The position numbers were made by a program, and so were the translations under genes. A stretch of DNA of 64,000 nt from Eubacteriales bacterium (GTDB lineage Bacteria; Bacillota; Clostridia; Oscillospirales; CAG-272), in assembly GCA_045633925.1 (NCBI GenBank), contig JAZQZG010000022.1:12171-76170 (forward strand). Direction: 5' to 3'. The notes under the pieces were generated by a model. It was not told where the DNA came from, made no database searches, and saw only the letters and a list, made by a program, of their open reading frames with translations. Of the stretch, positions 1-64,000 are shown in pieces. Every line of letters begins with the position of its first letter. The stretch's first letter is position 1.

Positions 1-187
1 GCTTGTATGCAAGACCTTCCGTGCCTATCTTATTATCATCAGATGTTTTTTCACTGTCGTTAACCTCTTCCTTTTCACTCTGCGCGTCGTTATCTTGTTT
101 TTCGGTCTCCTCACAAGAAGCAAAAGCGGAGATTGCCATAACGGCAACTAAAAGCAATGCCATTGATTTCAAAAGCAATTTTTTCAT
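1..187 (-). CDS. lipoprotein, N-terminal part (gene continues beyond the left edge)
   Basis: Reverse-strand ATG at 187-185 follows GGAGAAAAGG. Manual translation is MKKLLLKSMALLLVAVMAISAFASCEE..., a signal peptide plus lipobox FASC. It is absent from the ORF track because the window edge truncates it. I prefer it to the 3..308 + ORF. Confidence 0.6.
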   Translation of the reverse strand, partial: MKKLLLKSMALLLVAVMAISAFASCEETEKQDNDAQSEKEEVNDSEKTSDDNKIGTEGLAYK

Positions 188-406
188 ACCTTTTCTCCAT
201 TCAAAAGATTTTATATATTACCCACTAATTATATCACCGTTTGACTTTTCTCGCAATAGTTTTTTTAAAAATAATAGGTGCCGACCTTCTTATGCAAGCA
301 AACAATAAAAGCCTTTTCCTATTAAAACTTGCCTCTTTGTAACAAATAACCAAAAATGAGGGCTTATTTTTTTTACCTCCGGATACAATTTTGTAACAAA
401 AGTCTA

Positions 407-435
407 TTGCAAAATGCACAGAAATATTGTATAAT
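407..435 (+). promoter_or_regulatory. sigmaA-like promoter for the EF-G-like gene
   Basis: TTGCAA (407-412), 17-nt spacer, TATAAT (430-435), about 100 nt upstream of the start codon. Confidence 0.4.
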
Positions 436-538
436 TATTAAAAGGTTTGTTCAAATAAACCAATAAAACTTAGGTTTTGATTAAATTTGACGTCTTTTAT
501 TTAAAAAAACATATTTCGCGAGGCGAAAGGAAAGAGGT

Positions 539-2602
539 ATGCCGATGGCTAAATTTGACACAAAACAGATAAGAAATATCGTGTTGTTAGGACACGGAGG
601 ATGCGGAAAAACGTCGCTTGCAGAGGCAATGTTATATATTACGGGTGGTAGTGACAGACTCGGAAAGATCGAGGATGGCAATACCGTCTCTGACTTTGAT
701 CCCGAGGAGGCTCGCAGAGGATTTTCGCTCTCGGCTTCTATGCTTAATATGGTATGGAAGGATTGCAAGATAAATATTATCGACGCTCCCGGCTATCTTG
801 ACTTTGTTGGCGAGGTAAATCAGGGCTTGCGTGTTGCGGACAGCGCAGTTATCGTTGTTGACGGTAAGGCTGGAATCGAGGTAGGTACAGAGCTTGCTTG
901 GCAGTATGCCAACGAGGCAGGACTTCCCAGAGCATTCTTTATAAACAAGTTTGATGACAACGATGCACGTTTTGCAAGAGTTCTTGACGATCTTCACACC
1001 ACGTTTGGAAAGCACATCTGTCCTCTCACAATTCCTATGGTAAAGGACGGAGAGGTAAAGGGCTGTATCGACCTTATCGATCAGAGCGCTCACGTATTTG
1101 ACGATAACGGACGTCACAGCGTAGAGATAATTCCCGAGGAGTCCATGGAGGCTGTGGAGAAGTTCCGTGACATGCTTATGGAGGCTGTTGCGAGCACGGA
1201 CGAGGTTCTTATGGAGAAATACTTCGGCGGCGAGGAGATAACCCACATGGAGGCTATTAACGCCGTTCACGAGGGTATTATTCACGGTGAGATAGTTCCC
1301 GTATTCTGCGGAGCTGCAACTAAGCTCTGGGGCGTATGGACTATGCTTGATAAGATAAACGAGTCCTTCCCGCGTCACACCGCAAAGAAGCACGAGCTTC
1401 TTGCAGACGGTGACGAGATGGATATCACTCCCGACGGAGAGCCTGCTATCTTCGTATTCAAGACGGTTGCGGATCCCTTCGTTGGAAAGATGTCCTACTT
1501 TAAGGTAATGAACGGAAGCGTAAAGCGCGACCTTCTTATGACTAACAATACCACGGGAGATAGCGAAAAGCTTGCGCATATCTACACGGTAAACGGAAAG
1601 AAGCAGGTTGAGGTTGAGGAGCTTGCGTGCGGTGATATCGGTATGGTAGCAAAGCTTACCGCAACCAACACGAACGATACTCTCACCTGGAATAAGTCTT
1701 TCTCCTATGCTCCCATCGAGTATCCCACGCCCTATTACACCAAGGCTATGACGCCTGCAAGTGCAAAGGACGAGGGCAAGATCTCTCAGGCTATTGCAAA
1801 GATGCTTGAGGAGGATCTCACCGTTAAATATGAAAACAACGCAGAGACAAAGCAGATGCTCGTATCTGCGCTTGGAGATATGCACCTGGCTGTTCTCTCG
1901 GCAAAGCTTAAGAACAAGTTTGGCGCAAGCGTAAACTTTGACGCCCCCAAGGTTGCTTACCGTGAGAAGATAACCAAGAGAGTTGACGTAGAAGGCAAGC
2001 ACAAGAAGCAGAACGGAGGCTCCGGTCAATACGGTCACGTTAAGATAAGATTTGCTCCGAGCGACAGCGAGGGACTTGCGTTCAGTGTATCGGTTGTTGG
2101 CGGAACGGTTCCAAAGAACTTCTACCCCGCAGTTGAAAAGGGCTTGCAGGATGCTATGGTAAAGGGCGTTGCAGGCTTCCCGCTTGTAGGACTTGCGGCT
2201 GATCTTTACGACGGCTCTTACCACGACGTTGACTCCGACGAGCTTTCCTTCAAGACCGCGGCAAATATTGCATATAAGAAGTGCCTTGAGGAGGCGGCTC
2301 CCGTTCTTCTTGAGCCGGTTGGAGACATCGATATAACCGTTCCCGACGCTCTCGTTGGTGACGTTATGGGTGATCTTAATAAGCGTCGTTCTGCTGTTAT
2401 GGGTATGGATCCCTCGACTAAGAAGGGATATACCGTAGTACACGCAATAGCGCCTAAGGCTGAGCTTGTTGAATATCCTATTATTCTTCGTGCTATGACG
2501 CAGGGAAGAGGTAGCTTTGAGTATGCCGTTACCGGTTACGATACCGTTCCTATGAACATCGCTCAGAAGATAGTTGACGCATATAAGAAAGAAAATTCCT
2601 GA
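539..2602 (+). CDS. elongation factor G family GTPase, EF-G2-like paralog
   Basis: 687 aa. G1 motif GHGGCGKTSLAEAMLY, DAPGYLDF (G3) and NKFD (G4), with EF-G domains II-V recognisable in full length. The second ATG at 545 has better spacing to the AGAGG RBS. It is not in the rpsL-rpsG-fusA-tuf context. Confidence 0.85.
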   Translation: MPMAKFDTKQIRNIVLLGHGGCGKTSLAEAMLYITGGSDRLGKIEDGNTVSDFDPEEARRGFSLSASMLNMVWKDCKINIIDAPGYLDFVGEVNQGLRVADSAVIVVDGKAGIEVGTELAWQYANEAGLPRAFFINKFDDNDARFARVLDDLHTTFGKHICPLTIPMVKDGEVKGCIDLIDQSAHVFDDNGRHSVEIIPEESMEAVEKFRDMLMEAVASTDEVLMEKYFGGEEITHMEAINAVHEGIIHGEIVPVFCGAATKLWGVWTMLDKINESFPRHTAKKHELLADGDEMDITPDGEPAIFVFKTVADPFVGKMSYFKVMNGSVKRDLLMTNNTTGDSEKLAHIYTVNGKKQVEVEELACGDIGMVAKLTATNTNDTLTWNKSFSYAPIEYPTPYYTKAMTPASAKDEGKISQAIAKMLEEDLTVKYENNAETKQMLVSALGDMHLAVLSAKLKNKFGASVNFDAPKVAYREKITKRVDVEGKHKKQNGGSGQYGHVKIRFAPSDSEGLAFSVSVVGGTVPKNFYPAVEKGLQDAMVKGVAGFPLVGLAADLYDGSYHDVDSDELSFKTAANIAYKKCLEEAAPVLLEPVGDIDITVPDALVGDVMGDLNKRRSAVMGMDPSTKKGYTVVHAIAPKAELVEYPIILRAMTQGRGSFEYAVTGYDTVPMNIAQKIVDAYKKENS

Positions 2603-2617
2603 TATTAAAATACAGAA

Positions 2618-2656
2618 CCGAAAAAACAGAGAAAAAATCTCTGTTTTTTCGGTTTT
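2618..2656 (+). terminator. rho-independent terminator
   Basis: Arms CCGAAAAAACAGAG and CTCTGTTTTTTCGG, followed by a T-run. Confidence 0.7.
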
Positions 2657-2727
2657 CGCTTGACTTTGCATAGAATAAGTGCTATAATTTGAGGGCTGAA
2701 TATTTAATATGCATTGGAGATGAAAAA

Positions 2728-4155
2728 ATGCAGATTCTTTTAACTTTATCAATAGCTCTTTTAGTAGGACTTTTACTTTCTCGAGTAGCAAAGAAGTTAA
2801 GACTTCCTGCCGTTACGGCGTATCTCGTAGCGGGAATTTTGGTAGGACCCTTCTTGCTTGGTAGCGTGTCCATACAGGGTGTACATTTAGGCTTTTCGGA
2901 GGAGGATTTTTCTACCTTTAAGCTGATTTCCGAGGTAGCTCTCGGATTTATCGCATTTTCTATCGGAAACGAGTTCAGACTTTCCGACCTTAAGAAAAAC
3001 GGTAAAAAAGCAACTGTTATAGGAATATTCCAGGCGGTAGTGGCAACGGTTCTCGTTGATGCCGTTTTGATAGTTGTTGCGCTTACCACGGGAGTGATCA
3101 GCATTGAAGCTGCGCTCGTTCTCGGAGCTATCGCATCGGCTACGGCTCCTGCAGCTACGTTGATGGTAGTAAAGCAGTATAAGGCAAAGGGCCCGCTTAC
3201 CAACATTCTTTTGCCCATCGTTGCTATCGACGATGCCGTAGGTCTTGTTCTCTTTGCGGTATCCTTTGGAGCTGCAAAGGCAATAAGTATCGGTCAGATA
3301 AATATGCTCTCGATTTTGCTTGAGCCCTTCCTTGAGGTAGTACTCTCGCTTTTGCTTGGTGCGCTTATGGGTGTTCTCTTCCATCTTTGCGAGAGATTCT
3401 TCCATTCCCGTTCAAAGCGTCTTGCGGTATCGGTTACCTTCGTTTTGATGACTGTTGCGCTCTCAATGATAAAGTTTGAGATTGGCGGAATTCACATCGG
3501 ATTCTCGTCCTTGCTCACTTGCATGATGCTCGGTACGGTATTCTGCAATATTTGTGATTTCTCCTTGGAGCTTATGGACAGAGTCGACCGTTGGACGGCG
3601 CCGCTGTTTATTGCTTTCTTCGTTATAAGCGGAGCGGAGCTCGATCTTACGGTATTTACAAGCATCGGTATCGTTCTTGTCGGAATTGCGTATATTGCGG
3701 CTCGTTCGGCAGGAAAATATCTCGGTGCATTTTCAAGTGCAAAGGTTATGGGCTGCGACAAAAATATAGTTAAGTACCTTGGAATTACGCTTTTGCCGCA
3801 GGCAGGCGTGGCTCTTGGTATGGCAATGAAGGCAAAGGATCCTTCAAGCGGACTTGGAGAGTCGGGCGCTGTTGTTGCGCAGATTACACTCTTTGCCGTA
3901 CTTATCTATGAGCTTATAGGACCGCTTTTGACAAAGATATCCTTGACGAAGGCAGGAGAGATTGTTCCTCACGGACACGTCAGCGCGCGAGAAGAGGCGA
4001 AGAAGATTCTCGAGATGCTTCATTTGAGTGGACGCCACACGAGACATTCCGCTCATATAGACAGAAACGTAGCGCTTGGCGGCTCTAAGGATGAATCCTC
4101 TGCGAATGCGCTCAAAGTCGATAATTCTGATAACAATGAAAAAGATAATAAATAA
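2728..4155 (+). CDS. cation:proton antiporter (CPA2 / Na+/H+ exchanger family)
   Basis: Polytopic membrane protein. The N-terminus MQILLTLSIALLVGLLLSRVAKKLRLPAVTAYLVAGILVGP is typical of Kef/NapA-type exchangers. I chose the internal ATG at 2728 over the ORF-track start at 2689. Confidence 0.75.
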   Translation: MQILLTLSIALLVGLLLSRVAKKLRLPAVTAYLVAGILVGPFLLGSVSIQGVHLGFSEEDFSTFKLISEVALGFIAFSIGNEFRLSDLKKNGKKATVIGIFQAVVATVLVDAVLIVVALTTGVISIEAALVLGAIASATAPAATLMVVKQYKAKGPLTNILLPIVAIDDAVGLVLFAVSFGAAKAISIGQINMLSILLEPFLEVVLSLLLGALMGVLFHLCERFFHSRSKRLAVSVTFVLMTVALSMIKFEIGGIHIGFSSLLTCMMLGTVFCNICDFSLELMDRVDRWTAPLFIAFFVISGAELDLTVFTSIGIVLVGIAYIAARSAGKYLGAFSSAKVMGCDKNIVKYLGITLLPQAGVALGMAMKAKDPSSGLGESGAVVAQITLFAVLIYELIGPLLTKISLTKAGEIVPHGHVSAREEAKKILEMLHLSGRHTRHSAHIDRNVALGGSKDESSANALKVDNSDNNEKDNK

Positions 4156-4174
4156 ATTTATGAGGTGAATTTTT

Positions 4175-4888
4175 ATGAAAGTAACTGTATGGAATGAATT
4201 TCAGCACGAAAAAAAGGACCCCAGAGTTCTTGAGTATTATCCCGGTGGACTTCACGGCTATATTGCAAATTTCTTGAAGTGTGATGATATCGAGGTTCGC
4301 ACAGCGACTCTTGACGATGAGGAGTGCGGTCTTACCGATGAGGTTCTCGCAGATACCGACGTTCTCGTTTGGTGGGGACACAGAGCTCATGACAAGGTAC
4401 CCGACGAGGTAGTTGACAGAGTTCAGAAGTACGTTCTTTCGGGTATGGGACTTATCGTTCTTCACTCGGGACATCACTCAAAGATTTTCCGCAGACTTAT
4501 GGGTACTACCTGTAACCTCAAGTGGAGAGACAACGCTCGTGAGAGAATTTGGACCGTTATGCCCAACCATCCGATCGCAGAGGGCGTTGACGAGACCTTT
4601 GTTCTTGAGCCTGAGGAGATGTACGGTGAGTGCTTTGATATTCCTAACCCTGATGACGTTATCTTTATGGGTTGGTTCAATGGCGGAGAGGTATTCAGAA
4701 GCGGTTGCACATGGACTCGCGGACACGGAAGAATATTCTACTTCCAGCCCGGTCACGAGACTAACAAGGCTTTCCAGAATGAAAACGTACAGCGCATTAT
4801 CAAGAACGCTGTAAAATGGGCTTGCCCCGTAAAGAAGAATATTGTTCTTGAGTGCCCTAATGCAAAGCCTTTGGAGAATATTGATTAA
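4175..4888 (+). CDS. ThuA domain-containing protein (trehalose-utilisation-like, GATase1-like fold)
   Basis: 237 aa. [15 protein letters not shown]...VLVWWGH..H..V...HSGHHSKIF pattern characteristic of ThuA-like proteins. RBS GAGGTG upstream. Confidence 0.7.
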
Positions 4889-4900
4889 ATTTTGTGTTTT

Positions 4901-4985
4901 GGTGGGGGGAAGACCCCTTTTTGAAAAAAGCCTTTCTTCCCCCCAAACCCCCACCTTTCAAAAACCTTGAATGGGGGCTTTTTTA
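4901..4985. repeat. REP-like palindromic element, copy 1 (family also at 39538-39620)
   Basis: GGTGGGGGGAAGACCCCTTTTTGAAAAAAGCCTTTCTTCCCCCC...TTCAAAAACCTTGAA. It shares the 15-mer CCTTTTTGAAAAAAG and the TTCAAAAACYTTGAA palindrome with the 39.5 kb copy. Confidence 0.7.
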
Positions 4986-5047
4986 TTTTTTACACACTTG
5001 CTGACGGACGCTATCGGGAGAGTTGTTACAAATTTAGGAGCGCGGTG

Positions 5048-5388
5048 CCCGATTTTTGGCTGTCGGCACTGCCGACCTGTTTACGCAAACAAACTGTATA
5101 AGCCTTCTCCAGTGGGAGAAGGTGGCAGCCGCAGGCTGACGGATGAGGTGTCCTCTATACAAAAGTGATTTTTATTTTATTGTTTATGATTTTATTTTTT
5201 TACGGCTTTAGTAGCAAAAATTTATATTTTCAAATAACACCTCATCCACCGCTATCGCGGTCCCCCTTCCCCCACTGGGGAAGGCTTTTTGTTTCCTTAT
5301 CCCTCAGCAATAAATACCGCCGTATGGGTCGGATAGACGCCCCTTTTTAATTAATGCCTGACTTTTGGCTGTCGGCACCGCCGACCTT
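5048..5388. repeat. nested palindromic repeat cluster (Y-X-AT-rich-X'-Y)
   Basis: Y is a direct repeat, GCCYGAYTTTTGGCTGTCGGCACYGCCGACCT, at 5048-5080 and 5356-5388. X (5101-5151) and X' (5236-5286) are imperfect inverted copies, AGCCTTCYCCAGTGGGRGAAGG...GGATGAGGTGT, flanking an 85-nt AT-rich core. Confidence 0.75.
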
Positions 5389-5451
5389 TTTTAAAATAAA
5401 AAAGAGGGAGAAGATTCTCTTTAAGAAAAATCCTCTCCCATAAATAACGTA

Positions 5452-6591
5452 TTATTCCTCTATATATTCGTCTTTTTTAATATTGCCTTCGTGGTCGTTA
5501 AAGACAACGTGCTTCTTGCCGCTCTTCTCAAGAGTGAGAGCACAGCCCACAAAGCCCGCAGGACGCTCTTTTTCCTTGTTAGGGAATCTCGGACGTGATC
5601 CTACGATAACAGGGCAGGGCTGACCCTTATGGTCTGCCTCACAGCCTTTATAATAGATGCTCGTGTGATGCTCGTGACCGCAGAGCATAAGATCGGGCTT
5701 TATCTCCTCACGGAGAAGGCGCGCCCACTCCGAATAGGTGTCGATCTCGATATCGAACGGAGGCTCGTAGGTATTGGTGAATACGAGGTGACATACAACG
5801 AGCTTGTGCTCAACGCCATCTGCTTCATATTCGTCCTTTGCGTTCTCGATTACCTCTTTTATAAACTCGGTCTCTGCAAGTCTGAACTGATGGAAGCATA
5901 CGGTAACGCCATACTCTGGGTGACCGTCTACTTTATCCTCACCGCAGTCAAGAACCATACCCCAAATCGAGCCTACACGGAAGGTGTAGTAGGTCTTTCC
6001 GTTGATGGTAGGAATGAAATTGGGCATATCCTCTGCGTGAATGCCGCGAGTATCGTGGTTTCCTCTTGCGAAAACTACGGGGCAGGAGCCACCGGTGATA
6101 GCCGAGGCGATCTCATAGATAGCGTTAAAATTCTCGATATCTCCGCTGTGGTTGGGAATATCTCCGTTGAGAACCAAAAGGTCGATCTTGTCTCCAAAAT
6201 AGCGTCCTGCGGCAACGGGCTCCTCAACGAGGTTGTGCGCATCTGCTATGTGATAGATGTTTATATCTCTGTCGGTCGGAACGGGTCTGAAAGAAAGAGT
6301 CAGTGATCTCTCGTCCTCGCTTATGGGGAAGTAGGGGCGTCTGTCTATCATTTTGATGTAGTGAACGGTGTACTCGCCGGCGCTGTCAAGAACCGAGCAG
6401 GGAAGCTCTACCTTGTGCATTCTTGTGTTCGAGCGGAATATTCCGTTGCAATCGTCATAGTAGGTCTTATCTTTAACAGTTACCCACATAATTACCTCGT
6501 CGTCAAAGGGAACGAAGATAAAATATTTCTTTCCTGCAGCCATTACCGTGGGGTAGCAATGCATATATTCGGGAAGTGTTACTTGATTCAT
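5452..6591 (-). CDS. metallophosphoesterase (calcineurin-like phosphoesterase)
   Basis: Motifs DAHN, GDIPNH, GNHD and CGHEHH. I chose the ATG at 6591 (MNQVTLPEY...) because AGGAGG lies 7 nt upstream; the ORF-track start is 6609. Confidence 0.8.
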   Translation of the reverse strand: MNQVTLPEYMHCYPTVMAAGKKYFIFVPFDDEVIMWVTVKDKTYYDDCNGIFRSNTRMHKVELPCSVLDSAGEYTVHYIKMIDRRPYFPISEDERSLTLSFRPVPTDRDINIYHIADAHNLVEEPVAAGRYFGDKIDLLVLNGDIPNHSGDIENFNAIYEIASAITGGSCPVVFARGNHDTRGIHAEDMPNFIPTINGKTYYTFRVGSIWGMVLDCGEDKVDGHPEYGVTVCFHQFRLAETEFIKEVIENAKDEYEADGVEHKLVVCHLVFTNTYEPPFDIEIDTYSEWARLLREEIKPDLMLCGHEHHTSIYYKGCEADHKGQPCPVIVGSRPRFPNKEKERPAGFVGCALTLEKSGKKHVVFNDHEGNIKKDEYIEE

Positions 6592-6680
6592 TTTTTCCTC
6601 CTTTGGCAAAATGCCTGTCTGTTTAGATTATAGCACAGAATAGGATTTTTTTCAACGATTAAAAAATTTTTTAAAAAATA

Positions 6681-6709
6681 TTGACAAAATAGGGGCTATG
6701 TGCTATAAT
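6681..6709 (+). promoter_or_regulatory. sigmaA-like promoter of the T-box/trpB2 unit
   Basis: TTGACA (6681-6686), 17-nt spacer, TATAAT (6704-6709). Confidence 0.6.
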
Positions 6710-6711
6710 TC

Positions 6712-6973
6712 ATTTAAACCGATGAAGAGGAGAAGTAGGCTTAGCACCGAACCTCAGCGAGTCGCAGGCGGTGGAAGTGCGACGTTCAGGATGAGTACGA
6801 ATGGACCTCTGAGGGCAAGCGGAAACGCATTTTGCGGAGTATGTGCGACGGAACCTTCCGTAAGTAGGGCTTGCGTATAAAGGTACGCAGAGAGAGGATG
6901 CTTTTTGCATCAAGCAGGGTGGCACCGCAGGAGATTCCTGTCCCGGCAAAGTAATTTGCGGGGCAGTTTTTTT
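6712..6973 (+). promoter_or_regulatory. T-box leader (tRNA-Trp specifier) with terminator
   Basis: AGTA/GAA specifier-loop context with UGG at 6802-6804 followed by A. Conserved T-box sequence GGGTGGCACCGCAG at 6917-6930. Terminator hairpin CTGTCCCGGCAAA/TTTGCGGGGCAG plus T7 at 6938-6973, directly upstream of trpB2. Confidence 0.85.
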
Positions 6974-7004
6974 GTGCCCCTCTATACGAAAGGAGACATA
7001 TATT

Positions 7005-8375
7005 ATGTCAGAGAAGAAGATACCTTATAAGATCTATCTTGAAGAGAGCGAAATGCCTAAGGAATGGTATAACGTTAGAGCTGATATGAAAAAGAAGCCC
7101 GCGCCTCTTCTTAATCCCGAAACTCACGAGGTTATGAGCGCAGAGGAGCTTTCAGCCGTATTCTGCGATGAGCTCGTTCGTCAGGAGCTTGACGATACCA
7201 CGGCATATTTCCCCATTCCCGAGGAGATAAGTCAGTTCTATAAGATGTACCGTCCCGCGCCTTTGATAAGAGCTTATTGCTTGGAAGAGAAGATGCAGAC
7301 CCCTGCAAAGATATATTACAAGTTTGAGGGTAATAACACGAGCGGTAGCCACAAGCTCAATTCCGCTATTGCTCAGGCGTATTACGCAAAGCAGCAGGGA
7401 CTTCGCGGAGTTACCACCGAGACCGGTGCAGGTCAGTGGGGAACTGCTCTTTCCATGGCTTGCGCTTACTTGGGACTCGACTGTAACGTATATATGGTTA
7501 AGTGCTCCTATGAGCAGAAGCCCTTCAGACGTGAGGTTATGCGTACCTATGGTGCAACCGTAACGCCTTCTCCCTCTATGGATACCGAGGTTGGAAGAAA
7601 GATACTTGCCGAGCATCCCGGAACGTCGGGAAGCCTTGGTTGCGCAGTCTCCGAGGCTGTTGAGGCTGCATCCAAGAAGGAGGGCTACAGATACGTTTTG
7701 GGAAGTGTGCTCAATCAGGTAATGCTTCATCAGTCTATCATCGGACTTGAGACCAAGGCGGCTCTTGATAAATACGGCATTAAGGCAGATATAATTATCG
7801 GTTGCGCAGGCGGCGGATCTAACCTTGGCGGACTTATCGCGCCCTTTATGGGTGAGAAGCTTCGCGGTGAGGCTGACTATCGTTTTATCGCAGTTGAGCC
7901 TATGTCCTGCCCCAGCTTGACTCGCGGAAAGTACGTATTTGATTATTGTGATACGGGTATGATCTGTCCCCTTGTTAAGATGTACACTCTGGGAAGCAAC
8001 TTTATCCCTGCGGCAACTCATGCAGGCGGACTCCGTTACCACGGAATGAATCCCACGCTCTCCGAGCTTTACGATCAGGGTCTTATGGAGGCTGTTTCGG
8101 TAGAGCAGACATCGGTATTTGCGGCGGCTGAATATTTTGCAAGAGTAGAGGGAATCCTTCCCGCTCCCGAGAGCTCCCACGCAATAAAGGTTGCTATCGA
8201 CGAGGCGCTTAAGTGTAAGGAGACCGGTGAGGAAAAGACTATCGTATTCGGTCTTACCGGTACGGGATATTTCGATATGATGTCCTATGGCAAGTTCCAC
8301 GAGGGCAAGCTCAGCGATTATGCGCCCGCTGAGGAGGAGCTTGAGGCAGCGTTTGCTCGTTTCCCTAAGATATAA
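7005..8375 (+). CDS. trpB: tryptophan synthase beta chain, TrpB2-type (stand-alone)
   Basis: 456 aa. The long N-terminal extension (PYKIYLEESEMPKEWYN...LLNPETHE) and PLP-enzyme core (SGSHKLNSA, GCAGGGSN) are typical of TrpB2. GGAGA RBS before the ATG at 7005. No trpA or other trp genes lie nearby. Confidence 0.85.
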   Translation: MSEKKIPYKIYLEESEMPKEWYNVRADMKKKPAPLLNPETHEVMSAEELSAVFCDELVRQELDDTTAYFPIPEEISQFYKMYRPAPLIRAYCLEEKMQTPAKIYYKFEGNNTSGSHKLNSAIAQAYYAKQQGLRGVTTETGAGQWGTALSMACAYLGLDCNVYMVKCSYEQKPFRREVMRTYGATVTPSPSMDTEVGRKILAEHPGTSGSLGCAVSEAVEAASKKEGYRYVLGSVLNQVMLHQSIIGLETKAALDKYGIKADIIIGCAGGGSNLGGLIAPFMGEKLRGEADYRFIAVEPMSCPSLTRGKYVFDYCDTGMICPLVKMYTLGSNFIPAATHAGGLRYHGMNPTLSELYDQGLMEAVSVEQTSVFAAAEYFARVEGILPAPESSHAIKVAIDEALKCKETGEEKTIVFGLTGTGYFDMMSYGKFHEGKLSDYAPAEEELEAAFARFPKI

Positions 8376-8425
8376 TAAAAAAGATATTTGGCTTTATTTA
8401 GTTTGATATCGATAAATTCAAATAG

Positions 8426-8458
8426 AAAAGCTCGGCGAATTTTCGCCGAGCTTTTTTG
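8426..8458. terminator. bidirectional rho-independent terminator
   Basis: AAAAGCTCGGCGAA-TTT-TCGCCGAGCTTTTTT between convergent genes. Confidence 0.75.
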
Positions 8459-8485
8459 TTTGCAAAATTCAGTTATGCACCTTAA

Positions 8486-9685
8486 TTAGTCTTCAACTTC
8501 CTCTGCAGGCTCTGTAATAGGCTTTGTGCTACCGTCACAGAAAACGTTCAAGATAAGGTCGTGAGTCCATTCATCGGACTTGATGATTGCCTTCCACTCA
8601 GCAACGGTTCCGTCAAAGTCGATATCTCCGAGTCTCTCAGCCTTTGCAAGAGCTGTATTGGTTATAATCTTGGTATCCTTATGGATGGTGAAGTCCTCAA
8701 CGTTGGGCATTACTATGTTTATGAGAACCATATAAGGATTCTCTTCTGTTCCGAGGTAATTTCCGTTTTCATATACGGTGTAGATTTCATCGGAGCAATC
8801 TTCAAATGACGTTCCGTTTATTACCTTTACGGAATCGGAAAGCTTAATGCTCGAAAGGTTTTCGCAGTCTAAGAACGCGTGGTCAGCAATTACTTTGGTC
8901 TTGCTGTTTACTGTAGCGCTTGTAATACCCAAGGAGTCGGAATGAACGAGAAGCAAGTTCTTGTTTGCGGTATTTCCAAGGTAGCAAAGACCGTCTTCTA
9001 CGGTGTACTTAAGGCTGGTGCATCCGTAGAACGCCAAATTATCAGCATATTCGAGCTTGTCCGAGAGCTTTATTGTCTGGAGAGAGGAACATGCGGTAAA
9101 TGCGCCGCCGTTGATGGTGGTTACATTCGAGAGATCTATGCTCTTGAGGGCTTTGCACTGGCTGAACATATTCTTTGTAACTTCGGTAATTACTGCGGGG
9201 AGCTCTATTTTCTGGAGGGATACGCAGTTCATAAAAGCGCCATCTCCAATACTTTCAACGCAAGAAACAATTCTTGTGGTATCCTCTTGGTCATATTCTA
9301 TCTCGAATTTTACGCTTGTCAATGCTTCACAGTTAGCAAAAGCGCACTCGCCGATAGTTTCATAGGTAGAGGGAATCGTTACCGACTTTATGACCGAACA
9401 GCCTTTAAACATTTCATCTGCAATACCGGAAATCAATCTTCCGTCCTTTGCCTCGGTAGGGAGAACGAGGTCAACCAAGTCTATATCATTATTTGGGTCG
9501 TAGCTGGTTAATATAAGTTTACCATCAAAGTCTTCGTATTCGAATTTTCCGGTTTGTTTTTCGTCTTCAACGTATTCCTTTTCTACGACGACGTCATTTT
9601 TCTCTTTGTCGGCTTCACTGTCGCCACAAGCAACCAAGGAAACCAAGAGGAGTCCTGCGATAAGAAGTGATAATATTTTTTTCAT
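8486..9685 (-). CDS. leucine-rich repeat (BspA-type LRR) lipoprotein
   Basis: Signal peptide plus lipobox LVACGD. Repeated units of the form IPSTYETIGECAFANCEALTSV, IGDGAFMNCVSLQKI and INGGAFTACSSLQTI. Confidence 0.75.
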   Translation of the reverse strand: MKKILSLLIAGLLLVSLVACGDSEADKEKNDVVVEKEYVEDEKQTGKFEYEDFDGKLILTSYDPNNDIDLVDLVLPTEAKDGRLISGIADEMFKGCSVIKSVTIPSTYETIGECAFANCEALTSVKFEIEYDQEDTTRIVSCVESIGDGAFMNCVSLQKIELPAVITEVTKNMFSQCKALKSIDLSNVTTINGGAFTACSSLQTIKLSDKLEYADNLAFYGCTSLKYTVEDGLCYLGNTANKNLLLVHSDSLGITSATVNSKTKVIADHAFLDCENLSSIKLSDSVKVINGTSFEDCSDEIYTVYENGNYLGTEENPYMVLINIVMPNVEDFTIHKDTKIITNTALAKAERLGDIDFDGTVAEWKAIIKSDEWTHDLILNVFCDGSTKPITEPAEEVED

Positions 9686-9889
9686 CGTTACCTCCGATTT
9701 GACATAACTATATACTTTAATTTATATTATACAGCAAATATAAGCGTTTGTCAACAATAAAAAAATCATTTAGAAAAATTTAGTGAAAATTTAACAAAAT
9801 CATCCGACCTGCTTTGTGTTGAAAGCTATTGACAGTGGTTATTTTTTAGGTGTATAATATGTATAATACAAGCGAAAGGAGGCGTTTTT

Positions 9890-12034
9890 ATGAGTTATCT
9901 TGATACAGATATAAAAAAACTCTACGGTGTCGGTGAGGCAAGGGCAAAGGCGTATCAATCTCTTGGCATCTCGACCGTTGGCGACCTTCTTGCGCACTAT
10001 CCTCGCGGCTACGAGGATAAGGGAGATATAAAATTGCTCTCCGAGGTTGACGATTTTTCAAAGCATGCTTTTTTGCTGACGGTTGCAACCGAACCTAAAA
10101 GCGTGAGACTTAAAAATCGAATGACGCTCACAAAGTTTACGTGCTATGATGACAGTGCCTACTGTGAGATAATATTTTTTAATCAAGATTTTGTTAGAAG
10201 CGTTTTCTCGCTTGGTGAGACCTTTAGATTTTTCGGTAAGCTTGACAGAAGCTCAAAAGGGCTATGCATAAGCTCTCCGACGTATGAGCGTTGGGATGAA
10301 AACGTGGCTCTTCCGCCTCTTGTTGCGGTCTATCCGCTGAGCGCAAAGCTCTCGCAAAAGCAGATAGCAAAGGACGTGAGGTCGGCATTGGTACTTGCCG
10401 CATGCGATAGAGCGGAGGATCCTCTGCCCGAGGAGATACGGCTTCGTCACAAGCTTTGCACTCGCTCCTATGCGCAAAAGAATATACATTTTCCCGAGAG
10501 CTTTTCGGCTCTCGCATCCGCTAAAAAGAGATTGATCTTTGACGAGTTCTTCTCCTTTGCGTTAGGAATTTCCGTAATGGGAATCAAGGGCAAGAGAAAT
10601 TCTGCGCATCCTTGCAGAAATTCGGATATTTCTCCTCTTTTGAAAAATCTTTCTTTTGATCTCACGGGGGCGCAAAAAAGGGTAATTGAGGAAATTCGAT
10701 GCGATATGGAGAGGGAAACGGCGATGAGCCGCATCGTTATCGGTGACGTAGGCTGTGGAAAGACGGTCTGCGCGGCGTCGGCAATACTTTTTGCCGTGCA
10801 GAGCGACCATCAGGCGGCTCTTATGGCTCCGACTGAGATACTCGCGCGTCAGCATTATGCCTCGCTCTGCGAGATGTTTGAATCCTTAGGGCTTCGCACA
10901 GCTCTTCTGCTTGGTGCAACGAGTGCCGCAGAGAAGCGCCGTATATACGCAGGTCTCAAATCCGATGGTGAGGATAGAATCGACGTGGTTATCGGAACGC
11001 ACGCGCTTCTCTCCGAGGGCGTTGAATTTTCTTCGTTGGGACTTGCTGTTATCGACGAGCAGCATCGCTTTGGCGTGGGTCAGAGATCTGCTCTTGTTCA
11101 AAAAAATCCGCTTGCGCACACACTTGTAATGAGCGCAACGCCTATACCTCGTTCCTTGGCTCTTGCGCTTTACGGAGACCTTGACATATCTATGATAGAT
11201 GAGATTCCCGCAGGCCGTCAGGTGGTTGATACCTTTGCGGTTGACGAGAGCTATCGCGCCCGACTTAATGCTTTTATCAGAAAGCAGGTTGCTGAGGGTG
11301 GACAGGTATACGTTGTTTGCCCTGCCGTTGAGGAGAGCGAGAGCGTGGATGAGGAGACCGATTTTCTTTTGGGAGAGATTGGCGTTGATGGAAACCTTAT
11401 CTCCGAGGAGAAGGGAAAGCTCAAATCCGCCATAGCTTTTTCTGAGGAGTTATCCTCTGAATTTCCCGATCTTTCTGTTGATTTTCTTCACGGAAAGCTC
11501 AAGGCTCGTGAGAAGGAGGAGAAGATGGAGCGTTTTGCCTCGGGCAAGACCGATATTCTCGTTTCGACTACTGTTATAGAGGTTGGCGTAAACGTGCCAA
11601 ACGCATCGCTTATGATAGTTGAAAATGCCGAGAGATTCGGGCTTTCTCAGCTTCATCAGCTTAGAGGTCGTGTGGGAAGAGGCAGAAGAAAATCTTATTG
11701 TATATTCGTTTCCGATTCGATAAAAAAGAATGGATGTTCCAAAGAGCGCCTTATGACTGTTAAGAATTCTCATGACGGCTATCAGATTGCCGAGAAGGAT
11801 CTTGCGATGCGAGGCCCCGGAGATTTTTTGAAGATGCGGCAGGATGCGCATCTTCGTCAGAGCGGCGGCGTGCGCTTTAAGCTTGCCGAGCTTTGCGATG
11901 ATACGGGACTTATGACGCTTGCCTTTGCGGAGGCTCGTGAAATTGCGCAAAACGATCCGACGCTTTCAAGCCACCCTGCGCTTAAGAGGCAGATGGAGAG
12001 TCTTTTTGTGTCGGATACAGCTTTTGTTAATTGA
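9890..12034 (+). CDS. recG: ATP-dependent DNA helicase RecG
   Basis: 714 aa. N-terminal wedge region (LLAHYPRGYEDKG), helicase motifs GDVGCGKT, DEQHRFG and SATPIPR, and C-terminal LRGRVGRG. Confidence 0.9.
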   Translation: MSYLDTDIKKLYGVGEARAKAYQSLGISTVGDLLAHYPRGYEDKGDIKLLSEVDDFSKHAFLLTVATEPKSVRLKNRMTLTKFTCYDDSAYCEIIFFNQDFVRSVFSLGETFRFFGKLDRSSKGLCISSPTYERWDENVALPPLVAVYPLSAKLSQKQIAKDVRSALVLAACDRAEDPLPEEIRLRHKLCTRSYAQKNIHFPESFSALASAKKRLIFDEFFSFALGISVMGIKGKRNSAHPCRNSDISPLLKNLSFDLTGAQKRVIEEIRCDMERETAMSRIVIGDVGCGKTVCAASAILFAVQSDHQAALMAPTEILARQHYASLCEMFESLGLRTALLLGATSAAEKRRIYAGLKSDGEDRIDVVIGTHALLSEGVEFSSLGLAVIDEQHRFGVGQRSALVQKNPLAHTLVMSATPIPRSLALALYGDLDISMIDEIPAGRQVVDTFAVDESYRARLNAFIRKQVAEGGQVYVVCPAVEESESVDEETDFLLGEIGVDGNLISEEKGKLKSAIAFSEELSSEFPDLSVDFLHGKLKAREKEEKMERFASGKTDILVSTTVIEVGVNVPNASLMIVENAERFGLSQLHQLRGRVGRGRRKSYCIFVSDSIKKNGCSKERLMTVKNSHDGYQIAEKDLAMRGPGDFLKMRQDAHLRQSGGVRFKLAELCDDTGLMTLAFAEAREIAQNDPTLSSHPALKRQMESLFVSDTAFVN

Positions 12035-12056
12035 TTTTTATCAATGAAAATAAAAC

Positions 12057-12089
12057 AAAAAACGCATCTGCTTGTGCAGATGCGTTTTT
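12057..12089. terminator. bidirectional rho-independent terminator
   Basis: AAAAAACGCATCTGC-TTGT-GCAGATGCGTTTTT between recG and rplL. Confidence 0.75.
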
Positions 12090-12111
12090 ATGTTCAAATA
12101 GGTAAGTTGGA

Positions 12112-12489
12112 TTACTTAATCTCAACAGTTGCGCCAGCCTCTTCGAGCTGCTTCTTGAGAGCCTCAGCCTCATCCTTGGAAACGCCTTCCTTAACGGTCT
12201 TAGGAGCGCCATCAACCATGTCCTTAGCGTCCTTAAGTCCGAGTCCGAGAGCTTCCTTAACAACCTTAACAACGTTGAGCTTCTTGTCTCCGCCGGAAAC
12301 GAGAACAACGTCAAACTCGGTCTTCTCCTCAGCTGCTGCTGCGGGAGCTGCGCCTGCTGCAACTACGCCTACGGGAGCTGCTGCGGATACGCCAAATTCA
12401 TCTTCAACTGCCTTTACGAGGTCAGCGAGTTCAATAATAGTAAGAGACTTGATCTCTTCAAGAATGTTTGTGATCTTTTCAGATGCCAT
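12112..12489 (-). CDS. rplL: 50S ribosomal protein L7/L12
   Basis: 125 aa. [35 protein letters not shown]...Ala-rich hinge...[16 protein letters not shown]. Confidence 0.95.
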
Positions 12490-12580
12490 TTTTCTATTCC
12501 TCCTTAAATGGATGTAATTAAATTTTTTTGCGCTTTTGCGCGATTATATGCCACACTGTGTGGCGGGGAATGAAGCAGAA

Positions 12581-13138
12581 TTATTCAGCTGCTGCTTCGG
12601 TTGCTGCTTCAGCTGCAGCGGGTGCTGCTTCCTCAGCGGAATCTGTACCGTTCTTGTCAACCACAGCCTGAATTGCGTAAGCAAAGCTGTAAAGGGGAGA
12701 CTTGATGCTTCCAAGAAGCTTAGCGATAAGAATTTCCTTAGAGGGAATGTCAGCAAGCTTTTCTACGGTTGCCTTATCTACAACCGCACCGTCAAGATAA
12801 CCTGCGAGAATCTGGAAAGACTCGATCTTTTCAGCATACTCTTTAAGAATCTTAGCGGGAGCAATAGCATCGTCGGTAGCAATGGCGATAGCAGTCATAC
12901 CGGAAAGGTACTGCTTCATCTCTCCCATGCCAACCTCTTCGCAAGCTCTGCCGGTCAAGGAATTCTTCATAACGGTGTACTTTACGCCTGCCTCACGAAG
13001 AGCCTTACGCATCTTTGTGTCAGCGTCAACCGTAATACCCTGGTAGTTTACAACAACACCTGCGGGTGAATTCTTCAACTGCTCGGCAAGGTCAGCCACG
13101 ATTGCCTGCTTTTGTGCGAGAATTGAATTGCTGGGCAC
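12581..13138 (-). CDS. rplJ: 50S ribosomal protein L10
   Basis: 185 aa. Typical L10 N-terminus (KQAIVADLAEQLKNSPAGVVVNYQGITV) and position immediately upstream of rplL. Confidence 0.9.
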   Translation of the reverse strand: MPSNSILAQKQAIVADLAEQLKNSPAGVVVNYQGITVDADTKMRKALREAGVKYTVMKNSLTGRACEEVGMGEMKQYLSGMTAIAIATDDAIAPAKILKEYAEKIESFQILAGYLDGAVVDKATVEKLADIPSKEILIAKLLGSIKSPLYSFAYAIQAVVDKNGTDSAEEAAPAAAEAATEAAAE

Positions 13139-13305
13139 GTTAATTTACCTCCTATTTGAAAATGAGCAGGTATAAAAAAATAATCTTTTTTTCGCTCGAG
13201 CACAGACTGCCGCAAGGAAAAAAAGATTATGAGAAATATACACAATCAAAATCTCCTCGGCAGGAAAGCCTATGCTTTTACTAAAACCTGCTGTCTTTGG
13301 ATAAC
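13139..13305 (-). promoter_or_regulatory. candidate L10 (rplJ) leader / autoregulatory 5' UTR
   Basis: About 165 nt lie between a good promoter and the rplJ start. The region contains an AT-rich hairpin, ATAATCTTTTTTT...AAAAAAAGATTAT, followed by a T-run. The assignment rests on position and analogy only. Confidence 0.35.
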
Positions 13306-13311
13306 GGGTAT

Positions 13312-13339
13312 ATTATACCACAAAAGAATTATTTGTCAA
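13312..13339 (-). promoter_or_regulatory. sigmaA-like promoter for rplJ-rplL
   Basis: On the reverse strand: TTGACA (13339-13334), 16-nt spacer, extended -10 TGGTATAAT (TATAAT at 13317-13312). Confidence 0.5.
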
Positions 13340-13391
13340 TAGTTTTTTGAAATTTTTTTTAAAAAAATGCTTTTTTGTCTTGAAAAAACGC

Positions 13392-14291
13392 TTATTCTGC
13401 CTCTTTTTCAATGCTTTCCTCGGCATTTTCTTCGATTTCTTTTCCAACGTTTTCTTCAACGTTTTCTTCAACGCTCTCTTTTTTCTCAACGACATTGTCG
13501 CTCTCGCAGAGCTTTGCTTTGGGCGCACTCGCAATAGTTACAAGTCTTGATACAGCGTATATGAGAATAGCGGTGAAGAATACGTCGCCCTCAAGATTTG
13601 AGTAGCTGTCGATTCTGTTTGATGCAAAGCCGATGATGGCAGGTATAGAGCTTGATGCGAGCGCAAAGATTGCCGCAAATATTGAAAAATAGTAGAATCT
13701 CGGCTTTACCGAGCCGTATATTGCGCAGAGCTCGTTAAAGATAAAGAGCATAGCGCCTGCGCAGGAGACGTAGAACAGATTTCTGTCTGCCGAGTTTATC
13801 GGTGAGGAGAAATCGAAATACGAGGATATCCAAAGGAAGAAAACAAGAGCAAGCGCGCCAAGACCGCAATATACAGTTGCAGTTATCTGCTTTGGCGCAA
13901 AGAAGATAAGGAAGAAGAATACCGTTGAAACAATAGCGCAAAGCAGTATTGCAACCGGGATAAATCCTAAATCTTTGGTTGAATTTGAAAGCGACGTTAT
14001 CATCTGTGTTACGCAAAATACCGATGCGCTCATCGGAAGGATTGCGGCATATCTTGCAAGTGCGCTTGGCACAGATACAGGGGTATCTTTTTTTATGCCG
14101 AGAATCGCTGCGAGAAGGAAGATTGCTATTGCAACAATGAAGAATACGTCTGCTATGATAGGCAGAGCCACTCCCGATCTGTAGTATCCGTTATTATAAA
14201 AGACGAGCATACAGATAACTCTGAGGAGAAGAGATATGAATGAGAGCGCTATAGCTGTTATTGAAAGTGTCTTGGTGGATAACTTTTTCAT
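13392..14291 (-). CDS. hypothetical polytopic membrane protein with acidic C-terminal tail
   Basis: 299 aa with about 8 hydrophobic segments. Glu-rich tail (EKKESVEENVEENVGKEIEENAEESIEKEAE). I recognise no family. Confidence 0.5.
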   Translation of the reverse strand: MKKLSTKTLSITAIALSFISLLLRVICMLVFYNNGYYRSGVALPIIADVFFIVAIAIFLLAAILGIKKDTPVSVPSALARYAAILPMSASVFCVTQMITSLSNSTKDLGFIPVAILLCAIVSTVFFFLIFFAPKQITATVYCGLGALALVFFLWISSYFDFSSPINSADRNLFYVSCAGAMLFIFNELCAIYGSVKPRFYYFSIFAAIFALASSSIPAIIGFASNRIDSYSNLEGDVFFTAILIYAVSRLVTIASAPKAKLCESDNVVEKKESVEENVEENVGKEIEENAEESIEKEAE

Positions 14292-14382
14292 TTTATAAAG
14301 CTCCGTATAACGTATTTTTGAGTACGGATATATTATACAGAAAAAATTTTAACAGAGTGTAAACAATTCTTCAAAATAAGAG

Positions 14383-16791
14383 TTATTTGCACTCTTCGAT
14401 CTCGATTATTTCTATCTCCCCGTTTTTTGCAAGCACGAGAGCCGAGTCTGAGGAGGGATTTTTCAGGATAAATTCGGCAAGAGGGGTCTCTATCGAGTGA
14501 ATTATTTCCCTGCGGATAGGTCGGGCGCCAAGCTTTTTTGTAAAGACCTTCTTTGCAATAAGGGACGCTACATCCTCGGATATCTCAAGCGTTTTTCCGC
14601 TCTCCGAGAGTCTTGTCTTAAGCTCTGAGAGCATCTTTCTTGCAATTTTCTCCAAGGAGCGCTCGTCAAGGTCGCTAAAGACGATTATCTCATCTATTCG
14701 ATTGAGAAATTCGGGGCTGAAAAAGCTTTGCAGAGATTCGAGCTCTCTTGAATCGTGAGCTTCCTTTTCCTCCTCGCCAAAGCTCAGTATTCGAGGAGAT
14801 CTTATAGCTCTTGTGAGATTTGACGTCATAATGAGTATCGTGTTTTTAAAATCTATTCGCTTTCCCGAGGAATCGGTGAGCATACCGTCCTCAAGTATTT
14901 GCAAAAGTATATTGATAACGTCGGGGTGAGCCTTTTCTATCTCGTCAAGAAGGATGAGCGAATAAGGATTTCGTCTCACCTTTTCGCAAAGCGCTGAGCC
15001 CTCGCCGTAGCCTACGTATCCCGGAGGCGCTCCGAGAAGCTTTGATACGCTGTGTTTTTCCATATATTCCGACATATCGAGGCGGATGAGCGAGTTGGGA
15101 TTTTTAAAAAGCGTTGATGCGAGAGCATAGCAAAGTCCGGTTTTGCCGACTCCGCTGCTGCCAAGGAAGAGAAACGAGCCGCAGGGGCGATTCTTTTGTC
15201 GCACTCCGGTGCGAGCACGGCGCACGGTGTCGGATATTTTTTTGATAGCTTTGTCCTGACCGATAATGTTCTCGGATAGCGTCTTTTCAAGATTTATGAG
15301 ATCGTCACTCTCTTCTTTCATAACGGAGGAGCAGGGAATGGAGGTCTGCTCCGAGATAAGAGCGGCTATATCCTTTGCCAAAAGCGTGGGAGTCTCCTGC
15401 GTTTGAGGGGCGCTCGAGGGCTTTTCAAAAATTGCGGTTGTTACGGGAGCGCTTGCAAGCAGAGCTCTTTCCTTTGAGGCAAGAGCCGATGCCTCCTCAA
15501 AATTACCCTCAAGCACGGCTTGTTCCTTTTCGACAGAGATCGACTCAAGCTCGCTTTTTGAGCTTTTGATGCTTTGTGAGAGGTGGAGCTTTGCCGCCGC
15601 CTCATCGATAAGATCGATAGCCTTGTCGGGAAGAAATCTGTCGGGCACGTAGAGAATCGAGTATTTTACCGCCGCGCGGATAGCCTCCTCGCTTATAGAT
15701 ACCGAGTGGTAAAGCTCGTATTTTTGGCGCAGACCCATAAGGATCAGTATCGCCTCGTCCTCGTTTGGCTCTAAGAGCGTGATAGGCTGAAAGCGCCTCT
15801 CAAGCGCCGAGTCCTTTTCTATCTTTGCTCGGTATTCCTCTATTGTGGTAGCTCCAATAACACGTATCTCACCTCGTGAGAGCGGAGGCTTCAGAATATT
15901 TGCCGCATCGATAGCGCCCTCTGCCGCGCCCGCGCCTGCTATGACGTGTATCTCGTCAATAAAGAGGATAACGTCTCCCGCACGGCGAACCTCCTCTATA
16001 ATGTTTTTCATTCTGTCCTCAAATTCGCCACGGTATTTGGCTCCTGCAAGCATTGATGGGATGTCAAGTGAGATGATGCGTTTTTCCTTTAGCTCCTCGG
16101 GAACGTTGCCCTTGGCTATCAGCGAGGCAAGACCCTCGACGAGCGCAGTTTTTCCAACGCCCGGCTCACCGATAAGGCAGGGGTTGTTCTTTTGTCTGCG
16201 ACAGAGGATCCTTACCATTCGCAAAAGCTCCTCCTCACGCCCGATAAGAGGGTCGGAGAAATTAAGCCTTGCCGTTGCGGTTATATCCTTTCCGTAGGTG
16301 GAGAGAGATTTGAATTTTACCTTTTTATCGCTCTCCTTTGGAGCGCTTTGCTGAGACGCTGTGCCGATATATGCCGAGAGATCGGCTTTTATCTCGTTTA
16401 TCGGTATGCCCTCACATTCGAGAAGCCTTGAGCCAACGGCATCCTTTTGCGATACGAGCGCAAGCAAAAGATGCTCGCTCCCAACAAGCTTAGCGCCTGT
16501 GCGAAGAGCCTCTGCCGATGCGTTCTCTATCGTGCGAGCAAGACGAGGGCTCATATCTGCGGCGCTGACGGCGCTTTTTGTGCCTATGCCAACGTAATCG
16601 ATGAGGCTTTGCTTTATTTTATTGAGCTTTGCTCCGTGAGAGGTGAGAATTCTGTAGGCGATGCTTTCCTTTTCCGAGAGCAATCCCAAAAGAAGATGCT
16701 CGGTGCCGATATAGCTGTGCCCGAGCTCTCGGGCAATCTTTAGCGAGAAGTTGAGGGCTGATTGCGCTCTTTGTGTAAACTTGTTAACCAT
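14383..16791 (-). CDS. clpC: ATP-dependent Clp protease ATP-binding subunit ClpC
   Basis: 802 aa. Duplicated Clp_N repeats (GHSYIGTEHLLLGLL and VGSEHLLLAL) and two AAA+ modules (GEPGVGKTA; GSSGVGKTG). Confidence 0.9.
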   Translation of the reverse strand: MVNKFTQRAQSALNFSLKIARELGHSYIGTEHLLLGLLSEKESIAYRILTSHGAKLNKIKQSLIDYVGIGTKSAVSAADMSPRLARTIENASAEALRTGAKLVGSEHLLLALVSQKDAVGSRLLECEGIPINEIKADLSAYIGTASQQSAPKESDKKVKFKSLSTYGKDITATARLNFSDPLIGREEELLRMVRILCRRQKNNPCLIGEPGVGKTALVEGLASLIAKGNVPEELKEKRIISLDIPSMLAGAKYRGEFEDRMKNIIEEVRRAGDVILFIDEIHVIAGAGAAEGAIDAANILKPPLSRGEIRVIGATTIEEYRAKIEKDSALERRFQPITLLEPNEDEAILILMGLRQKYELYHSVSISEEAIRAAVKYSILYVPDRFLPDKAIDLIDEAAAKLHLSQSIKSSKSELESISVEKEQAVLEGNFEEASALASKERALLASAPVTTAIFEKPSSAPQTQETPTLLAKDIAALISEQTSIPCSSVMKEESDDLINLEKTLSENIIGQDKAIKKISDTVRRARTGVRQKNRPCGSFLFLGSSGVGKTGLCYALASTLFKNPNSLIRLDMSEYMEKHSVSKLLGAPPGYVGYGEGSALCEKVRRNPYSLILLDEIEKAHPDVINILLQILEDGMLTDSSGKRIDFKNTILIMTSNLTRAIRSPRILSFGEEEKEAHDSRELESLQSFFSPEFLNRIDEIIVFSDLDERSLEKIARKMLSELKTRLSESGKTLEISEDVASLIAKKVFTKKLGARPIRREIIHSIETPLAEFILKNPSSDSALVLAKNGEIEIIEIEECK

Positions 16792-16900
16792 CGTTAACCA
16801 AAAAACCTTTCCTGATTTTATTTATCTTTGCTTGGTGAGAATATAAAGCTCTGCCGTTTTGGTAATTATCGCACGTATAGGCAGATTTTATACGGAAGCC

Positions 16901-17410
16901 TCAAAAAGATGTGTGATTTGAAAGGTCTGTGAGTAGACGCTCATAGGTGTTTCTGTCGAGAAGTCCCGTGCTCTCAAGTCCCGATGCTATCTGAAATTCC
17001 TGCACGGCGCTCTGCGTTGCGTCATCGTATATGCCGCTTATCTCTATCTCGGGAAAGCTGTCATAGACGGCAGATAGCTCGCGCAAGAGCAATTGAATTA
17101 TTAAAACGAACACGCTATTCTCACCCGGAGCGGTTGCGTAGTTTTGCGGAGTTGAGGGAAAGAGAGGGGGTAAGGGCTCGTTTGGGAGAGCCTTGTATTG
17201 CTCGTATATTGCATCCCACGTTCTTTTGTCCACAATGCCGTTTGCCTCAAGTCCAAAGGCTCTTTGAAAGGAACGTACCGATTCTTCGGTTGCGCTCTCA
17301 AAGATTCCGTCAACGGGCGGAGAAATTATATCGTCATAGACAAAGGATAGCGCGCGGAGATATTTTTGAAGGTTGAATATTGCCTCTTGAAGATTGAGTG
17401 GTTCTTGCAT
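16901..17410 (-). CDS. peptidoglycan-binding (PG_binding_1 x2) protein, no signal peptide
   Basis: 169 aa. Two units of the form DGIFESATEESVRSFQRAFGLEANGIVDKRTWDAI and SGIYDDATQSAVQEFQIASGLESTGLLDRNTYERL. The N-terminus is hydrophilic. Confidence 0.7.
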   Translation of the reverse strand: MQEPLNLQEAIFNLQKYLRALSFVYDDIISPPVDGIFESATEESVRSFQRAFGLEANGIVDKRTWDAIYEQYKALPNEPLPPLFPSTPQNYATAPGENSVFVLIIQLLLRELSAVYDSFPEIEISGIYDDATQSAVQEFQIASGLESTGLLDRNTYERLLTDLSNHTSF

Positions 17411-17423
17411 AGCGAGTCCCTCC

Positions 17424-18824
17424 TTAGTTGCCTATGTTATATCCGGGGAATTGTCCCTCGTTTAGTCTGTTGCCAAGGAAGAGGTCGCTGTATACCGAGG
17501 TTATTGCATCCCAGGTTGCCGCTCCGACGGTTCCGCTTGGCTCGAGACCGTTGATTCTTTGAAATGCGACTACCGCCTCGCTTGTGCGCTGACCGAAATA
17601 TCCCGTGGGCGAGACGCTCGGTATCTGAATGAAGAATTGCGAGATGTAGTTAAGATATTCCTGCAAAAGCCGTACCACCTCGCTCTCCGAGCCGAGGCGC
17701 AGAGGGATTCCCGGGTAGGGGTAGATCTCTCCGTCAAGATATTTGAACGGAATGTTGTTGATGAATCCGAGGTAGGTTCTGTAAAGCACGTCATACGTTG
17801 GAAGATCTACCACACCGGTGATAGGAAGATCGAAAAGCCGTTGAAAGGCTTTTACTGCGTTCTCGGTATCTCTGCCGTATATCCCATCGATGGCTATTTG
17901 TGGGATTTCGCTGTAAAATTCGGCTAAATAGTTCAAAAAATACTGAATATTGCGGATGTTGTCCCCACTATCGCCAAATTTGCTCTCGCCTGCATATTGC
18001 TTTGTTACCTCGGAGAGGGTTATTCCCTCGGAGTTCAGCTCGTTGAGTCTCTTTACCGCATTGTATAAAAAGAGTATCTTATACCAGGTTGCGTTTCCCA
18101 CGATTCCGTCGGGATCAAGACCGAACGTCTCTTGAAATTTCTTGACGGCATCCTCGGTATCAAAGGAGAAAACACCGTCGGGGAGCGCAATCTTCGGAAT
18201 TGCGGGGTAATTATCGGATATTCTGTTGAGTCTGAGCTGAAGCGTTCTCACCTCGTCACCGCCGCTGCCAAGTCGCAGAGGTACGGGGGGTGCGCTTGAG
18301 TTAGGAAGATCGATTGGCGCATTCATTACGATGTTTATATCGTCGCCGTAGTAGTATTTGAGAATTTCGTAGGGAGTGAGTCCTTGATTTGCAAGAGTCA
18401 CCGTGCCCCATTGCGAGAGTCCCTCGCAGGAGACCTCCTTGCCGTCGCAGTAGCTTGCAAAAAGAGGCTCGACGTTGCCTTGGCGTACGATATAGCTGTT
18501 GAAGATTTCGGATACTATTCTGCCTACGTTTTCAAAGTAGTCGCGCCCCTTGACGAAGGATTGATCGTATGCGGTGGAATTCGTGATGTCAAAATCATAT
18601 CCGCGAGATCGGTAATACTCGGTGTATATGCGGTTAAGGGTGAAGGATATCTGCGCATATACGTTTGCTCGAATAGCATTTTCGGGCCAGGTGGGATAGA
18701 TCTCGCTTGAGGCTACGTTGGTTATGTATTCCGCAAAGGGGAGCGTGACGTTCTCGGCATCGCTGTCGGGCGGGCCTAAATGCACGGTTACGGTCTGCGG
18801 AATAAACGGTATGTTTGCGTTCAT
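17424..18824 (-). CDS. SpoIID-like N-terminal domain plus 3-4 PG_binding_1 repeats, no signal peptide
   Basis: The N-terminal region (FAEYITNVASSEIYPTWPENAIRANVYAQISFTLNRIY...AYDQSF) resembles the SpoIID/LytB fold signature. Repeats include DGVFSFDTEDAVKKFQETFGLDPDGIV, DGIYGRDTENAVKAFQRLF and TGYFGQRTSEAVVAFQRINGLEPSG. I chose the ATG at 18824 (RBS AAAGGAGAGG) over the TTG at 18842. Confidence 0.6.
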   Translation of the reverse strand: MNANIPFIPQTVTVHLGPPDSDAENVTLPFAEYITNVASSEIYPTWPENAIRANVYAQISFTLNRIYTEYYRSRGYDFDITNSTAYDQSFVKGRDYFENVGRIVSEIFNSYIVRQGNVEPLFASYCDGKEVSCEGLSQWGTVTLANQGLTPYEILKYYYGDDINIVMNAPIDLPNSSAPPVPLRLGSGGDEVRTLQLRLNRISDNYPAIPKIALPDGVFSFDTEDAVKKFQETFGLDPDGIVGNATWYKILFLYNAVKRLNELNSEGITLSEVTKQYAGESKFGDSGDNIRNIQYFLNYLAEFYSEIPQIAIDGIYGRDTENAVKAFQRLFDLPITGVVDLPTYDVLYRTYLGFINNIPFKYLDGEIYPYPGIPLRLGSESEVVRLLQEYLNYISQFFIQIPSVSPTGYFGQRTSEAVVAFQRINGLEPSGTVGAATWDAITSVYSDLFLGNRLNEGQFPGYNIGN

Positions 18825-18838
18825 ATCTTCCTCTCCTT

Positions 18839-19234
18839 TCAAAGATTTGGCGCAGAGCTCTCGTTATAGGTATCTCCCTTGGAGAAGCCCTCGGGAAGAG
18901 GGGTGAGATCTGCGTTTTGAATCGAGGTTACGTCGGGGTATACGGGTACGCTTGTGTAGTGTGCGCTTATAAATCCGTCGCAGAAAACGTCTATATCCCA
19001 AAGGGAGAATGGCGTGGGATTCCCGGGAGACTGCGAGAGGCTCTTTTGCGGAGTGGGAAGAGCTATTCTTTGGGTAAGTCCGCTTGAGTCGGTTCTCAGA
19101 GAGTAGAGTATTCCCGACGAGCTCTCGGGTCTTCCTCGCACGCTTACCGCCGCATTCTCAAGCGGTATCGCTCCTCGGGCTGTCGATACCTTTATTACAA
19201 GGTATCCGATGCTTTCGTTGCCGTAGTCATTCAT
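18839..19234 (-). CDS. hypothetical protein (possible carboxypeptidase-regulatory-like beta-sandwich)
   Basis: 131 aa. The pattern GYLVIKVSTARGAIPLENAAVSV...DSSGLT weakly resembles CarboxypepD_reg-type domains. No signal peptide. Tightly packed in the mecA-clpC cluster. Confidence 0.35.
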   Translation of the reverse strand: MNDYGNESIGYLVIKVSTARGAIPLENAAVSVRGRPESSSGILYSLRTDSSGLTQRIALPTPQKSLSQSPGNPTPFSLWDIDVFCDGFISAHYTSVPVYPDVTSIQNADLTPLPEGFSKGDTYNESSAPNL

Positions 19235-19266
19235 AGGACGCTCCTTTTATGTAATTATATTTTGTT

Positions 19267-19872
19267 TTAGATCTGACCTAACGTCTCCACCGCGCCTGAG
19301 CGGCATATGCATCTGCCGTATTCCTTAAGATAGGGTGTGCGCTTGGAGGCGTTTTCCGCCTCGCCAAACTCTAAGATAAAGGAATATTCGTTAAGGTCGG
19401 GTATTTGGTATTCGTCAAGCTCTCCCTCAAGCTCAAGGCGCAAAAAGTATCCCTCGTTCTCAAGGAAGAAGGCAGAGCTCCTTTTCTCAAAGCCCTTGGC
19501 GTACAGCCTTTTGCACACCTCAAGCAGGGGATCTAAGGAGTCGAAAAAGAAAAGCTTTTCGTCAATTCTCGGAGCCTTTTTTGGAGACTCGTCGGCATCT
19601 TTGCTTTCGTCCTCGTTGCTTTTTAGCGATTCGAGGCGATTTACGAATATCTCGCATCCGCCGTCAAGCGAGGGGTAGACCTGAACGAGTATGCGGTGGC
19701 GCTTTGTTTCAAATCCCAGCTTGTATTTTGCTTGTTCAAGTATTTCCTCAAGAAAGCTGCGAGTCTGCGCATTTCCGTATTCAAGGGAATCTGCGCAGAT
19801 TCCGTATGCGGAGAGGTCGTTGCTCTCACAAATGATTTTCAGTTTTGAGTCACTTATCCGTATGTATTCCAT
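19267..19872 (-). CDS. mecA: adaptor protein MecA (ClpC adaptor)
   Basis: 201 aa from the ATG at 19872 (RBS GGAGGG). MEYIRISDSKLKIICESNDLSAYGI...RILVQVYPSLDGGCEIFV...acidic linker...C-terminal domain, which is the MecA architecture. The ORF-track N-terminal extension to 20154 runs through the divergent promoter region. Confidence 0.7.
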   Translation of the reverse strand: MEYIRISDSKLKIICESNDLSAYGICADSLEYGNAQTRSFLEEILEQAKYKLGFETKRHRILVQVYPSLDGGCEIFVNRLESLKSNEDESKDADESPKKAPRIDEKLFFFDSLDPLLEVCKRLYAKGFEKRSSAFFLENEGYFLRLELEGELDEYQIPDLNEYSFILEFGEAENASKRTPYLKEYGRCICRSGAVETLGQI

Positions 19873-20076
19873 AAAGCCCTCCAGATTTCTGATCTCACTT
19901 ATATTATAAGCGAAGGGCGGGAAAATGGCTACCCCTAAAAATATGGAAAAAAGGTTGAAAAAAGGATGTTGACGAAAGCTTTTTCGAATGTTATAATAAT
20001 GTAGGATAAGGGCTCCTATAAAGCTTATGAGAGAGCCTCTTGTCCTTATGAAACAAAAATTGAAGGAGGGAAGAGC

Positions 20077-22482
20077 ATGCGATATAACTTTGATAGCTGT
20101 TCGGTTGAATGCGATGCGCAAGAGCTGTGCGCGCTTACCTGCAGAGGGCCGCATCTTGACTCCCCTTTTTTTTCTTTGTCTGCTATTGACCGCGCTGACG
20201 ATAAGATGTATTACAAGATACAGTCCGAGGCAGGGGCATATTACAACCCTAACGTCGAGCTCTCCTCAACGGTGTCGGTGAACGGAATTTATTTTACACT
20301 GATTGCCAGAGCGGATGGAATTATTCGCAACTGCGGAAGACTCACCGTTGATAAGATAAAGGTGGTGTCGGGCAAGGCTTATCTTGCACCGCCCGACTCG
20401 ATGACTGTCTCTCTTTTGAAGGTGTCCTGCCATCTGTTGTGTCGCAGAGACGGACTTGATGGCGTTTCGGGCAGAATCACTTATTATAATCCTGAGAGCA
20501 AAAAGCTTAAATATTTCAGTTATAAGTACACCGCGCGAGAGCTGTCTGAGTTTTACGATTCTCTTATTGAGTCGGTAAAGTACAGAATATTGGTGGTCGC
20601 AAGAGATGCCGAGCGCAAGAGTGCGCTTGCGGATGCAAGATTTCCCTTTGGAGAGCTTCGAGAGGGGCAGGAGATAATGATTCGCGAGGCGCACTCTGCA
20701 ATAAAGAACGGAAGAAGAGTATTTCTTGAGGCGCCTACGGGCACGGGAAAGACGATATCCTCGCTCTTTCCTGCAGTGCGAGCTCTCGGAGAGGGATATT
20801 GCGACAGAATTTTTTATCTCACGCCAAAGACCGCTACTCGAAAGGAGGCGTTCTCGGCAATGTCAAGGCTTCACTCGTCGGGAGCATCGGTGCGAAGCGT
20901 GATAATTACGGCAAAGGAGCAGATCTGCCCTTGTACCTTTGATGGAAAAAGAATCTGCCGAGCCGATAAATGTGAGTATGCAAAGGGATATTACGAGAAA
21001 TCCCGATTGGCGCTCAAAGAGCTTGTTGAAAATTATACGGGATATTCAAGAAGCGTTATCGAGCAGGTAGCAAAAAAATACAGAGTTTGCCCATACGAGC
21101 TTTCCTTGGATCTCTCCGAGCTTTGTGAGGTTATAATCTGCGATTATAATTACGCCTTTGATCCTATGGTGTATTTCAGACGCTATTTTGGCTTGGACGG
21201 AGAGGGAGGCCGCTACGTATTTCTTGTGGACGAGGCGCACAACCTTGCGGATAGAGCGCGCGAGGCTTATTCCGCGCAGATATCAAGATCCGACTTTGAG
21301 AGCCTTGCTTGCGAGGTTGATCCGCTTGATACAACAAAACTTAAGGACATTCTTGCGGATGCCATCTCTGCGTTTTCACAGATAAAGCGACTTTGCAAGG
21401 AGACTCTTACAAAGGACGAGAACGGAAACGACAGAGGCTTTTATATCGCAAGTCAAAGCTATGCAAAAATCCTTTCAGCTTTTGAGAGTTTTGCAAAGAG
21501 CGCCTCGGCATTTCTTCGAGCAGAGCCCGAGCACTATCTTGCGGATAGAATTGACGATCTTCTTGCCTCGGTGAGAAAATATATAAAGATAAATGAATTT
21601 TTTGATGCGAATTTCAGATTTTACGCATCTCTTTATGATGGGGATATAAGCGTAAAATGCTATTGCCTTGACCCCTCGGAGCTTCTCGATTCGCTGTTTC
21701 TTCGCGCAAGCTCCTCGGTGTGCTTTTCGGCAACGCTCACACCGCTTGACTATTTCTGCGATCTGCTTGGATGCAGGAAGGCAAGGCGAGTCTCCTTGCC
21801 CTCGCCCTTTGATACCGAAAATCTCTGCGTGGCGGTTGCCGATTATGTCAACACCCGATACGAGGACAGAGATTCAAATTCCGCGCGGTTTGCCACCGTC
21901 ATAGCCGCAACCGTCAGCGCAAAGGCGGGAAATTATATTGCGTATTTTCCGTCCTATGACTGTCTTGAAAAGACTTATGCGGCGTTTGCAAAAAAATATC
22001 CTAAGGTCTGCACGGTAGTTCAGCGAAAGAACATGACGGCAAGGGAGAGAGAGGAGTTTCTCTTCGCTTTCAAAAACGATACGGGGCATCTGCGCGTAGG
22101 CTTTTGCGTGCTTGGCGGAGTTTTCTCCGAGGGAGTTGATCTCCCCGGAAGCCGCCTCATAGGCTCGATAATCTTTGGCGTAGGTCTGCCCGGACTCTCG
22201 AACGAGAAAAATATAATCCGTGAGCACTATGATATGAAGAACGACGAGGCGCAGGGCTATGATTACGCCTATAGCTATCCCGGAATGAATAACGTTCTTC
22301 AGGCGGCGGGCAGAGTTATACGAAATGAGACCGATACGGGAATCGTGGTTCTTGCCGATGACCGATACGCAACGCCAAAGTACAGAGAAATGTTCCCCGA
22401 TCATTGGAGAGGCGTTCAATATGCGGGAAATGCAAGTTCGCTTGCGGAAATTATGCGAAGATTTTGGGAAAAAAGGCAATAA
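20077..22482 (+). CDS. XPD/DinG-family (Rad3-like) ATP-dependent DNA helicase with N-terminal PD-(D/E)XK-like domain
   Basis: 801 aa. Walker A EAPTGTGKT and DEAHNL. Cys cluster CPC...C...C...CPYE at the position of the XPD 4Fe-4S domain. C-terminal QAAGRVIR. The first about 190 aa contain IARADGII...LTVDKIKV, a D...(D/E)xK nuclease-like signature. Confidence 0.75.
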   Translation: MRYNFDSCSVECDAQELCALTCRGPHLDSPFFSLSAIDRADDKMYYKIQSEAGAYYNPNVELSSTVSVNGIYFTLIARADGIIRNCGRLTVDKIKVVSGKAYLAPPDSMTVSLLKVSCHLLCRRDGLDGVSGRITYYNPESKKLKYFSYKYTARELSEFYDSLIESVKYRILVVARDAERKSALADARFPFGELREGQEIMIREAHSAIKNGRRVFLEAPTGTGKTISSLFPAVRALGEGYCDRIFYLTPKTATRKEAFSAMSRLHSSGASVRSVIITAKEQICPCTFDGKRICRADKCEYAKGYYEKSRLALKELVENYTGYSRSVIEQVAKKYRVCPYELSLDLSELCEVIICDYNYAFDPMVYFRRYFGLDGEGGRYVFLVDEAHNLADRAREAYSAQISRSDFESLACEVDPLDTTKLKDILADAISAFSQIKRLCKETLTKDENGNDRGFYIASQSYAKILSAFESFAKSASAFLRAEPEHYLADRIDDLLASVRKYIKINEFFDANFRFYASLYDGDISVKCYCLDPSELLDSLFLRASSSVCFSATLTPLDYFCDLLGCRKARRVSLPSPFDTENLCVAVADYVNTRYEDRDSNSARFATVIAATVSAKAGNYIAYFPSYDCLEKTYAAFAKKYPKVCTVVQRKNMTAREREEFLFAFKNDTGHLRVGFCVLGGVFSEGVDLPGSRLIGSIIFGVGLPGLSNEKNIIREHYDMKNDEAQGYDYAYSYPGMNNVLQAAGRVIRNETDTGIVVLADDRYATPKYREMFPDHWRGVQYAGNASSLAEIMRRFWEKRQ

Positions 22483-22615
22483 ATACAGAATTTAAGATAT
22501 TTTTTGCAAAATTTTAAAAAACTTCTTGCTTTTTTTGCTTCGTTGTGGTATAATATGCGAGATGGAAAGATTTTCTTCGATTTTTTAAATAAATTACCCT
22601 AAAAAAGGAGTTTTT

Positions 22616-23899
22616 ATGCTTTATAAGGATATGAACAGAGCGGAGCTTCAAGCAGAGCTTTCCGCCCTTAAAGTGAAATATGACGAGTTCCTCTCAAAGA
22701 ATCTCGCGCTCGACCTCTCAAGAGGAAAGCCCGGCAAGGATCAGCTTGATTTGGTTGAGGATATGCTCACCTGCCTTGGCACCTCTGCGGAGTGCAAGGG
22801 CGAGAACGGCTTTGATTACCGCAACTACGGAATCCTCGATGGAATTCCCGAGGCAAAGAGACTTTTCTCCGAGCTTTTAAATATAAAGGAAGAGAGAATA
22901 TTCATCGGCGGAAATTCCTCGCTCAACCTTATGTACGATTCCATAGCAAGAGCTATGATATACGGCGTGGTTGGAAGCGAGAAGCCTTGGTGCAAGCTCG
23001 ACAAGATCAAATTCCTCTGTCCCGCTCCCGGATACGATAGACACTTCGCTATCTGCGAGAGCCTTGGAATCGAGATGATCTGTGTTGATATGCTTCCCGA
23101 CGGCCCCGATATGGCAAAGGTTGAGGCGCTCGTTGCAGCTGACCCTGCAATCAAGGGTATCTGGTGCTGTCCGAAGTATTCTAACCCCGATGGATACACC
23201 TACTCGGACGAGACCGTTGATCGCCTTGCTAAGATGAAGACCGCCGCGCCCGATTTCAGAATTTTCTGGGATAACGCCTATGCGGTTCACGAGCTTTATG
23301 CCGACAGAGCGCACGTTCTTGCAGATATATTTGCGGCGTGTGAGAAGTACGGCACTGAGAACAGAGTTCTCTATTTCGCATCTACCTCGAAAATATCCTT
23401 CCCCGGAGCAGGCGTTGCAATGTTTGCCGCATCCGAGGAGAACTTGAAGCAGATAAAGTCGGTAATGACGATTCAGACGATAGGCTTCGATAAGCTCAAT
23501 CAGATTCGCCACGTTAAATATTTCAAGGATGCAGAGGGCGTTCGCACTCACATGATGCGCCTTGCCGACGTTCTCAGACCTAAGTTTGAGATCGTTGAAA
23601 ACATCTTCTCCGAGGAGCTCTCCGAGTCGGGAGCTGCCGAGTGGACTAAGCCCTGCGGTGGATATTTCGTGGGACTTTACACAATGAACGGATGCGCAAA
23701 GAGAACCTATCAGCTCTGCCGCGAGGCAGGAGTAACGCTCACGAGCGTTGGCGCAACCTATCCTTATGGCATCGATCCTCGTGACAGCCACATTCGTATC
23801 GCTCCGACCTTCCCGTCAAACGATATGCTGGAGCAGGCTATGAGAGTTCTCGTTGTTTGCGTAAAGATCGCCGCCCTCGAGAAGCTTTTGGCTGAATAA
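22616..23899 (+). CDS. class I/II PLP-dependent aminotransferase (aspartate/alanine-type)
   Basis: 427 aa. N-terminal helical segment then [12 protein letters not shown], and [11 protein letters not shown] with the PLP lysine context. RBS AAGGAG. Confidence 0.7.
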
Positions 23900-23997
23900 T
23901 TTTTATAAAAATGTACTCTTGGGGAAAGGGAATCGGCAAGATCTCTTTCCCCATATAAATTATTGAAGGTAGGCTTTGCGCCACACAAGAGGAAGCT

Positions 23998-24957
23998 ATG
24001 AAGAAAACGCAACGTGATGAAAATCCGTATATAAACAGCGATACGAACAAGCGCTATTTTACTTATGAATATTATCTGCGCCGCCGCTTTGGCAGAAAGC
24101 TTGCAAGAATTCCGCTCGATATGGGACTCACTTGTCCGAATATCGATGGCAGATGCGGAGTTGGCGGATGCATATATTGCTCCTCCCGTGGAAGCGGAGA
24201 TTTTGTTGAGGACTCAACTCAAAGTCTGCGAGAGCAGTATGAGGAGGGCAGAAAAAAGCTTTCCTCAAAGTGGGATACGTCGAGCTGTATCGCATATTTT
24301 CAAGCGCACACCAATACCTATGCTCCGCTCGATTTTTTGGTAGAGCGCTTTGAGCAGACGCTTGGCTTTGACGGTGTTTGCGCTATGAATATTGCAACGC
24401 GCGCGGATTGCCTTGATGAGGACGTGTGCAAATATCTTGCCGATCTTGCCAAGCGTATTCCGTTGACGGTCGAGCTCGGATTGCAGAGCTCGTCGGATAA
24501 AACCGCAGAGCTTATAAACCGAGGACACAGCTTCTCCGAGTTTTGCGAAGGTTATCAACGTCTGCGCAGAGCATCGGATAAGATAGAGATCTGCGTGCAC
24601 GTAATAATAGGTCTTCCGGGCGAGGGCGAGGAGGAGGTGCTCCGCACAGCGCGTGACGTAGCCGATCTCGCGCCCGAGCAAGTGAAGATACATCTTTTGC
24701 ACGTTATTCGCGGAACGGTGATGGAGCAGATTTATAATCGAGGCGAGTATATACCGCTTAGCAAAGAGGAATACGTCTCGCTTGCGGTAAAGGTTCTTGA
24801 GATTCTGCCAAGGGATACTGTGATCGCGCGTATAACGGGAGACGGCTATCCCGATGATCTTGTGGCTCCCGAATGGAGCCGAAAGAAGGTCTCGGTGATA
24901 AACGATATAGATAAGCTGATGTATGAGAAAAAGACTTATCAAGGAATATATAATTAA
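23998..24957 (+). CDS. TIGR01212-family radical SAM protein
   Basis: 319 aa. CPNIDGRCGVGGCIYCS radical-SAM cluster motif in the context typical of this family. Confidence 0.75.
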   Translation: MKKTQRDENPYINSDTNKRYFTYEYYLRRRFGRKLARIPLDMGLTCPNIDGRCGVGGCIYCSSRGSGDFVEDSTQSLREQYEEGRKKLSSKWDTSSCIAYFQAHTNTYAPLDFLVERFEQTLGFDGVCAMNIATRADCLDEDVCKYLADLAKRIPLTVELGLQSSSDKTAELINRGHSFSEFCEGYQRLRRASDKIEICVHVIIGLPGEGEEEVLRTARDVADLAPEQVKIHLLHVIRGTVMEQIYNRGEYIPLSKEEYVSLAVKVLEILPRDTVIARITGDGYPDDLVAPEWSRKKVSVINDIDKLMYEKKTYQGIYN

Positions 24958-24989
24958 AAAAGATTTCCGCCTTGGCGGAAATCTTTTTT
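24956..24989 (+). terminator. rho-independent terminator
   Basis: AAAAAAGATTTCCGCC-TTG-GCGGAAATCTTTTTT. Confidence 0.75.
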
Positions 24990-25556
24990 GCTGTGAATAT
25001 GTGCGGAAAAATATAAAAAGATGACTATAAAAGCGCTTGCAAATCCGAAGAGATAAAACATACCGAAAAGTCTTGATAATCAAAGCGGCTTTGCGAGTTT
25101 TTTGGAGCTGATAAGGAGTCGGTTTAATGTCGTTTATTTGTGCTGAAAAATACAATAATTCAAAAATTTTTAAAAGAATTGATTTTCGAAAGGTTGGCGA
25201 CGTCGAGTTTTTTTGCCCCTCCGCCAAACCCTACATTTAATATATTATTATAATAAAGCAAAAAACGAGGGTAAAAAACGGTGCGGGGAAGTGCGAAATT
25301 TTTTTTGCAGAGAAAAGCGAAAAAGACTCGAAAATATCGCCAAAATTGTGAATTTTTCGTCAATATCAAACAGAAACGAGAAATTAACTGTCTTTTTTTG
25401 TTGAAATTGCATAAAGAAAATACCGATTTTTTTGGTCGAATTGCGAATTTTAAAACTATTTTTCAAAAACTATTGACATTTTAGTAAAATGGAGTATAAT
25501 AAAGGTATCAAGTTGCGCACACGCGCAAAAATTTTAAGAAAAAAGGAGAAACAATT

Positions 25557-28500
25557 ATGAAAAGATTGATTTCGATTCTGGTTGTATTTGCTATGATGCT
25601 CGCATTGGTGGCAACCTCCATTCCCGCGTTCGCTACCGAAGGCGAAGGCGGAGGTGAGGCAGCAGCAACACCTTTGGCTACATACAAAGTCAACTGGAAA
25701 GAGTTGGTTGATGGAGGCACGATGAAGTCCCAGTGGGTTTACGATAGAAGTGCCTCACAGAACAACTTTGCGTCAAAGTATAACATTTTCGCAACAGAAA
25801 CAGACCTTACTTTGACAGAAAATGGTGGAGAAAACCGTTCGTATTATTCTCAGGTAATGTTCGCGATTACCAATGAGACTAATTACGTTTACGAGCTCGA
25901 GGTAAATACCGCAGGCTATTATGACGGCGGTGTTGTATTCGCTTGGGCGGAAGATGCAAACGCATATACACAGCCTAACGGTAGCCGCGGACCTGTTATG
26001 GGCGAGGGCGATACAAACAATAATCCCAAGGCTCCTTACTTCATTCAGGGTGGTATTTCCAAGGGCGAAGCTGTAAAGGTTCACTTCGGTGGTCCTTACC
26101 AGGCTAATGGCGAAGACTATACCGTGTTTGGTACTGGTTCCAAGACTAACATGGATGGCATCAAGGTTAGTGAAGACGGTTACGTAAAGCTTAAGATCGT
26201 TTACACTGGTCTTACCGTTGAGATGTTCTACCTCAACGAGAACGATGAGTACGTAGAGTTCTTTGCTGACAAGACTATGACTCTTGCAGAGGGCTCAAAG
26301 GTTGCATTTGGTATAACCACATGGAACCCTGACTGGGCTAACATTAGAAACTGCACACTTTACGCAATGAACGATGCAGCTAAGGATTACATGACTCTTG
26401 ACAAGGCTCCTCTTGCATCTGTTATTGACGCTGCAAAGAAACTTGCAGAGGTTGATTACACTCCCGATTCTTGGGCAGTATTCTATCCTGCAGCTATTAA
26501 TGCGGCAGAGGAAGCTTACAAGACCGTTGCTAACCAGGCTGAAGTAAATGCTGCTATTGCGGCACTTCAGACAGCTATCGATGCACTTGTTGACTCCCCT
26601 GATTCTGATAAGACAGCTCTTAACGCAGCAATCACTGCAGCTAAGGCTCTCAATCCTGCAGATTATAAAGCATATTTCCAGACCAAGCTCGTAGCTGCTA
26701 TCGCTGCAGCTGAGGCTATCTATGCAGGTGAAGCTATCAATGAGAACGAAGAGAATAATGCTATCGCAGCTCTCACCGCTGCTGTTGATAGTCTTGTTGC
26801 TGCAGACGTAGAGGATGTTTACTACAATGTAAACTGGAAGAAGCTCTATGACGATAAGACCATGAGAGCTCAGTGGCTCTATGAGAGACAGCCCGGTCAG
26901 AATAACTTTGAGAATTTCTACAAGGTTAAAGCAGACGAGACCTCTATCTCTTTTGATAGAATAAACGGAGATACTCGTTTGTACTACTCCGAGATCATGC
27001 CCGATCTCAGTGCAGATACCTACTATGAGTATGTATTTGAAGTAAACATGACCAATGTTCAGAACCTTGGTGGTGTTATGTTTGCATTCGCAGAGAACCC
27101 CGATGGAACCGTTGATGGCGATACCATCAAGGATACCGAAGGCGTTGTTGGACGCATTCCTGTATCCGGATACTACCTCAAGGGTGGTCTTAGCTCCGGT
27201 TCTGCAGTATCCGTTCACTTCGGTGGTCACTACGACGGATATGACGTAGGCGACGCTGTAAATGCTTCTTTGGCAGATATTAAGAGAAGCGAAGATGGAT
27301 ACGCTACTTATAAGGTTATATTCGATGGACTTCTTGCTAAGTTCTACTATCTTAAGGACAATGGCGATGACACTGCTGAGTTTGTAGAGTTCTTCGCTGA
27401 TAAGACTGTAGCTCTTGCAGAGGCTTCAAGAATTGCCTTCGGTGTTTACAATAAGGATACCGATTACCCCGCTCTCAGAAACTGTGTACTTACTGCCGGT
27501 AATGAGGCAGCACAGGTAGCTCTTGAGAGAGTTTACCTCGATTACCACATCATGTTGGCTGGAAGATTCGAGAATAAGACCGGTTACACTACCGATACTT
27601 TTGCTGCATTGACTGCTGCTTTGGCAGATGCAAGAGCAGCAACCGATCCTGCAACTTATGATGCATTGATCGAGACTCTTGACGCAGCTAGACTTGGACT
27701 TAAGAAGGCTGCAAACAAGACCGCTCTTAAGGCTGCTATCGATGCTGCAAAGGCAAAGGTTGGTGAGAATACTGAGGACGCTTTCACTGCCGCAACTTGG
27801 GCAAAACTTGATGAAGCTCTCACTGCTGCAGAAGCAGTATATGCAAATGGCAATCTTGATAATTCCGCAGAGGATCAGAAGATTGTTGATGATGCAACCG
27901 CAGCTCTTAAGGCTGCAACCGAGCGTCTTACCGAAGCAGGCAAGGCTAACTTGGTAGATTTCAATGCAGCTATCAAGGCTTATGAGGCTCTTGTTGAGAC
28001 CGACTATACTCCTGCTTCTTGGGCTGCTGCAATGGCAAATAAGGTTGCTTATTATGAAGCAAAGATTCTTGAGACCAAGGAACTTACCGAGGCTGATCAG
28101 GCTGACATCGATGCAGCTACTGAGGCTTTGAACGCAATTCTTAACGCACTCGTTAAGCGCGCAGATTTCACCAAGCTCCAGTCTCTCGTTAACAGAGTAG
28201 ATGCTCTTGATAAATCTTTCTACACTCCCGAGACCTTGATCGCTGAAGAGTTGATCACTACAGCTAAGGAAGTTCTTGCTAACCTTGATGCAACTCAGAC
28301 CGCTGTTGATGAAGCTCTCGCAGCTCTCCAGGCAGCTTATGATGCACTTAAGCCCATCAGAACTAACGTATTGCTTATTACTGTTCCTGATGATTACGTA
28401 ATCAACGATCAGGTAAGCTATCCTCCCGAAAAAGCTACTGAGTACAACAAGATTACCGATATGAGCTACCATGGCTTGGGTAACGTATTCTACTACGACT

Positions 28501-30179
28501 ACCACAAGGTAATTGCTAATACAACCTTCACTGCAGGTTGGAAGGCTGAATGGAAGCCCGGTGATGCGTTTGAGCAGTCTTTGAAGGCAGCAAACTTGCA
28601 CGGTGATTCTTCCTACGTATTGCGTCTTGGTAGAAATAACGGAGAAGGTACCAACAGAGCGGTTAACGGAATTAAGGTTGGGGATGATGCTAACCTTGTT
28701 CACCAGTCTCGTCCTACTCTCATAGGAGATAAGAAGTATGGTCACGTATTTGGATTCAGCTTCCGCGAGGCTCCTACGTTCGACTCTGTTGCAGTTTATC
28801 TTCCTACCGATAGCGTTATTGCTTCCATAGATGTATACGGCGCAAATCTCGCAGTAGATGCTGAAGGAAATGCTATTTACGGTAAGGCTGATTCGGATAA
28901 GATAATTAATCTTGACGCTAACGGCAAGGAACTTAGAGATGAGACTCCTTTAACCGCTGAGAAGGTTTACCTCGGAACCATTGAAGTTCCTGCAGCTGAG
29001 GAAGGTGCAAAGAACATTCTTGCAGAGGGCAAGCTTATGGCGTTCGAGGCAGAGTACGTATACTTTGCTCTTACCTTTAAGGATGGAACTGCCGATAACG
29101 CTTGGTATTCAATTTATGAGATTGAACTCTACGGATTCAACGCGGGTGATGAGAACTTGAAGGCTGACTTCTCCGCTCTCAACGCACTCTTTGCAGATAT
29201 CGATGATCTTAACCAGGTAGACTACACTCCCTTGTCTTGGAAGACTCTTACTGATGCAATTGCTGAACATGAAGCAACTATAATGTCTGCACTTTCCACT
29301 AAGGAAGCTGTAGATGCAGCAGTAGCTGCTATCGATGCAGCTTACAAGGCTTTGGAATATAATAAGGCTGACTTTACCGCGCTTGACGAGATGCTCGCTG
29401 TTGCTGAGCTCTTCGAGGGCAGCGATGACAGCTTCACTCCCGGATCTTTCAAGGCTCTTACTGATGCTATAGCACTTGCAAAAGAGCTTAAGGAACTCGG
29501 TAAGGTTCCCCAGTCTTTGGTAGATGCAGCAACTGAGGCACTCTTCGTAGCTATTTCTGCTCTTGATGAAGTAGCTGATAAGTCCGCTCTCGCGGAAATT
29601 GTTGCTAAGGCTGACACCTACAAAGAGGCAGAGTGGCAGGGTAACGGAATTGCTTGGAGCATGTTTGCGGATGCTCTCAACGAGGCAAAGGCAATTCTCG
29701 CTAACGTAGACGCAGTTCAGGACGAGATCGATGCAGCTGTTAAGTCTCTCGAGTCTAAGATCGCTGAGCTTAAGCCTACTCCCGGCGTAACTCCCGGCCA
29801 GCCCGGCGACAATGATCAGCCCGGCGACAACGATCAGCCCGGCGACACTGATAAGCCCGACGATACTGATAAGCCCGGCGACACTGATAAGCCCGAAGAC
29901 ACCGACAAGCCCGAAGACACCGACAAGCCCGGTGAGTCCGAGACTGATCCTGTTGAGCCCGAGGATACCGATCCTGTTGAGCCCGGCGAGTCTGATACCG
30001 ATCCTGTTGAGTCTGAGACCGAGCCTGTTGAGTCTGATACCGAGACTGCTACTTCTACCACCGCTGCTGCTACCGATGCAGCAGATGAAGGCGGATGCGG
30101 ATCTAGCATCGCTCTCTCCGCTCTCGCAGTAGTTGGCGTAATCGGAACCGCAGTTATTCTCAAGAAGAAAGAGGACTAA
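25557..30179 (+). CDS. large secreted cell-surface protein: 2x unassigned beta-sandwich-like domain, many FIVAR-like helical repeats, discoidin/CBM-like domain, Pro/Asp-rich stalk, C-terminal hydrophobic anchor
   Basis: 1540 aa. Signal peptide with AFA-TE cleavage context. Repeated D/YTPxSW...A helical modules. C-terminus PGDNDQ/PGDTDK repeats then GGCGSSIALSALAVVGVIGTAVILKKKED. RBS AAAGGAG. Confidence 0.8.
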   Translation: MKRLISILVVFAMMLALVATSIPAFATEGEGGGEAAATPLATYKVNWKELVDGGTMKSQWVYDRSASQNNFASKYNIFATETDLTLTENGGENRSYYSQVMFAITNETNYVYELEVNTAGYYDGGVVFAWAEDANAYTQPNGSRGPVMGEGDTNNNPKAPYFIQGGISKGEAVKVHFGGPYQANGEDYTVFGTGSKTNMDGIKVSEDGYVKLKIVYTGLTVEMFYLNENDEYVEFFADKTMTLAEGSKVAFGITTWNPDWANIRNCTLYAMNDAAKDYMTLDKAPLASVIDAAKKLAEVDYTPDSWAVFYPAAINAAEEAYKTVANQAEVNAAIAALQTAIDALVDSPDSDKTALNAAITAAKALNPADYKAYFQTKLVAAIAAAEAIYAGEAINENEENNAIAALTAAVDSLVAADVEDVYYNVNWKKLYDDKTMRAQWLYERQPGQNNFENFYKVKADETSISFDRINGDTRLYYSEIMPDLSADTYYEYVFEVNMTNVQNLGGVMFAFAENPDGTVDGDTIKDTEGVVGRIPVSGYYLKGGLSSGSAVSVHFGGHYDGYDVGDAVNASLADIKRSEDGYATYKVIFDGLLAKFYYLKDNGDDTAEFVEFFADKTVALAEASRIAFGVYNKDTDYPALRNCVLTAGNEAAQVALERVYLDYHIMLAGRFENKTGYTTDTFAALTAALADARAATDPATYDALIETLDAARLGLKKAANKTALKAAIDAAKAKVGENTEDAFTAATWAKLDEALTAAEAVYANGNLDNSAEDQKIVDDATAALKAATERLTEAGKANLVDFNAAIKAYEALVETDYTPASWAAAMANKVAYYEAKILETKELTEADQADIDAATEALNAILNALVKRADFTKLQSLVNRVDALDKSFYTPETLIAEELITTAKEVLANLDATQTAVDEALAALQAAYDALKPIRTNVLLITVPDDYVINDQVSYPPEKATEYNKITDMSYHGLGNVFYYDYHKVIANTTFTAGWKAEWKPGDAFEQSLKAANLHGDSSYVLRLGRNNGEGTNRAVNGIKVGDDANLVHQSRPTLIGDKKYGHVFGFSFREAPTFDSVAVYLPTDSVIASIDVYGANLAVDAEGNAIYGKADSDKIINLDANGKELRDETPLTAEKVYLGTIEVPAAEEGAKNILAEGKLMAFEAEYVYFALTFKDGTADNAWYSIYEIELYGFNAGDENLKADFSALNALFADIDDLNQVDYTPLSWKTLTDAIAEHEATIMSALSTKEAVDAAVAAIDAAYKALEYNKADFTALDEMLAVAELFEGSDDSFTPGSFKALTDAIALAKELKELGKVPQSLVDAATEALFVAISALDEVADKSALAEIVAKADTYKEAEWQGNGIAWSMFADALNEAKAILANVDAVQDEIDAAVKSLESKIAELKPTPGVTPGQPGDNDQPGDNDQPGDTDKPDDTDKPGDTDKPEDTDKPEDTDKPGESETDPVEPEDTDPVEPGESDTDPVESETEPVESDTETATSTTAAATDAADEGGCGSSIALSALAVVGVIGTAVILKKKED
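29802..29927 (+). repeat. 7 x 18-nt in-frame tandem repeat (PGDNDQ / PGDTDK / PEDTDK)
   Basis: Units of the form CCCGGCGACAATGATCAG are directly visible. A looser DPVEP/ESxTxPVES periodicity follows, to about 30050. Confidence 0.85.
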
Positions 30180-30194
30180 TTAAATAAACCTTTT

Positions 30195-30224
30195 AGGTCG
30201 GCTCGAAAGAGCCGACCTTTTTTT
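30195..30224 (+). terminator. rho-independent terminator
   Basis: AGGTCGGCTC-GAAA-GAGCCGACCT plus T7. Confidence 0.8.
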
Positions 30225-30335
30225 GCGTTTTTTATAAAATTTTATTTGTTGAGGATGATGAAACAAAAAGTCCGCCTCTTCTTGCCTTTTTTGGCTTTAT
30301 GGTGTATAATATTTTTAAGAAAGGCGGTGTTGTTT

Positions 30336-31463
30336 ATGTCATATCTTCACGGTGTTGAGCGCAGAGGCGAGCTCGACCGCATTTTTTCGGGCAAAAAAAC
30401 TGCTCTTATAACAAATCCAACCGGAACGGATCGCAATTTTAATCATACTGCGGATCTTTTTGCTCAAAGCTTTCGTCTGTGTGCGCTTTTTGCGCCTGAG
30501 CACGGAATTCGCGGTGAGATTCAAGCAGGCGGCAGAGTAGATAGTTTTATTGACGAGAAAACCGGAATACCTGTGTATTCGGCTTATTCGGATGCAATCA
30601 CCGATAATATGCTTGAGGACGTTGATATTATTGCCTATGATATTCAGGACGTCGGCTCGCGTTTTTATACTTATATTTATACGCTTTCCTCTCTTATGGA
30701 AAAGGCGGCGGCGCTTGGAAAAAAGGTTGTGGTTCTTGATAGATATAATCCTATTGGACTTAGTAAAATCGAGGGAACTTTGCTTGACGAGCGCTTTTCC
30801 TCGGGCGTAGGTGTCTATGAGCTCCCAACGAGATACGCTATGACCGTTGGCGAGTTTGCTCGCTACGTTAATTCTGAGAAGGGCATTTGCTGTGACCTTG
30901 AAATTTTGCCCTGCGAGGGGCTTTCACGCGCAGATGATTACCGCACGCTCGATATTCCTTGGATTCCTCCCTCGCCAAATTTGCCTACCTACGAGTCATC
31001 CCTGGCATACGTTGGAACTGTTCTGCTTGAGGGCACGAATATGTCCGAGGGCAGGGGAACGACGAAGCCTTTTGAATACATAGGCGCACCGTGGCTTCGC
31101 GCAGGCGAGGTGATAAAATATCTTGAGTCGCTCGGACTTTCCGGCTGTTCGTTCAGAGAGTGCTATTTTACCCCCACTTTTTCAAAATATTCGGGCGAGC
31201 TTTGCCACGGAATTCAGATTCATATAAGCGACCCCGATACCTTTGAGCCGTTTGCGCTTGGACTTTTTGCCCTTGATTACATAAGAAGAACGCACTCGGA
31301 GCTTAAGATCCGTGATCCTGAGAGTGAGAAGGCGTTTATAAATCTTTTGCTCGGTAGTGATGCTTTTTTAAAGGACGGATTCGATGCGGAAAGCTTCATT
31401 TTGGAGCATAAAGCGAAGATAAATGAGTTCGCGCAGAGGACGAGCAAGTATTTGATATATTAA
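30336..31463 (+). CDS. namZ: DUF1343-family exo-beta-N-acetylmuramidase (NamZ/YbbC-like)
   Basis: 375 aa from the ATG at 30336. GVERRGELDRIFSGKKTALITNPTG...FAPEHGIRG...YDIQDVGSRFYTY are hallmark DUF1343 motifs. The ORF-track start at 30246 lies upstream of a TGGTGTATAAT -10 element (30300-30310). Confidence 0.75.
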   Translation: MSYLHGVERRGELDRIFSGKKTALITNPTGTDRNFNHTADLFAQSFRLCALFAPEHGIRGEIQAGGRVDSFIDEKTGIPVYSAYSDAITDNMLEDVDIIAYDIQDVGSRFYTYIYTLSSLMEKAAALGKKVVVLDRYNPIGLSKIEGTLLDERFSSGVGVYELPTRYAMTVGEFARYVNSEKGICCDLEILPCEGLSRADDYRTLDIPWIPPSPNLPTYESSLAYVGTVLLEGTNMSEGRGTTKPFEYIGAPWLRAGEVIKYLESLGLSGCSFRECYFTPTFSKYSGELCHGIQIHISDPDTFEPFALGLFALDYIRRTHSELKIRDPESEKAFINLLLGSDAFLKDGFDAESFILEHKAKINEFAQRTSKYLIY

Positions 31464-31467
31464 AATG

Positions 31468-31505
31468 AAAAACACACCTACTAATTGCGGCAGGTGTGTT
31501 TTTTG
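31468..31505. terminator. bidirectional terminator
   Basis: AACACACCT...AGGTGTGTT stem flanked by A- and T-runs, between convergent namZ and tepA. Confidence 0.6.
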
Positions 31506-31513
31506 ACTTAATT

Positions 31514-32158
31514 TTAAATATCAAACGCTCTCATCGCATCTGCAAGACCGCCTACCGAGTCGATAATTCCGTAGCTTACCGCCTCCTCGCCGTCTATTAT
31601 GCTTCCGATGTCGGTTGCAAGCTCGTCGGGGCGCATCATAAGGTCGATTATCTCGTCCTCGGAGGCTCTTGAGTGTGAGCAGATGAATTTTACTATACGC
31701 TTTTGCATCTCCTCAAAATATTTGAAGGTTTGCGGCGCACCGAGCACGAGCCCGTTTATTCTCACGGGGTGGAGAGTCATCGTTGCCGAGGGCACGATGA
31801 AGGATTTTTTTGCTGCCGTGGCAAGCGGAACGCCTATCGAATGTCCGCCGCCGAGAACGAGCGAGACCGTGGGCTTTTTCATCGATGCGATAAGCTCTGC
31901 GATAGCAAGTCCCGCCTCAACGTCGCCACCCATAGTGTTCAAAATTATCAGAAGACCGCGTATTTTTTCGTCCTCCTCGACAGAGATAAGCTCGGGGATG
32001 ATGTGCTCGTATTTTGTGGCTTTTTGCCCCTCCTGCAAAAGGTAGTGGCCCTCGATCTGCCCGATTATCGACATACAGTGTATCTTGCCTGCGCGAGTTT
32101 GCGCAGTGGTTGCTCCGTCTTTTGCATCGACGTGAGCTTTTTTCTTTGCTTGCTTCAT
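31514..32158 (-). CDS. tepA: ClpP-family serine protease, TepA (translocation-enhancing protein)-like
   Basis: 214 aa. SIIGQIEGH...KYEHIIP.L...EED..I.GLLIILNTMGGDVEAGLAIAELI...HSIGVPLA matches the TepA/YmfB-type ClpP homologs. Confidence 0.7.
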   Translation of the reverse strand: MKQAKKKAHVDAKDGATTAQTRAGKIHCMSIIGQIEGHYLLQEGQKATKYEHIIPELISVEEDEKIRGLLIILNTMGGDVEAGLAIAELIASMKKPTVSLVLGGGHSIGVPLATAAKKSFIVPSATMTLHPVRINGLVLGAPQTFKYFEEMQKRIVKFICSHSRASEDEIIDLMMRPDELATDIGSIIDGEEAVSYGIIDSVGGLADAMRAFDI

Positions 32159-32233
32159 TTTTTCATCCTCACAAAATTTAGTTGAATAAGGTAATATATT
32201 AGATATTATTTGCTAAAAATTTAACTTTCAATC

Positions 32234-32262
32234 TTTACAATTGCAAAAAAGTGTGCTATAAT
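32234..32262 (+). promoter_or_regulatory. sigmaA-like promoter of the pduL operon
   Basis: TTTACA (32234-32239), 17-nt spacer, TATAAT (32257-32262). Confidence 0.5.
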
Positions 32263-32297
32263 AAACTGAATGACTTTTAAATGAAAGGATGCTTATT

Positions 32298-32867
32298 ATG
32301 GCAAAAAAAATTTTAGTTGAAACCTCCGCAAGACACGTTCACGTAACTGCTGAGGCTGTTGAGATCCTTTTTGGAAAAGGATACAAATTGACAAACAAGA
32401 AGGACTTGAGCCAGCCCGGTCAGTTCGCTTGTGAGGAGAAGGTTACCGTTATCGGCCCTAAGGGTTCTTTGAAGGCAAGCATTCTCGGCCCCGAGAGACC
32501 TGCAAATCAGGTTGAGCTTTCCTTGACCGATGCTCGTGCGATAGGCGTTGTTGCTCCTATCCGTGAGTCCGGCGACGTTGCTGCAAGCGGAGCTTGCACC
32601 ATTCAGGGTCCCTGCGGATCTGTTGAGGTTGAGTGCGGTGTTATCGCAGCTAAGCGTCATATACATATGACTCCTGAGGATGCTGCGGAGCTTGGCGTTT
32701 CCGATAAGGAAATCGTATCCGTTAAGGTTGACACCCCCCGTTCTCTTGTTTTCGGTGACGTAGTAGTTAGAGTTAGCGACAAGTTCGCGCTTGCTATGCA
32801 CATCGATACCGATGAATCTAACGCCGCTTGTGCCTTTGGTGAGGTATACGGCGAGATAGTAAAATGA
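32298..32867 (+). CDS. pduL: phosphate propanoyltransferase / phosphotransacylase PduL
   Basis: 189 aa. Duplicated PduL signature: VETSARHVHV near the N-terminus and KRHIHMTPEDA in the second half. I chose the ATG at 32298 (MAKKILVE). Confidence 0.85.
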   Translation: MAKKILVETSARHVHVTAEAVEILFGKGYKLTNKKDLSQPGQFACEEKVTVIGPKGSLKASILGPERPANQVELSLTDARAIGVVAPIRESGDVAASGACTIQGPCGSVEVECGVIAAKRHIHMTPEDAAELGVSDKEIVSVKVDTPRSLVFGDVVVRVSDKFALAMHIDTDESNAACAFGEVYGEIVK

Positions 32868-32892
32868 AAATAAATTAAAAGGAGATAAAAAA

Positions 32893-33609
32893 ATGGGCAT
32901 TGAAAACACTTGCGAGTACGCAATGAGCCGTGAGGTTCAGGAAATGTGTACCGTTGCAAAGGGACCCAAGCATGGTCCTGCTCCCATTCCCGAAGAGGGC
33001 AAATGGGTAGAAGCTAAACAGATAAGCGATATTTCCGCTTACACTCACGGTGTGGGTTGGTGTGCACCCCAGCAGGGCGCGTGCAAGCTTTCCCTCAACG
33101 TAAAGAACGGTATTATTGAGGAAGCTTTGGTTGAGACCATCGGTTGCTCGGGTATGACTCACTCTGCTGCTATGGCTGCAGAAATTCTTCCCGGTAAGAC
33201 TCTTCTTGAGGCTCTTAACACCGACCTCGTATGCGATGCTATTAACACCGCTATGAGAGAGCTCTTCCTTCAGATCGTTTACGGTCGTAGCCAGTCTGCA
33301 TTCTCTGAGAACGGACTTGTTATCGGCGCAGGTATGGAGGACCTCGGTAAGGGTGAGCGTTCCATGGTTGGTACTATGTACGGTACTAAGGCAAAGGGCG
33401 TAAGATACCTTGAGATGACTGAGGGCTACTGCACAAGAATGGCTCTTGACGCAGACAATCAGGTTATAGGTTACGAATTCGTATCTCTCGGCAAGATGAC
33501 AGACTTCATCAAGAAGGGCATGGAGCCTAACGAAGCATACGAGAAGTCCAAAGGCACCTACGGAAGATTCAATGATGCTGTAAAGTACATTGACCCCCGT
33601 AAAGAATAA
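32893..33609 (+). CDS. NifU/IscU-N-terminal-like Fe-S scaffold-type protein with C-terminal extension of about 110 aa
   Basis: 238 aa. GVGWCAPQQGACKLSL...ETIGCSGMTHSAAMAAEILPGKTLLEA mirrors the IscU Cys/GC..A.S...E...GK layout. RBS AAAGGAG. Confidence 0.6.
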   Translation: MGIENTCEYAMSREVQEMCTVAKGPKHGPAPIPEEGKWVEAKQISDISAYTHGVGWCAPQQGACKLSLNVKNGIIEEALVETIGCSGMTHSAAMAAEILPGKTLLEALNTDLVCDAINTAMRELFLQIVYGRSQSAFSENGLVIGAGMEDLGKGERSMVGTMYGTKAKGVRYLEMTEGYCTRMALDADNQVIGYEFVSLGKMTDFIKKGMEPNEAYEKSKGTYGRFNDAVKYIDPRKE

Positions 33610-33627
33610 TAAGGAGGTATATGTATA

Positions 33628-34626
33628 ATGGCTAAATTTGAAGGTTACGAGAGAAGAGAAGCGAAGATTCTCGCTGCTCTTAATGAATATGGAATCAACT
33701 CTATCGACGAGTGCAAGGATATTTGTGATGCTTACGGCATCGATCCTTACAAGATCGTTGAGGAGACTCAGCCTATCTGCTTTGAGAATGCAAAGTGGGC
33801 TTATACCGTTGGCGCGGCAATCGCTATAAAGAAGGGTTGCAAGAAGGCTTCCGAGGCAGCAGCTGCTATCGGTATCGGACTTCAGTCCTTCTGTATCCCC
33901 GGCTCAGTTGCTGAAAACCGTAAGGTTGGTCTTGGCCACGGTAATCTTGGCGCAATGCTTCTCTCTGAGGAGACCGAGTGCTTCTGCTTCTTGGCAGGTC
34001 ACGAGTCCTTCGCAGCAGCAGAGGGCGCTATTAAGATCGCTCTTAACGCAAACAAGGTTAGAACAAAGCCTCTCCGCGTTATCTTGAACGGTCTCGGAAA
34101 GGATGCAGCGTTCATCATTTCCAGAATCAACGGCTTTACATACGTTGAGACTAAGTTTGATCCTTACACCGAGCAGGTTGCAGTTCTCTCCGAGAAGGCA
34201 TTCTCCAACGGTCCCAGAGCAGACGTTAAGTGCTACGGCTCTGACAGCGTTCCCGAGGGTGTTGCAATCATGCGCCTTGAGAACGTAGGTGTATCTATCA
34301 CCGGTAACTCCACTAACCCCACAAGATTCCAGCACCCCGTTGCAGGAACCTACAAGAAGTGGTGTAACGAGAACGGTGTTAAGTACTTCTCCGTTGCATC
34401 GGGCGGTGGTACAGGTCGTACTCTCCATCCCGATAACATGGCTGCAGGTCCCGCTTCCTACGGTATGACCGATACGATGGGTAGAATGCACGGCGACGCT
34501 CAGTTCGCAGGTTCTTCCTCCGTTCCCGCTCACGTAGAGATGATGGGTCTCATCGGAGCAGGTAACAACCCCATGGTTGGTATGACTGTTGCTGTTGCTG
34601 TTGCTATAGAGGAAGCTGCTAAGTAA
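33628..34626 (+). CDS. GGGtGRT family protein (function unknown)
   Basis: 332 aa. The eponymous motif SGGGTGRTLHPDN is encoded at 34399-34437 (GGGTGRT at 34402-34422). RBS AAGGAGG. 18 nt after the preceding gene. Confidence 0.75.
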   Translation: MAKFEGYERREAKILAALNEYGINSIDECKDICDAYGIDPYKIVEETQPICFENAKWAYTVGAAIAIKKGCKKASEAAAAIGIGLQSFCIPGSVAENRKVGLGHGNLGAMLLSEETECFCFLAGHESFAAAEGAIKIALNANKVRTKPLRVILNGLGKDAAFIISRINGFTYVETKFDPYTEQVAVLSEKAFSNGPRADVKCYGSDSVPEGVAIMRLENVGVSITGNSTNPTRFQHPVAGTYKKWCNENGVKYFSVASGGGTGRTLHPDNMAAGPASYGMTDTMGRMHGDAQFAGSSSVPAHVEMMGLIGAGNNPMVGMTVAVAVAIEEAAK

Positions 34627-34669
34627 TTGACTTTTTTCAGCTTTAACTTGTAAATTCAACTAAATAAAA

Positions 34670-34720
34670 ATTGGACACATCACAAACGTATTTTCGTTCG
34701 TGATGTGTCCAATATTTTTT
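34670..34720 (+). terminator. rho-independent terminator of the pduL operon
   Basis: 19-bp stem ATTGGACACATCACAAACG / CGTTCGTGATGTGTCCAAT followed by a T-run. Confidence 0.8.
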
Positions 34721-34907
34721 GATTTTAAGGAACAAAAAAACGAAACGGTGAGGCGTATAAAAACGTTATGCAAAAGGAACAGAAACTACAAGGGCTTTCT
34801 GTAAAGAATGCCGTTTTTCATGGGAAGCTATTTACAAATTGGTGAAAAAATGGTAAAATTATATTATAATGAATAGTCTGGCGAAATTTTGAAAAAGAGA
34901 GGTATTT

Positions 34908-37900
34908 ATGAAAAAAATAATTTCTATTCTTATCGTAGCTGTGTTATTGCTTTCGAGCATAGTCACTATTATTCCCGCAAGCGCAGCCAAGGCATCCTAT
35001 ACACCGGATTGGCTGGATCTTAAGAACAGAACCAAGTATATAGCTTACTATCCTAATGGAAGCGCATATACACTTACTGATTTTTGGACTAAGTATAGTG
35101 TTACAAGAGAGACTAATCTTTTGTCTCCTAAAACAAAAGCAGACGGCGCACCCGCATGCTCCTATATTTCCACTATTCAGTTTGCTATAAATTCAAATAC
35201 AAAATATGAGTATAAGGTTAAGGTAAAATCGAATTCCGTTAACAATTTTGGCGGAGTTGTTTTTGCTATAAGCCCTGATAACGTAACGTATCATGTATAC
35301 GGTGGATTTAACAACAGCAATCACATAAGCACACAATGGCCGAAGCAATCTCACGTTATTACGGTACATGGAGATTATAGTGCAAGAGATCCTTACGTAG
35401 GTGACGAATATATTAACGATGCAAAGTATTTTGAAGAGCTTAAGCTTGACGGTGAAGGCTTTGCCTCGCTCAAGATCGTTTATGAAGGATTGAAGGTTAC
35501 CGTTTATGCACAGAATTCAGCAGGTGAATTTGTTCAAATGGGTCAAACCGTAACGCTTGTGAGCGGTTCAAAGCTTGCTTTTGGTGTGTTTAACCGTAAC
35601 GGAAGCTCAAAGGTTGATCGTACTGTGTCACTTAAGGATGCTAAAATATACGCCTTGAATGACGCGGCAATAAAGGCTATGACGGCATCGGGTGAGGCTG
35701 TGGTTAATGAAACCGAGGCTGAAGTCGAAACAACAAAGCCTGAAACAAAGCCCGAAACCGAAACCGAAACAGAAACAGAAACAGAAACCGAAGCTACTCC
35801 GGATGAGCCGCTTTCGGTATTCGACCAGGAAATGGCGGCAAATAAAGCGCAAAACGATGAACTTTTGTCGGTGCTTCTTCCTAAATCCAATGCTCTTCGT
35901 CAAGAAATTAAATCAAACAAACCGGGATACAGCTTTGGTAAGGCAAGCAGCAGCATAGGTACCAAGAAATCATCGTGGACGGCTAAAACGCCGACTCCCA
36001 CAGGCGATCACCCCAGACTTTTGATTACAGAGGATACTATTCCGACCATTAAAAAAGCGTTGGAAAACAAAAATGATCCTACGGTTCAGCGCTTTTACGA
36101 GTTGCTCAACACTCAACACGCTAAAAATGGTCAGCTCAAGGCAGCGACCGAAAACTTCGGCGGAAGAAACGGTCTTCACAACTATGACAAGGAGCTTCTC
36201 GAGCTTATTCAGATCAAAGCGCTTGCATATGTAGTAGGAGGACACGAGCTTTACGGATATCAAGCTATTCACTATATGAAGCAATTTTTGAGAACTCTTG
36301 ATATTCAATACATTAATACCAATATGGAGCGTGAATATGGAAACACTATGTTCACAGCAGCTCTCGTATATGACTGGTGTTACGATCTTTTGACAGAAGA
36401 GGATAAGAAACAGTTTATCGCAGGTGTTGAAAACAAAACCGCAAAGGGTACCTGCGGAGATCCATCCTACACTTCAACCGAGCATTATAAGTGGAAAATG
36501 TCTGTAGGATTTCCTCCCACCAAGATCGGTGCAGTATCGGGACACGCATCTGAGCGTCAGATACTTCGTGATTATCTTTCGGTGGCGGTTGCGTTCTACG
36601 GAGACAATAATTCTTGGTGGAATTATATCGCCGCATGTGTTTATTCCGAATACGTACCCGTTAGAAATTATTATTTCAAATCGGGACTTTCACAGCAGGG
36701 TACGGGTGTTTACGTTTCGGGAAGACATATATCGGATATGTACTCCGCATGGATACTTATGACCGCGACAGGATCTCAGCCCTATACTGATATAAACAAA
36801 ACGGTCAGAAACTTCTTGGGATATGAGGTCGCTCCCGGAAAGATATTCTCCGATGGAGACGGAACGGGTTCAATCCAAAACAACTACGAATTCAGAGCGC
36901 TTTCTTATATGACAGCATATCTTTTTGCTGACGAGCCGATGCTCGCACAAGCAAAATCCATGCAACCTACAAAAGCATTTGGGGCTGATACGATCGAGCT
37001 TACCTCTGCTATGTATATAGCGCTTTGCGGTATGTCGGATATAGAGCCTGCTGAGGATAAATACGAGGGAATGCCTCTTATTCAATACAATGGTTCTCCC
37101 GTGGGTCAGTATGTAACACACGAGGCGTTTGGTGTGAAGGATTCTGCAACTGTCCTCATGAGAGTTAAGGAAAGAAGCACGGCAAATCACGAGCACGCAG
37201 ATGCAGGAACCTTTATGATATATTATAAGGGAATGCTTACGGCTGACGGCGGTGTTTATAAGGGATACGGATCTGATCACACAAGATACTATCACCAAGC
37301 AACGGTATCTCACAACGGATTGCTCATATACAATCCGAACGTACCGGAAGCAAATGATTCTTCTCTTAGCGCAACAACAAAATCCAAGATGAAAAAATGG
37401 TACTCCGGCGGTCAGATTTGGCCGAGCGAAGCATCGAATTTGACACAGCTGAAGTCGGATAAGTATTTAACGGGTAACGTAATAGGTAATAGACACGGAT
37501 ATCTTGATGCAGACAAGACGAAGCCGTTATACGCTTACATTAATGGAAATATAACGAATGCTTATCATCAGGATACCGTTGACCACGTTGGAAGAAGAAT
37601 GCTCACGGTCTATACTCAAAATGAAGACGTTCCAGTGGTATTCTTCGTTTATGACGCTATAACGTCAGACAGTGCAAATTATAAAAAGACGTTCTTGCTT
37701 CATATTCCTTCATCCTCGGCACCTACAATAAACAAAACGAACAAAACTGTAACAACCGAAAATGGTGATGGACGTCTTGTTCTCACCTGCCTCACAAACG
37801 CTGCAAAGATCACGGGAGTAGGCGGTAAAAATAACAATTACTCCACAAACGGAAAGCAGAATACAGTTGCTTATGAGACCGGAGCGTGGGGACGCGTTGA

Positions 37901-45900: not shown

Positions 45901-47379
45901 TTAATTGGTTGGCTTCATCGTCGGGAAGAGAAGTACGTCACGAATAGAATCGCTGTCGGTGAGGAGCATTACAAGACGGTCAACTCCAAAGCCGAGACCT
46001 CCCGTAGGAGGCATGCCGTATTCAAGTGCGGTGATATAGTCATAGTCTACCTCAGCGCTCGAATTAGGCTCTGCAGCAAGCTTTGCTGCTACCTGTGACT
46101 CAAATCTCTGTCTCTGATCTATAGGGTCGTTGAGCTCGGAAAATGCGTTTCCAAACTCGGTTGCATTTATGAAGTACTCAAGGCGCTCGGTGAAGGCAGG
46201 ATCGTTAGGCTTTCTCTTTGCGAGAGGGCTGTTTTCTACGGGATAGTCGTAGATAAAGGTCGGCTGAATGAGCTTTTCTTCAACGTATGCGTCGAAAAAT
46301 TCAACGAGAACAGTTCCCTTGGTTGCGTTTGCGGGAACCTCTACGTGCTTTTCTTTTGCGGCTGCGCGGGCATCCTCGTCGGAGGTCCAATCGTTGTAAT
46401 CAACGCCGGCGTATTTTTTGACCGCCTCAACCATAGTAAGGCGTTCCCAGTTGCCCATATCTATCTGATGTCCCTGGTAGGGGATAACGAGTGAGCCGCA
46501 TACGCTCTGAGCCAAGTGCTTGTAGAGCTCCTCAACGAGGTCCATCATACCGTGGAAATCGGTGTATGCCTCGTAAAGCTCAACAGAGGTGAACTCGGGG
46601 TTGTGCTTTGTGTCCATACCTTCGTTTCTGAATATTCTACCTACCTCGTAAACTCTGTCCATACCGCCTACGATAAGACGCTTTAAGTAGAGCTCAGTCT
46701 CGATTCTGAGGTACATATCCATATCAAGAGTGTTATGGTGTGTAACGAAGGGACGCGCAGATGCGCCGATCTCACAGGGGGTAAGTATAGGAGTATCAAC
46801 CTCAAGATAACCCTTGCTGTCAAGGAAGGAACGGATCTCCTTCAAGATAAGCGAACGCTTAACGAAGGTATCCTTAACCTCGGGATTTACTATAAGATCA
46901 ACGTATCTCTGACGGTAACGAAGATCGGTATCGGTGAGTCCGTGGTATTTCTCGGGAAGGGGACGGAGAGACTTTGAGAGCATCTCCATATAGGTTGCGT
47001 GGATAGATACCTCGCCACTGTTGGTCTTGAAAACCGTACCCTTGATTCCTACGATGTCACCTATATCGTAATCCTTCTTAAAGGATGCGTATTCCTCTTC
47101 GCCTATATCCTGACGGGTAACGTATACCTGAATACCGCCGTTTCTGTCGGAGATGTTTGCAAAGGAAGCTTTACCCATAACACGTCTTGTCATAAGACGG
47201 CCTGCCAGGGTTACCTCTTTGCCCTCATACTCCTCAAAATTGCTTTTTATGTCTGCGGAAAATGCGGTTACGTCGAATCTTGTTTTTACGTAAGGATCCT
47301 TGCCTTCGTCAACAAGCTTCTGAAGCTTTGCGCGACGTACCTGCTCCTGCTCTGAAAGCGTAACGTTAATATCGCTCAT
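45901..47379 (-). CDS. lysS: lysine--tRNA ligase (class II)
   Basis: 492 aa. N-terminal OB domain and class II motifs (FRNEG; GGLGFGVDRLVMLLT). Confidence 0.95.
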   Translation of the reverse strand: MSDINVTLSEQEQVRRAKLQKLVDEGKDPYVKTRFDVTAFSADIKSNFEEYEGKEVTLAGRLMTRRVMGKASFANISDRNGGIQVYVTRQDIGEEEYASFKKDYDIGDIVGIKGTVFKTNSGEVSIHATYMEMLSKSLRPLPEKYHGLTDTDLRYRQRYVDLIVNPEVKDTFVKRSLILKEIRSFLDSKGYLEVDTPILTPCEIGASARPFVTHHNTLDMDMYLRIETELYLKRLIVGGMDRVYEVGRIFRNEGMDTKHNPEFTSVELYEAYTDFHGMMDLVEELYKHLAQSVCGSLVIPYQGHQIDMGNWERLTMVEAVKKYAGVDYNDWTSDEDARAAAKEKHVEVPANATKGTVLVEFFDAYVEEKLIQPTFIYDYPVENSPLAKRKPNDPAFTERLEYFINATEFGNAFSELNDPIDQRQRFESQVAAKLAAEPNSSAEVDYDYITALEYGMPPTGGLGFGVDRLVMLLTDSDSIRDVLLFPTMKPTN

Positions 47380-47476
47380 TTTTCGTCTCCTAAAAATAAA
47401 ATTATTCTAACCTATAAATTATACTATATTTTTTGTGTTCTGTCAAGCCCTCGAACAATAGGCACAAGTATTAATT

Positions 47477-49210
47477 TTAATATGCGTAACCTTTATCTTC
47501 AAGATTGGACAATACCGAGTCGGAAGACTGTATGCTTTTTTGGAATTTCGCGATAAGATCATTTTCAAATTGAACGAAGTCCTGTGAGAAAATTGTATCT
47601 ATAACGCGATACTTCCATTCGGGCGTTGAGTTCTGTTTTGCGTAAAGTGCAACCATATAAGAACCGTCTATCAAAGAAAAAGGTGTTTTTGTGTAGCTTC
47701 CTTCCGCAAGGTCTGTGTCAAAGAGCCATTCGTTAAATTTATCGACTTGCGAATGAAATATTGTTGTGATTAAGCCATTTTTTTCAGGTTCTCTAAAACC
47801 GCAAGCATAGGCGGGATTTGCATTAGAGTCTTTGTCAATGAGCCATTCGCGAGATTTATCGGATTGCGGATCAAGTACCGCGCAATCTTCTATAAAACCA
47901 TAAGCAGAGGCAGGATTGTCATTATTTTCTGCAAGCTTCAAAAAGCTGTCTTTATCAAGCTTGTCAATATTTTTTAAAGTCTCGATAGCATTTTTTGCCG
48001 AGCTCTCCGTCTCAAAGATAAGATAAGCGAAGTCGCGGGAAAGAGTTTCTAATTTGTAAGATGGCTTTATGAGCAATAATACGTCGGCGTAGAAGCTTCC
48101 ATAATCGATTTCTACCGTATTTCCGTCTGCTCCGTCACCTTCTTCAAATACTTTGCTGTCAAAAGGCTGTCTGGCTGAGTCAAATACCCAATTTTCTATA
48201 AGGTCTTCGCTGTCTCCGTAGTATATGCTTTGGTATAACGTGTTTTTATCGAAATCTGTGAAAGAGGCAACGAATTCGTTATATTCCTCTACGGTCTTTT
48301 TCTTGGCAAGTTCTTCTGCGTTTTTGCGCGCTTCTTCAATTTTTTCTTTGTATACGTTTTTTGCGGTTTCCGTTTGTTCGGAGGAGAGTTCATCAACGGA
48401 TCTGCCCGGATACAGTTCTTCTATTATGTCATCAAATTCTACTGTGAAAGAAAAATAAAGGTAATCTGCGTAATGGAAAAGATTTGGATTTTGGTTGTAG
48501 GTTGCATTTACTCTGTCGTTATCATTCTTTATTGAGGATTTGATTTCTTTTTGCTTTAAGTCTGACATTTTCTGAGAAAGCGCTTTTAGAGCTACAGCAT
48601 TCCATACGTCGCTTTTTGTGACGCCGTCACCGAAAGCTTTTGCGCAACAAAGGTCGTCGGACGTATCTGCTGAAAGCTGCATTGACGAGCGAGCCGAAAG
48701 GATGATTTTATTAACCGCACTGTCTACAGCCTTTTTATCTGCATCGTCAAGCTCAACGCCTGCGTCCTTAGCGGCAGCCGCGTATACGAGATACTGAGAT
48801 ACTGTGTTCTTGGTTGTTTCAAGAACATAATCGTACCAGGTGGTTTTTCCGTCATAGTAGGATTGCTCTTTAAGACTCTTTTCGGGGTCTATTCCCATAA
48901 GATCATAGGGATTTCCGAGCTCATTTGCGTACTGATTATATACGTTGTTTATCAGATTGATGTAATAGGTTCTGAAGAAATAGGACATCATATTTTTAGT
49001 TACTGTGATGGAGTTGAGCTTCATCGCAACTTTAGAAGTACTATCTTCGGTTTTGTTGGTTTCTTCAGTGTTTTGAGGTTCGGTGTTTTGCGATTCGGTG
49101 TTTTTATCGGTATCTTCGGGCGATGTTGTATCGCCGCATGCCGTGAAAATGAGTGAGAAGATAAGCGTAAGAACGCATAAAATGCATATAAATTTTAGTG
49201 GTTTTTTCAT
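47477..49210 (-). CDS. PrsA/SurA-N-like extracytoplasmic lipoprotein, paralog 1 (most divergent)
   Basis: 577 aa. Lipobox FTAC. LNSITVTKNMMSYFFRTYY...TWYDYVL...AAAKDAGVELDD pattern shared with paralogs 2 and 3. The functional assignment is tentative. Confidence 0.45.
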   Translation of the reverse strand: MKKPLKFICILCVLTLIFSLIFTACGDTTSPEDTDKNTESQNTEPQNTEETNKTEDSTSKVAMKLNSITVTKNMMSYFFRTYYINLINNVYNQYANELGNPYDLMGIDPEKSLKEQSYYDGKTTWYDYVLETTKNTVSQYLVYAAAAKDAGVELDDADKKAVDSAVNKIILSARSSMQLSADTSDDLCCAKAFGDGVTKSDVWNAVALKALSQKMSDLKQKEIKSSIKNDNDRVNATYNQNPNLFHYADYLYFSFTVEFDDIIEELYPGRSVDELSSEQTETAKNVYKEKIEEARKNAEELAKKKTVEEYNEFVASFTDFDKNTLYQSIYYGDSEDLIENWVFDSARQPFDSKVFEEGDGADGNTVEIDYGSFYADVLLLIKPSYKLETLSRDFAYLIFETESSAKNAIETLKNIDKLDKDSFLKLAENNDNPASAYGFIEDCAVLDPQSDKSREWLIDKDSNANPAYACGFREPEKNGLITTIFHSQVDKFNEWLFDTDLAEGSYTKTPFSLIDGSYMVALYAKQNSTPEWKYRVIDTIFSQDFVQFENDLIAKFQKSIQSSDSVLSNLEDKGYAY

Positions 49211-49296
49211 AAGTTATACCTTGCAAAAATGATTATTGTTTTAACGGGTCAAGTACCAATTTATCTGCTTCGAGCAGTGAAGGTTTTGGCTTTTGA

Positions 49297-51195
49297 TTAA
49301 TACGTGGAAGCAGAAGCGTTAAGGTTGTTTGTTGCTTCGGTGTTTTCTACAATCTGAGGTGTGTATTTGTTCGTCAGTTCTTCCTCGGATTTTATGTAGT
49401 CTTCATCTGCGAGATATTGTATTACGTTGTATTTCCACTCGGGTATGTTGTTTTGCTTTACGCAGAGAGCAACCATGTAGGAACCGTTGCCCATATCTAT
49501 AATTTCTTTGGTGTAATCACCGGGCTTGGTGTTCTCCGAGAAGAGCCATTCATCGAATTCGTAGTTTTCCATAAGACCGATTGCAAAATTCTCAATGAGT
49601 TGGGATCCGTATGCCGGATTTGTCTCGCTTGATGCGAGTGCCAAGAAATTATCCGTGGTAAGATTTTCTATCTTTGCAACTTCAGTGATTGCAGTTTTTG
49701 CAGCCTCCTCGGATGTGAAGATAAGATATGCAAAGTCGCGGGTGAGAGTGAGATCTTTGTAAGGTGATTTTGTGAGAGTTATTACTTGAGCGGAGAATTT
49801 TTTGCTATTTAAATCGTCTATCTTAGCGCCATCTGCACCGTCACCGGACTCGAAGATCGTCTTTTCGCCGTCAACTCTTGCTTTGTCGAATGCCCATACG
49901 CTGATCTCGTCATCTGCAGCGCCTTCTTTGGACTCGTAGTAGTAGATTCTTTCGCAGTTGGCTGAATCAAGAATTGCAACAACGGTGGAAAAGAGATTTT
50001 CTTTTGTGTTCTTTATTGCTGCAGCAAATTCGGGTGTTACTGCAATATCGTAAATCAGTTGTATCGATTCATCTTCCGAATCGGATTTTACGTCATTAAT
50101 TGCCTCGGGTTCACCGTTTGAAATTTCATTAATGACGTTTGTGATAAGCGTTTTCTTGATATGATAAAGGTCTTCTTCTATGGGAAGCTTGTCATATCTA
50201 AGGTTTTTAACCTGTATGTCGTAGATGCCGTTATATTCCTCGTTGGCGGTGAATTCGGCGATCATTGATTTGAAATCAACGAGCGTGGCTTTGCTTGCAA
50301 GAGCTTCGGCGTTTGCTCGAGCCTTCTCAATCTTCTCCTTGTAAAGAGCAAGAACTACTTCTTTTTCCTCGTCGGTGAGATCTTCTGCATATTTATCTAT
50401 TCCGTATTTTTCAGAGACTACGTCATCATAGTAAACGTCAAATGAGAATGAATAGTAGTCTACGTAACTAAAGAGATGTGGTTTTTCCTCGAATAATTCG
50501 TTTATACGGGTTTCATCTCCTTCGACAGCAGCGGTAATGGTTTCGCTGAGATGCGTATACATCTTGGTTGCAAGAGCCTGAAGCTCAAGTGCATCACGCA
50601 CGTCGGCTGCGCGTATACCTTTTCCGAATGCAAGCTCACAGCATGCGTCAGCAGTGTAGGAGGTAGCGCCGGTAGAAGATTTAATGCTTGCAATTACGTT
50701 GTCAAGCTCGGAGTCAACAGCAGCCTGATCGGTGTCGTTGAGCGCTACGTCGGCTTTCTTTGCTGCAGCGGCGAACATAAGATATTCAGTTACCTGCTCT
50801 TTGGTTAAATTGAGAATTGTATTATACCAAGTGTCATTGCCCGCAACACCGTAATAGGGCTGATCCTTGAGGCTCTTTGTAGCATCGGGGTAGCTATATC
50901 CCAAAGCTGAGGTGTCGATACCGTAGAGTTCATAATAATAAAGAGTATTCTCCAAATTGCTCAAGTCGTTCATGTAGTTTACTCTAAAGAAGTACGTCAT
51001 CATTTTTTGAGTTACTTCAATACCATTGAGAGACATCGCCGTTATATTGGGTGTCTCTTCATCGTTTTTTTCTATTGAAGACTCCTCTTCGTTGTTTTTT
51101 TCAGTTGTGGAATTGTCTTCGCATGCTGAAAAAATGAGTGAGCATGCAATTGCGAGAACGCATAAGAGACAGATGATTTTAATCGGTTTTTGCAT
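49297..51195 (-). CDS. PrsA/SurA-N-like extracytoplasmic lipoprotein, paralog 2
   Basis: 632 aa. Lipobox FSAC. RBS AAGGAGAA. Collinear with paralog 3 over its whole length. Confidence 0.45.
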   Translation of the reverse strand: MQKPIKIICLLCVLAIACSLIFSACEDNSTTEKNNEEESSIEKNDEETPNITAMSLNGIEVTQKMMTYFFRVNYMNDLSNLENTLYYYELYGIDTSALGYSYPDATKSLKDQPYYGVAGNDTWYNTILNLTKEQVTEYLMFAAAAKKADVALNDTDQAAVDSELDNVIASIKSSTGATSYTADACCELAFGKGIRAADVRDALELQALATKMYTHLSETITAAVEGDETRINELFEEKPHLFSYVDYYSFSFDVYYDDVVSEKYGIDKYAEDLTDEEKEVVLALYKEKIEKARANAEALASKATLVDFKSMIAEFTANEEYNGIYDIQVKNLRYDKLPIEEDLYHIKKTLITNVINEISNGEPEAINDVKSDSEDESIQLIYDIAVTPEFAAAIKNTKENLFSTVVAILDSANCERIYYYESKEGAADDEISVWAFDKARVDGEKTIFESGDGADGAKIDDLNSKKFSAQVITLTKSPYKDLTLTRDFAYLIFTSEEAAKTAITEVAKIENLTTDNFLALASSETNPAYGSQLIENFAIGLMENYEFDEWLFSENTKPGDYTKEIIDMGNGSYMVALCVKQNNIPEWKYNVIQYLADEDYIKSEEELTNKYTPQIVENTEATNNLNASASTY

Positions 51196-51237
51196 GTTTT
51201 CTCCTTGGATTTGTACGTTGCGTGTTGTGTATGTTGA

Positions 51238-51888
51238 TTATTTTTTGATTTCAAGCGTTAATTTATCTGCTTCGAGCAGTGCGTGAGCCTGCATAAGAGA
51301 TCCTACGTTGATTTCCTTTTCGGCTTTGCAACATTTACAGCTGATGCGCAGAGAATCTGCAAAGAATTCTATTTCGTAGTCTCCCTCAGTATCGGCAGGG
51401 CAATTACATTCTATTTTACCTTCTTCATCAAGTTCACGTATTACGTAGGTGAGGATCTCGGTGATTTCGGGATTCATCGCGCTACTCTCTCCGCTCTTTA
51501 ACTGATCAAAGCTTTCTATTCCGCTTTTTTCGAGCAGTTCTATAAGCTCAAGCTCGGATCTTGCAAGTTCTGCTTTTACCTTGTTTTCTTCGCCCGAAAC
51601 GGCTATCGTCAGGTCGGAATAAGGGCAGGGGAGAATGAAAAGTTCGTCTTTGAAAAATACCGAGGTCGAGACCGTAAAGTGGTGCGGATTTGGGCAGAGA
51701 ACGCAGGGAACAGAGAGGCGCACTTTAGAGTCCTTTGTGTAGTTGACTGTCATTGCGCTCTGTCCGCAGTCGCATTTGAGCTTTAACATATCTGCGCTTA
51801 GATTGAAAAGTCCGACTACGCTCATAATTCCCGCTCCGCAGGAAGGGCATCTGTATGCAAGTGTGGTATTCTTGGGATCTAAAATCAT
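51238..51888 (-). CDS. Cys-rich (zinc-ribbon-like) cytoplasmic protein of unknown function
   Basis: 216 aa. CPSCGAG...CDCG, CVLCPNPHH and C.C...CKCC clusters with a central coiled acidic segment. RBS GAGGT. Confidence 0.5.
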   Translation of the reverse strand: MILDPKNTTLAYRCPSCGAGIMSVVGLFNLSADMLKLKCDCGQSAMTVNYTKDSKVRLSVPCVLCPNPHHFTVSTSVFFKDELFILPCPYSDLTIAVSGEENKVKAELARSELELIELLEKSGIESFDQLKSGESSAMNPEITEILTYVIRELDEEGKIECNCPADTEGDYEIEFFADSLRISCKCCKAEKEINVGSLMQAHALLEADKLTLEIKK

Positions 51889-51980
51889 ATTTACCTCATT
51901 AATAATTTAAATGGGGCTGTCGCATCAAACGCAGATATCTGCTACTGAGTGCGTCAGCCCCTTGTTTTTTTAATTAATAA

Positions 51981-53912
51981 TTAATATACGTAAGCAGAAT
52001 CCTTAAGTCCGTCCATTACGGAGGGGCTTGCTGCTATCTTGTTCTGGAATTCATTCGTAATATCCTGAGTTGCCTTGGTGTAGTCCTCATTTGCAAGGTA
52101 GTCTATTACAAGAGTTTTCCACTCGGGAGTGGTGTTCTGCTTTACATAGAGAGCAACCATGTAGGAACCGTCGTTCATCTTTATAGCTTCTTTTGTGTAG
52201 CTACCGGGCTTGGTGTTTGCGGAGAAGAGCCATTCGTCAAAATCTTCGCTGCCCATAGCACCTACCGGGTAGTCCTTCATAGACTGGTAAGCGCTTGCGG
52301 GATTTGACTCACTGGATGCGAGGGCCAAGAATTTATCTTCGTCGAGTCCCTCGATCTTTTCAAGCTCGGTCAAAGCTGCTTTTGCAGCAGTCTCAGAGGT
52401 GTAGAGAAGGTATGCAAAGTCGCGAGAACGGGTGAGATCCTTGTAAGGAGTCTTTACAAGAACTATTACCTGAGCGGAGAAGTTCTTGCTCTTTAAATCG
52501 TCTATCTTAGTGTCATCTGCACCGTCACCGGACTCGAAAATCTTCTTCTCACCGGTTACTCTTGTGCTGTCGAATGCCCATACGCTGATCTTGTCATCTG
52601 CCGCACCCTCGGAGGACTCATAGTATGCAGCTCTTTCAACGTCAGCCGTATCAAGAATGGTTACTACCGAAGCGAAAAGGTTGTTCTTTGTAGCCTTTAT
52701 TGCATCGGAGAACTTCTGAGATATCTGTATGTCGTAAATAGTGTACGTGTAATCTGCGCTATCAGTAGCACCCTCAGGCTTTGAAGATCTTACGTCGTTG
52801 ATTGCCTCGGGCTCACCGTTTGCTATCTCTTCAATAACTTTTGCAATAAGAGTGTTCTTGATAATAGCAATATTTTCTTCGCTGGGAAGATCCTCGGATT
52901 TGAGATCTTCTACCTGCTTGTTGTAGATGTCGGCGTACTCTTCGTTGGTGCTGAATTCTGTGATCATCTCTTTGAAATCAATAAGAGTGTTCTTTCCTGA
53001 GAGAGCCTCAGCGTTTGCGCGAGCCTTCTCGATCTTTTCTTTGTAAAGAGCAAGAACTTCTGCTTTTTCCGCTTCAGTGAGGTCAGATTCCTTCTTATCG
53101 CTTCCATACTTTTCAGTAATTACATCCGTGTAGTGTACGTCAAAAGAGAATGCGTAGTAGTCTACGTAAGAGAATTTATTGGGGGTTTTGTTATACTGCT
53201 CGTCTATACGAGTATCATCTCCTTTGACAGCAGCGGTAATGGTTTCGCTGAGATGCGCATACATCTTGGTTGCAAGAGCCTGAAGCTCAAGTGCATCACG
53301 AATATCCTCTGCAGTTACACCTTCGCCGAAAGCGAGCTCACAGCATGCATCAGCAGTGTAGGAGGTAGCGCCGGTAGAAGATCTAATGCTTGCAATTACG
53401 TTGTCAAGCTCGGAGTCAACAGCAGCCTGATCTGTGTCGTTGAGTGCTACGCCGGCTTTCTTTGCTGCAGCGGCGAACATAAGATATTCAGCTACCTGCT
53501 CTTTGGTTGATGCAAGGATAGTGTTATACCAAGTGTCGCTGCCCGCAACACCGTGATAGGGCTGATCCTTAAGGCTCTTTGTAGTATCGGGATAGCTATA
53601 TCCTAAAGCTGAGGAGTCGATACCGTAGAGTTCATAATAATAAAGAGTATTCTCCAAATTGCTCAAGTCGTTCATGTAGTTTACTCTGAAGAAGTATGCC
53701 ATCATGTTCTGATTTACCTTGATGTCATCAATTCCCATAGCAAGGCTGTTACGACCGATAACTCCACTTGAGAAAATTGCTGTGCAAACACATACGGCAA
53801 CAACTGCAAGTGTTACTATGATGATGATGATTGAGAGCAACCAGTTAGGAATTCCGCTCGTACCTTTAGAAGAGCGAGATTTTTTGTTTTTTGAAATTTT
53901 TAACTTTCCCAT
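51981..53912 (-). CDS. PrsA/SurA-N-like protein, paralog 3, with N-terminal TM anchor instead of lipobox
   Basis: I chose the ATG at 53912 (MGKLKISKNKK...; RBS AAGGTGG 8 nt upstream) over the GTG at 53924. Basic N-terminus plus one TM helix, then high identity to paralog 2. Confidence 0.45.
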   Translation of the reverse strand: MGKLKISKNKKSRSSKGTSGIPNWLLSIIIIIVTLAVVAVCVCTAIFSSGVIGRNSLAMGIDDIKVNQNMMAYFFRVNYMNDLSNLENTLYYYELYGIDSSALGYSYPDTTKSLKDQPYHGVAGSDTWYNTILASTKEQVAEYLMFAAAAKKAGVALNDTDQAAVDSELDNVIASIRSSTGATSYTADACCELAFGEGVTAEDIRDALELQALATKMYAHLSETITAAVKGDDTRIDEQYNKTPNKFSYVDYYAFSFDVHYTDVITEKYGSDKKESDLTEAEKAEVLALYKEKIEKARANAEALSGKNTLIDFKEMITEFSTNEEYADIYNKQVEDLKSEDLPSEENIAIIKNTLIAKVIEEIANGEPEAINDVRSSKPEGATDSADYTYTIYDIQISQKFSDAIKATKNNLFASVVTILDTADVERAAYYESSEGAADDKISVWAFDSTRVTGEKKIFESGDGADDTKIDDLKSKNFSAQVIVLVKTPYKDLTRSRDFAYLLYTSETAAKAALTELEKIEGLDEDKFLALASSESNPASAYQSMKDYPVGAMGSEDFDEWLFSANTKPGSYTKEAIKMNDGSYMVALYVKQNTTPEWKTLVIDYLANEDYTKATQDITNEFQNKIAASPSVMDGLKDSAYVY

Positions 53913-54065
53913 TTTCGGGTCCACCTTTTTATATTTATTTCGTTTATATTATATAAGTACAAAAGTACCTTTACATTATACAATGATAGAATGATTAAAT
54001 GTTGAATTTTTTATGAACAAATTTTGAATTATGTGCGCATTTTATTATTTGTTTAAAGATGAGCG

Positions 54066-55739
54066 TTAAGAATCGGATATTATTGGAAGAACCATTGGGC
54101 GTCTCTTTGTTTTTGCGTAGAGATATTTTGTGAGATCTTCCTTTATTCGGTTCTTCATTTCCATGCGGTCGGGTTTTCTTCCGTTGAGAGAGTTGCAGAT
54201 GCTTTCCTCTGCTATCTGACGTATCTCTTCCATAAGATCTTCCGCCTCTCTGACGTATACAAAGCCACGGGAGACGATATCGGGCCCCGAGAGGATCATT
54301 CCTTCTCGTATATCGACGGTTGCGACGACAACTATAAGTCCGTCCTGAGAGAGATGTCTTCTGTCGTTCAGCACGATGTTTCCAACGTCTCCAACGCCGT
54401 ATCCGTCAACGAGAACTCTGCCTGCGGGAACCGTTCCGTTGAATTTTGCGCTCTTTTTGTCAAGCTCAAGAACCTTTCCTATTCCTGAGATAAAGATCTT
54501 GTTGCTTGGTATTCCTACCTCTTCGGCGAGCTCCTTGCTTGCGGCAAGGTGTCTGTGCTCTCCGTGTATAGGCATAAAGAATTTTGGCTTTATTAGCGAG
54601 GTGAGGAGCTTCAGCTCGTCTCTGTAGGCGTGTCCCGAAACGTGAACCTCAAGCGAGGAATCTCTTGCTACGTCAACGCCGTTCTTTATGAGTTCGTTGA
54701 TGATTCTGCTTATTAGCTTTTCATTTCCCGGAATAGGGCTTGAGGAGAGAACCACGAGGTCTTGAGCGCCAAGTGTTACTTGAGCGTGATCTCCCGTTGC
54801 CATTCGGTAGAGCGCCGACATAGGCTCACCTTGGCTTCCTGTGGTGATTATAGTGAGCTCGTTGGGCTTGAAGCGCTTGACTTCGTTTATATCAACGAGA
54901 AGTCCTTCGGGCACGTTCATATATCCAAGTCTTACGGCGGCTTTCACTATGTTGAGCATACTGCGTCCGGTGATCGCTACCTTTCTTGAGTGCTTTGCGC
55001 TCGCATCGATTATCTGTTGAACTCGATGAACGTTTGACGAGAACGTAGCTATAATTATTCTCTTGGATTTGTTGAGGGTGAAGATGTATTCAAGCGATTT
55101 TCCAACAGATTTCTCCGACGGTGAATATCCTTGTCGCTCGGAGTTTGTGGACTCACACATAAAGAGCAGTACACCTTGGCGGCCAAGCTCGCCAAAGCGT
55201 GTGAGGTCTATCATATCACCATCGATGGGGGTTACATCCATCTTAAGGTCTCCCGAGTGTATGAGAACGCCGTGTGGCGTTGTGATAGCGAGTGCGCAGG
55301 CATCGGCTATCGAGTGGTTTACGTGTATAAATTCAACCGAGAAAACACCGAGCTTTATTACGTCTTTTGCCTCGACACAGTTGAATTTTGGTGTGTGGGG
55401 AAGCGAATGCTCGGAGAGCTTGTTTTCAAGAATGCCAAGTGTGAGGCGAGTGCCGTATATAGGAGGATTTATCTGACGCAGAATGTAGGGGATTGCGCCT
55501 ATATGGTCCTCGTGACCGTGAGTGAGCACGAGTCCTCGTATTTTTGATGCGTTTTCCTCAAGATACGTGATGTCGGGAATAACGAGGTCGATTCCCAGCA
55601 TATCGTCATCGGGAAATCCGAGACCGCAATCAACGATTATTATATCGTTTGCGTACTCTATGACGGTGATGTTTTTTCCGATCTCACCAAGACCGCCAAG
55701 AGGAATTATTTTGAGTTTATTACTTTCTTTTTTTGACAT
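54066..55739 (-). CDS. rnj: ribonuclease J
   Basis: 557 aa. LKIIPLGGLGEIGKN, the metallo-beta-lactamase motif HGHEDHIGA, and beta-CASP and C-terminal domains. Confidence 0.92.
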   Translation of the reverse strand: MSKKESNKLKIIPLGGLGEIGKNITVIEYANDIIIVDCGLGFPDDDMLGIDLVIPDITYLEENASKIRGLVLTHGHEDHIGAIPYILRQINPPIYGTRLTLGILENKLSEHSLPHTPKFNCVEAKDVIKLGVFSVEFIHVNHSIADACALAITTPHGVLIHSGDLKMDVTPIDGDMIDLTRFGELGRQGVLLFMCESTNSERQGYSPSEKSVGKSLEYIFTLNKSKRIIIATFSSNVHRVQQIIDASAKHSRKVAITGRSMLNIVKAAVRLGYMNVPEGLLVDINEVKRFKPNELTIITTGSQGEPMSALYRMATGDHAQVTLGAQDLVVLSSSPIPGNEKLISRIINELIKNGVDVARDSSLEVHVSGHAYRDELKLLTSLIKPKFFMPIHGEHRHLAASKELAEEVGIPSNKIFISGIGKVLELDKKSAKFNGTVPAGRVLVDGYGVGDVGNIVLNDRRHLSQDGLIVVVATVDIREGMILSGPDIVSRGFVYVREAEDLMEEIRQIAEESICNSLNGRKPDRMEMKNRIKEDLTKYLYAKTKRRPMVLPIISDS

Positions 55740-55873
55740 GAATTCTCCTTCTTTAGTTTTGCGAGGATATAGTTATCCCTTTTGCGTGGGTGTTGCGTTC
55801 ATTGTCAAACCTTAAGACACAGTACCGCTCCCTGTGACGGCTCGTTTGACGGTGAGCCTTAAATCTTAGATAG

Positions 55874-55902
55874 ATTATACCACAAAGCTTTGAAATTGTC
55901 AA
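55874..55902 (-). promoter_or_regulatory. sigmaA-like promoter for rnj
   Basis: Reverse strand: TTGACA (55902-55897), 17-nt spacer, TATAAT (55879-55874). Implies a leader of about 130 nt. Confidence 0.5.
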
Positions 55903-55915
55903 TGTTTTGCGTTTT

Positions 55916-56191
55916 TTAAATTGGCATTTGCAAAAGATAAGCTAAAATAAATCCGATAAAAATGCCTAAAAGAAGAAATAAAAACGAAATAAGTGCGAAA
56001 AAATGCGTTTTTCTTTTCTTTTTTGGCTTTTTTACATCGTTTTGGCAAAGTATTCTGTTCGCTTCAAAGAGCATATCTTCTTTGGGACCTTTTTTGGATT
56101 GCGGAGATTTTAAAATGAAGATTGCCTCCTCGTAGAGCTTGTTGTCCTTTATTTTTACCGTTACGAATTCCTTGCAAATTCCCTTTAACAT
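55916..56191 (-). CDS. small tail-anchored membrane protein, unknown function
   Basis: 91 aa. Soluble N-terminal half, a Lys-rich stretch (KKPKKKRK), then one C-terminal TM helix. Divergent from abrB. Confidence 0.4.
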   Translation of the reverse strand: MLKGICKEFVTVKIKDNKLYEEAIFILKSPQSKKGPKEDMLFEANRILCQNDVKKPKKKRKTHFFALISFLFLLLGIFIGFILAYLLQMPI

Positions 56192-56329
56192 AGTATTAAA
56201 TCCTCTTTGATTTTATTTGTTGAATATATCTTTTGCGCAGAGCGGAGCAATAAATTCATAGAGCGCGTTTTTTGTATATGGAGTATCTTTGTACAAGCTG
56301 TAAAAATAAATGCAAAATGCAAAAAAATG

Positions 56330-56358
56330 TTGACAAATGTCATAATTTTAGATATAAT
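56330..56358 (+). promoter_or_regulatory. sigmaA-like promoter for abrB
   Basis: TTGACA (56330-56335), 17-nt spacer, TATAAT (56353-56358). Confidence 0.55.
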
Positions 56359-56424
56359 GTACTTGTATATCGAAAAGTACCTTGCGGTATTTTTGATAAA
56401 ATTTTCAGTCTAAGGAGAAAAATA

Positions 56425-56670
56425 ATGAAATCTACGGGTGTAGTACGTAAAGTTGATGAATTGGGAAGAATCGTGCTTCCTATTGAAATAAGAAAAATTC
56501 TTGATATAAAGCAAAAAGATGCTGTTGAAATATTTACCGATAACGATAAGATAATATTGCAGAAATACCAGCCTGCTTGTGTTTTCTGCAACAACATTGA
56601 GAATATAGTTTATTTTAACGGCAAGCGTGTATGCCAGGATTGCGTTGATAAGCTCAAAAATCAGTTCTGA
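56425..56670 (+). CDS. abrB: AbrB-family transition-state regulator (SpoVT/AbrB swapped-hairpin domain) with Cys4 C-terminal tail
   Basis: 81 aa from the ATG at 56425 (RBS AAGGAGAA). MKSTGVVRKVDELGRIVLPIEIRKILDI. C-terminal CVFC...CQDC. Confidence 0.85.
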   Translation: MKSTGVVRKVDELGRIVLPIEIRKILDIKQKDAVEIFTDNDKIILQKYQPACVFCNNIENIVYFNGKRVCQDCVDKLKNQF

Positions 56671-56682
56671 TTATTGAATAAT

Positions 56683-56716
56683 AAAATCCCGACCCTTTTG
56701 AGGGTCGGGATTTTTT
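56683..56716. terminator. bidirectional terminator
   Basis: AAAATCCCGACCC-TTTTG-AGGGTCGGGATTTTTT between abrB and ftsK. Confidence 0.8.
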
Positions 56717-56726
56717 GTTGTAAAAA

Positions 56727-59477
56727 TTATTCATCAGCCTGCTGATTCATATAATCGTTCATGGTTATAAGGATCTCGCGAGGCTTTGTGCCGTTTGCAG
56801 GGCTTACGTAACCCTTTTCTTCCATAAGGTCGATAAGCTTTGCGGCTCTTCCGTAACCAACGCCGAGACGTCTTTGGAGAAGGGACGTGGATATTTTGCC
56901 CGATTCGATGGCAATTCTTACTGCCTCGTCGAATTTGGGATCTCCGCTGCCCGAGCCGCCCTCGTCTGAATCGTCAGAGGATGACATATCGCCCTTCTTT
57001 GCGCCAACGTTTTTAGCGTTTGCTTCCATGCTGGAGATGAAGTCGGAGTTGTATTTTGCCGTTGAGTTGTGAGTCTTTACGAAGTTTACAATATTTTCTA
57101 CCTCGGAATCGCTGACAAATGCGCCCTGAACACGCATAGGCTTGCTTGAGCCTACAGGAGCAAAGAGCATATCACCTCTACCGATGAGCTTTTCGGCTCC
57201 TGCCATATCGAGAATCGTTCTCGAGTCGATCTGCGATGCAACGGTACAAGCGATACGGGAGGGAATATTTGCCTTGATAAGACCTGTGATTACGTCAACA
57301 GAGGGACGCTGAGTACCGATAATTATGTGGATTCCCGCAGCTCTTGCTTTCTGAGCAAGTCTTGCGATGCAGGATTCCACGTCCTTGCCGGCTGTCATCA
57401 TAAGGACGGCAAGCTCGTCTATGATAATTACTATGAGAGGCATTTTTTCCTTTGTGGGATCGCCCTCAATTGCCTGGTTGTAGCCCTCGATGTTACGAAC
57501 ACCTGCATCCTCTATGAGCTCGAAGCGTCTCTCCATCTCAACTACGGCAGAGGCAAGCGCGCCTGCCGCCTTCTTAGGATCGCTGACGATTGGGGCGTAG
57601 AGGTGAGGAATGTCCTTATACATAGCAAATTCAACCTTTTTGGGGTCGATGAGTATAAGCTTGACCTCCTCGGGACGAGCCTTGTAAAGAAGGCTTATTA
57701 TGATACAGTTGATGCATACCGATTTACCCATACCGGTAGCTCCCGCTATGAGAAGGTGGGGCATCTTTGCAATATCAAAGCAGATCGGATTTCCGCCGAT
57801 ATCCTTACCCAAGGATGCGGTAACACGGCTCTTTGAAGTGGTAAATTTCGAGCTTTCGATAAGGTCGCGAAGGTAAACGGTCTCGGGATTTCTGTTGGGA
57901 ACCTCAATACCTACAGCGGGCTTATTTGGGATAGGAGCCTCTATTCTGACACCCGATGTTGCAAGGTTGAGGGCTATATCGTCAACGAGATTTGCAATTG
58001 ATTTTACCTTCGTTCCTACCTCGGGCTTGAGCTCGTAACGAGTAACTGTAGGGCCTCTTGAATAGGTTATATCGCGGATCTGTACGTTAAAGCTCTTTAA
58101 GGTATCCTTGAGTATCTTTGCATTTTCCTGAAGCTCTGCTTGAACGTTGGGATCAGCTGCGTTTTTGTTTACCGAGAGCATATCGATAGGCGGGAATACG
58201 TAGGGAAGAACGATCTCCTCTTGTATTACCTCTTCAGCCTCCTCGGGCTCTATATCCTTCATATCGGCAACGAGCTCGTCTGCATCTATTGCGGAGAGCA
58301 CGAGGTCGTCCTCGGGCTCCTCCTCACCAATGCCGTCCAAAAGGTCGTCAACCGAGAGCTCCTCGTCAGAGTCCTCTCCGCCAAAGTCCATTCCGTCATC
58401 GGGATTTACGGGCTCTTGCATAACAGGCGCTGCTATGATCTCATCTTCATCCTCGTCGGAAAGTCCGATTCCGTCAAGGAGAATATCCACGTCATCTTGC
58501 TCGGTCTCGCCGCCGAATTCTTCTACTTCGACAGGTTCCTCCTTCTTTGCTTTTTTGGGAGGCGCAGGGCGTTCAATTTCTTCTTCCTCGGCTGTGGCGT
58601 CCGCTTCGTCTTCGTCACCGAAATCGTAGGTTCGAGCGTACATTTTAGCCTCTCTGCGTTGCTCGGCAAGATGCTCGCGGTGGCGCTTTTTCTTCATTTT
58701 TTCAAGCTCTTTTGCGCGGAGCTTTTCCATTCGACGGGCATCCTCTTCCTCGTCAAATTCTTCCGCTTCTGCCGCAAGCTCTCTGCGGTAGAGTATTTTG
58801 TTGTATATGTATCTTGGCGTGAGTCCTATTACGAAAAGAAGGACGAACGCAAGGAGTATAAAGAGCAGAATGAGAGAGAGCGCAGGGTGGAGGAAGGATG
58901 CGATAAATGCGATAGATCCGCCTACGATACCACCCGATATGAAGCTGTTATCCTCTGCGGCGTTTGTCCAGAGGAAGTCAAAATCGTATGAATAATCGCC
59001 GTCCCAGCCTTGCGTACCTGCGATCTCAAAGAGACCGAGTATGGTGGCAAAAAGGATCAACGAGATTATCGAGAGCGTGGTCTTGTTACGTGCTTTTTTT
59101 CTTACGTGAGCAATCTCTCCGTCACCGCCGTCACTGTCTTTGCGTGAGGCGCCACGCGTTTTGAATGCGACTACGCACCAAACGATGCCGAGCGAGAACA
59201 TAAGCAACGGAAGGAAGTATGCAGCTCCTCCGAAAACTCCGCAGAAGAATTGCTGAACGTAGCGGAGAACGATGACGTCCTTGTTGAGTATGTTTATGAA
59301 CACAAAGCAGAGCGCTAAGAAGAGCGCCAAAAAGATAAATATGTACGGCAGAGCTTTTTTGAAGCCGGAGCTCTTTCCGATCTTTTTGGTCTTTTTTGCT
59401 ACGCTAGCTGCTTTTTTAGTAGTTCGCGCCGCTTTTTTTACGTCTTTTAATTTATTGTTTTCTTTTTTGCTTGCCAT
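56727..59477 (-). CDS. ftsK: DNA translocase FtsK/SpoIIIE
   Basis: 916 aa. N-terminal TM segments, a long acidic linker, the motor domain (GATGMGKS Walker A, IIDELA Walker B) and a C-terminal gamma winged-helix (LLQRRLGVGYGRAAKLID). Confidence 0.9.
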   Translation of the reverse strand: MASKKENNKLKDVKKAARTTKKAASVAKKTKKIGKSSGFKKALPYIFIFLALFLALCFVFINILNKDVIVLRYVQQFFCGVFGGAAYFLPLLMFSLGIVWCVVAFKTRGASRKDSDGGDGEIAHVRKKARNKTTLSIISLILFATILGLFEIAGTQGWDGDYSYDFDFLWTNAAEDNSFISGGIVGGSIAFIASFLHPALSLILLFILLAFVLLFVIGLTPRYIYNKILYRRELAAEAEEFDEEEDARRMEKLRAKELEKMKKKRHREHLAEQRREAKMYARTYDFGDEDEADATAEEEEIERPAPPKKAKKEEPVEVEEFGGETEQDDVDILLDGIGLSDEDEDEIIAAPVMQEPVNPDDGMDFGGEDSDEELSVDDLLDGIGEEEPEDDLVLSAIDADELVADMKDIEPEEAEEVIQEEIVLPYVFPPIDMLSVNKNAADPNVQAELQENAKILKDTLKSFNVQIRDITYSRGPTVTRYELKPEVGTKVKSIANLVDDIALNLATSGVRIEAPIPNKPAVGIEVPNRNPETVYLRDLIESSKFTTSKSRVTASLGKDIGGNPICFDIAKMPHLLIAGATGMGKSVCINCIIISLLYKARPEEVKLILIDPKKVEFAMYKDIPHLYAPIVSDPKKAAGALASAVVEMERRFELIEDAGVRNIEGYNQAIEGDPTKEKMPLIVIIIDELAVLMMTAGKDVESCIARLAQKARAAGIHIIIGTQRPSVDVITGLIKANIPSRIACTVASQIDSRTILDMAGAEKLIGRGDMLFAPVGSSKPMRVQGAFVSDSEVENIVNFVKTHNSTAKYNSDFISSMEANAKNVGAKKGDMSSSDDSDEGGSGSGDPKFDEAVRIAIESGKISTSLLQRRLGVGYGRAAKLIDLMEEKGYVSPANGTKPREILITMNDYMNQQADE

Positions 59478-59706
59478 TAGTTAAAACCTCTTCATCTATA
59501 ACTGAAAATTCGAAAATATACTTAAGATAATAAAATATACTATGATTATAACACAAAAAGCTCTTATAATCAAGCGTATGAACCGATTTTTTGAACAAAT
59601 TTTGCGCAAAAAAATTGATACGACGAAATTTGACAGTTATTTCATTGTTTTGGGGGTAAAATTATGACGGAGGCATATTCTCCGTAATGATTTTAAGAAA
59701 AAGGAT

Positions 59707-61923
59707 GTGGTATCTTTGAGAAGTAGGGTCGAGGAAAAAACTGTTGGAGCAAATGCCATTACGAATGAAGGTGCGGGGAGAGGGGCGAAGGAAATTATAA
59801 GGTATCTTACTCCGCGCTTGATTTTGCTGTTTTGCGGATATTTTGCGGGGCGTGCCGCGCTTCCGTTTGGTGCGAGACCTTTTGGTGTGGCGCTTCTTGC
59901 GGCAACGTCGGGTGGCGCTGCGCTCTTTGCTTATATTGGACTTGCGCTGTCGGCTTTTGTGGAGATGGAGCTCTCCGAGTCGGTGGTATATTTTGGCATC
60001 TATACGGCGCTTCTGCTTTTCAGAGCTCTTGTGAATTTTATAAAAAATCCGAGAGGAGAGCGATTCAGCATAGAGTGGCTGATGAAAAGAGCTTTTTCCG
60101 GAAGAGTCGGTAGCAGAGCGCTTATATCGGCATCGTTTGCGATATTGCTCGGATCAATTCTACTTTTTGCAAGGGGAATGCTCTATTACGATCTTTTTGC
60201 GCTCTTGGTGGCGGCGGCAATTTCTCCTATATTGACTGCACTTGCGTTTGGGTATTTTGAACGTCGTGTCGGTCTATGGCGAGATGCGGGATTCTTTGCT
60301 ATTGCTTGCGTTGCGGTGTACGGCGCGAGAGGGGCGACGATATACGGAGTGTCGATTGCGGTATTTGCCTCGATAATAGCCATATTTTATTTGTCTTATC
60401 GTCGTGGTGCAGGTTTTGGACTTGTGCTTGGAGTGGCACTTGGCGTGTGTTATTCGTTTATGTTGGCTCCGGTGTTTGTTATAGCCGCAATATGCGCGGC
60501 TGTGTTTATAAAATTTTCACCTGCTCTCGCTTGCTTTTGCACGTTTGTCGCCTCAAGTGCGTGGGCTTTTTACGTTGAAGGGCTTTCGGCACTTCTCGGC
60601 GTTTTTGGAGGAGTTCTTGCGGCGTGTCTTACCTATACCGTTGTGCACAAGATAATTTTTGTTGATCTTGCCGTTGGCGGTGAGTTGGCAAAAGAGGAAA
60701 AGAACGGAGAGAAAAAAGAAAAAAGCTCGCAGATGAGCGAGGCGGTTGTTTGTCGGGTTCTGTCCGAGAGTGATCTTGATGGAATAAAGCTCTGTGAGAT
60801 GAATCTGCGAATGAGCGCTATAAGTAATGCGCTAAAAAAGATCTCGGCTGTTTCGTCGATCTCTTATGGGGATGGAGAGGATTCTTTTGATAAAAGAAAC
60901 GGTCTGGGATATTGTGGCGAAAAATACAATTTTAACAATTTTGCAAATGATGACTCCCCCGATCTTGATGCACTCTCCGGACTTCTTACACGAACAATGG
61001 AAAAACGGGAGGATGATTATAAAATAGATGTTTCTCTTTCTGAAGAGCTTTGCTTCGTTCTTTCTGAACTGAATTTGCAAATTTTTGGAGTCGCTGTTTT
61101 TGGTGTGAGGAAAAAGACAATTTATATAAAAGGAAAAAGAAGAGCTCTTTTTGAGGAGCATTCTCAGAATATCATAAGCGCAATAACGCCTATATTGCCT
61201 TTTTCTATGGATGCTGAGCGCTATGAAGTGAGGCGTGACGGAGAGAACAACAGCGGAGCGTTTATTATTTCTGAAAAGGAGAAATTGTCGGTATCGGTTG
61301 TGAGACGCAGTGTGGTTGCCGATAATGAAACGGTTTGCGGAGATAGCGCTTCTGCGTTTAAAAATAAGGACGGACGCTTTTTTGCAATGATAAGCGACGG
61401 AATGGGCTCGGGCGTATCTGCATCTGCTGTTGCTCGAACCTGCACCGGGTTCGTATCAAATATGCTGAGTACGGGAGGTGCGAGTGTTGAACTTATTTCC
61501 GCGCTCAACGGAATTATTTGCGGAAGGCGGATCGGTGGAGAGGCTGAGCGTTCGGCAACGCTTGACCTTCTTGATCTGGATCTTATGAACGGACGGGCGC
61601 AGATATACAAATGCGGAGCGGCTCCAAGTTATATATATAGGCGAGGAAAGCTTTTTAAGGTGCGCTCGCAGACTATGCCGCTTGGCATATTGCGAGAGGT
61701 TGACGTTAAATGCTTTTCTCTTGATCTTTGCCGAGATGACGTTGTTGTTATGGTAAGTGACGGAGTTACCGGAGAGGCAGGGGAATGCCCTTGGCTCTTT
61801 GATCTTTTGACAAAAAATTTGCCCTGCCGAACCTTGGAGAGTACGGCAGAGCTTATAGTTAAATATTCGGTTGCGAAGGGCTCGGGCGATGACGTTTCCG
61901 TTCTCCTCATAAAAGTGAGGTGA
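59707..61923 (+). CDS. spoIIE: stage II sporulation protein E (PP2C-type phosphatase, polytopic N-terminus)
   Basis: About 10 TM segments, then a regulatory region and a PP2C domain (FAMISDGMGSG...SGDDVSVLLIKV). There is no in-frame ATG near the 5' end. The start is GTG at 59707 or, with better RBS spacing, TTG at 59716. Confidence 0.8.
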   Translation: MVSLRSRVEEKTVGANAITNEGAGRGAKEIIRYLTPRLILLFCGYFAGRAALPFGARPFGVALLAATSGGAALFAYIGLALSAFVEMELSESVVYFGIYTALLLFRALVNFIKNPRGERFSIEWLMKRAFSGRVGSRALISASFAILLGSILLFARGMLYYDLFALLVAAAISPILTALAFGYFERRVGLWRDAGFFAIACVAVYGARGATIYGVSIAVFASIIAIFYLSYRRGAGFGLVLGVALGVCYSFMLAPVFVIAAICAAVFIKFSPALACFCTFVASSAWAFYVEGLSALLGVFGGVLAACLTYTVVHKIIFVDLAVGGELAKEEKNGEKKEKSSQMSEAVVCRVLSESDLDGIKLCEMNLRMSAISNALKKISAVSSISYGDGEDSFDKRNGLGYCGEKYNFNNFANDDSPDLDALSGLLTRTMEKREDDYKIDVSLSEELCFVLSELNLQIFGVAVFGVRKKTIYIKGKRRALFEEHSQNIISAITPILPFSMDAERYEVRRDGENNSGAFIISEKEKLSVSVVRRSVVADNETVCGDSASAFKNKDGRFFAMISDGMGSGVSASAVARTCTGFVSNMLSTGGASVELISALNGIICGRRIGGEAERSATLDLLDLDLMNGRAQIYKCGAAPSYIYRRGKLFKVRSQTMPLGILREVDVKCFSLDLCRDDVVVMVSDGVTGEAGECPWLFDLLTKNLPCRTLESTAELIVKYSVAKGSGDDVSVLLIKVR

Positions 61924-63627
61924 TTATCTGTCGAGCTCAACGTATTCTCTCAAAACGTATTCGGGGAGAGTGCTTCGCATTATCTTTTTGTAGGGGGATT
62001 TCGGTATTTCTTCGTCAAGCAGAACAAGTCTCGTGATCTTCTTGTGCGCAGGAAGATGTGCGTTTATCTCGGATATTACTGCGCTGAGTTTTTCTCTTAC
62101 CATGGGTCTTGAGGAGTATACGCCCAAAAGCTCGTGCGAGTATATGTAATCGGGGAATACTACGGCACATACCTCGGGGGCGCGTCTTTGCTCGGTTCTG
62201 AGTCCTATTACGGCGCATTCCTTAACAAAGGGGCTTCTGCTGATGAGAAATTCAAGCTCCTCGGGGAATACGGCTTTTCCACTTGAGGTAATAATTGCGT
62301 TTTTCTTTCTGCCGAGAACAGTGAGATTTCCGTCTTCATCAATTGAACCTATGTCTCCTGTGTGGATCCAACCGTTTTTCTTGATTTCTCCGCTCAACTC
62401 CTCGTGCTTGTAATAGCCAAGCATTACGTTGTCTCCTCGGTAGCATATCTCGCCTGCTCCTCGTGAATCGGGATTCTCTATTCTGATCTCACCCGAGACT
62501 AAGACCTTTCCGTCGGAGAGGTCTTTTTGGTCTTTGTAGGAGCTAACTGTGATGAGAGACGTGCTCTCTGCAAGTCCGTAGGAGCGGATTATGGTGAAAC
62601 CGAATTCTCTGAGGCCGCTTATTGCTTGAGGATCAATTGGGCCGCCGCTTACCATAAAGTAATCAAGCTCGCCGCCAAAGGAATTGTGGAGCTCGGCAAA
62701 CAGCTTTTTCTTGGCTTTCTTTTTGAGAGCGGGGACTTTTATTGCATTCGAGGTCTTAATTAGCTTTTGAACCTTCTCCTCGATGCCGTTTTTCTTGATG
62801 TTTAAAGATATTTTTTTGTAGATCTTTTCGATAAGCTGCGGGTTGCAAAGGATGCTCGTAGGGGTAGTTTCTTTTGCGTTTCGCATGATTGAGCCTGCAT
62901 CTTCTGCGAAGGCTATGGACCCGCCTCTGCTTAAGGGGAGGAGAAGCCCTGCTATCGATTCATATATGTAGTGAAGGGGAAGGATTGCAAGAGTTGTGCC
63001 GACCGCGCTATCTGCAAGGGCGTGTCTGAGACCGTCAAGAGCAGAGCAGATATTTCTCTGCGAGAGCATAACTCCCTTTGTGGTGCCTGTTGTTCCGGAG
63101 GTGAATGCAAGAGCTGCGAGCTCGTCTATGTCTATCGATTGCATATCGGGGGCGTGGAGCTCCTTGTCGGAGAATGACATTGCCTGCTCACAAAGCTCGA
63201 AAAGTTCGTCAAAGCTGATCTTTTGAAGCTTTTTGGGGAGAGCTTCCGCTTTTTCTTCGTATTTTTTTGAATAGATGACCGCGGCGGCACTTGAAACCTT
63301 TGCGATGTCGCAAAGATCTTCCTTTGGCGTCTCCTTGTCTACGGGAATTATTACGCCAAGACCGCAAAGAGCGGTGAGGTAGGTGAGGCACCAAAAGTAG
63401 GAGTTCTCACCGATGAGGATTATTTTTTTGCCGCAGAGTCCTCTATGCGTGAGTGATGCTCCGAGCGAGCGTACGTCGGAACGAAGCCTTGCATAGGTTA
63501 TCGGGCGGTATTTTGATCCTTGCTTGTAAAAGAAAGCCGGTTTTGATGCGTTTTCCCAACATACTCTGTCGAGCATTTCTCTTACGTTATGATATTTCTT
63601 GTGTGAAATAGGTTGATTCTTTTTCAT
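61924..63627 (-). CDS. AMP-dependent long-chain-fatty-acid--CoA ligase-like enzyme
   Basis: 567 aa. AMP-binding motif FTSGTTGTTKGV, plus GDIGSIDEDGNL and the C-terminal K of the ANL superfamily. Confidence 0.8.
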   Translation of the reverse strand: MKKNQPISHKKYHNVREMLDRVCWENASKPAFFYKQGSKYRPITYARLRSDVRSLGASLTHRGLCGKKIILIGENSYFWCLTYLTALCGLGVIIPVDKETPKEDLCDIAKVSSAAAVIYSKKYEEKAEALPKKLQKISFDELFELCEQAMSFSDKELHAPDMQSIDIDELAALAFTSGTTGTTKGVMLSQRNICSALDGLRHALADSAVGTTLAILPLHYIYESIAGLLLPLSRGGSIAFAEDAGSIMRNAKETTPTSILCNPQLIEKIYKKISLNIKKNGIEEKVQKLIKTSNAIKVPALKKKAKKKLFAELHNSFGGELDYFMVSGGPIDPQAISGLREFGFTIIRSYGLAESTSLITVSSYKDQKDLSDGKVLVSGEIRIENPDSRGAGEICYRGDNVMLGYYKHEELSGEIKKNGWIHTGDIGSIDEDGNLTVLGRKKNAIITSSGKAVFPEELEFLISRSPFVKECAVIGLRTEQRRAPEVCAVVFPDYIYSHELLGVYSSRPMVREKLSAVISEINAHLPAHKKITRLVLLDEEIPKSPYKKIMRSTLPEYVLREYVELDR

Positions 63628-64000
63628 GATTTATGCATTCTCCTTGCTCGAGCTTTAGGCTTTTGCGTTCCTGTGTTACTCTTGCTATATTATTATAACA
63701 CAAAAATTATGAATTGTGTGTAAATTTTTGAAAAATGTTGACAACTCAACCGGAAAATATGGCAAAAAAGCTCATAAAATGCCAAAAATCGTTGACAACT
63801 CAACGCAGATAAGCGAATTTGTGGGATTTTTGCGCAACTTGGAAAAATTTTCAAAAATAAGCCGCCTTTTCTTTGAAAATTTTTGTTAGAAATGATTTGC
63901 AGTGAAACAAAAAGAGGATTTTGCGGTGGGGTAAGCGTCGATTTTTTGCCGAATTTTTAGAATAATCACCAAAAAATAAAAAGTTTGTTAAAAAAATACC

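What the first reader, a model, noticed from the sequence alone, without database searches (positions are those of the whole stretch)
32234..34720. Compact pduL / NifU-like / GGGtGRT operon: two uncharacterised proteins wired to an acyl-phosphate-forming enzyme
Seen in the sequence: three same-strand genes (32298-32867, 32893-33609, 33628-34626) are separated by only 25 and 18 nt. Each has a strong RBS. They are bracketed by a TTTACA-17-TATAAT promoter and a 19-bp-stem terminator, so they form one transcription unit. Established knowledge: gene 1 is a clear PduL phosphotransacylase (acyl-CoA + Pi to acyl-phosphate). Gene 3 carries the SGGGTGRTLHPDN signature of the GGGtGRT family, for which I know of no assigned function. 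Gene 2 has the IscU/NifU-N Cys layout plus an extra extension of about 110 aa. Inference: the pair could form an Fe-S-dependent enzyme or maturation module. Its product would be an acyl-thioester that PduL drains toward substrate-level phosphorylation. This is the best candidate in the window for an undescribed functional module.
Basis: partly seen in the sequence, partly recalled or inferred. Interest (0 to 1): 0.75.

Follow-up and report, generated by a model that had tools for sequence, protein, structure and literature searches.

The report
PduL operon with NifU-like/GGGtGRT pair
The window holds a three-gene operon that joins an ordinary phosphotransacylase (PduL) to a very conserved, probably very highly expressed two-protein iron-sulfur module (NifU-like plus GGGtGRT) that occurs in gut and rumen anaerobes across phyla and has no published function.

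Summary
Three same-strand genes lie 25 and 18 nt apart, behind an 11/12 extended -10 promoter and before a -27 kcal/mol terminator. Gene 1 is a genuine PduL with no encapsulation peptide. Gene 3 is a full-length GGGtGRT protein (PF14057, 636 bits). Gene 2 has an IscU fold but fails every IscU/NifU cut-off. Its cluster site is rebuilt around four invariant Cys, and it carries a C-terminal extension of about 108 aa.

The NifU-like and GGGtGRT genes are adjacent in 78 of 78 informative loci from Clostridia, Erysipelotrichia, Bacteroidales, Treponema and Kiritimatiellae; an archaeal locus shows the same pairing. Both proteins stay 70-97% identical across these groups. Their codon bias matches ribosomal proteins. 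GGGtGRT has no relative among solved structures.

PduL linkage is real but occurs in a minority: 11 of 80 species loci, all Oscillospirales-like Clostridia, in three gene orders. A divergent paralogous pair always sits with phosphoglycerate-mutase-type genes.

My best reading is an obligate, abundant heteromeric Fe-S enzyme that acts on small phosphorylated or acyl-phosphate metabolites. PduL would be a lineage-specific partner. I found no published biochemical function.

The parts
32234..32262 (+). Sigma-70-type promoter TTTACA-17-TATAAT with a TG extended -10
   Evidence: 11 of 12 matches, the best site in the region. Sequence read. Function is inferred, not shown.
32298..32867 (+). g1: PduL-type phosphotransacylase, 189 aa, without an encapsulation peptide. 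Probably the cytosolic, housekeeping type.
   Evidence: PF06130 at 5e-78 over the full domain. NCBIfam PRK15070 scores 249.5 bits against a cut-off of 209. The BMC EutD model scores 253 against a cut-off of 315. The best solved structure is 5cuo at 1e-42, residues 5-181, with both RHxH motifs aligned. The domain starts at residue 5-7. No BMC-H shell hit in the window.
32893..33609 (+). g2: IscU-fold protein, 238 aa. It has a remodelled site with four invariant Cys (C57, C64, C85, C114), an N-terminal extension of about 45 aa and a C-terminal extension of about 108 aa. It is the universal partner of GGGtGRT.
   Evidence: NifU_N scores 21.0 bits, below the 22-bit gathering score. It is far below the NifU, IscU and SufU equivalog cut-offs. 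Foldseek gives IscU/ISCU at probability 1.0 over about 100 columns. Invariant Cys come from the 19-sequence alignment of both branches. It lies directly upstream of g3 in 78 of 78 loci.
33628..34626 (+). g3: GGGtGRT protein, 332 aa. It has an N-terminal helical domain and a Rossmann-like alpha/beta part with glycine-rich loops: AGHES 123-127, ITGNST 224-229 and ASGGGTGRTLHPDN 257-270.
   Evidence: PF14057 at 636 bits, positions 1-327 of 327. The AlphaFold2 model has pLDDT 84.5 and pTM 0.88. No solved-structure relative by fold or by sequence or profile.
34670..34713 (+). Intrinsic terminator hairpin followed by a U-run. The tool also scores it on the - strand, so it may be bidirectional.
   Evidence: 19 pairs counted.: -27.2 kcal/mol, z = -7.4.
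31514..32158 (-). Divergently transcribed ClpP/NfeD-like protease gene. It is a syntenic neighbour of pduL in this clade and is not part of the operon.
   Evidence: PF00574 at 1.5e-22. It is far below the ClpP equivalog cut-offs. It sits next to pduL in 10 related loci and in strain-level contigs.

Best explanation
The locus is one transcription unit that combines two things.

(1) g1 is a cytosolic PduL phosphotransacylase, not a microcompartment one. It interconverts acyl-CoA + Pi and acyl-phosphate + CoA.

(2) g2 and g3 form a self-contained, universally paired module. I read it as an obligate 1:1 heteromeric Fe-S protein made at very high levels.
- The IscU-derived subunit has lost the features of a transient assembly scaffold. 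It most likely holds a permanent cluster on four invariant cysteines.
- The GGGtGRT subunit has a fold with no solved relative. It contributes a Rossmann-like cleft lined with invariant Gly-rich loops and invariant His, Arg, Lys, Ser and Thr. This is the signature of a site that binds a phosphate-bearing ligand.

I infer that the pair is an enzyme of central fermentative metabolism in strict anaerobes, and that it works on a small phosphorylated or acyl-phosphate-type metabolite. In this Oscillospirales lineage it has been placed in an operon with PduL, the enzyme that makes or consumes acyl-phosphate. In a divergent paralogous branch it is placed with phosphoglycerate mutases.

Shown: the anatomy, the protein identities, the universal pairing, the extreme conservation, the codon bias and the context statistics. 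Inferred: the complex, the cluster, ligand binding, the substrate class and the coupling to PduL.
For: Anatomy and identities.

Pairing:
- A g2 homologue lies directly upstream of g3 in 78 of 78 loci that have upstream sequence. The gap is usually about 12-25 nt.
- In the divergent branch the two genes overlap by 8-11 nt.
- No other neighbour recurs in more than 12 of 82 loci.

Constraint:
- g3 is 76-93% identical across Clostridia, Bacteroidales, Treponema and Kiritimatiellae.
- In a library clustered at 50% identity, the only full-length representatives among the 150 best hits were P0243, P0276 and the frameshifted-looking P0371. The rest were fragments or longer chimeras.
- In the same genomes, PduL is only 61-80% identical while g3 is 75-97% and g2 72-94%.

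Expression:
- g3 has Nc 35.2 and g2 37.7, the lowest of 37 long ORFs. They equal rplJ (35.3) and rplL (33.4).
- Metaproteomes list both proteins among commonly or highly expressed proteins (PMC11204068, PMC7035244).

Iron link:
- B. thetaiotaomicron BT0173-74 falls 11- to 12.8-fold under iron limitation (PMC10434189).
- The C. pasteurianum GGGtGRT protein appears, at up to 7.1-fold, in the proteomic comparison of iron conditions (PMC5395762).

Remodelled IscU site:
- C57, C64, C85 and C114 are invariant in both branches.
- Canonical Cys37 is replaced by Gln and Asp39 is lost.
- Cys106 = C114, His105 to Val and the absence of LPPVK are my reading of the alignment.

Possible complex: invariant but unmodelled segments may order only in the complex. 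These are g2 131-177 and the g3 segments 261-268 and 270-277, all with pLDDT below 50.

Phosphate theme:
- The only Foldseek matches are nucleotide-binding Rossmann domains, at probability 0.9-0.97 over about 145-150 columns.
- PduL is the top third neighbour and occurs in three gene orders.
- The divergent pair is always flanked by ApgM (517 bits against a cut-off of 489) and His_Phos_1. Once it also has GpmI (656 bits against a cut-off of 331).
- Transposon insertions in BT0173-4 derepress Cur/Roc on glucose, as pfkA insertions do, but only 2-fold (bioRxiv 10.64898/2026.04.10.717545).
Against: - There is no direct evidence for a complex, a cluster or any activity. A multimer prediction could not be run.
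- The g2 model is poor (pLDDT 62).
- In the 88-sequence alignment only one Cys of GGGtGRT (C202) is invariant, and one representative (P0243) has Val there. All cluster ligands would therefore have to come from g2.
- A Cys4 site leaves no open iron for Lewis-acid catalysis.
- PduL is present in only 11 of 80 species loci, or 5 of 43 with at least 3 kb on both sides. All of these are Oscillospirales-like. The linkage could be co-regulation of two highly expressed genes.
- In relatives, lipase genes separate pduL from the pair.
- The phosphoglycerate-mutase context concerns a paralogue that is 46-55% identical, not this protein.
- B. thetaiotaomicron insertion mutants grow normally on glucose, so the function is not essential for glycolysis there.
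- Extreme conservation is also typical of Fe-S biogenesis hubs such as IscU (my own knowledge).
Confidence: 0.45

Rival explanations
1. The pair is a dedicated Fe-S (or iron/sulfur) biogenesis, repair or storage system. In this reading g2 is a specialised scaffold or carrier and GGGtGRT is its partner (donor, chaperone or acceptor). PduL is only a neighbour.
For: - g2 has the IscU fold.
- Sources annotate it as a NifU or scaffold protein.
- Expression follows iron supply.
- Extreme conservation resembles IscU itself (my own knowledge).
- The pair stands alone in variable contexts, as housekeeping factors do.
Against: - The features of a transient scaffold are missing: Cys37, Asp39, His105 and LPPVK. 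The site has four invariant Cys instead.
- No cysteine desulfurase, chaperone or ferredoxin gene is a recurrent neighbour in 82 loci.
- Scores lie far below the NifU_clost, IscU and SufU equivalog cut-offs.
- Codon bias at ribosomal-protein level and prominence in metaproteomes fit a stoichiometric enzyme better than an assembly factor.
- This reading does not explain the PduL and phosphoglycerate-mutase contexts.
Confidence: 0.2
2. The pair is an Fe-S-dependent enzyme, or its maturase, whose product is an acyl-thioester (acyl-CoA). PduL converts that product to acyl-phosphate for substrate-level phosphorylation.
For: - All three genes sit in one operon here.
- PduL is the most frequent third neighbour and occurs in three gene orders, including nifU-like, GGGtGRT, pduL in L073 and L079.
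- None of the 12 pduL-linked loci shows a recurrent acetate-kinase-sized neighbour.
Against: - PduL is missing from the neighbourhood in about 86% of species loci and in all non-Oscillospirales lineages.
- No CoA-binding or thioester-forming signature was found. Pfam, NCBIfam and PDB searches are empty for g3.
- The paralogue's context is phosphoglycerate mutases, which have no thioester chemistry.
- PduL is reversible, so even the direction of flow is open.
Confidence: 0.1
3. The pduL adjacency has no metabolic meaning and reflects shared strong promoter use or synteny drift. The pair itself is an abundant redox, stress-protection or sensing protein of anaerobes (for example electron transfer, oxygen or iron sensing) and is not a metabolic enzyme.
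For: - A Cys4 site suits electron transfer or sensing.
- The pair occurs only in anaerobe genomes in this sample.
- One archaeal locus has rubredoxin next door.
- It is listed beside rubrerythrins among commonly expressed proteins (PMC11204068).
- It is dispensable for growth on glucose.
- The context is otherwise random.
- In L001, L005, L006, L038, L047 and L053, inserted sequence of about 0.65-1.3 kb separates pduL from the pair. It encodes GDSL lipases where it was read.
Against: - About 40 invariant polar residues and three Gly-rich loops in a 332-aa protein look like an elaborate active site.
- pduL is kept next to the pair despite a change of order.
- A conserved five-gene cluster with phosphomutases exists for the paralogue, in loci of five distinct branch members.
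- A pfkA-like regulatory phenotype is seen in B. thetaiotaomicron.
Confidence: 0.2

Closest known systems
Pfam PF14057 'GGGtGRT protein' with its adjacent 'NifU' gene, for example B. thetaiotaomicron BT0173-BT0174
   Same: g3 is a full-length member at 636 bits. The partner gene and gene order are the same as in every other locus. The literature names the BT0173-74 pair, shows that it responds to iron, and reports a mild Cur/Roc phenotype.
   Different: Here, and in 10 other species loci, the pair shares a locus with pduL. None of the papers I read mentions this. The family has no assigned function, so membership explains nothing mechanistically.
IscU / NifU N-terminal domain / SufU Fe-S assembly scaffolds (PF01592, TIGR01999, TIGR03419, TIGR01994)
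   Same: The three-strand plus helices core fold is shared (Foldseek probability 1.0). Canonical Cys63 (GC-S/G motif) and Cys106 are retained as C85 and C114.
   Different: - Scores are below every family cut-off.
- Cys37 is replaced by Gln, Asp39 is lost, His105 is replaced by Val and LPPVK is absent.
- There are two new invariant Cys (C57, C64).
- An N-terminal extension of about 45 aa and a C-terminal extension of about 108 aa are added.
- It is never next to a cysteine desulfurase.
PduL/EutD phosphotransacylase of bacterial microcompartments (structure 5CUO), and PduL used as housekeeping phosphotransacetylase
   Same: g1 aligns over the whole catalytic domain with rPduL (1e-42) and keeps both RHxH motifs. 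It passes the PRK15070 cut-off.
   Different: It has no N-terminal encapsulation peptide. No shell-protein gene was found in the 64-kb window. It falls below the BMC EutD cut-off. Its operon partners are not Pdu or Eut enzymes and not an acetate or propionate kinase.
Two-subunit Fe-S enzymes that act on small acids, such as alpha/beta L-serine dehydratase or class I fumarate/tartrate dehydratases (analogy only, from my own knowledge)
   Same: These also pair a small subunit of about 200-240 aa with a larger one of about 300-330 aa. They are oxygen-sensitive, iron-dependent, abundant in anaerobes and encoded by adjacent genes.
   Different: No sequence or fold similarity was detected. In those enzymes the cluster has three Cys and an open iron. 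Here four Cys are invariant, and they sit on an IscU fold.

Membership tests
GGGtGRT protein family (PF14057) | Full-length match to the family model above the gathering score | tested here: met
   636.3 bits against a cut-off of 27. Residues 4-330 cover model positions 1-327 of 327.
GGGtGRT protein family (PF14057) | Eponymous GGGtGRT motif | tested here: met
   ASGGGTGRTLHPDN at residues 257-270. G259-T265 are invariant in 88 sequences.
GGGtGRT protein family (PF14057) | A NifU-like gene immediately upstream. This is an empirical hallmark found here, not part of the Pfam definition. | tested here: met
   78 of 78 loci with upstream sequence. In the window the gap is 18 nt.
IscU / NifU_N / SufU Fe-S scaffold | Score above the curated family cut-offs | tested here: not met
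   PF01592 scores 21.0 against 22. TIGR03419 scores 25.7 against 187.9. TIGR01999 scores 21.1 against 192.4. TIGR01994 scores 17.9 against 92.5.
IscU / NifU_N / SufU Fe-S scaffold | IscU core fold | tested here: met
   Foldseek gives ISCU/IscU/SufU at probability 1.0 and target TM about 0.5 over 95-107 columns. The query model has low confidence (pLDDT 62).
IscU / NifU_N / SufU Fe-S scaffold | Three canonical cluster cysteines (E. coli Cys37, Cys63, Cys106) | tested here: not met
   Cys63 corresponds to C85. Cys106 corresponds to C114, by my motif reading of the alignment. Cys37 aligns with Gln. New invariant Cys lie at -4 and +4 (C57, C64).
IscU / NifU_N / SufU Fe-S scaffold | Labile-ligand Asp39, His105 and the LPPVK chaperone-binding motif | tested here: not met
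   Asp39 falls in a gap or at Ala. Position 113 is Val. There is no LPPVK, because the segment between NTD and the last Cys is deleted (the motif positions come from my own knowledge of E. coli IscU).
IscU / NifU_N / SufU Fe-S scaffold | Genomic association with a cysteine desulfurase or other assembly genes | tested here: not met
   No such gene family recurs among neighbours within 5-6 genes in 82 loci.
PduL phosphotransacylase (PF06130 / PRK15070) | Full PTAC domain above the cut-offs | tested here: met
   PF06130 scores 261 bits over positions 2-174 of 176. PRK15070 scores 249.5 against 209.
PduL phosphotransacylase (PF06130 / PRK15070) | Conserved His motifs of the dimetal active site | tested here: met
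   SARHVHV and AKRHIHM align with SNRHIHL and AQRHIHM of 5cuo. The metal-ligand role of these motifs is from my own knowledge of the rPduL structure.
Microcompartment-associated PduL/EutD | N-terminal encapsulation peptide and shell-protein genes nearby | tested here: not met
   The catalytic domain starts at residue 5-7, both here and in all 12 linked homologues. The BMC_EutD_Gpos model scores 253 against 315. tblastn with PduA, recalled from memory, finds nothing in the window.
Heteromeric Fe-S enzyme (the proposed kind) | Physical complex of g2 and g3 with a bound Fe-S cluster | not testable with these tools
The only indirect signs are invariant segments that stay unmodelled in the single chains and the tight gene coupling.

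The most novel reading that the evidence does not exclude
NifU-like/GGGtGRT could be a previously unrecognised class of Fe-S-containing enzyme of anaerobic central metabolism that uses acyl-phosphates (acetyl- or propionyl-phosphate from PduL; 1,3-bisphosphoglycerate upstream of the phosphoglycerate mutases). It might, for example, be an acyl-phosphate phosphotransferase that forms ATP or pyrophosphate, or an acyl-phosphate reductase. That would be a new substrate-level-phosphorylation or redox step carried by a protein fold with no solved relative. It would tie together the two independent gene contexts and the pfkA-like phenotype in B. thetaiotaomicron.
Probability: 0.1. Interest if true: 0.9.

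Novelty: new variant of a known kind. Interest (0 to 1): 0.62.

Why it matters
GGGtGRT and its NifU-like partner are among the most conserved proteins of gut and rumen anaerobes, at about 75% identity between phyla. They appear to be among the most highly expressed. They are still annotated only by a sequence motif. This work adds four things:
- The two genes form an invariant pair.
- The IscU-like partner is not a scaffold by any defining feature.
- GGGtGRT has no solved structural relative.
- The only recurrent genomic partners are enzymes of acyl-phosphate and phosphoglycerate chemistry.

Together these turn a "conserved hypothetical" into a short list of substrates and assays that can be tested. 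If the pair is an enzyme, a high-flux reaction of anaerobic fermentation is missing from current metabolic maps and from models of the gut microbiome.

Tried and rejected
1. **Remote homology for g3.** I ran Pfam, NCBIfam and PADLOC scans, phmmer and a profile search against PDB sequences, and Foldseek against the PDB. Nothing was significant. The many CODH and helicase rows have TM scores of 0.3 or less and I rejected them.
2. **Rosetta-stone fusions.** All longer 'GGGtGRT' proteins are assembly chimeras or internal duplications. No genuine fusion exists.
3. **Conserved operator or riboswitch upstream of the pair.** A k-mer enrichment over 62 upstream regions gave only the ribosome-binding site and AT-rich words. 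Rfam found nothing near the operon.
4. **HMMER's pairing of C180 (YCTRMALDA) with IscU Cys106.** I rejected it because C180 is not conserved, whereas C114 is invariant.
5. **Microcompartment context.** I rejected it.
6. **Prediction of the complex.** This was not possible. The tool takes single chains and only window or search-derived sequences.
7. **The unknown 315-332-aa gene of the paralogous cluster.** It has no Pfam, NCBIfam or PDB match, and only a weak SLATT-like N-terminal hit.
8. **Literature searches for a function.** Searches on GGGtGRT, PF14057, BT0173/BT0174 and NifU-like with iron gave no biochemical study. The PF14057 hits were Plasmodium gene identifiers.
9. **A TPP-type GDG...NN motif and a PEP-utiliser phospho-His motif in g3.** I considered both by eye and dropped them, because the key residues are not conserved or the spacing is wrong.


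Full report
**Observation**

The gaps are 25 and 18 nt, and each ORF has a Shine-Dalgarno sequence. A TTTACA-17-TATAAT promoter with a TG extension lies at 32234-32262. It matches 11 of 12 positions and is the best site in the region. A hairpin at 34670-34713 followed by a U-run folds at -27.2 kcal/mol, z = -7.4, and none of 200 shuffles folds as well. No + strand terminator-like site interrupts the unit. A single transcript is therefore the natural reading, but it is an inference.

**Identities**

- **g1 is a genuine PduL.**
  - It matches PF06130 at 5e-78 and passes NCBIfam PRK15070 (249.5 bits against 209).
  - It aligns over the whole catalytic domain of the solved rPduL 5CUO (1e-42), including both RHxH motifs.
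  - The domain begins at residue 5-7, so there is no encapsulation peptide.
  - It fails the microcompartment EutD model (253 against 315), and no shell-protein gene was detectable in the window.
  - It looks like a cytosolic phosphotransacylase.
- **g3 is a full-length GGGtGRT protein.** It matches PF14057 at 636 bits over positions 1-327 of 327.
- **g2 only grazes NifU_N.**
  - It scores 21.0 bits against a gathering score of 22, and it is far below the NifU_clost, IscU and SufU cut-offs.

**The pair is universal and extraordinarily constrained**

The best 80 were kept.
- They come from Oscillospiraceae, Acutalibacteraceae, Christensenellaceae, Lachnospiraceae, Erysipelotrichia, Prevotella, Alistipes and other Bacteroidales, Treponema and Kiritimatiellae. 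In all of them g3 is 76-93% identical to the window protein.
- A look-up in a Methanobacteriaceae genome also showed an unannotated 230-aa gene directly upstream of GGGtGRT, as elsewhere.
- With two further contigs from an earlier look-up, this gave 82 loci. In all 78 that have any sequence upstream of g3, a g2 homologue lies directly upstream, usually 12-25 nt away.
- In a library clustered at 50% identity, only three of the 150 best hits are full-length. One of these looks frameshifted. The rest are fragments or longer chimeras.
- In the same genomes PduL is 61-80% identical, while g3 is 75-97% and g2 72-94%.
- Codon bias in the window points to very high expression. g3 has Nc 35.2 and g2 37.7, the two lowest of 37 long ORFs. 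They equal rplJ (35.3) and rplL (33.4).

**Context**

I clustered all neighbours within 5-6 genes over the 82 loci. Only PduL recurs (12 loci), plus a ClpP-like gene confined to the window's own clade (10 loci). Every other family occurs in 5 loci or fewer and is unrelated housekeeping or mobile DNA: integrases, ClpC/McsAB, topoisomerase, MreB and the like. No cysteine desulfurase or Fe-S assembly gene is associated.

PduL occurs in three arrangements:
- directly upstream, as in the window;
- upstream with inserted sequence of about 0.65-1.3 kb, which encodes one or two GDSL lipase genes where it was read;
- directly downstream of g3, in L073 and L079, where the flanks are unrelated.

Counted on the species scan, PduL lies within 3 kb in 11 of 80 loci, or 5 of 43 that have at least 3 kb on both sides. 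All of these are Oscillospirales-like Clostridia. The linkage is therefore real and has survived rearrangement, but it is not part of the core module.

**A second, independent context clue**

A divergent branch of GGGtGRT is 46-55% identical to g3. It has its own NifU-like partner, which is 50% identical to g2 and overlaps the GGGtGRT start. In the loci of all five branch members I looked up, it lies in a cluster of:
- ApgM-type phosphoglycerate mutase (517 bits against an equivalog cut-off of 489);
- the NifU-like gene and GGGtGRT;
- an unknown gene of 315-332 aa;
- a His_Phos_1 protein;
- in one locus also GpmI (656 bits against 331).

One of these clusters sits in the chromosome of a spore former, next to IleRS, Fur, YpeB and SpoIIR genes.

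**Structure**

- **g3.**
  - With an 88-sequence alignment, AlphaFold2 gives a confident model (pLDDT 84.5, pTM 0.88).
  - It has an N-terminal helical domain (7-112) and a Rossmann-like alpha/beta part.
  - The invariant loops AGHES, ITGNST and ASGGGTGRT follow beta-strand ends. The GGGtGRT loop itself (261-268, 270-277) is not modelled confidently.
  - Foldseek finds no PDB entry at E < 1e-3. The only consistent partial matches are nucleotide-binding Rossmann domains. A profile search of PDB sequences finds nothing.
  - Across both branches g3 has about 40 invariant polar residues, including five His and five Arg. It has only one invariant Cys, C202, and one representative has Val there.
- **g2.**
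  - It models poorly (pLDDT 62). Its core still matches IscU/ISCU/SufU with Foldseek probability 1.0.
  - Alignment of 19 partners from both branches shows four invariant cysteines: C57, C64, C85 and C114.
  - Against IscU, C85 corresponds to Cys63 and C114 to Cys106. Canonical Cys37 is Gln, Asp39 is lost, His105 is Val and LPPVK is deleted. The IscU numbering comes from my own knowledge.
  - The invariant segment 131-177 is unmodelled.

**Literature**

Within the held library the family is described only as "poorly characterised". It is commonly or highly expressed in chicken-caecum and rumen metaproteomes (PMC11204068, PMC7035244). B. thetaiotaomicron BT0173-74 is repressed 11- to 12.8-fold under iron limitation (PMC10434189). 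The C. pasteurianum protein appears, at up to 7.1-fold, in the proteomic comparison of iron conditions (PMC5395762). In B. thetaiotaomicron, transposon insertions in BT0173-4 came out of a screen, together with pfkA and an M16 peptidase, for loss of glucose repression of Cur/Roc. The effect was 2-fold, and growth on glucose was normal (bioRxiv 10.64898/2026.04.10.717545). I found no biochemical function.

**Interpretation**

The evidence fits an obligate, stoichiometric, abundant heteromer. An IscU-derived subunit carries a permanent Cys4 Fe-S cluster. GGGtGRT supplies a phosphate or nucleotide-type binding cleft. The two independent genomic partners, PduL (acyl-phosphate) and phosphoglycerate mutases, place the likely substrate class among small phosphorylated acids or acyl-phosphates. 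The glucose-signalling phenotype in B. thetaiotaomicron points the same way. I put this at about 0.45.

Rivals:
- An Fe-S biogenesis, repair or storage role (0.2). The missing scaffold features, the absence of assembly-gene neighbours and the expression level weaken it.
- A non-metabolic redox or sensing protein, with pduL adjacency being incidental (0.2).

The substrate, the cluster type and the existence of the complex are all unproven.

**Comparison with known systems, and novelty**

g3 is a member of PF14057, and the pair is the same as BT0173-74, so the kind is catalogued. It is uncharacterised, and g3 has no solved structural relative. g2 has the IscU fold but fails the family's defining features, so it should not be called a NifU or IscU scaffold. 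g1 is an ordinary PduL of the non-microcompartment type. None of the papers I read describes the pduL-containing operon, so I rate the locus as a new variant of a known but functionally blank kind. Interest is moderate to high (0.62). It is not a new discovery of the family. It is a well-defined, testable entry point into what may be a missing high-flux reaction of anaerobic metabolism.

Noticed in passing
L083:5997-10606, L086:2572-8580, L088:391-6859, L090:301-5405, L092:5006-9548: A divergent NifU-like/GGGtGRT pair, 46-55% identical to g3, always lies in a cluster with an ApgM phosphoglycerate mutase, an unknown 315-332-aa protein and a His_Phos_1 protein. L088 also has GpmI. The unknown protein has no Pfam, NCBIfam or PDB match.
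   Followed up: partly
L003:3440-4387, L004:1369-2352, L007:11119-12102, L012:8350-9825, L036:10062-11363, L065:3382-4887, L075:9438-10736, L095:4557-5498: Tyrosine recombinase or integrase genes lie 1-3 genes downstream of GGGtGRT in about 10 loci. The near-identical 3' end of this gene may serve as an attachment site for integrative elements. The window itself has no integrase there.
   Followed up: no
proteins P0001-P0004, P0012, P0071, P0241, P0253, P0275, P0304, P0333, P0337: Many metagenome-derived 'GGGtGRT' proteins are artefacts. Some have internal duplications. Others are truncated GGGtGRT joined to truncated ABC transporter, Tex, SusD, GMP synthase or IMPDH. This is probably cross-species misassembly at a gene that is nearly identical between taxa.
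   Followed up: partly
window 31514-32158 (-): A divergently transcribed ClpP/NfeD-like protease gene sits here. It is far below the ClpP equivalog cut-offs. It is syntenic with pduL in 10 related species and in strain-level contigs, while the outer flanks vary.
   Followed up: partly
L001:5969-7234; also L006, L047, L053: In close relatives one or two GDSL lipase genes are inserted between pduL and the NifU-like gene. The pduL-to-pair junction therefore tolerates insertions.
   Followed up: partly
window 25557-30179 (+) and 34908-38303 (+): Two very large secreted proteins (1540 and 1131 aa) flank the region. Both have signal peptides, acidic or Pro-rich repeats and similar N-terminal modules. 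The second has a heparinase II/III-like domain.
   Followed up: no
window 13169-13318 (-), 12112-13138 (-): An L10 leader (RF00557, 49.2 bits) lies upstream of rplJ and rplL. I used these genes as the codon-bias reference.
   Followed up: partly
phage collection hits H1-H6 (MT835590.1, MT837192.1 and others): Six unannotated 'Bacteriophage sp.' contigs from human faeces encode GGGtGRT homologues (49-78% identical to P0403; two nearly full length). They could be viral carriage or misclassified bacterial contigs.
   Followed up: no
L094:4048-6138: A Methanobacteriaceae genome carries GGGtGRT with an unannotated 230-aa gene directly upstream, next to a rubredoxin gene and archaeal-type DNA ligase. 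The module therefore also occurs in gut methanogens.
   Followed up: no
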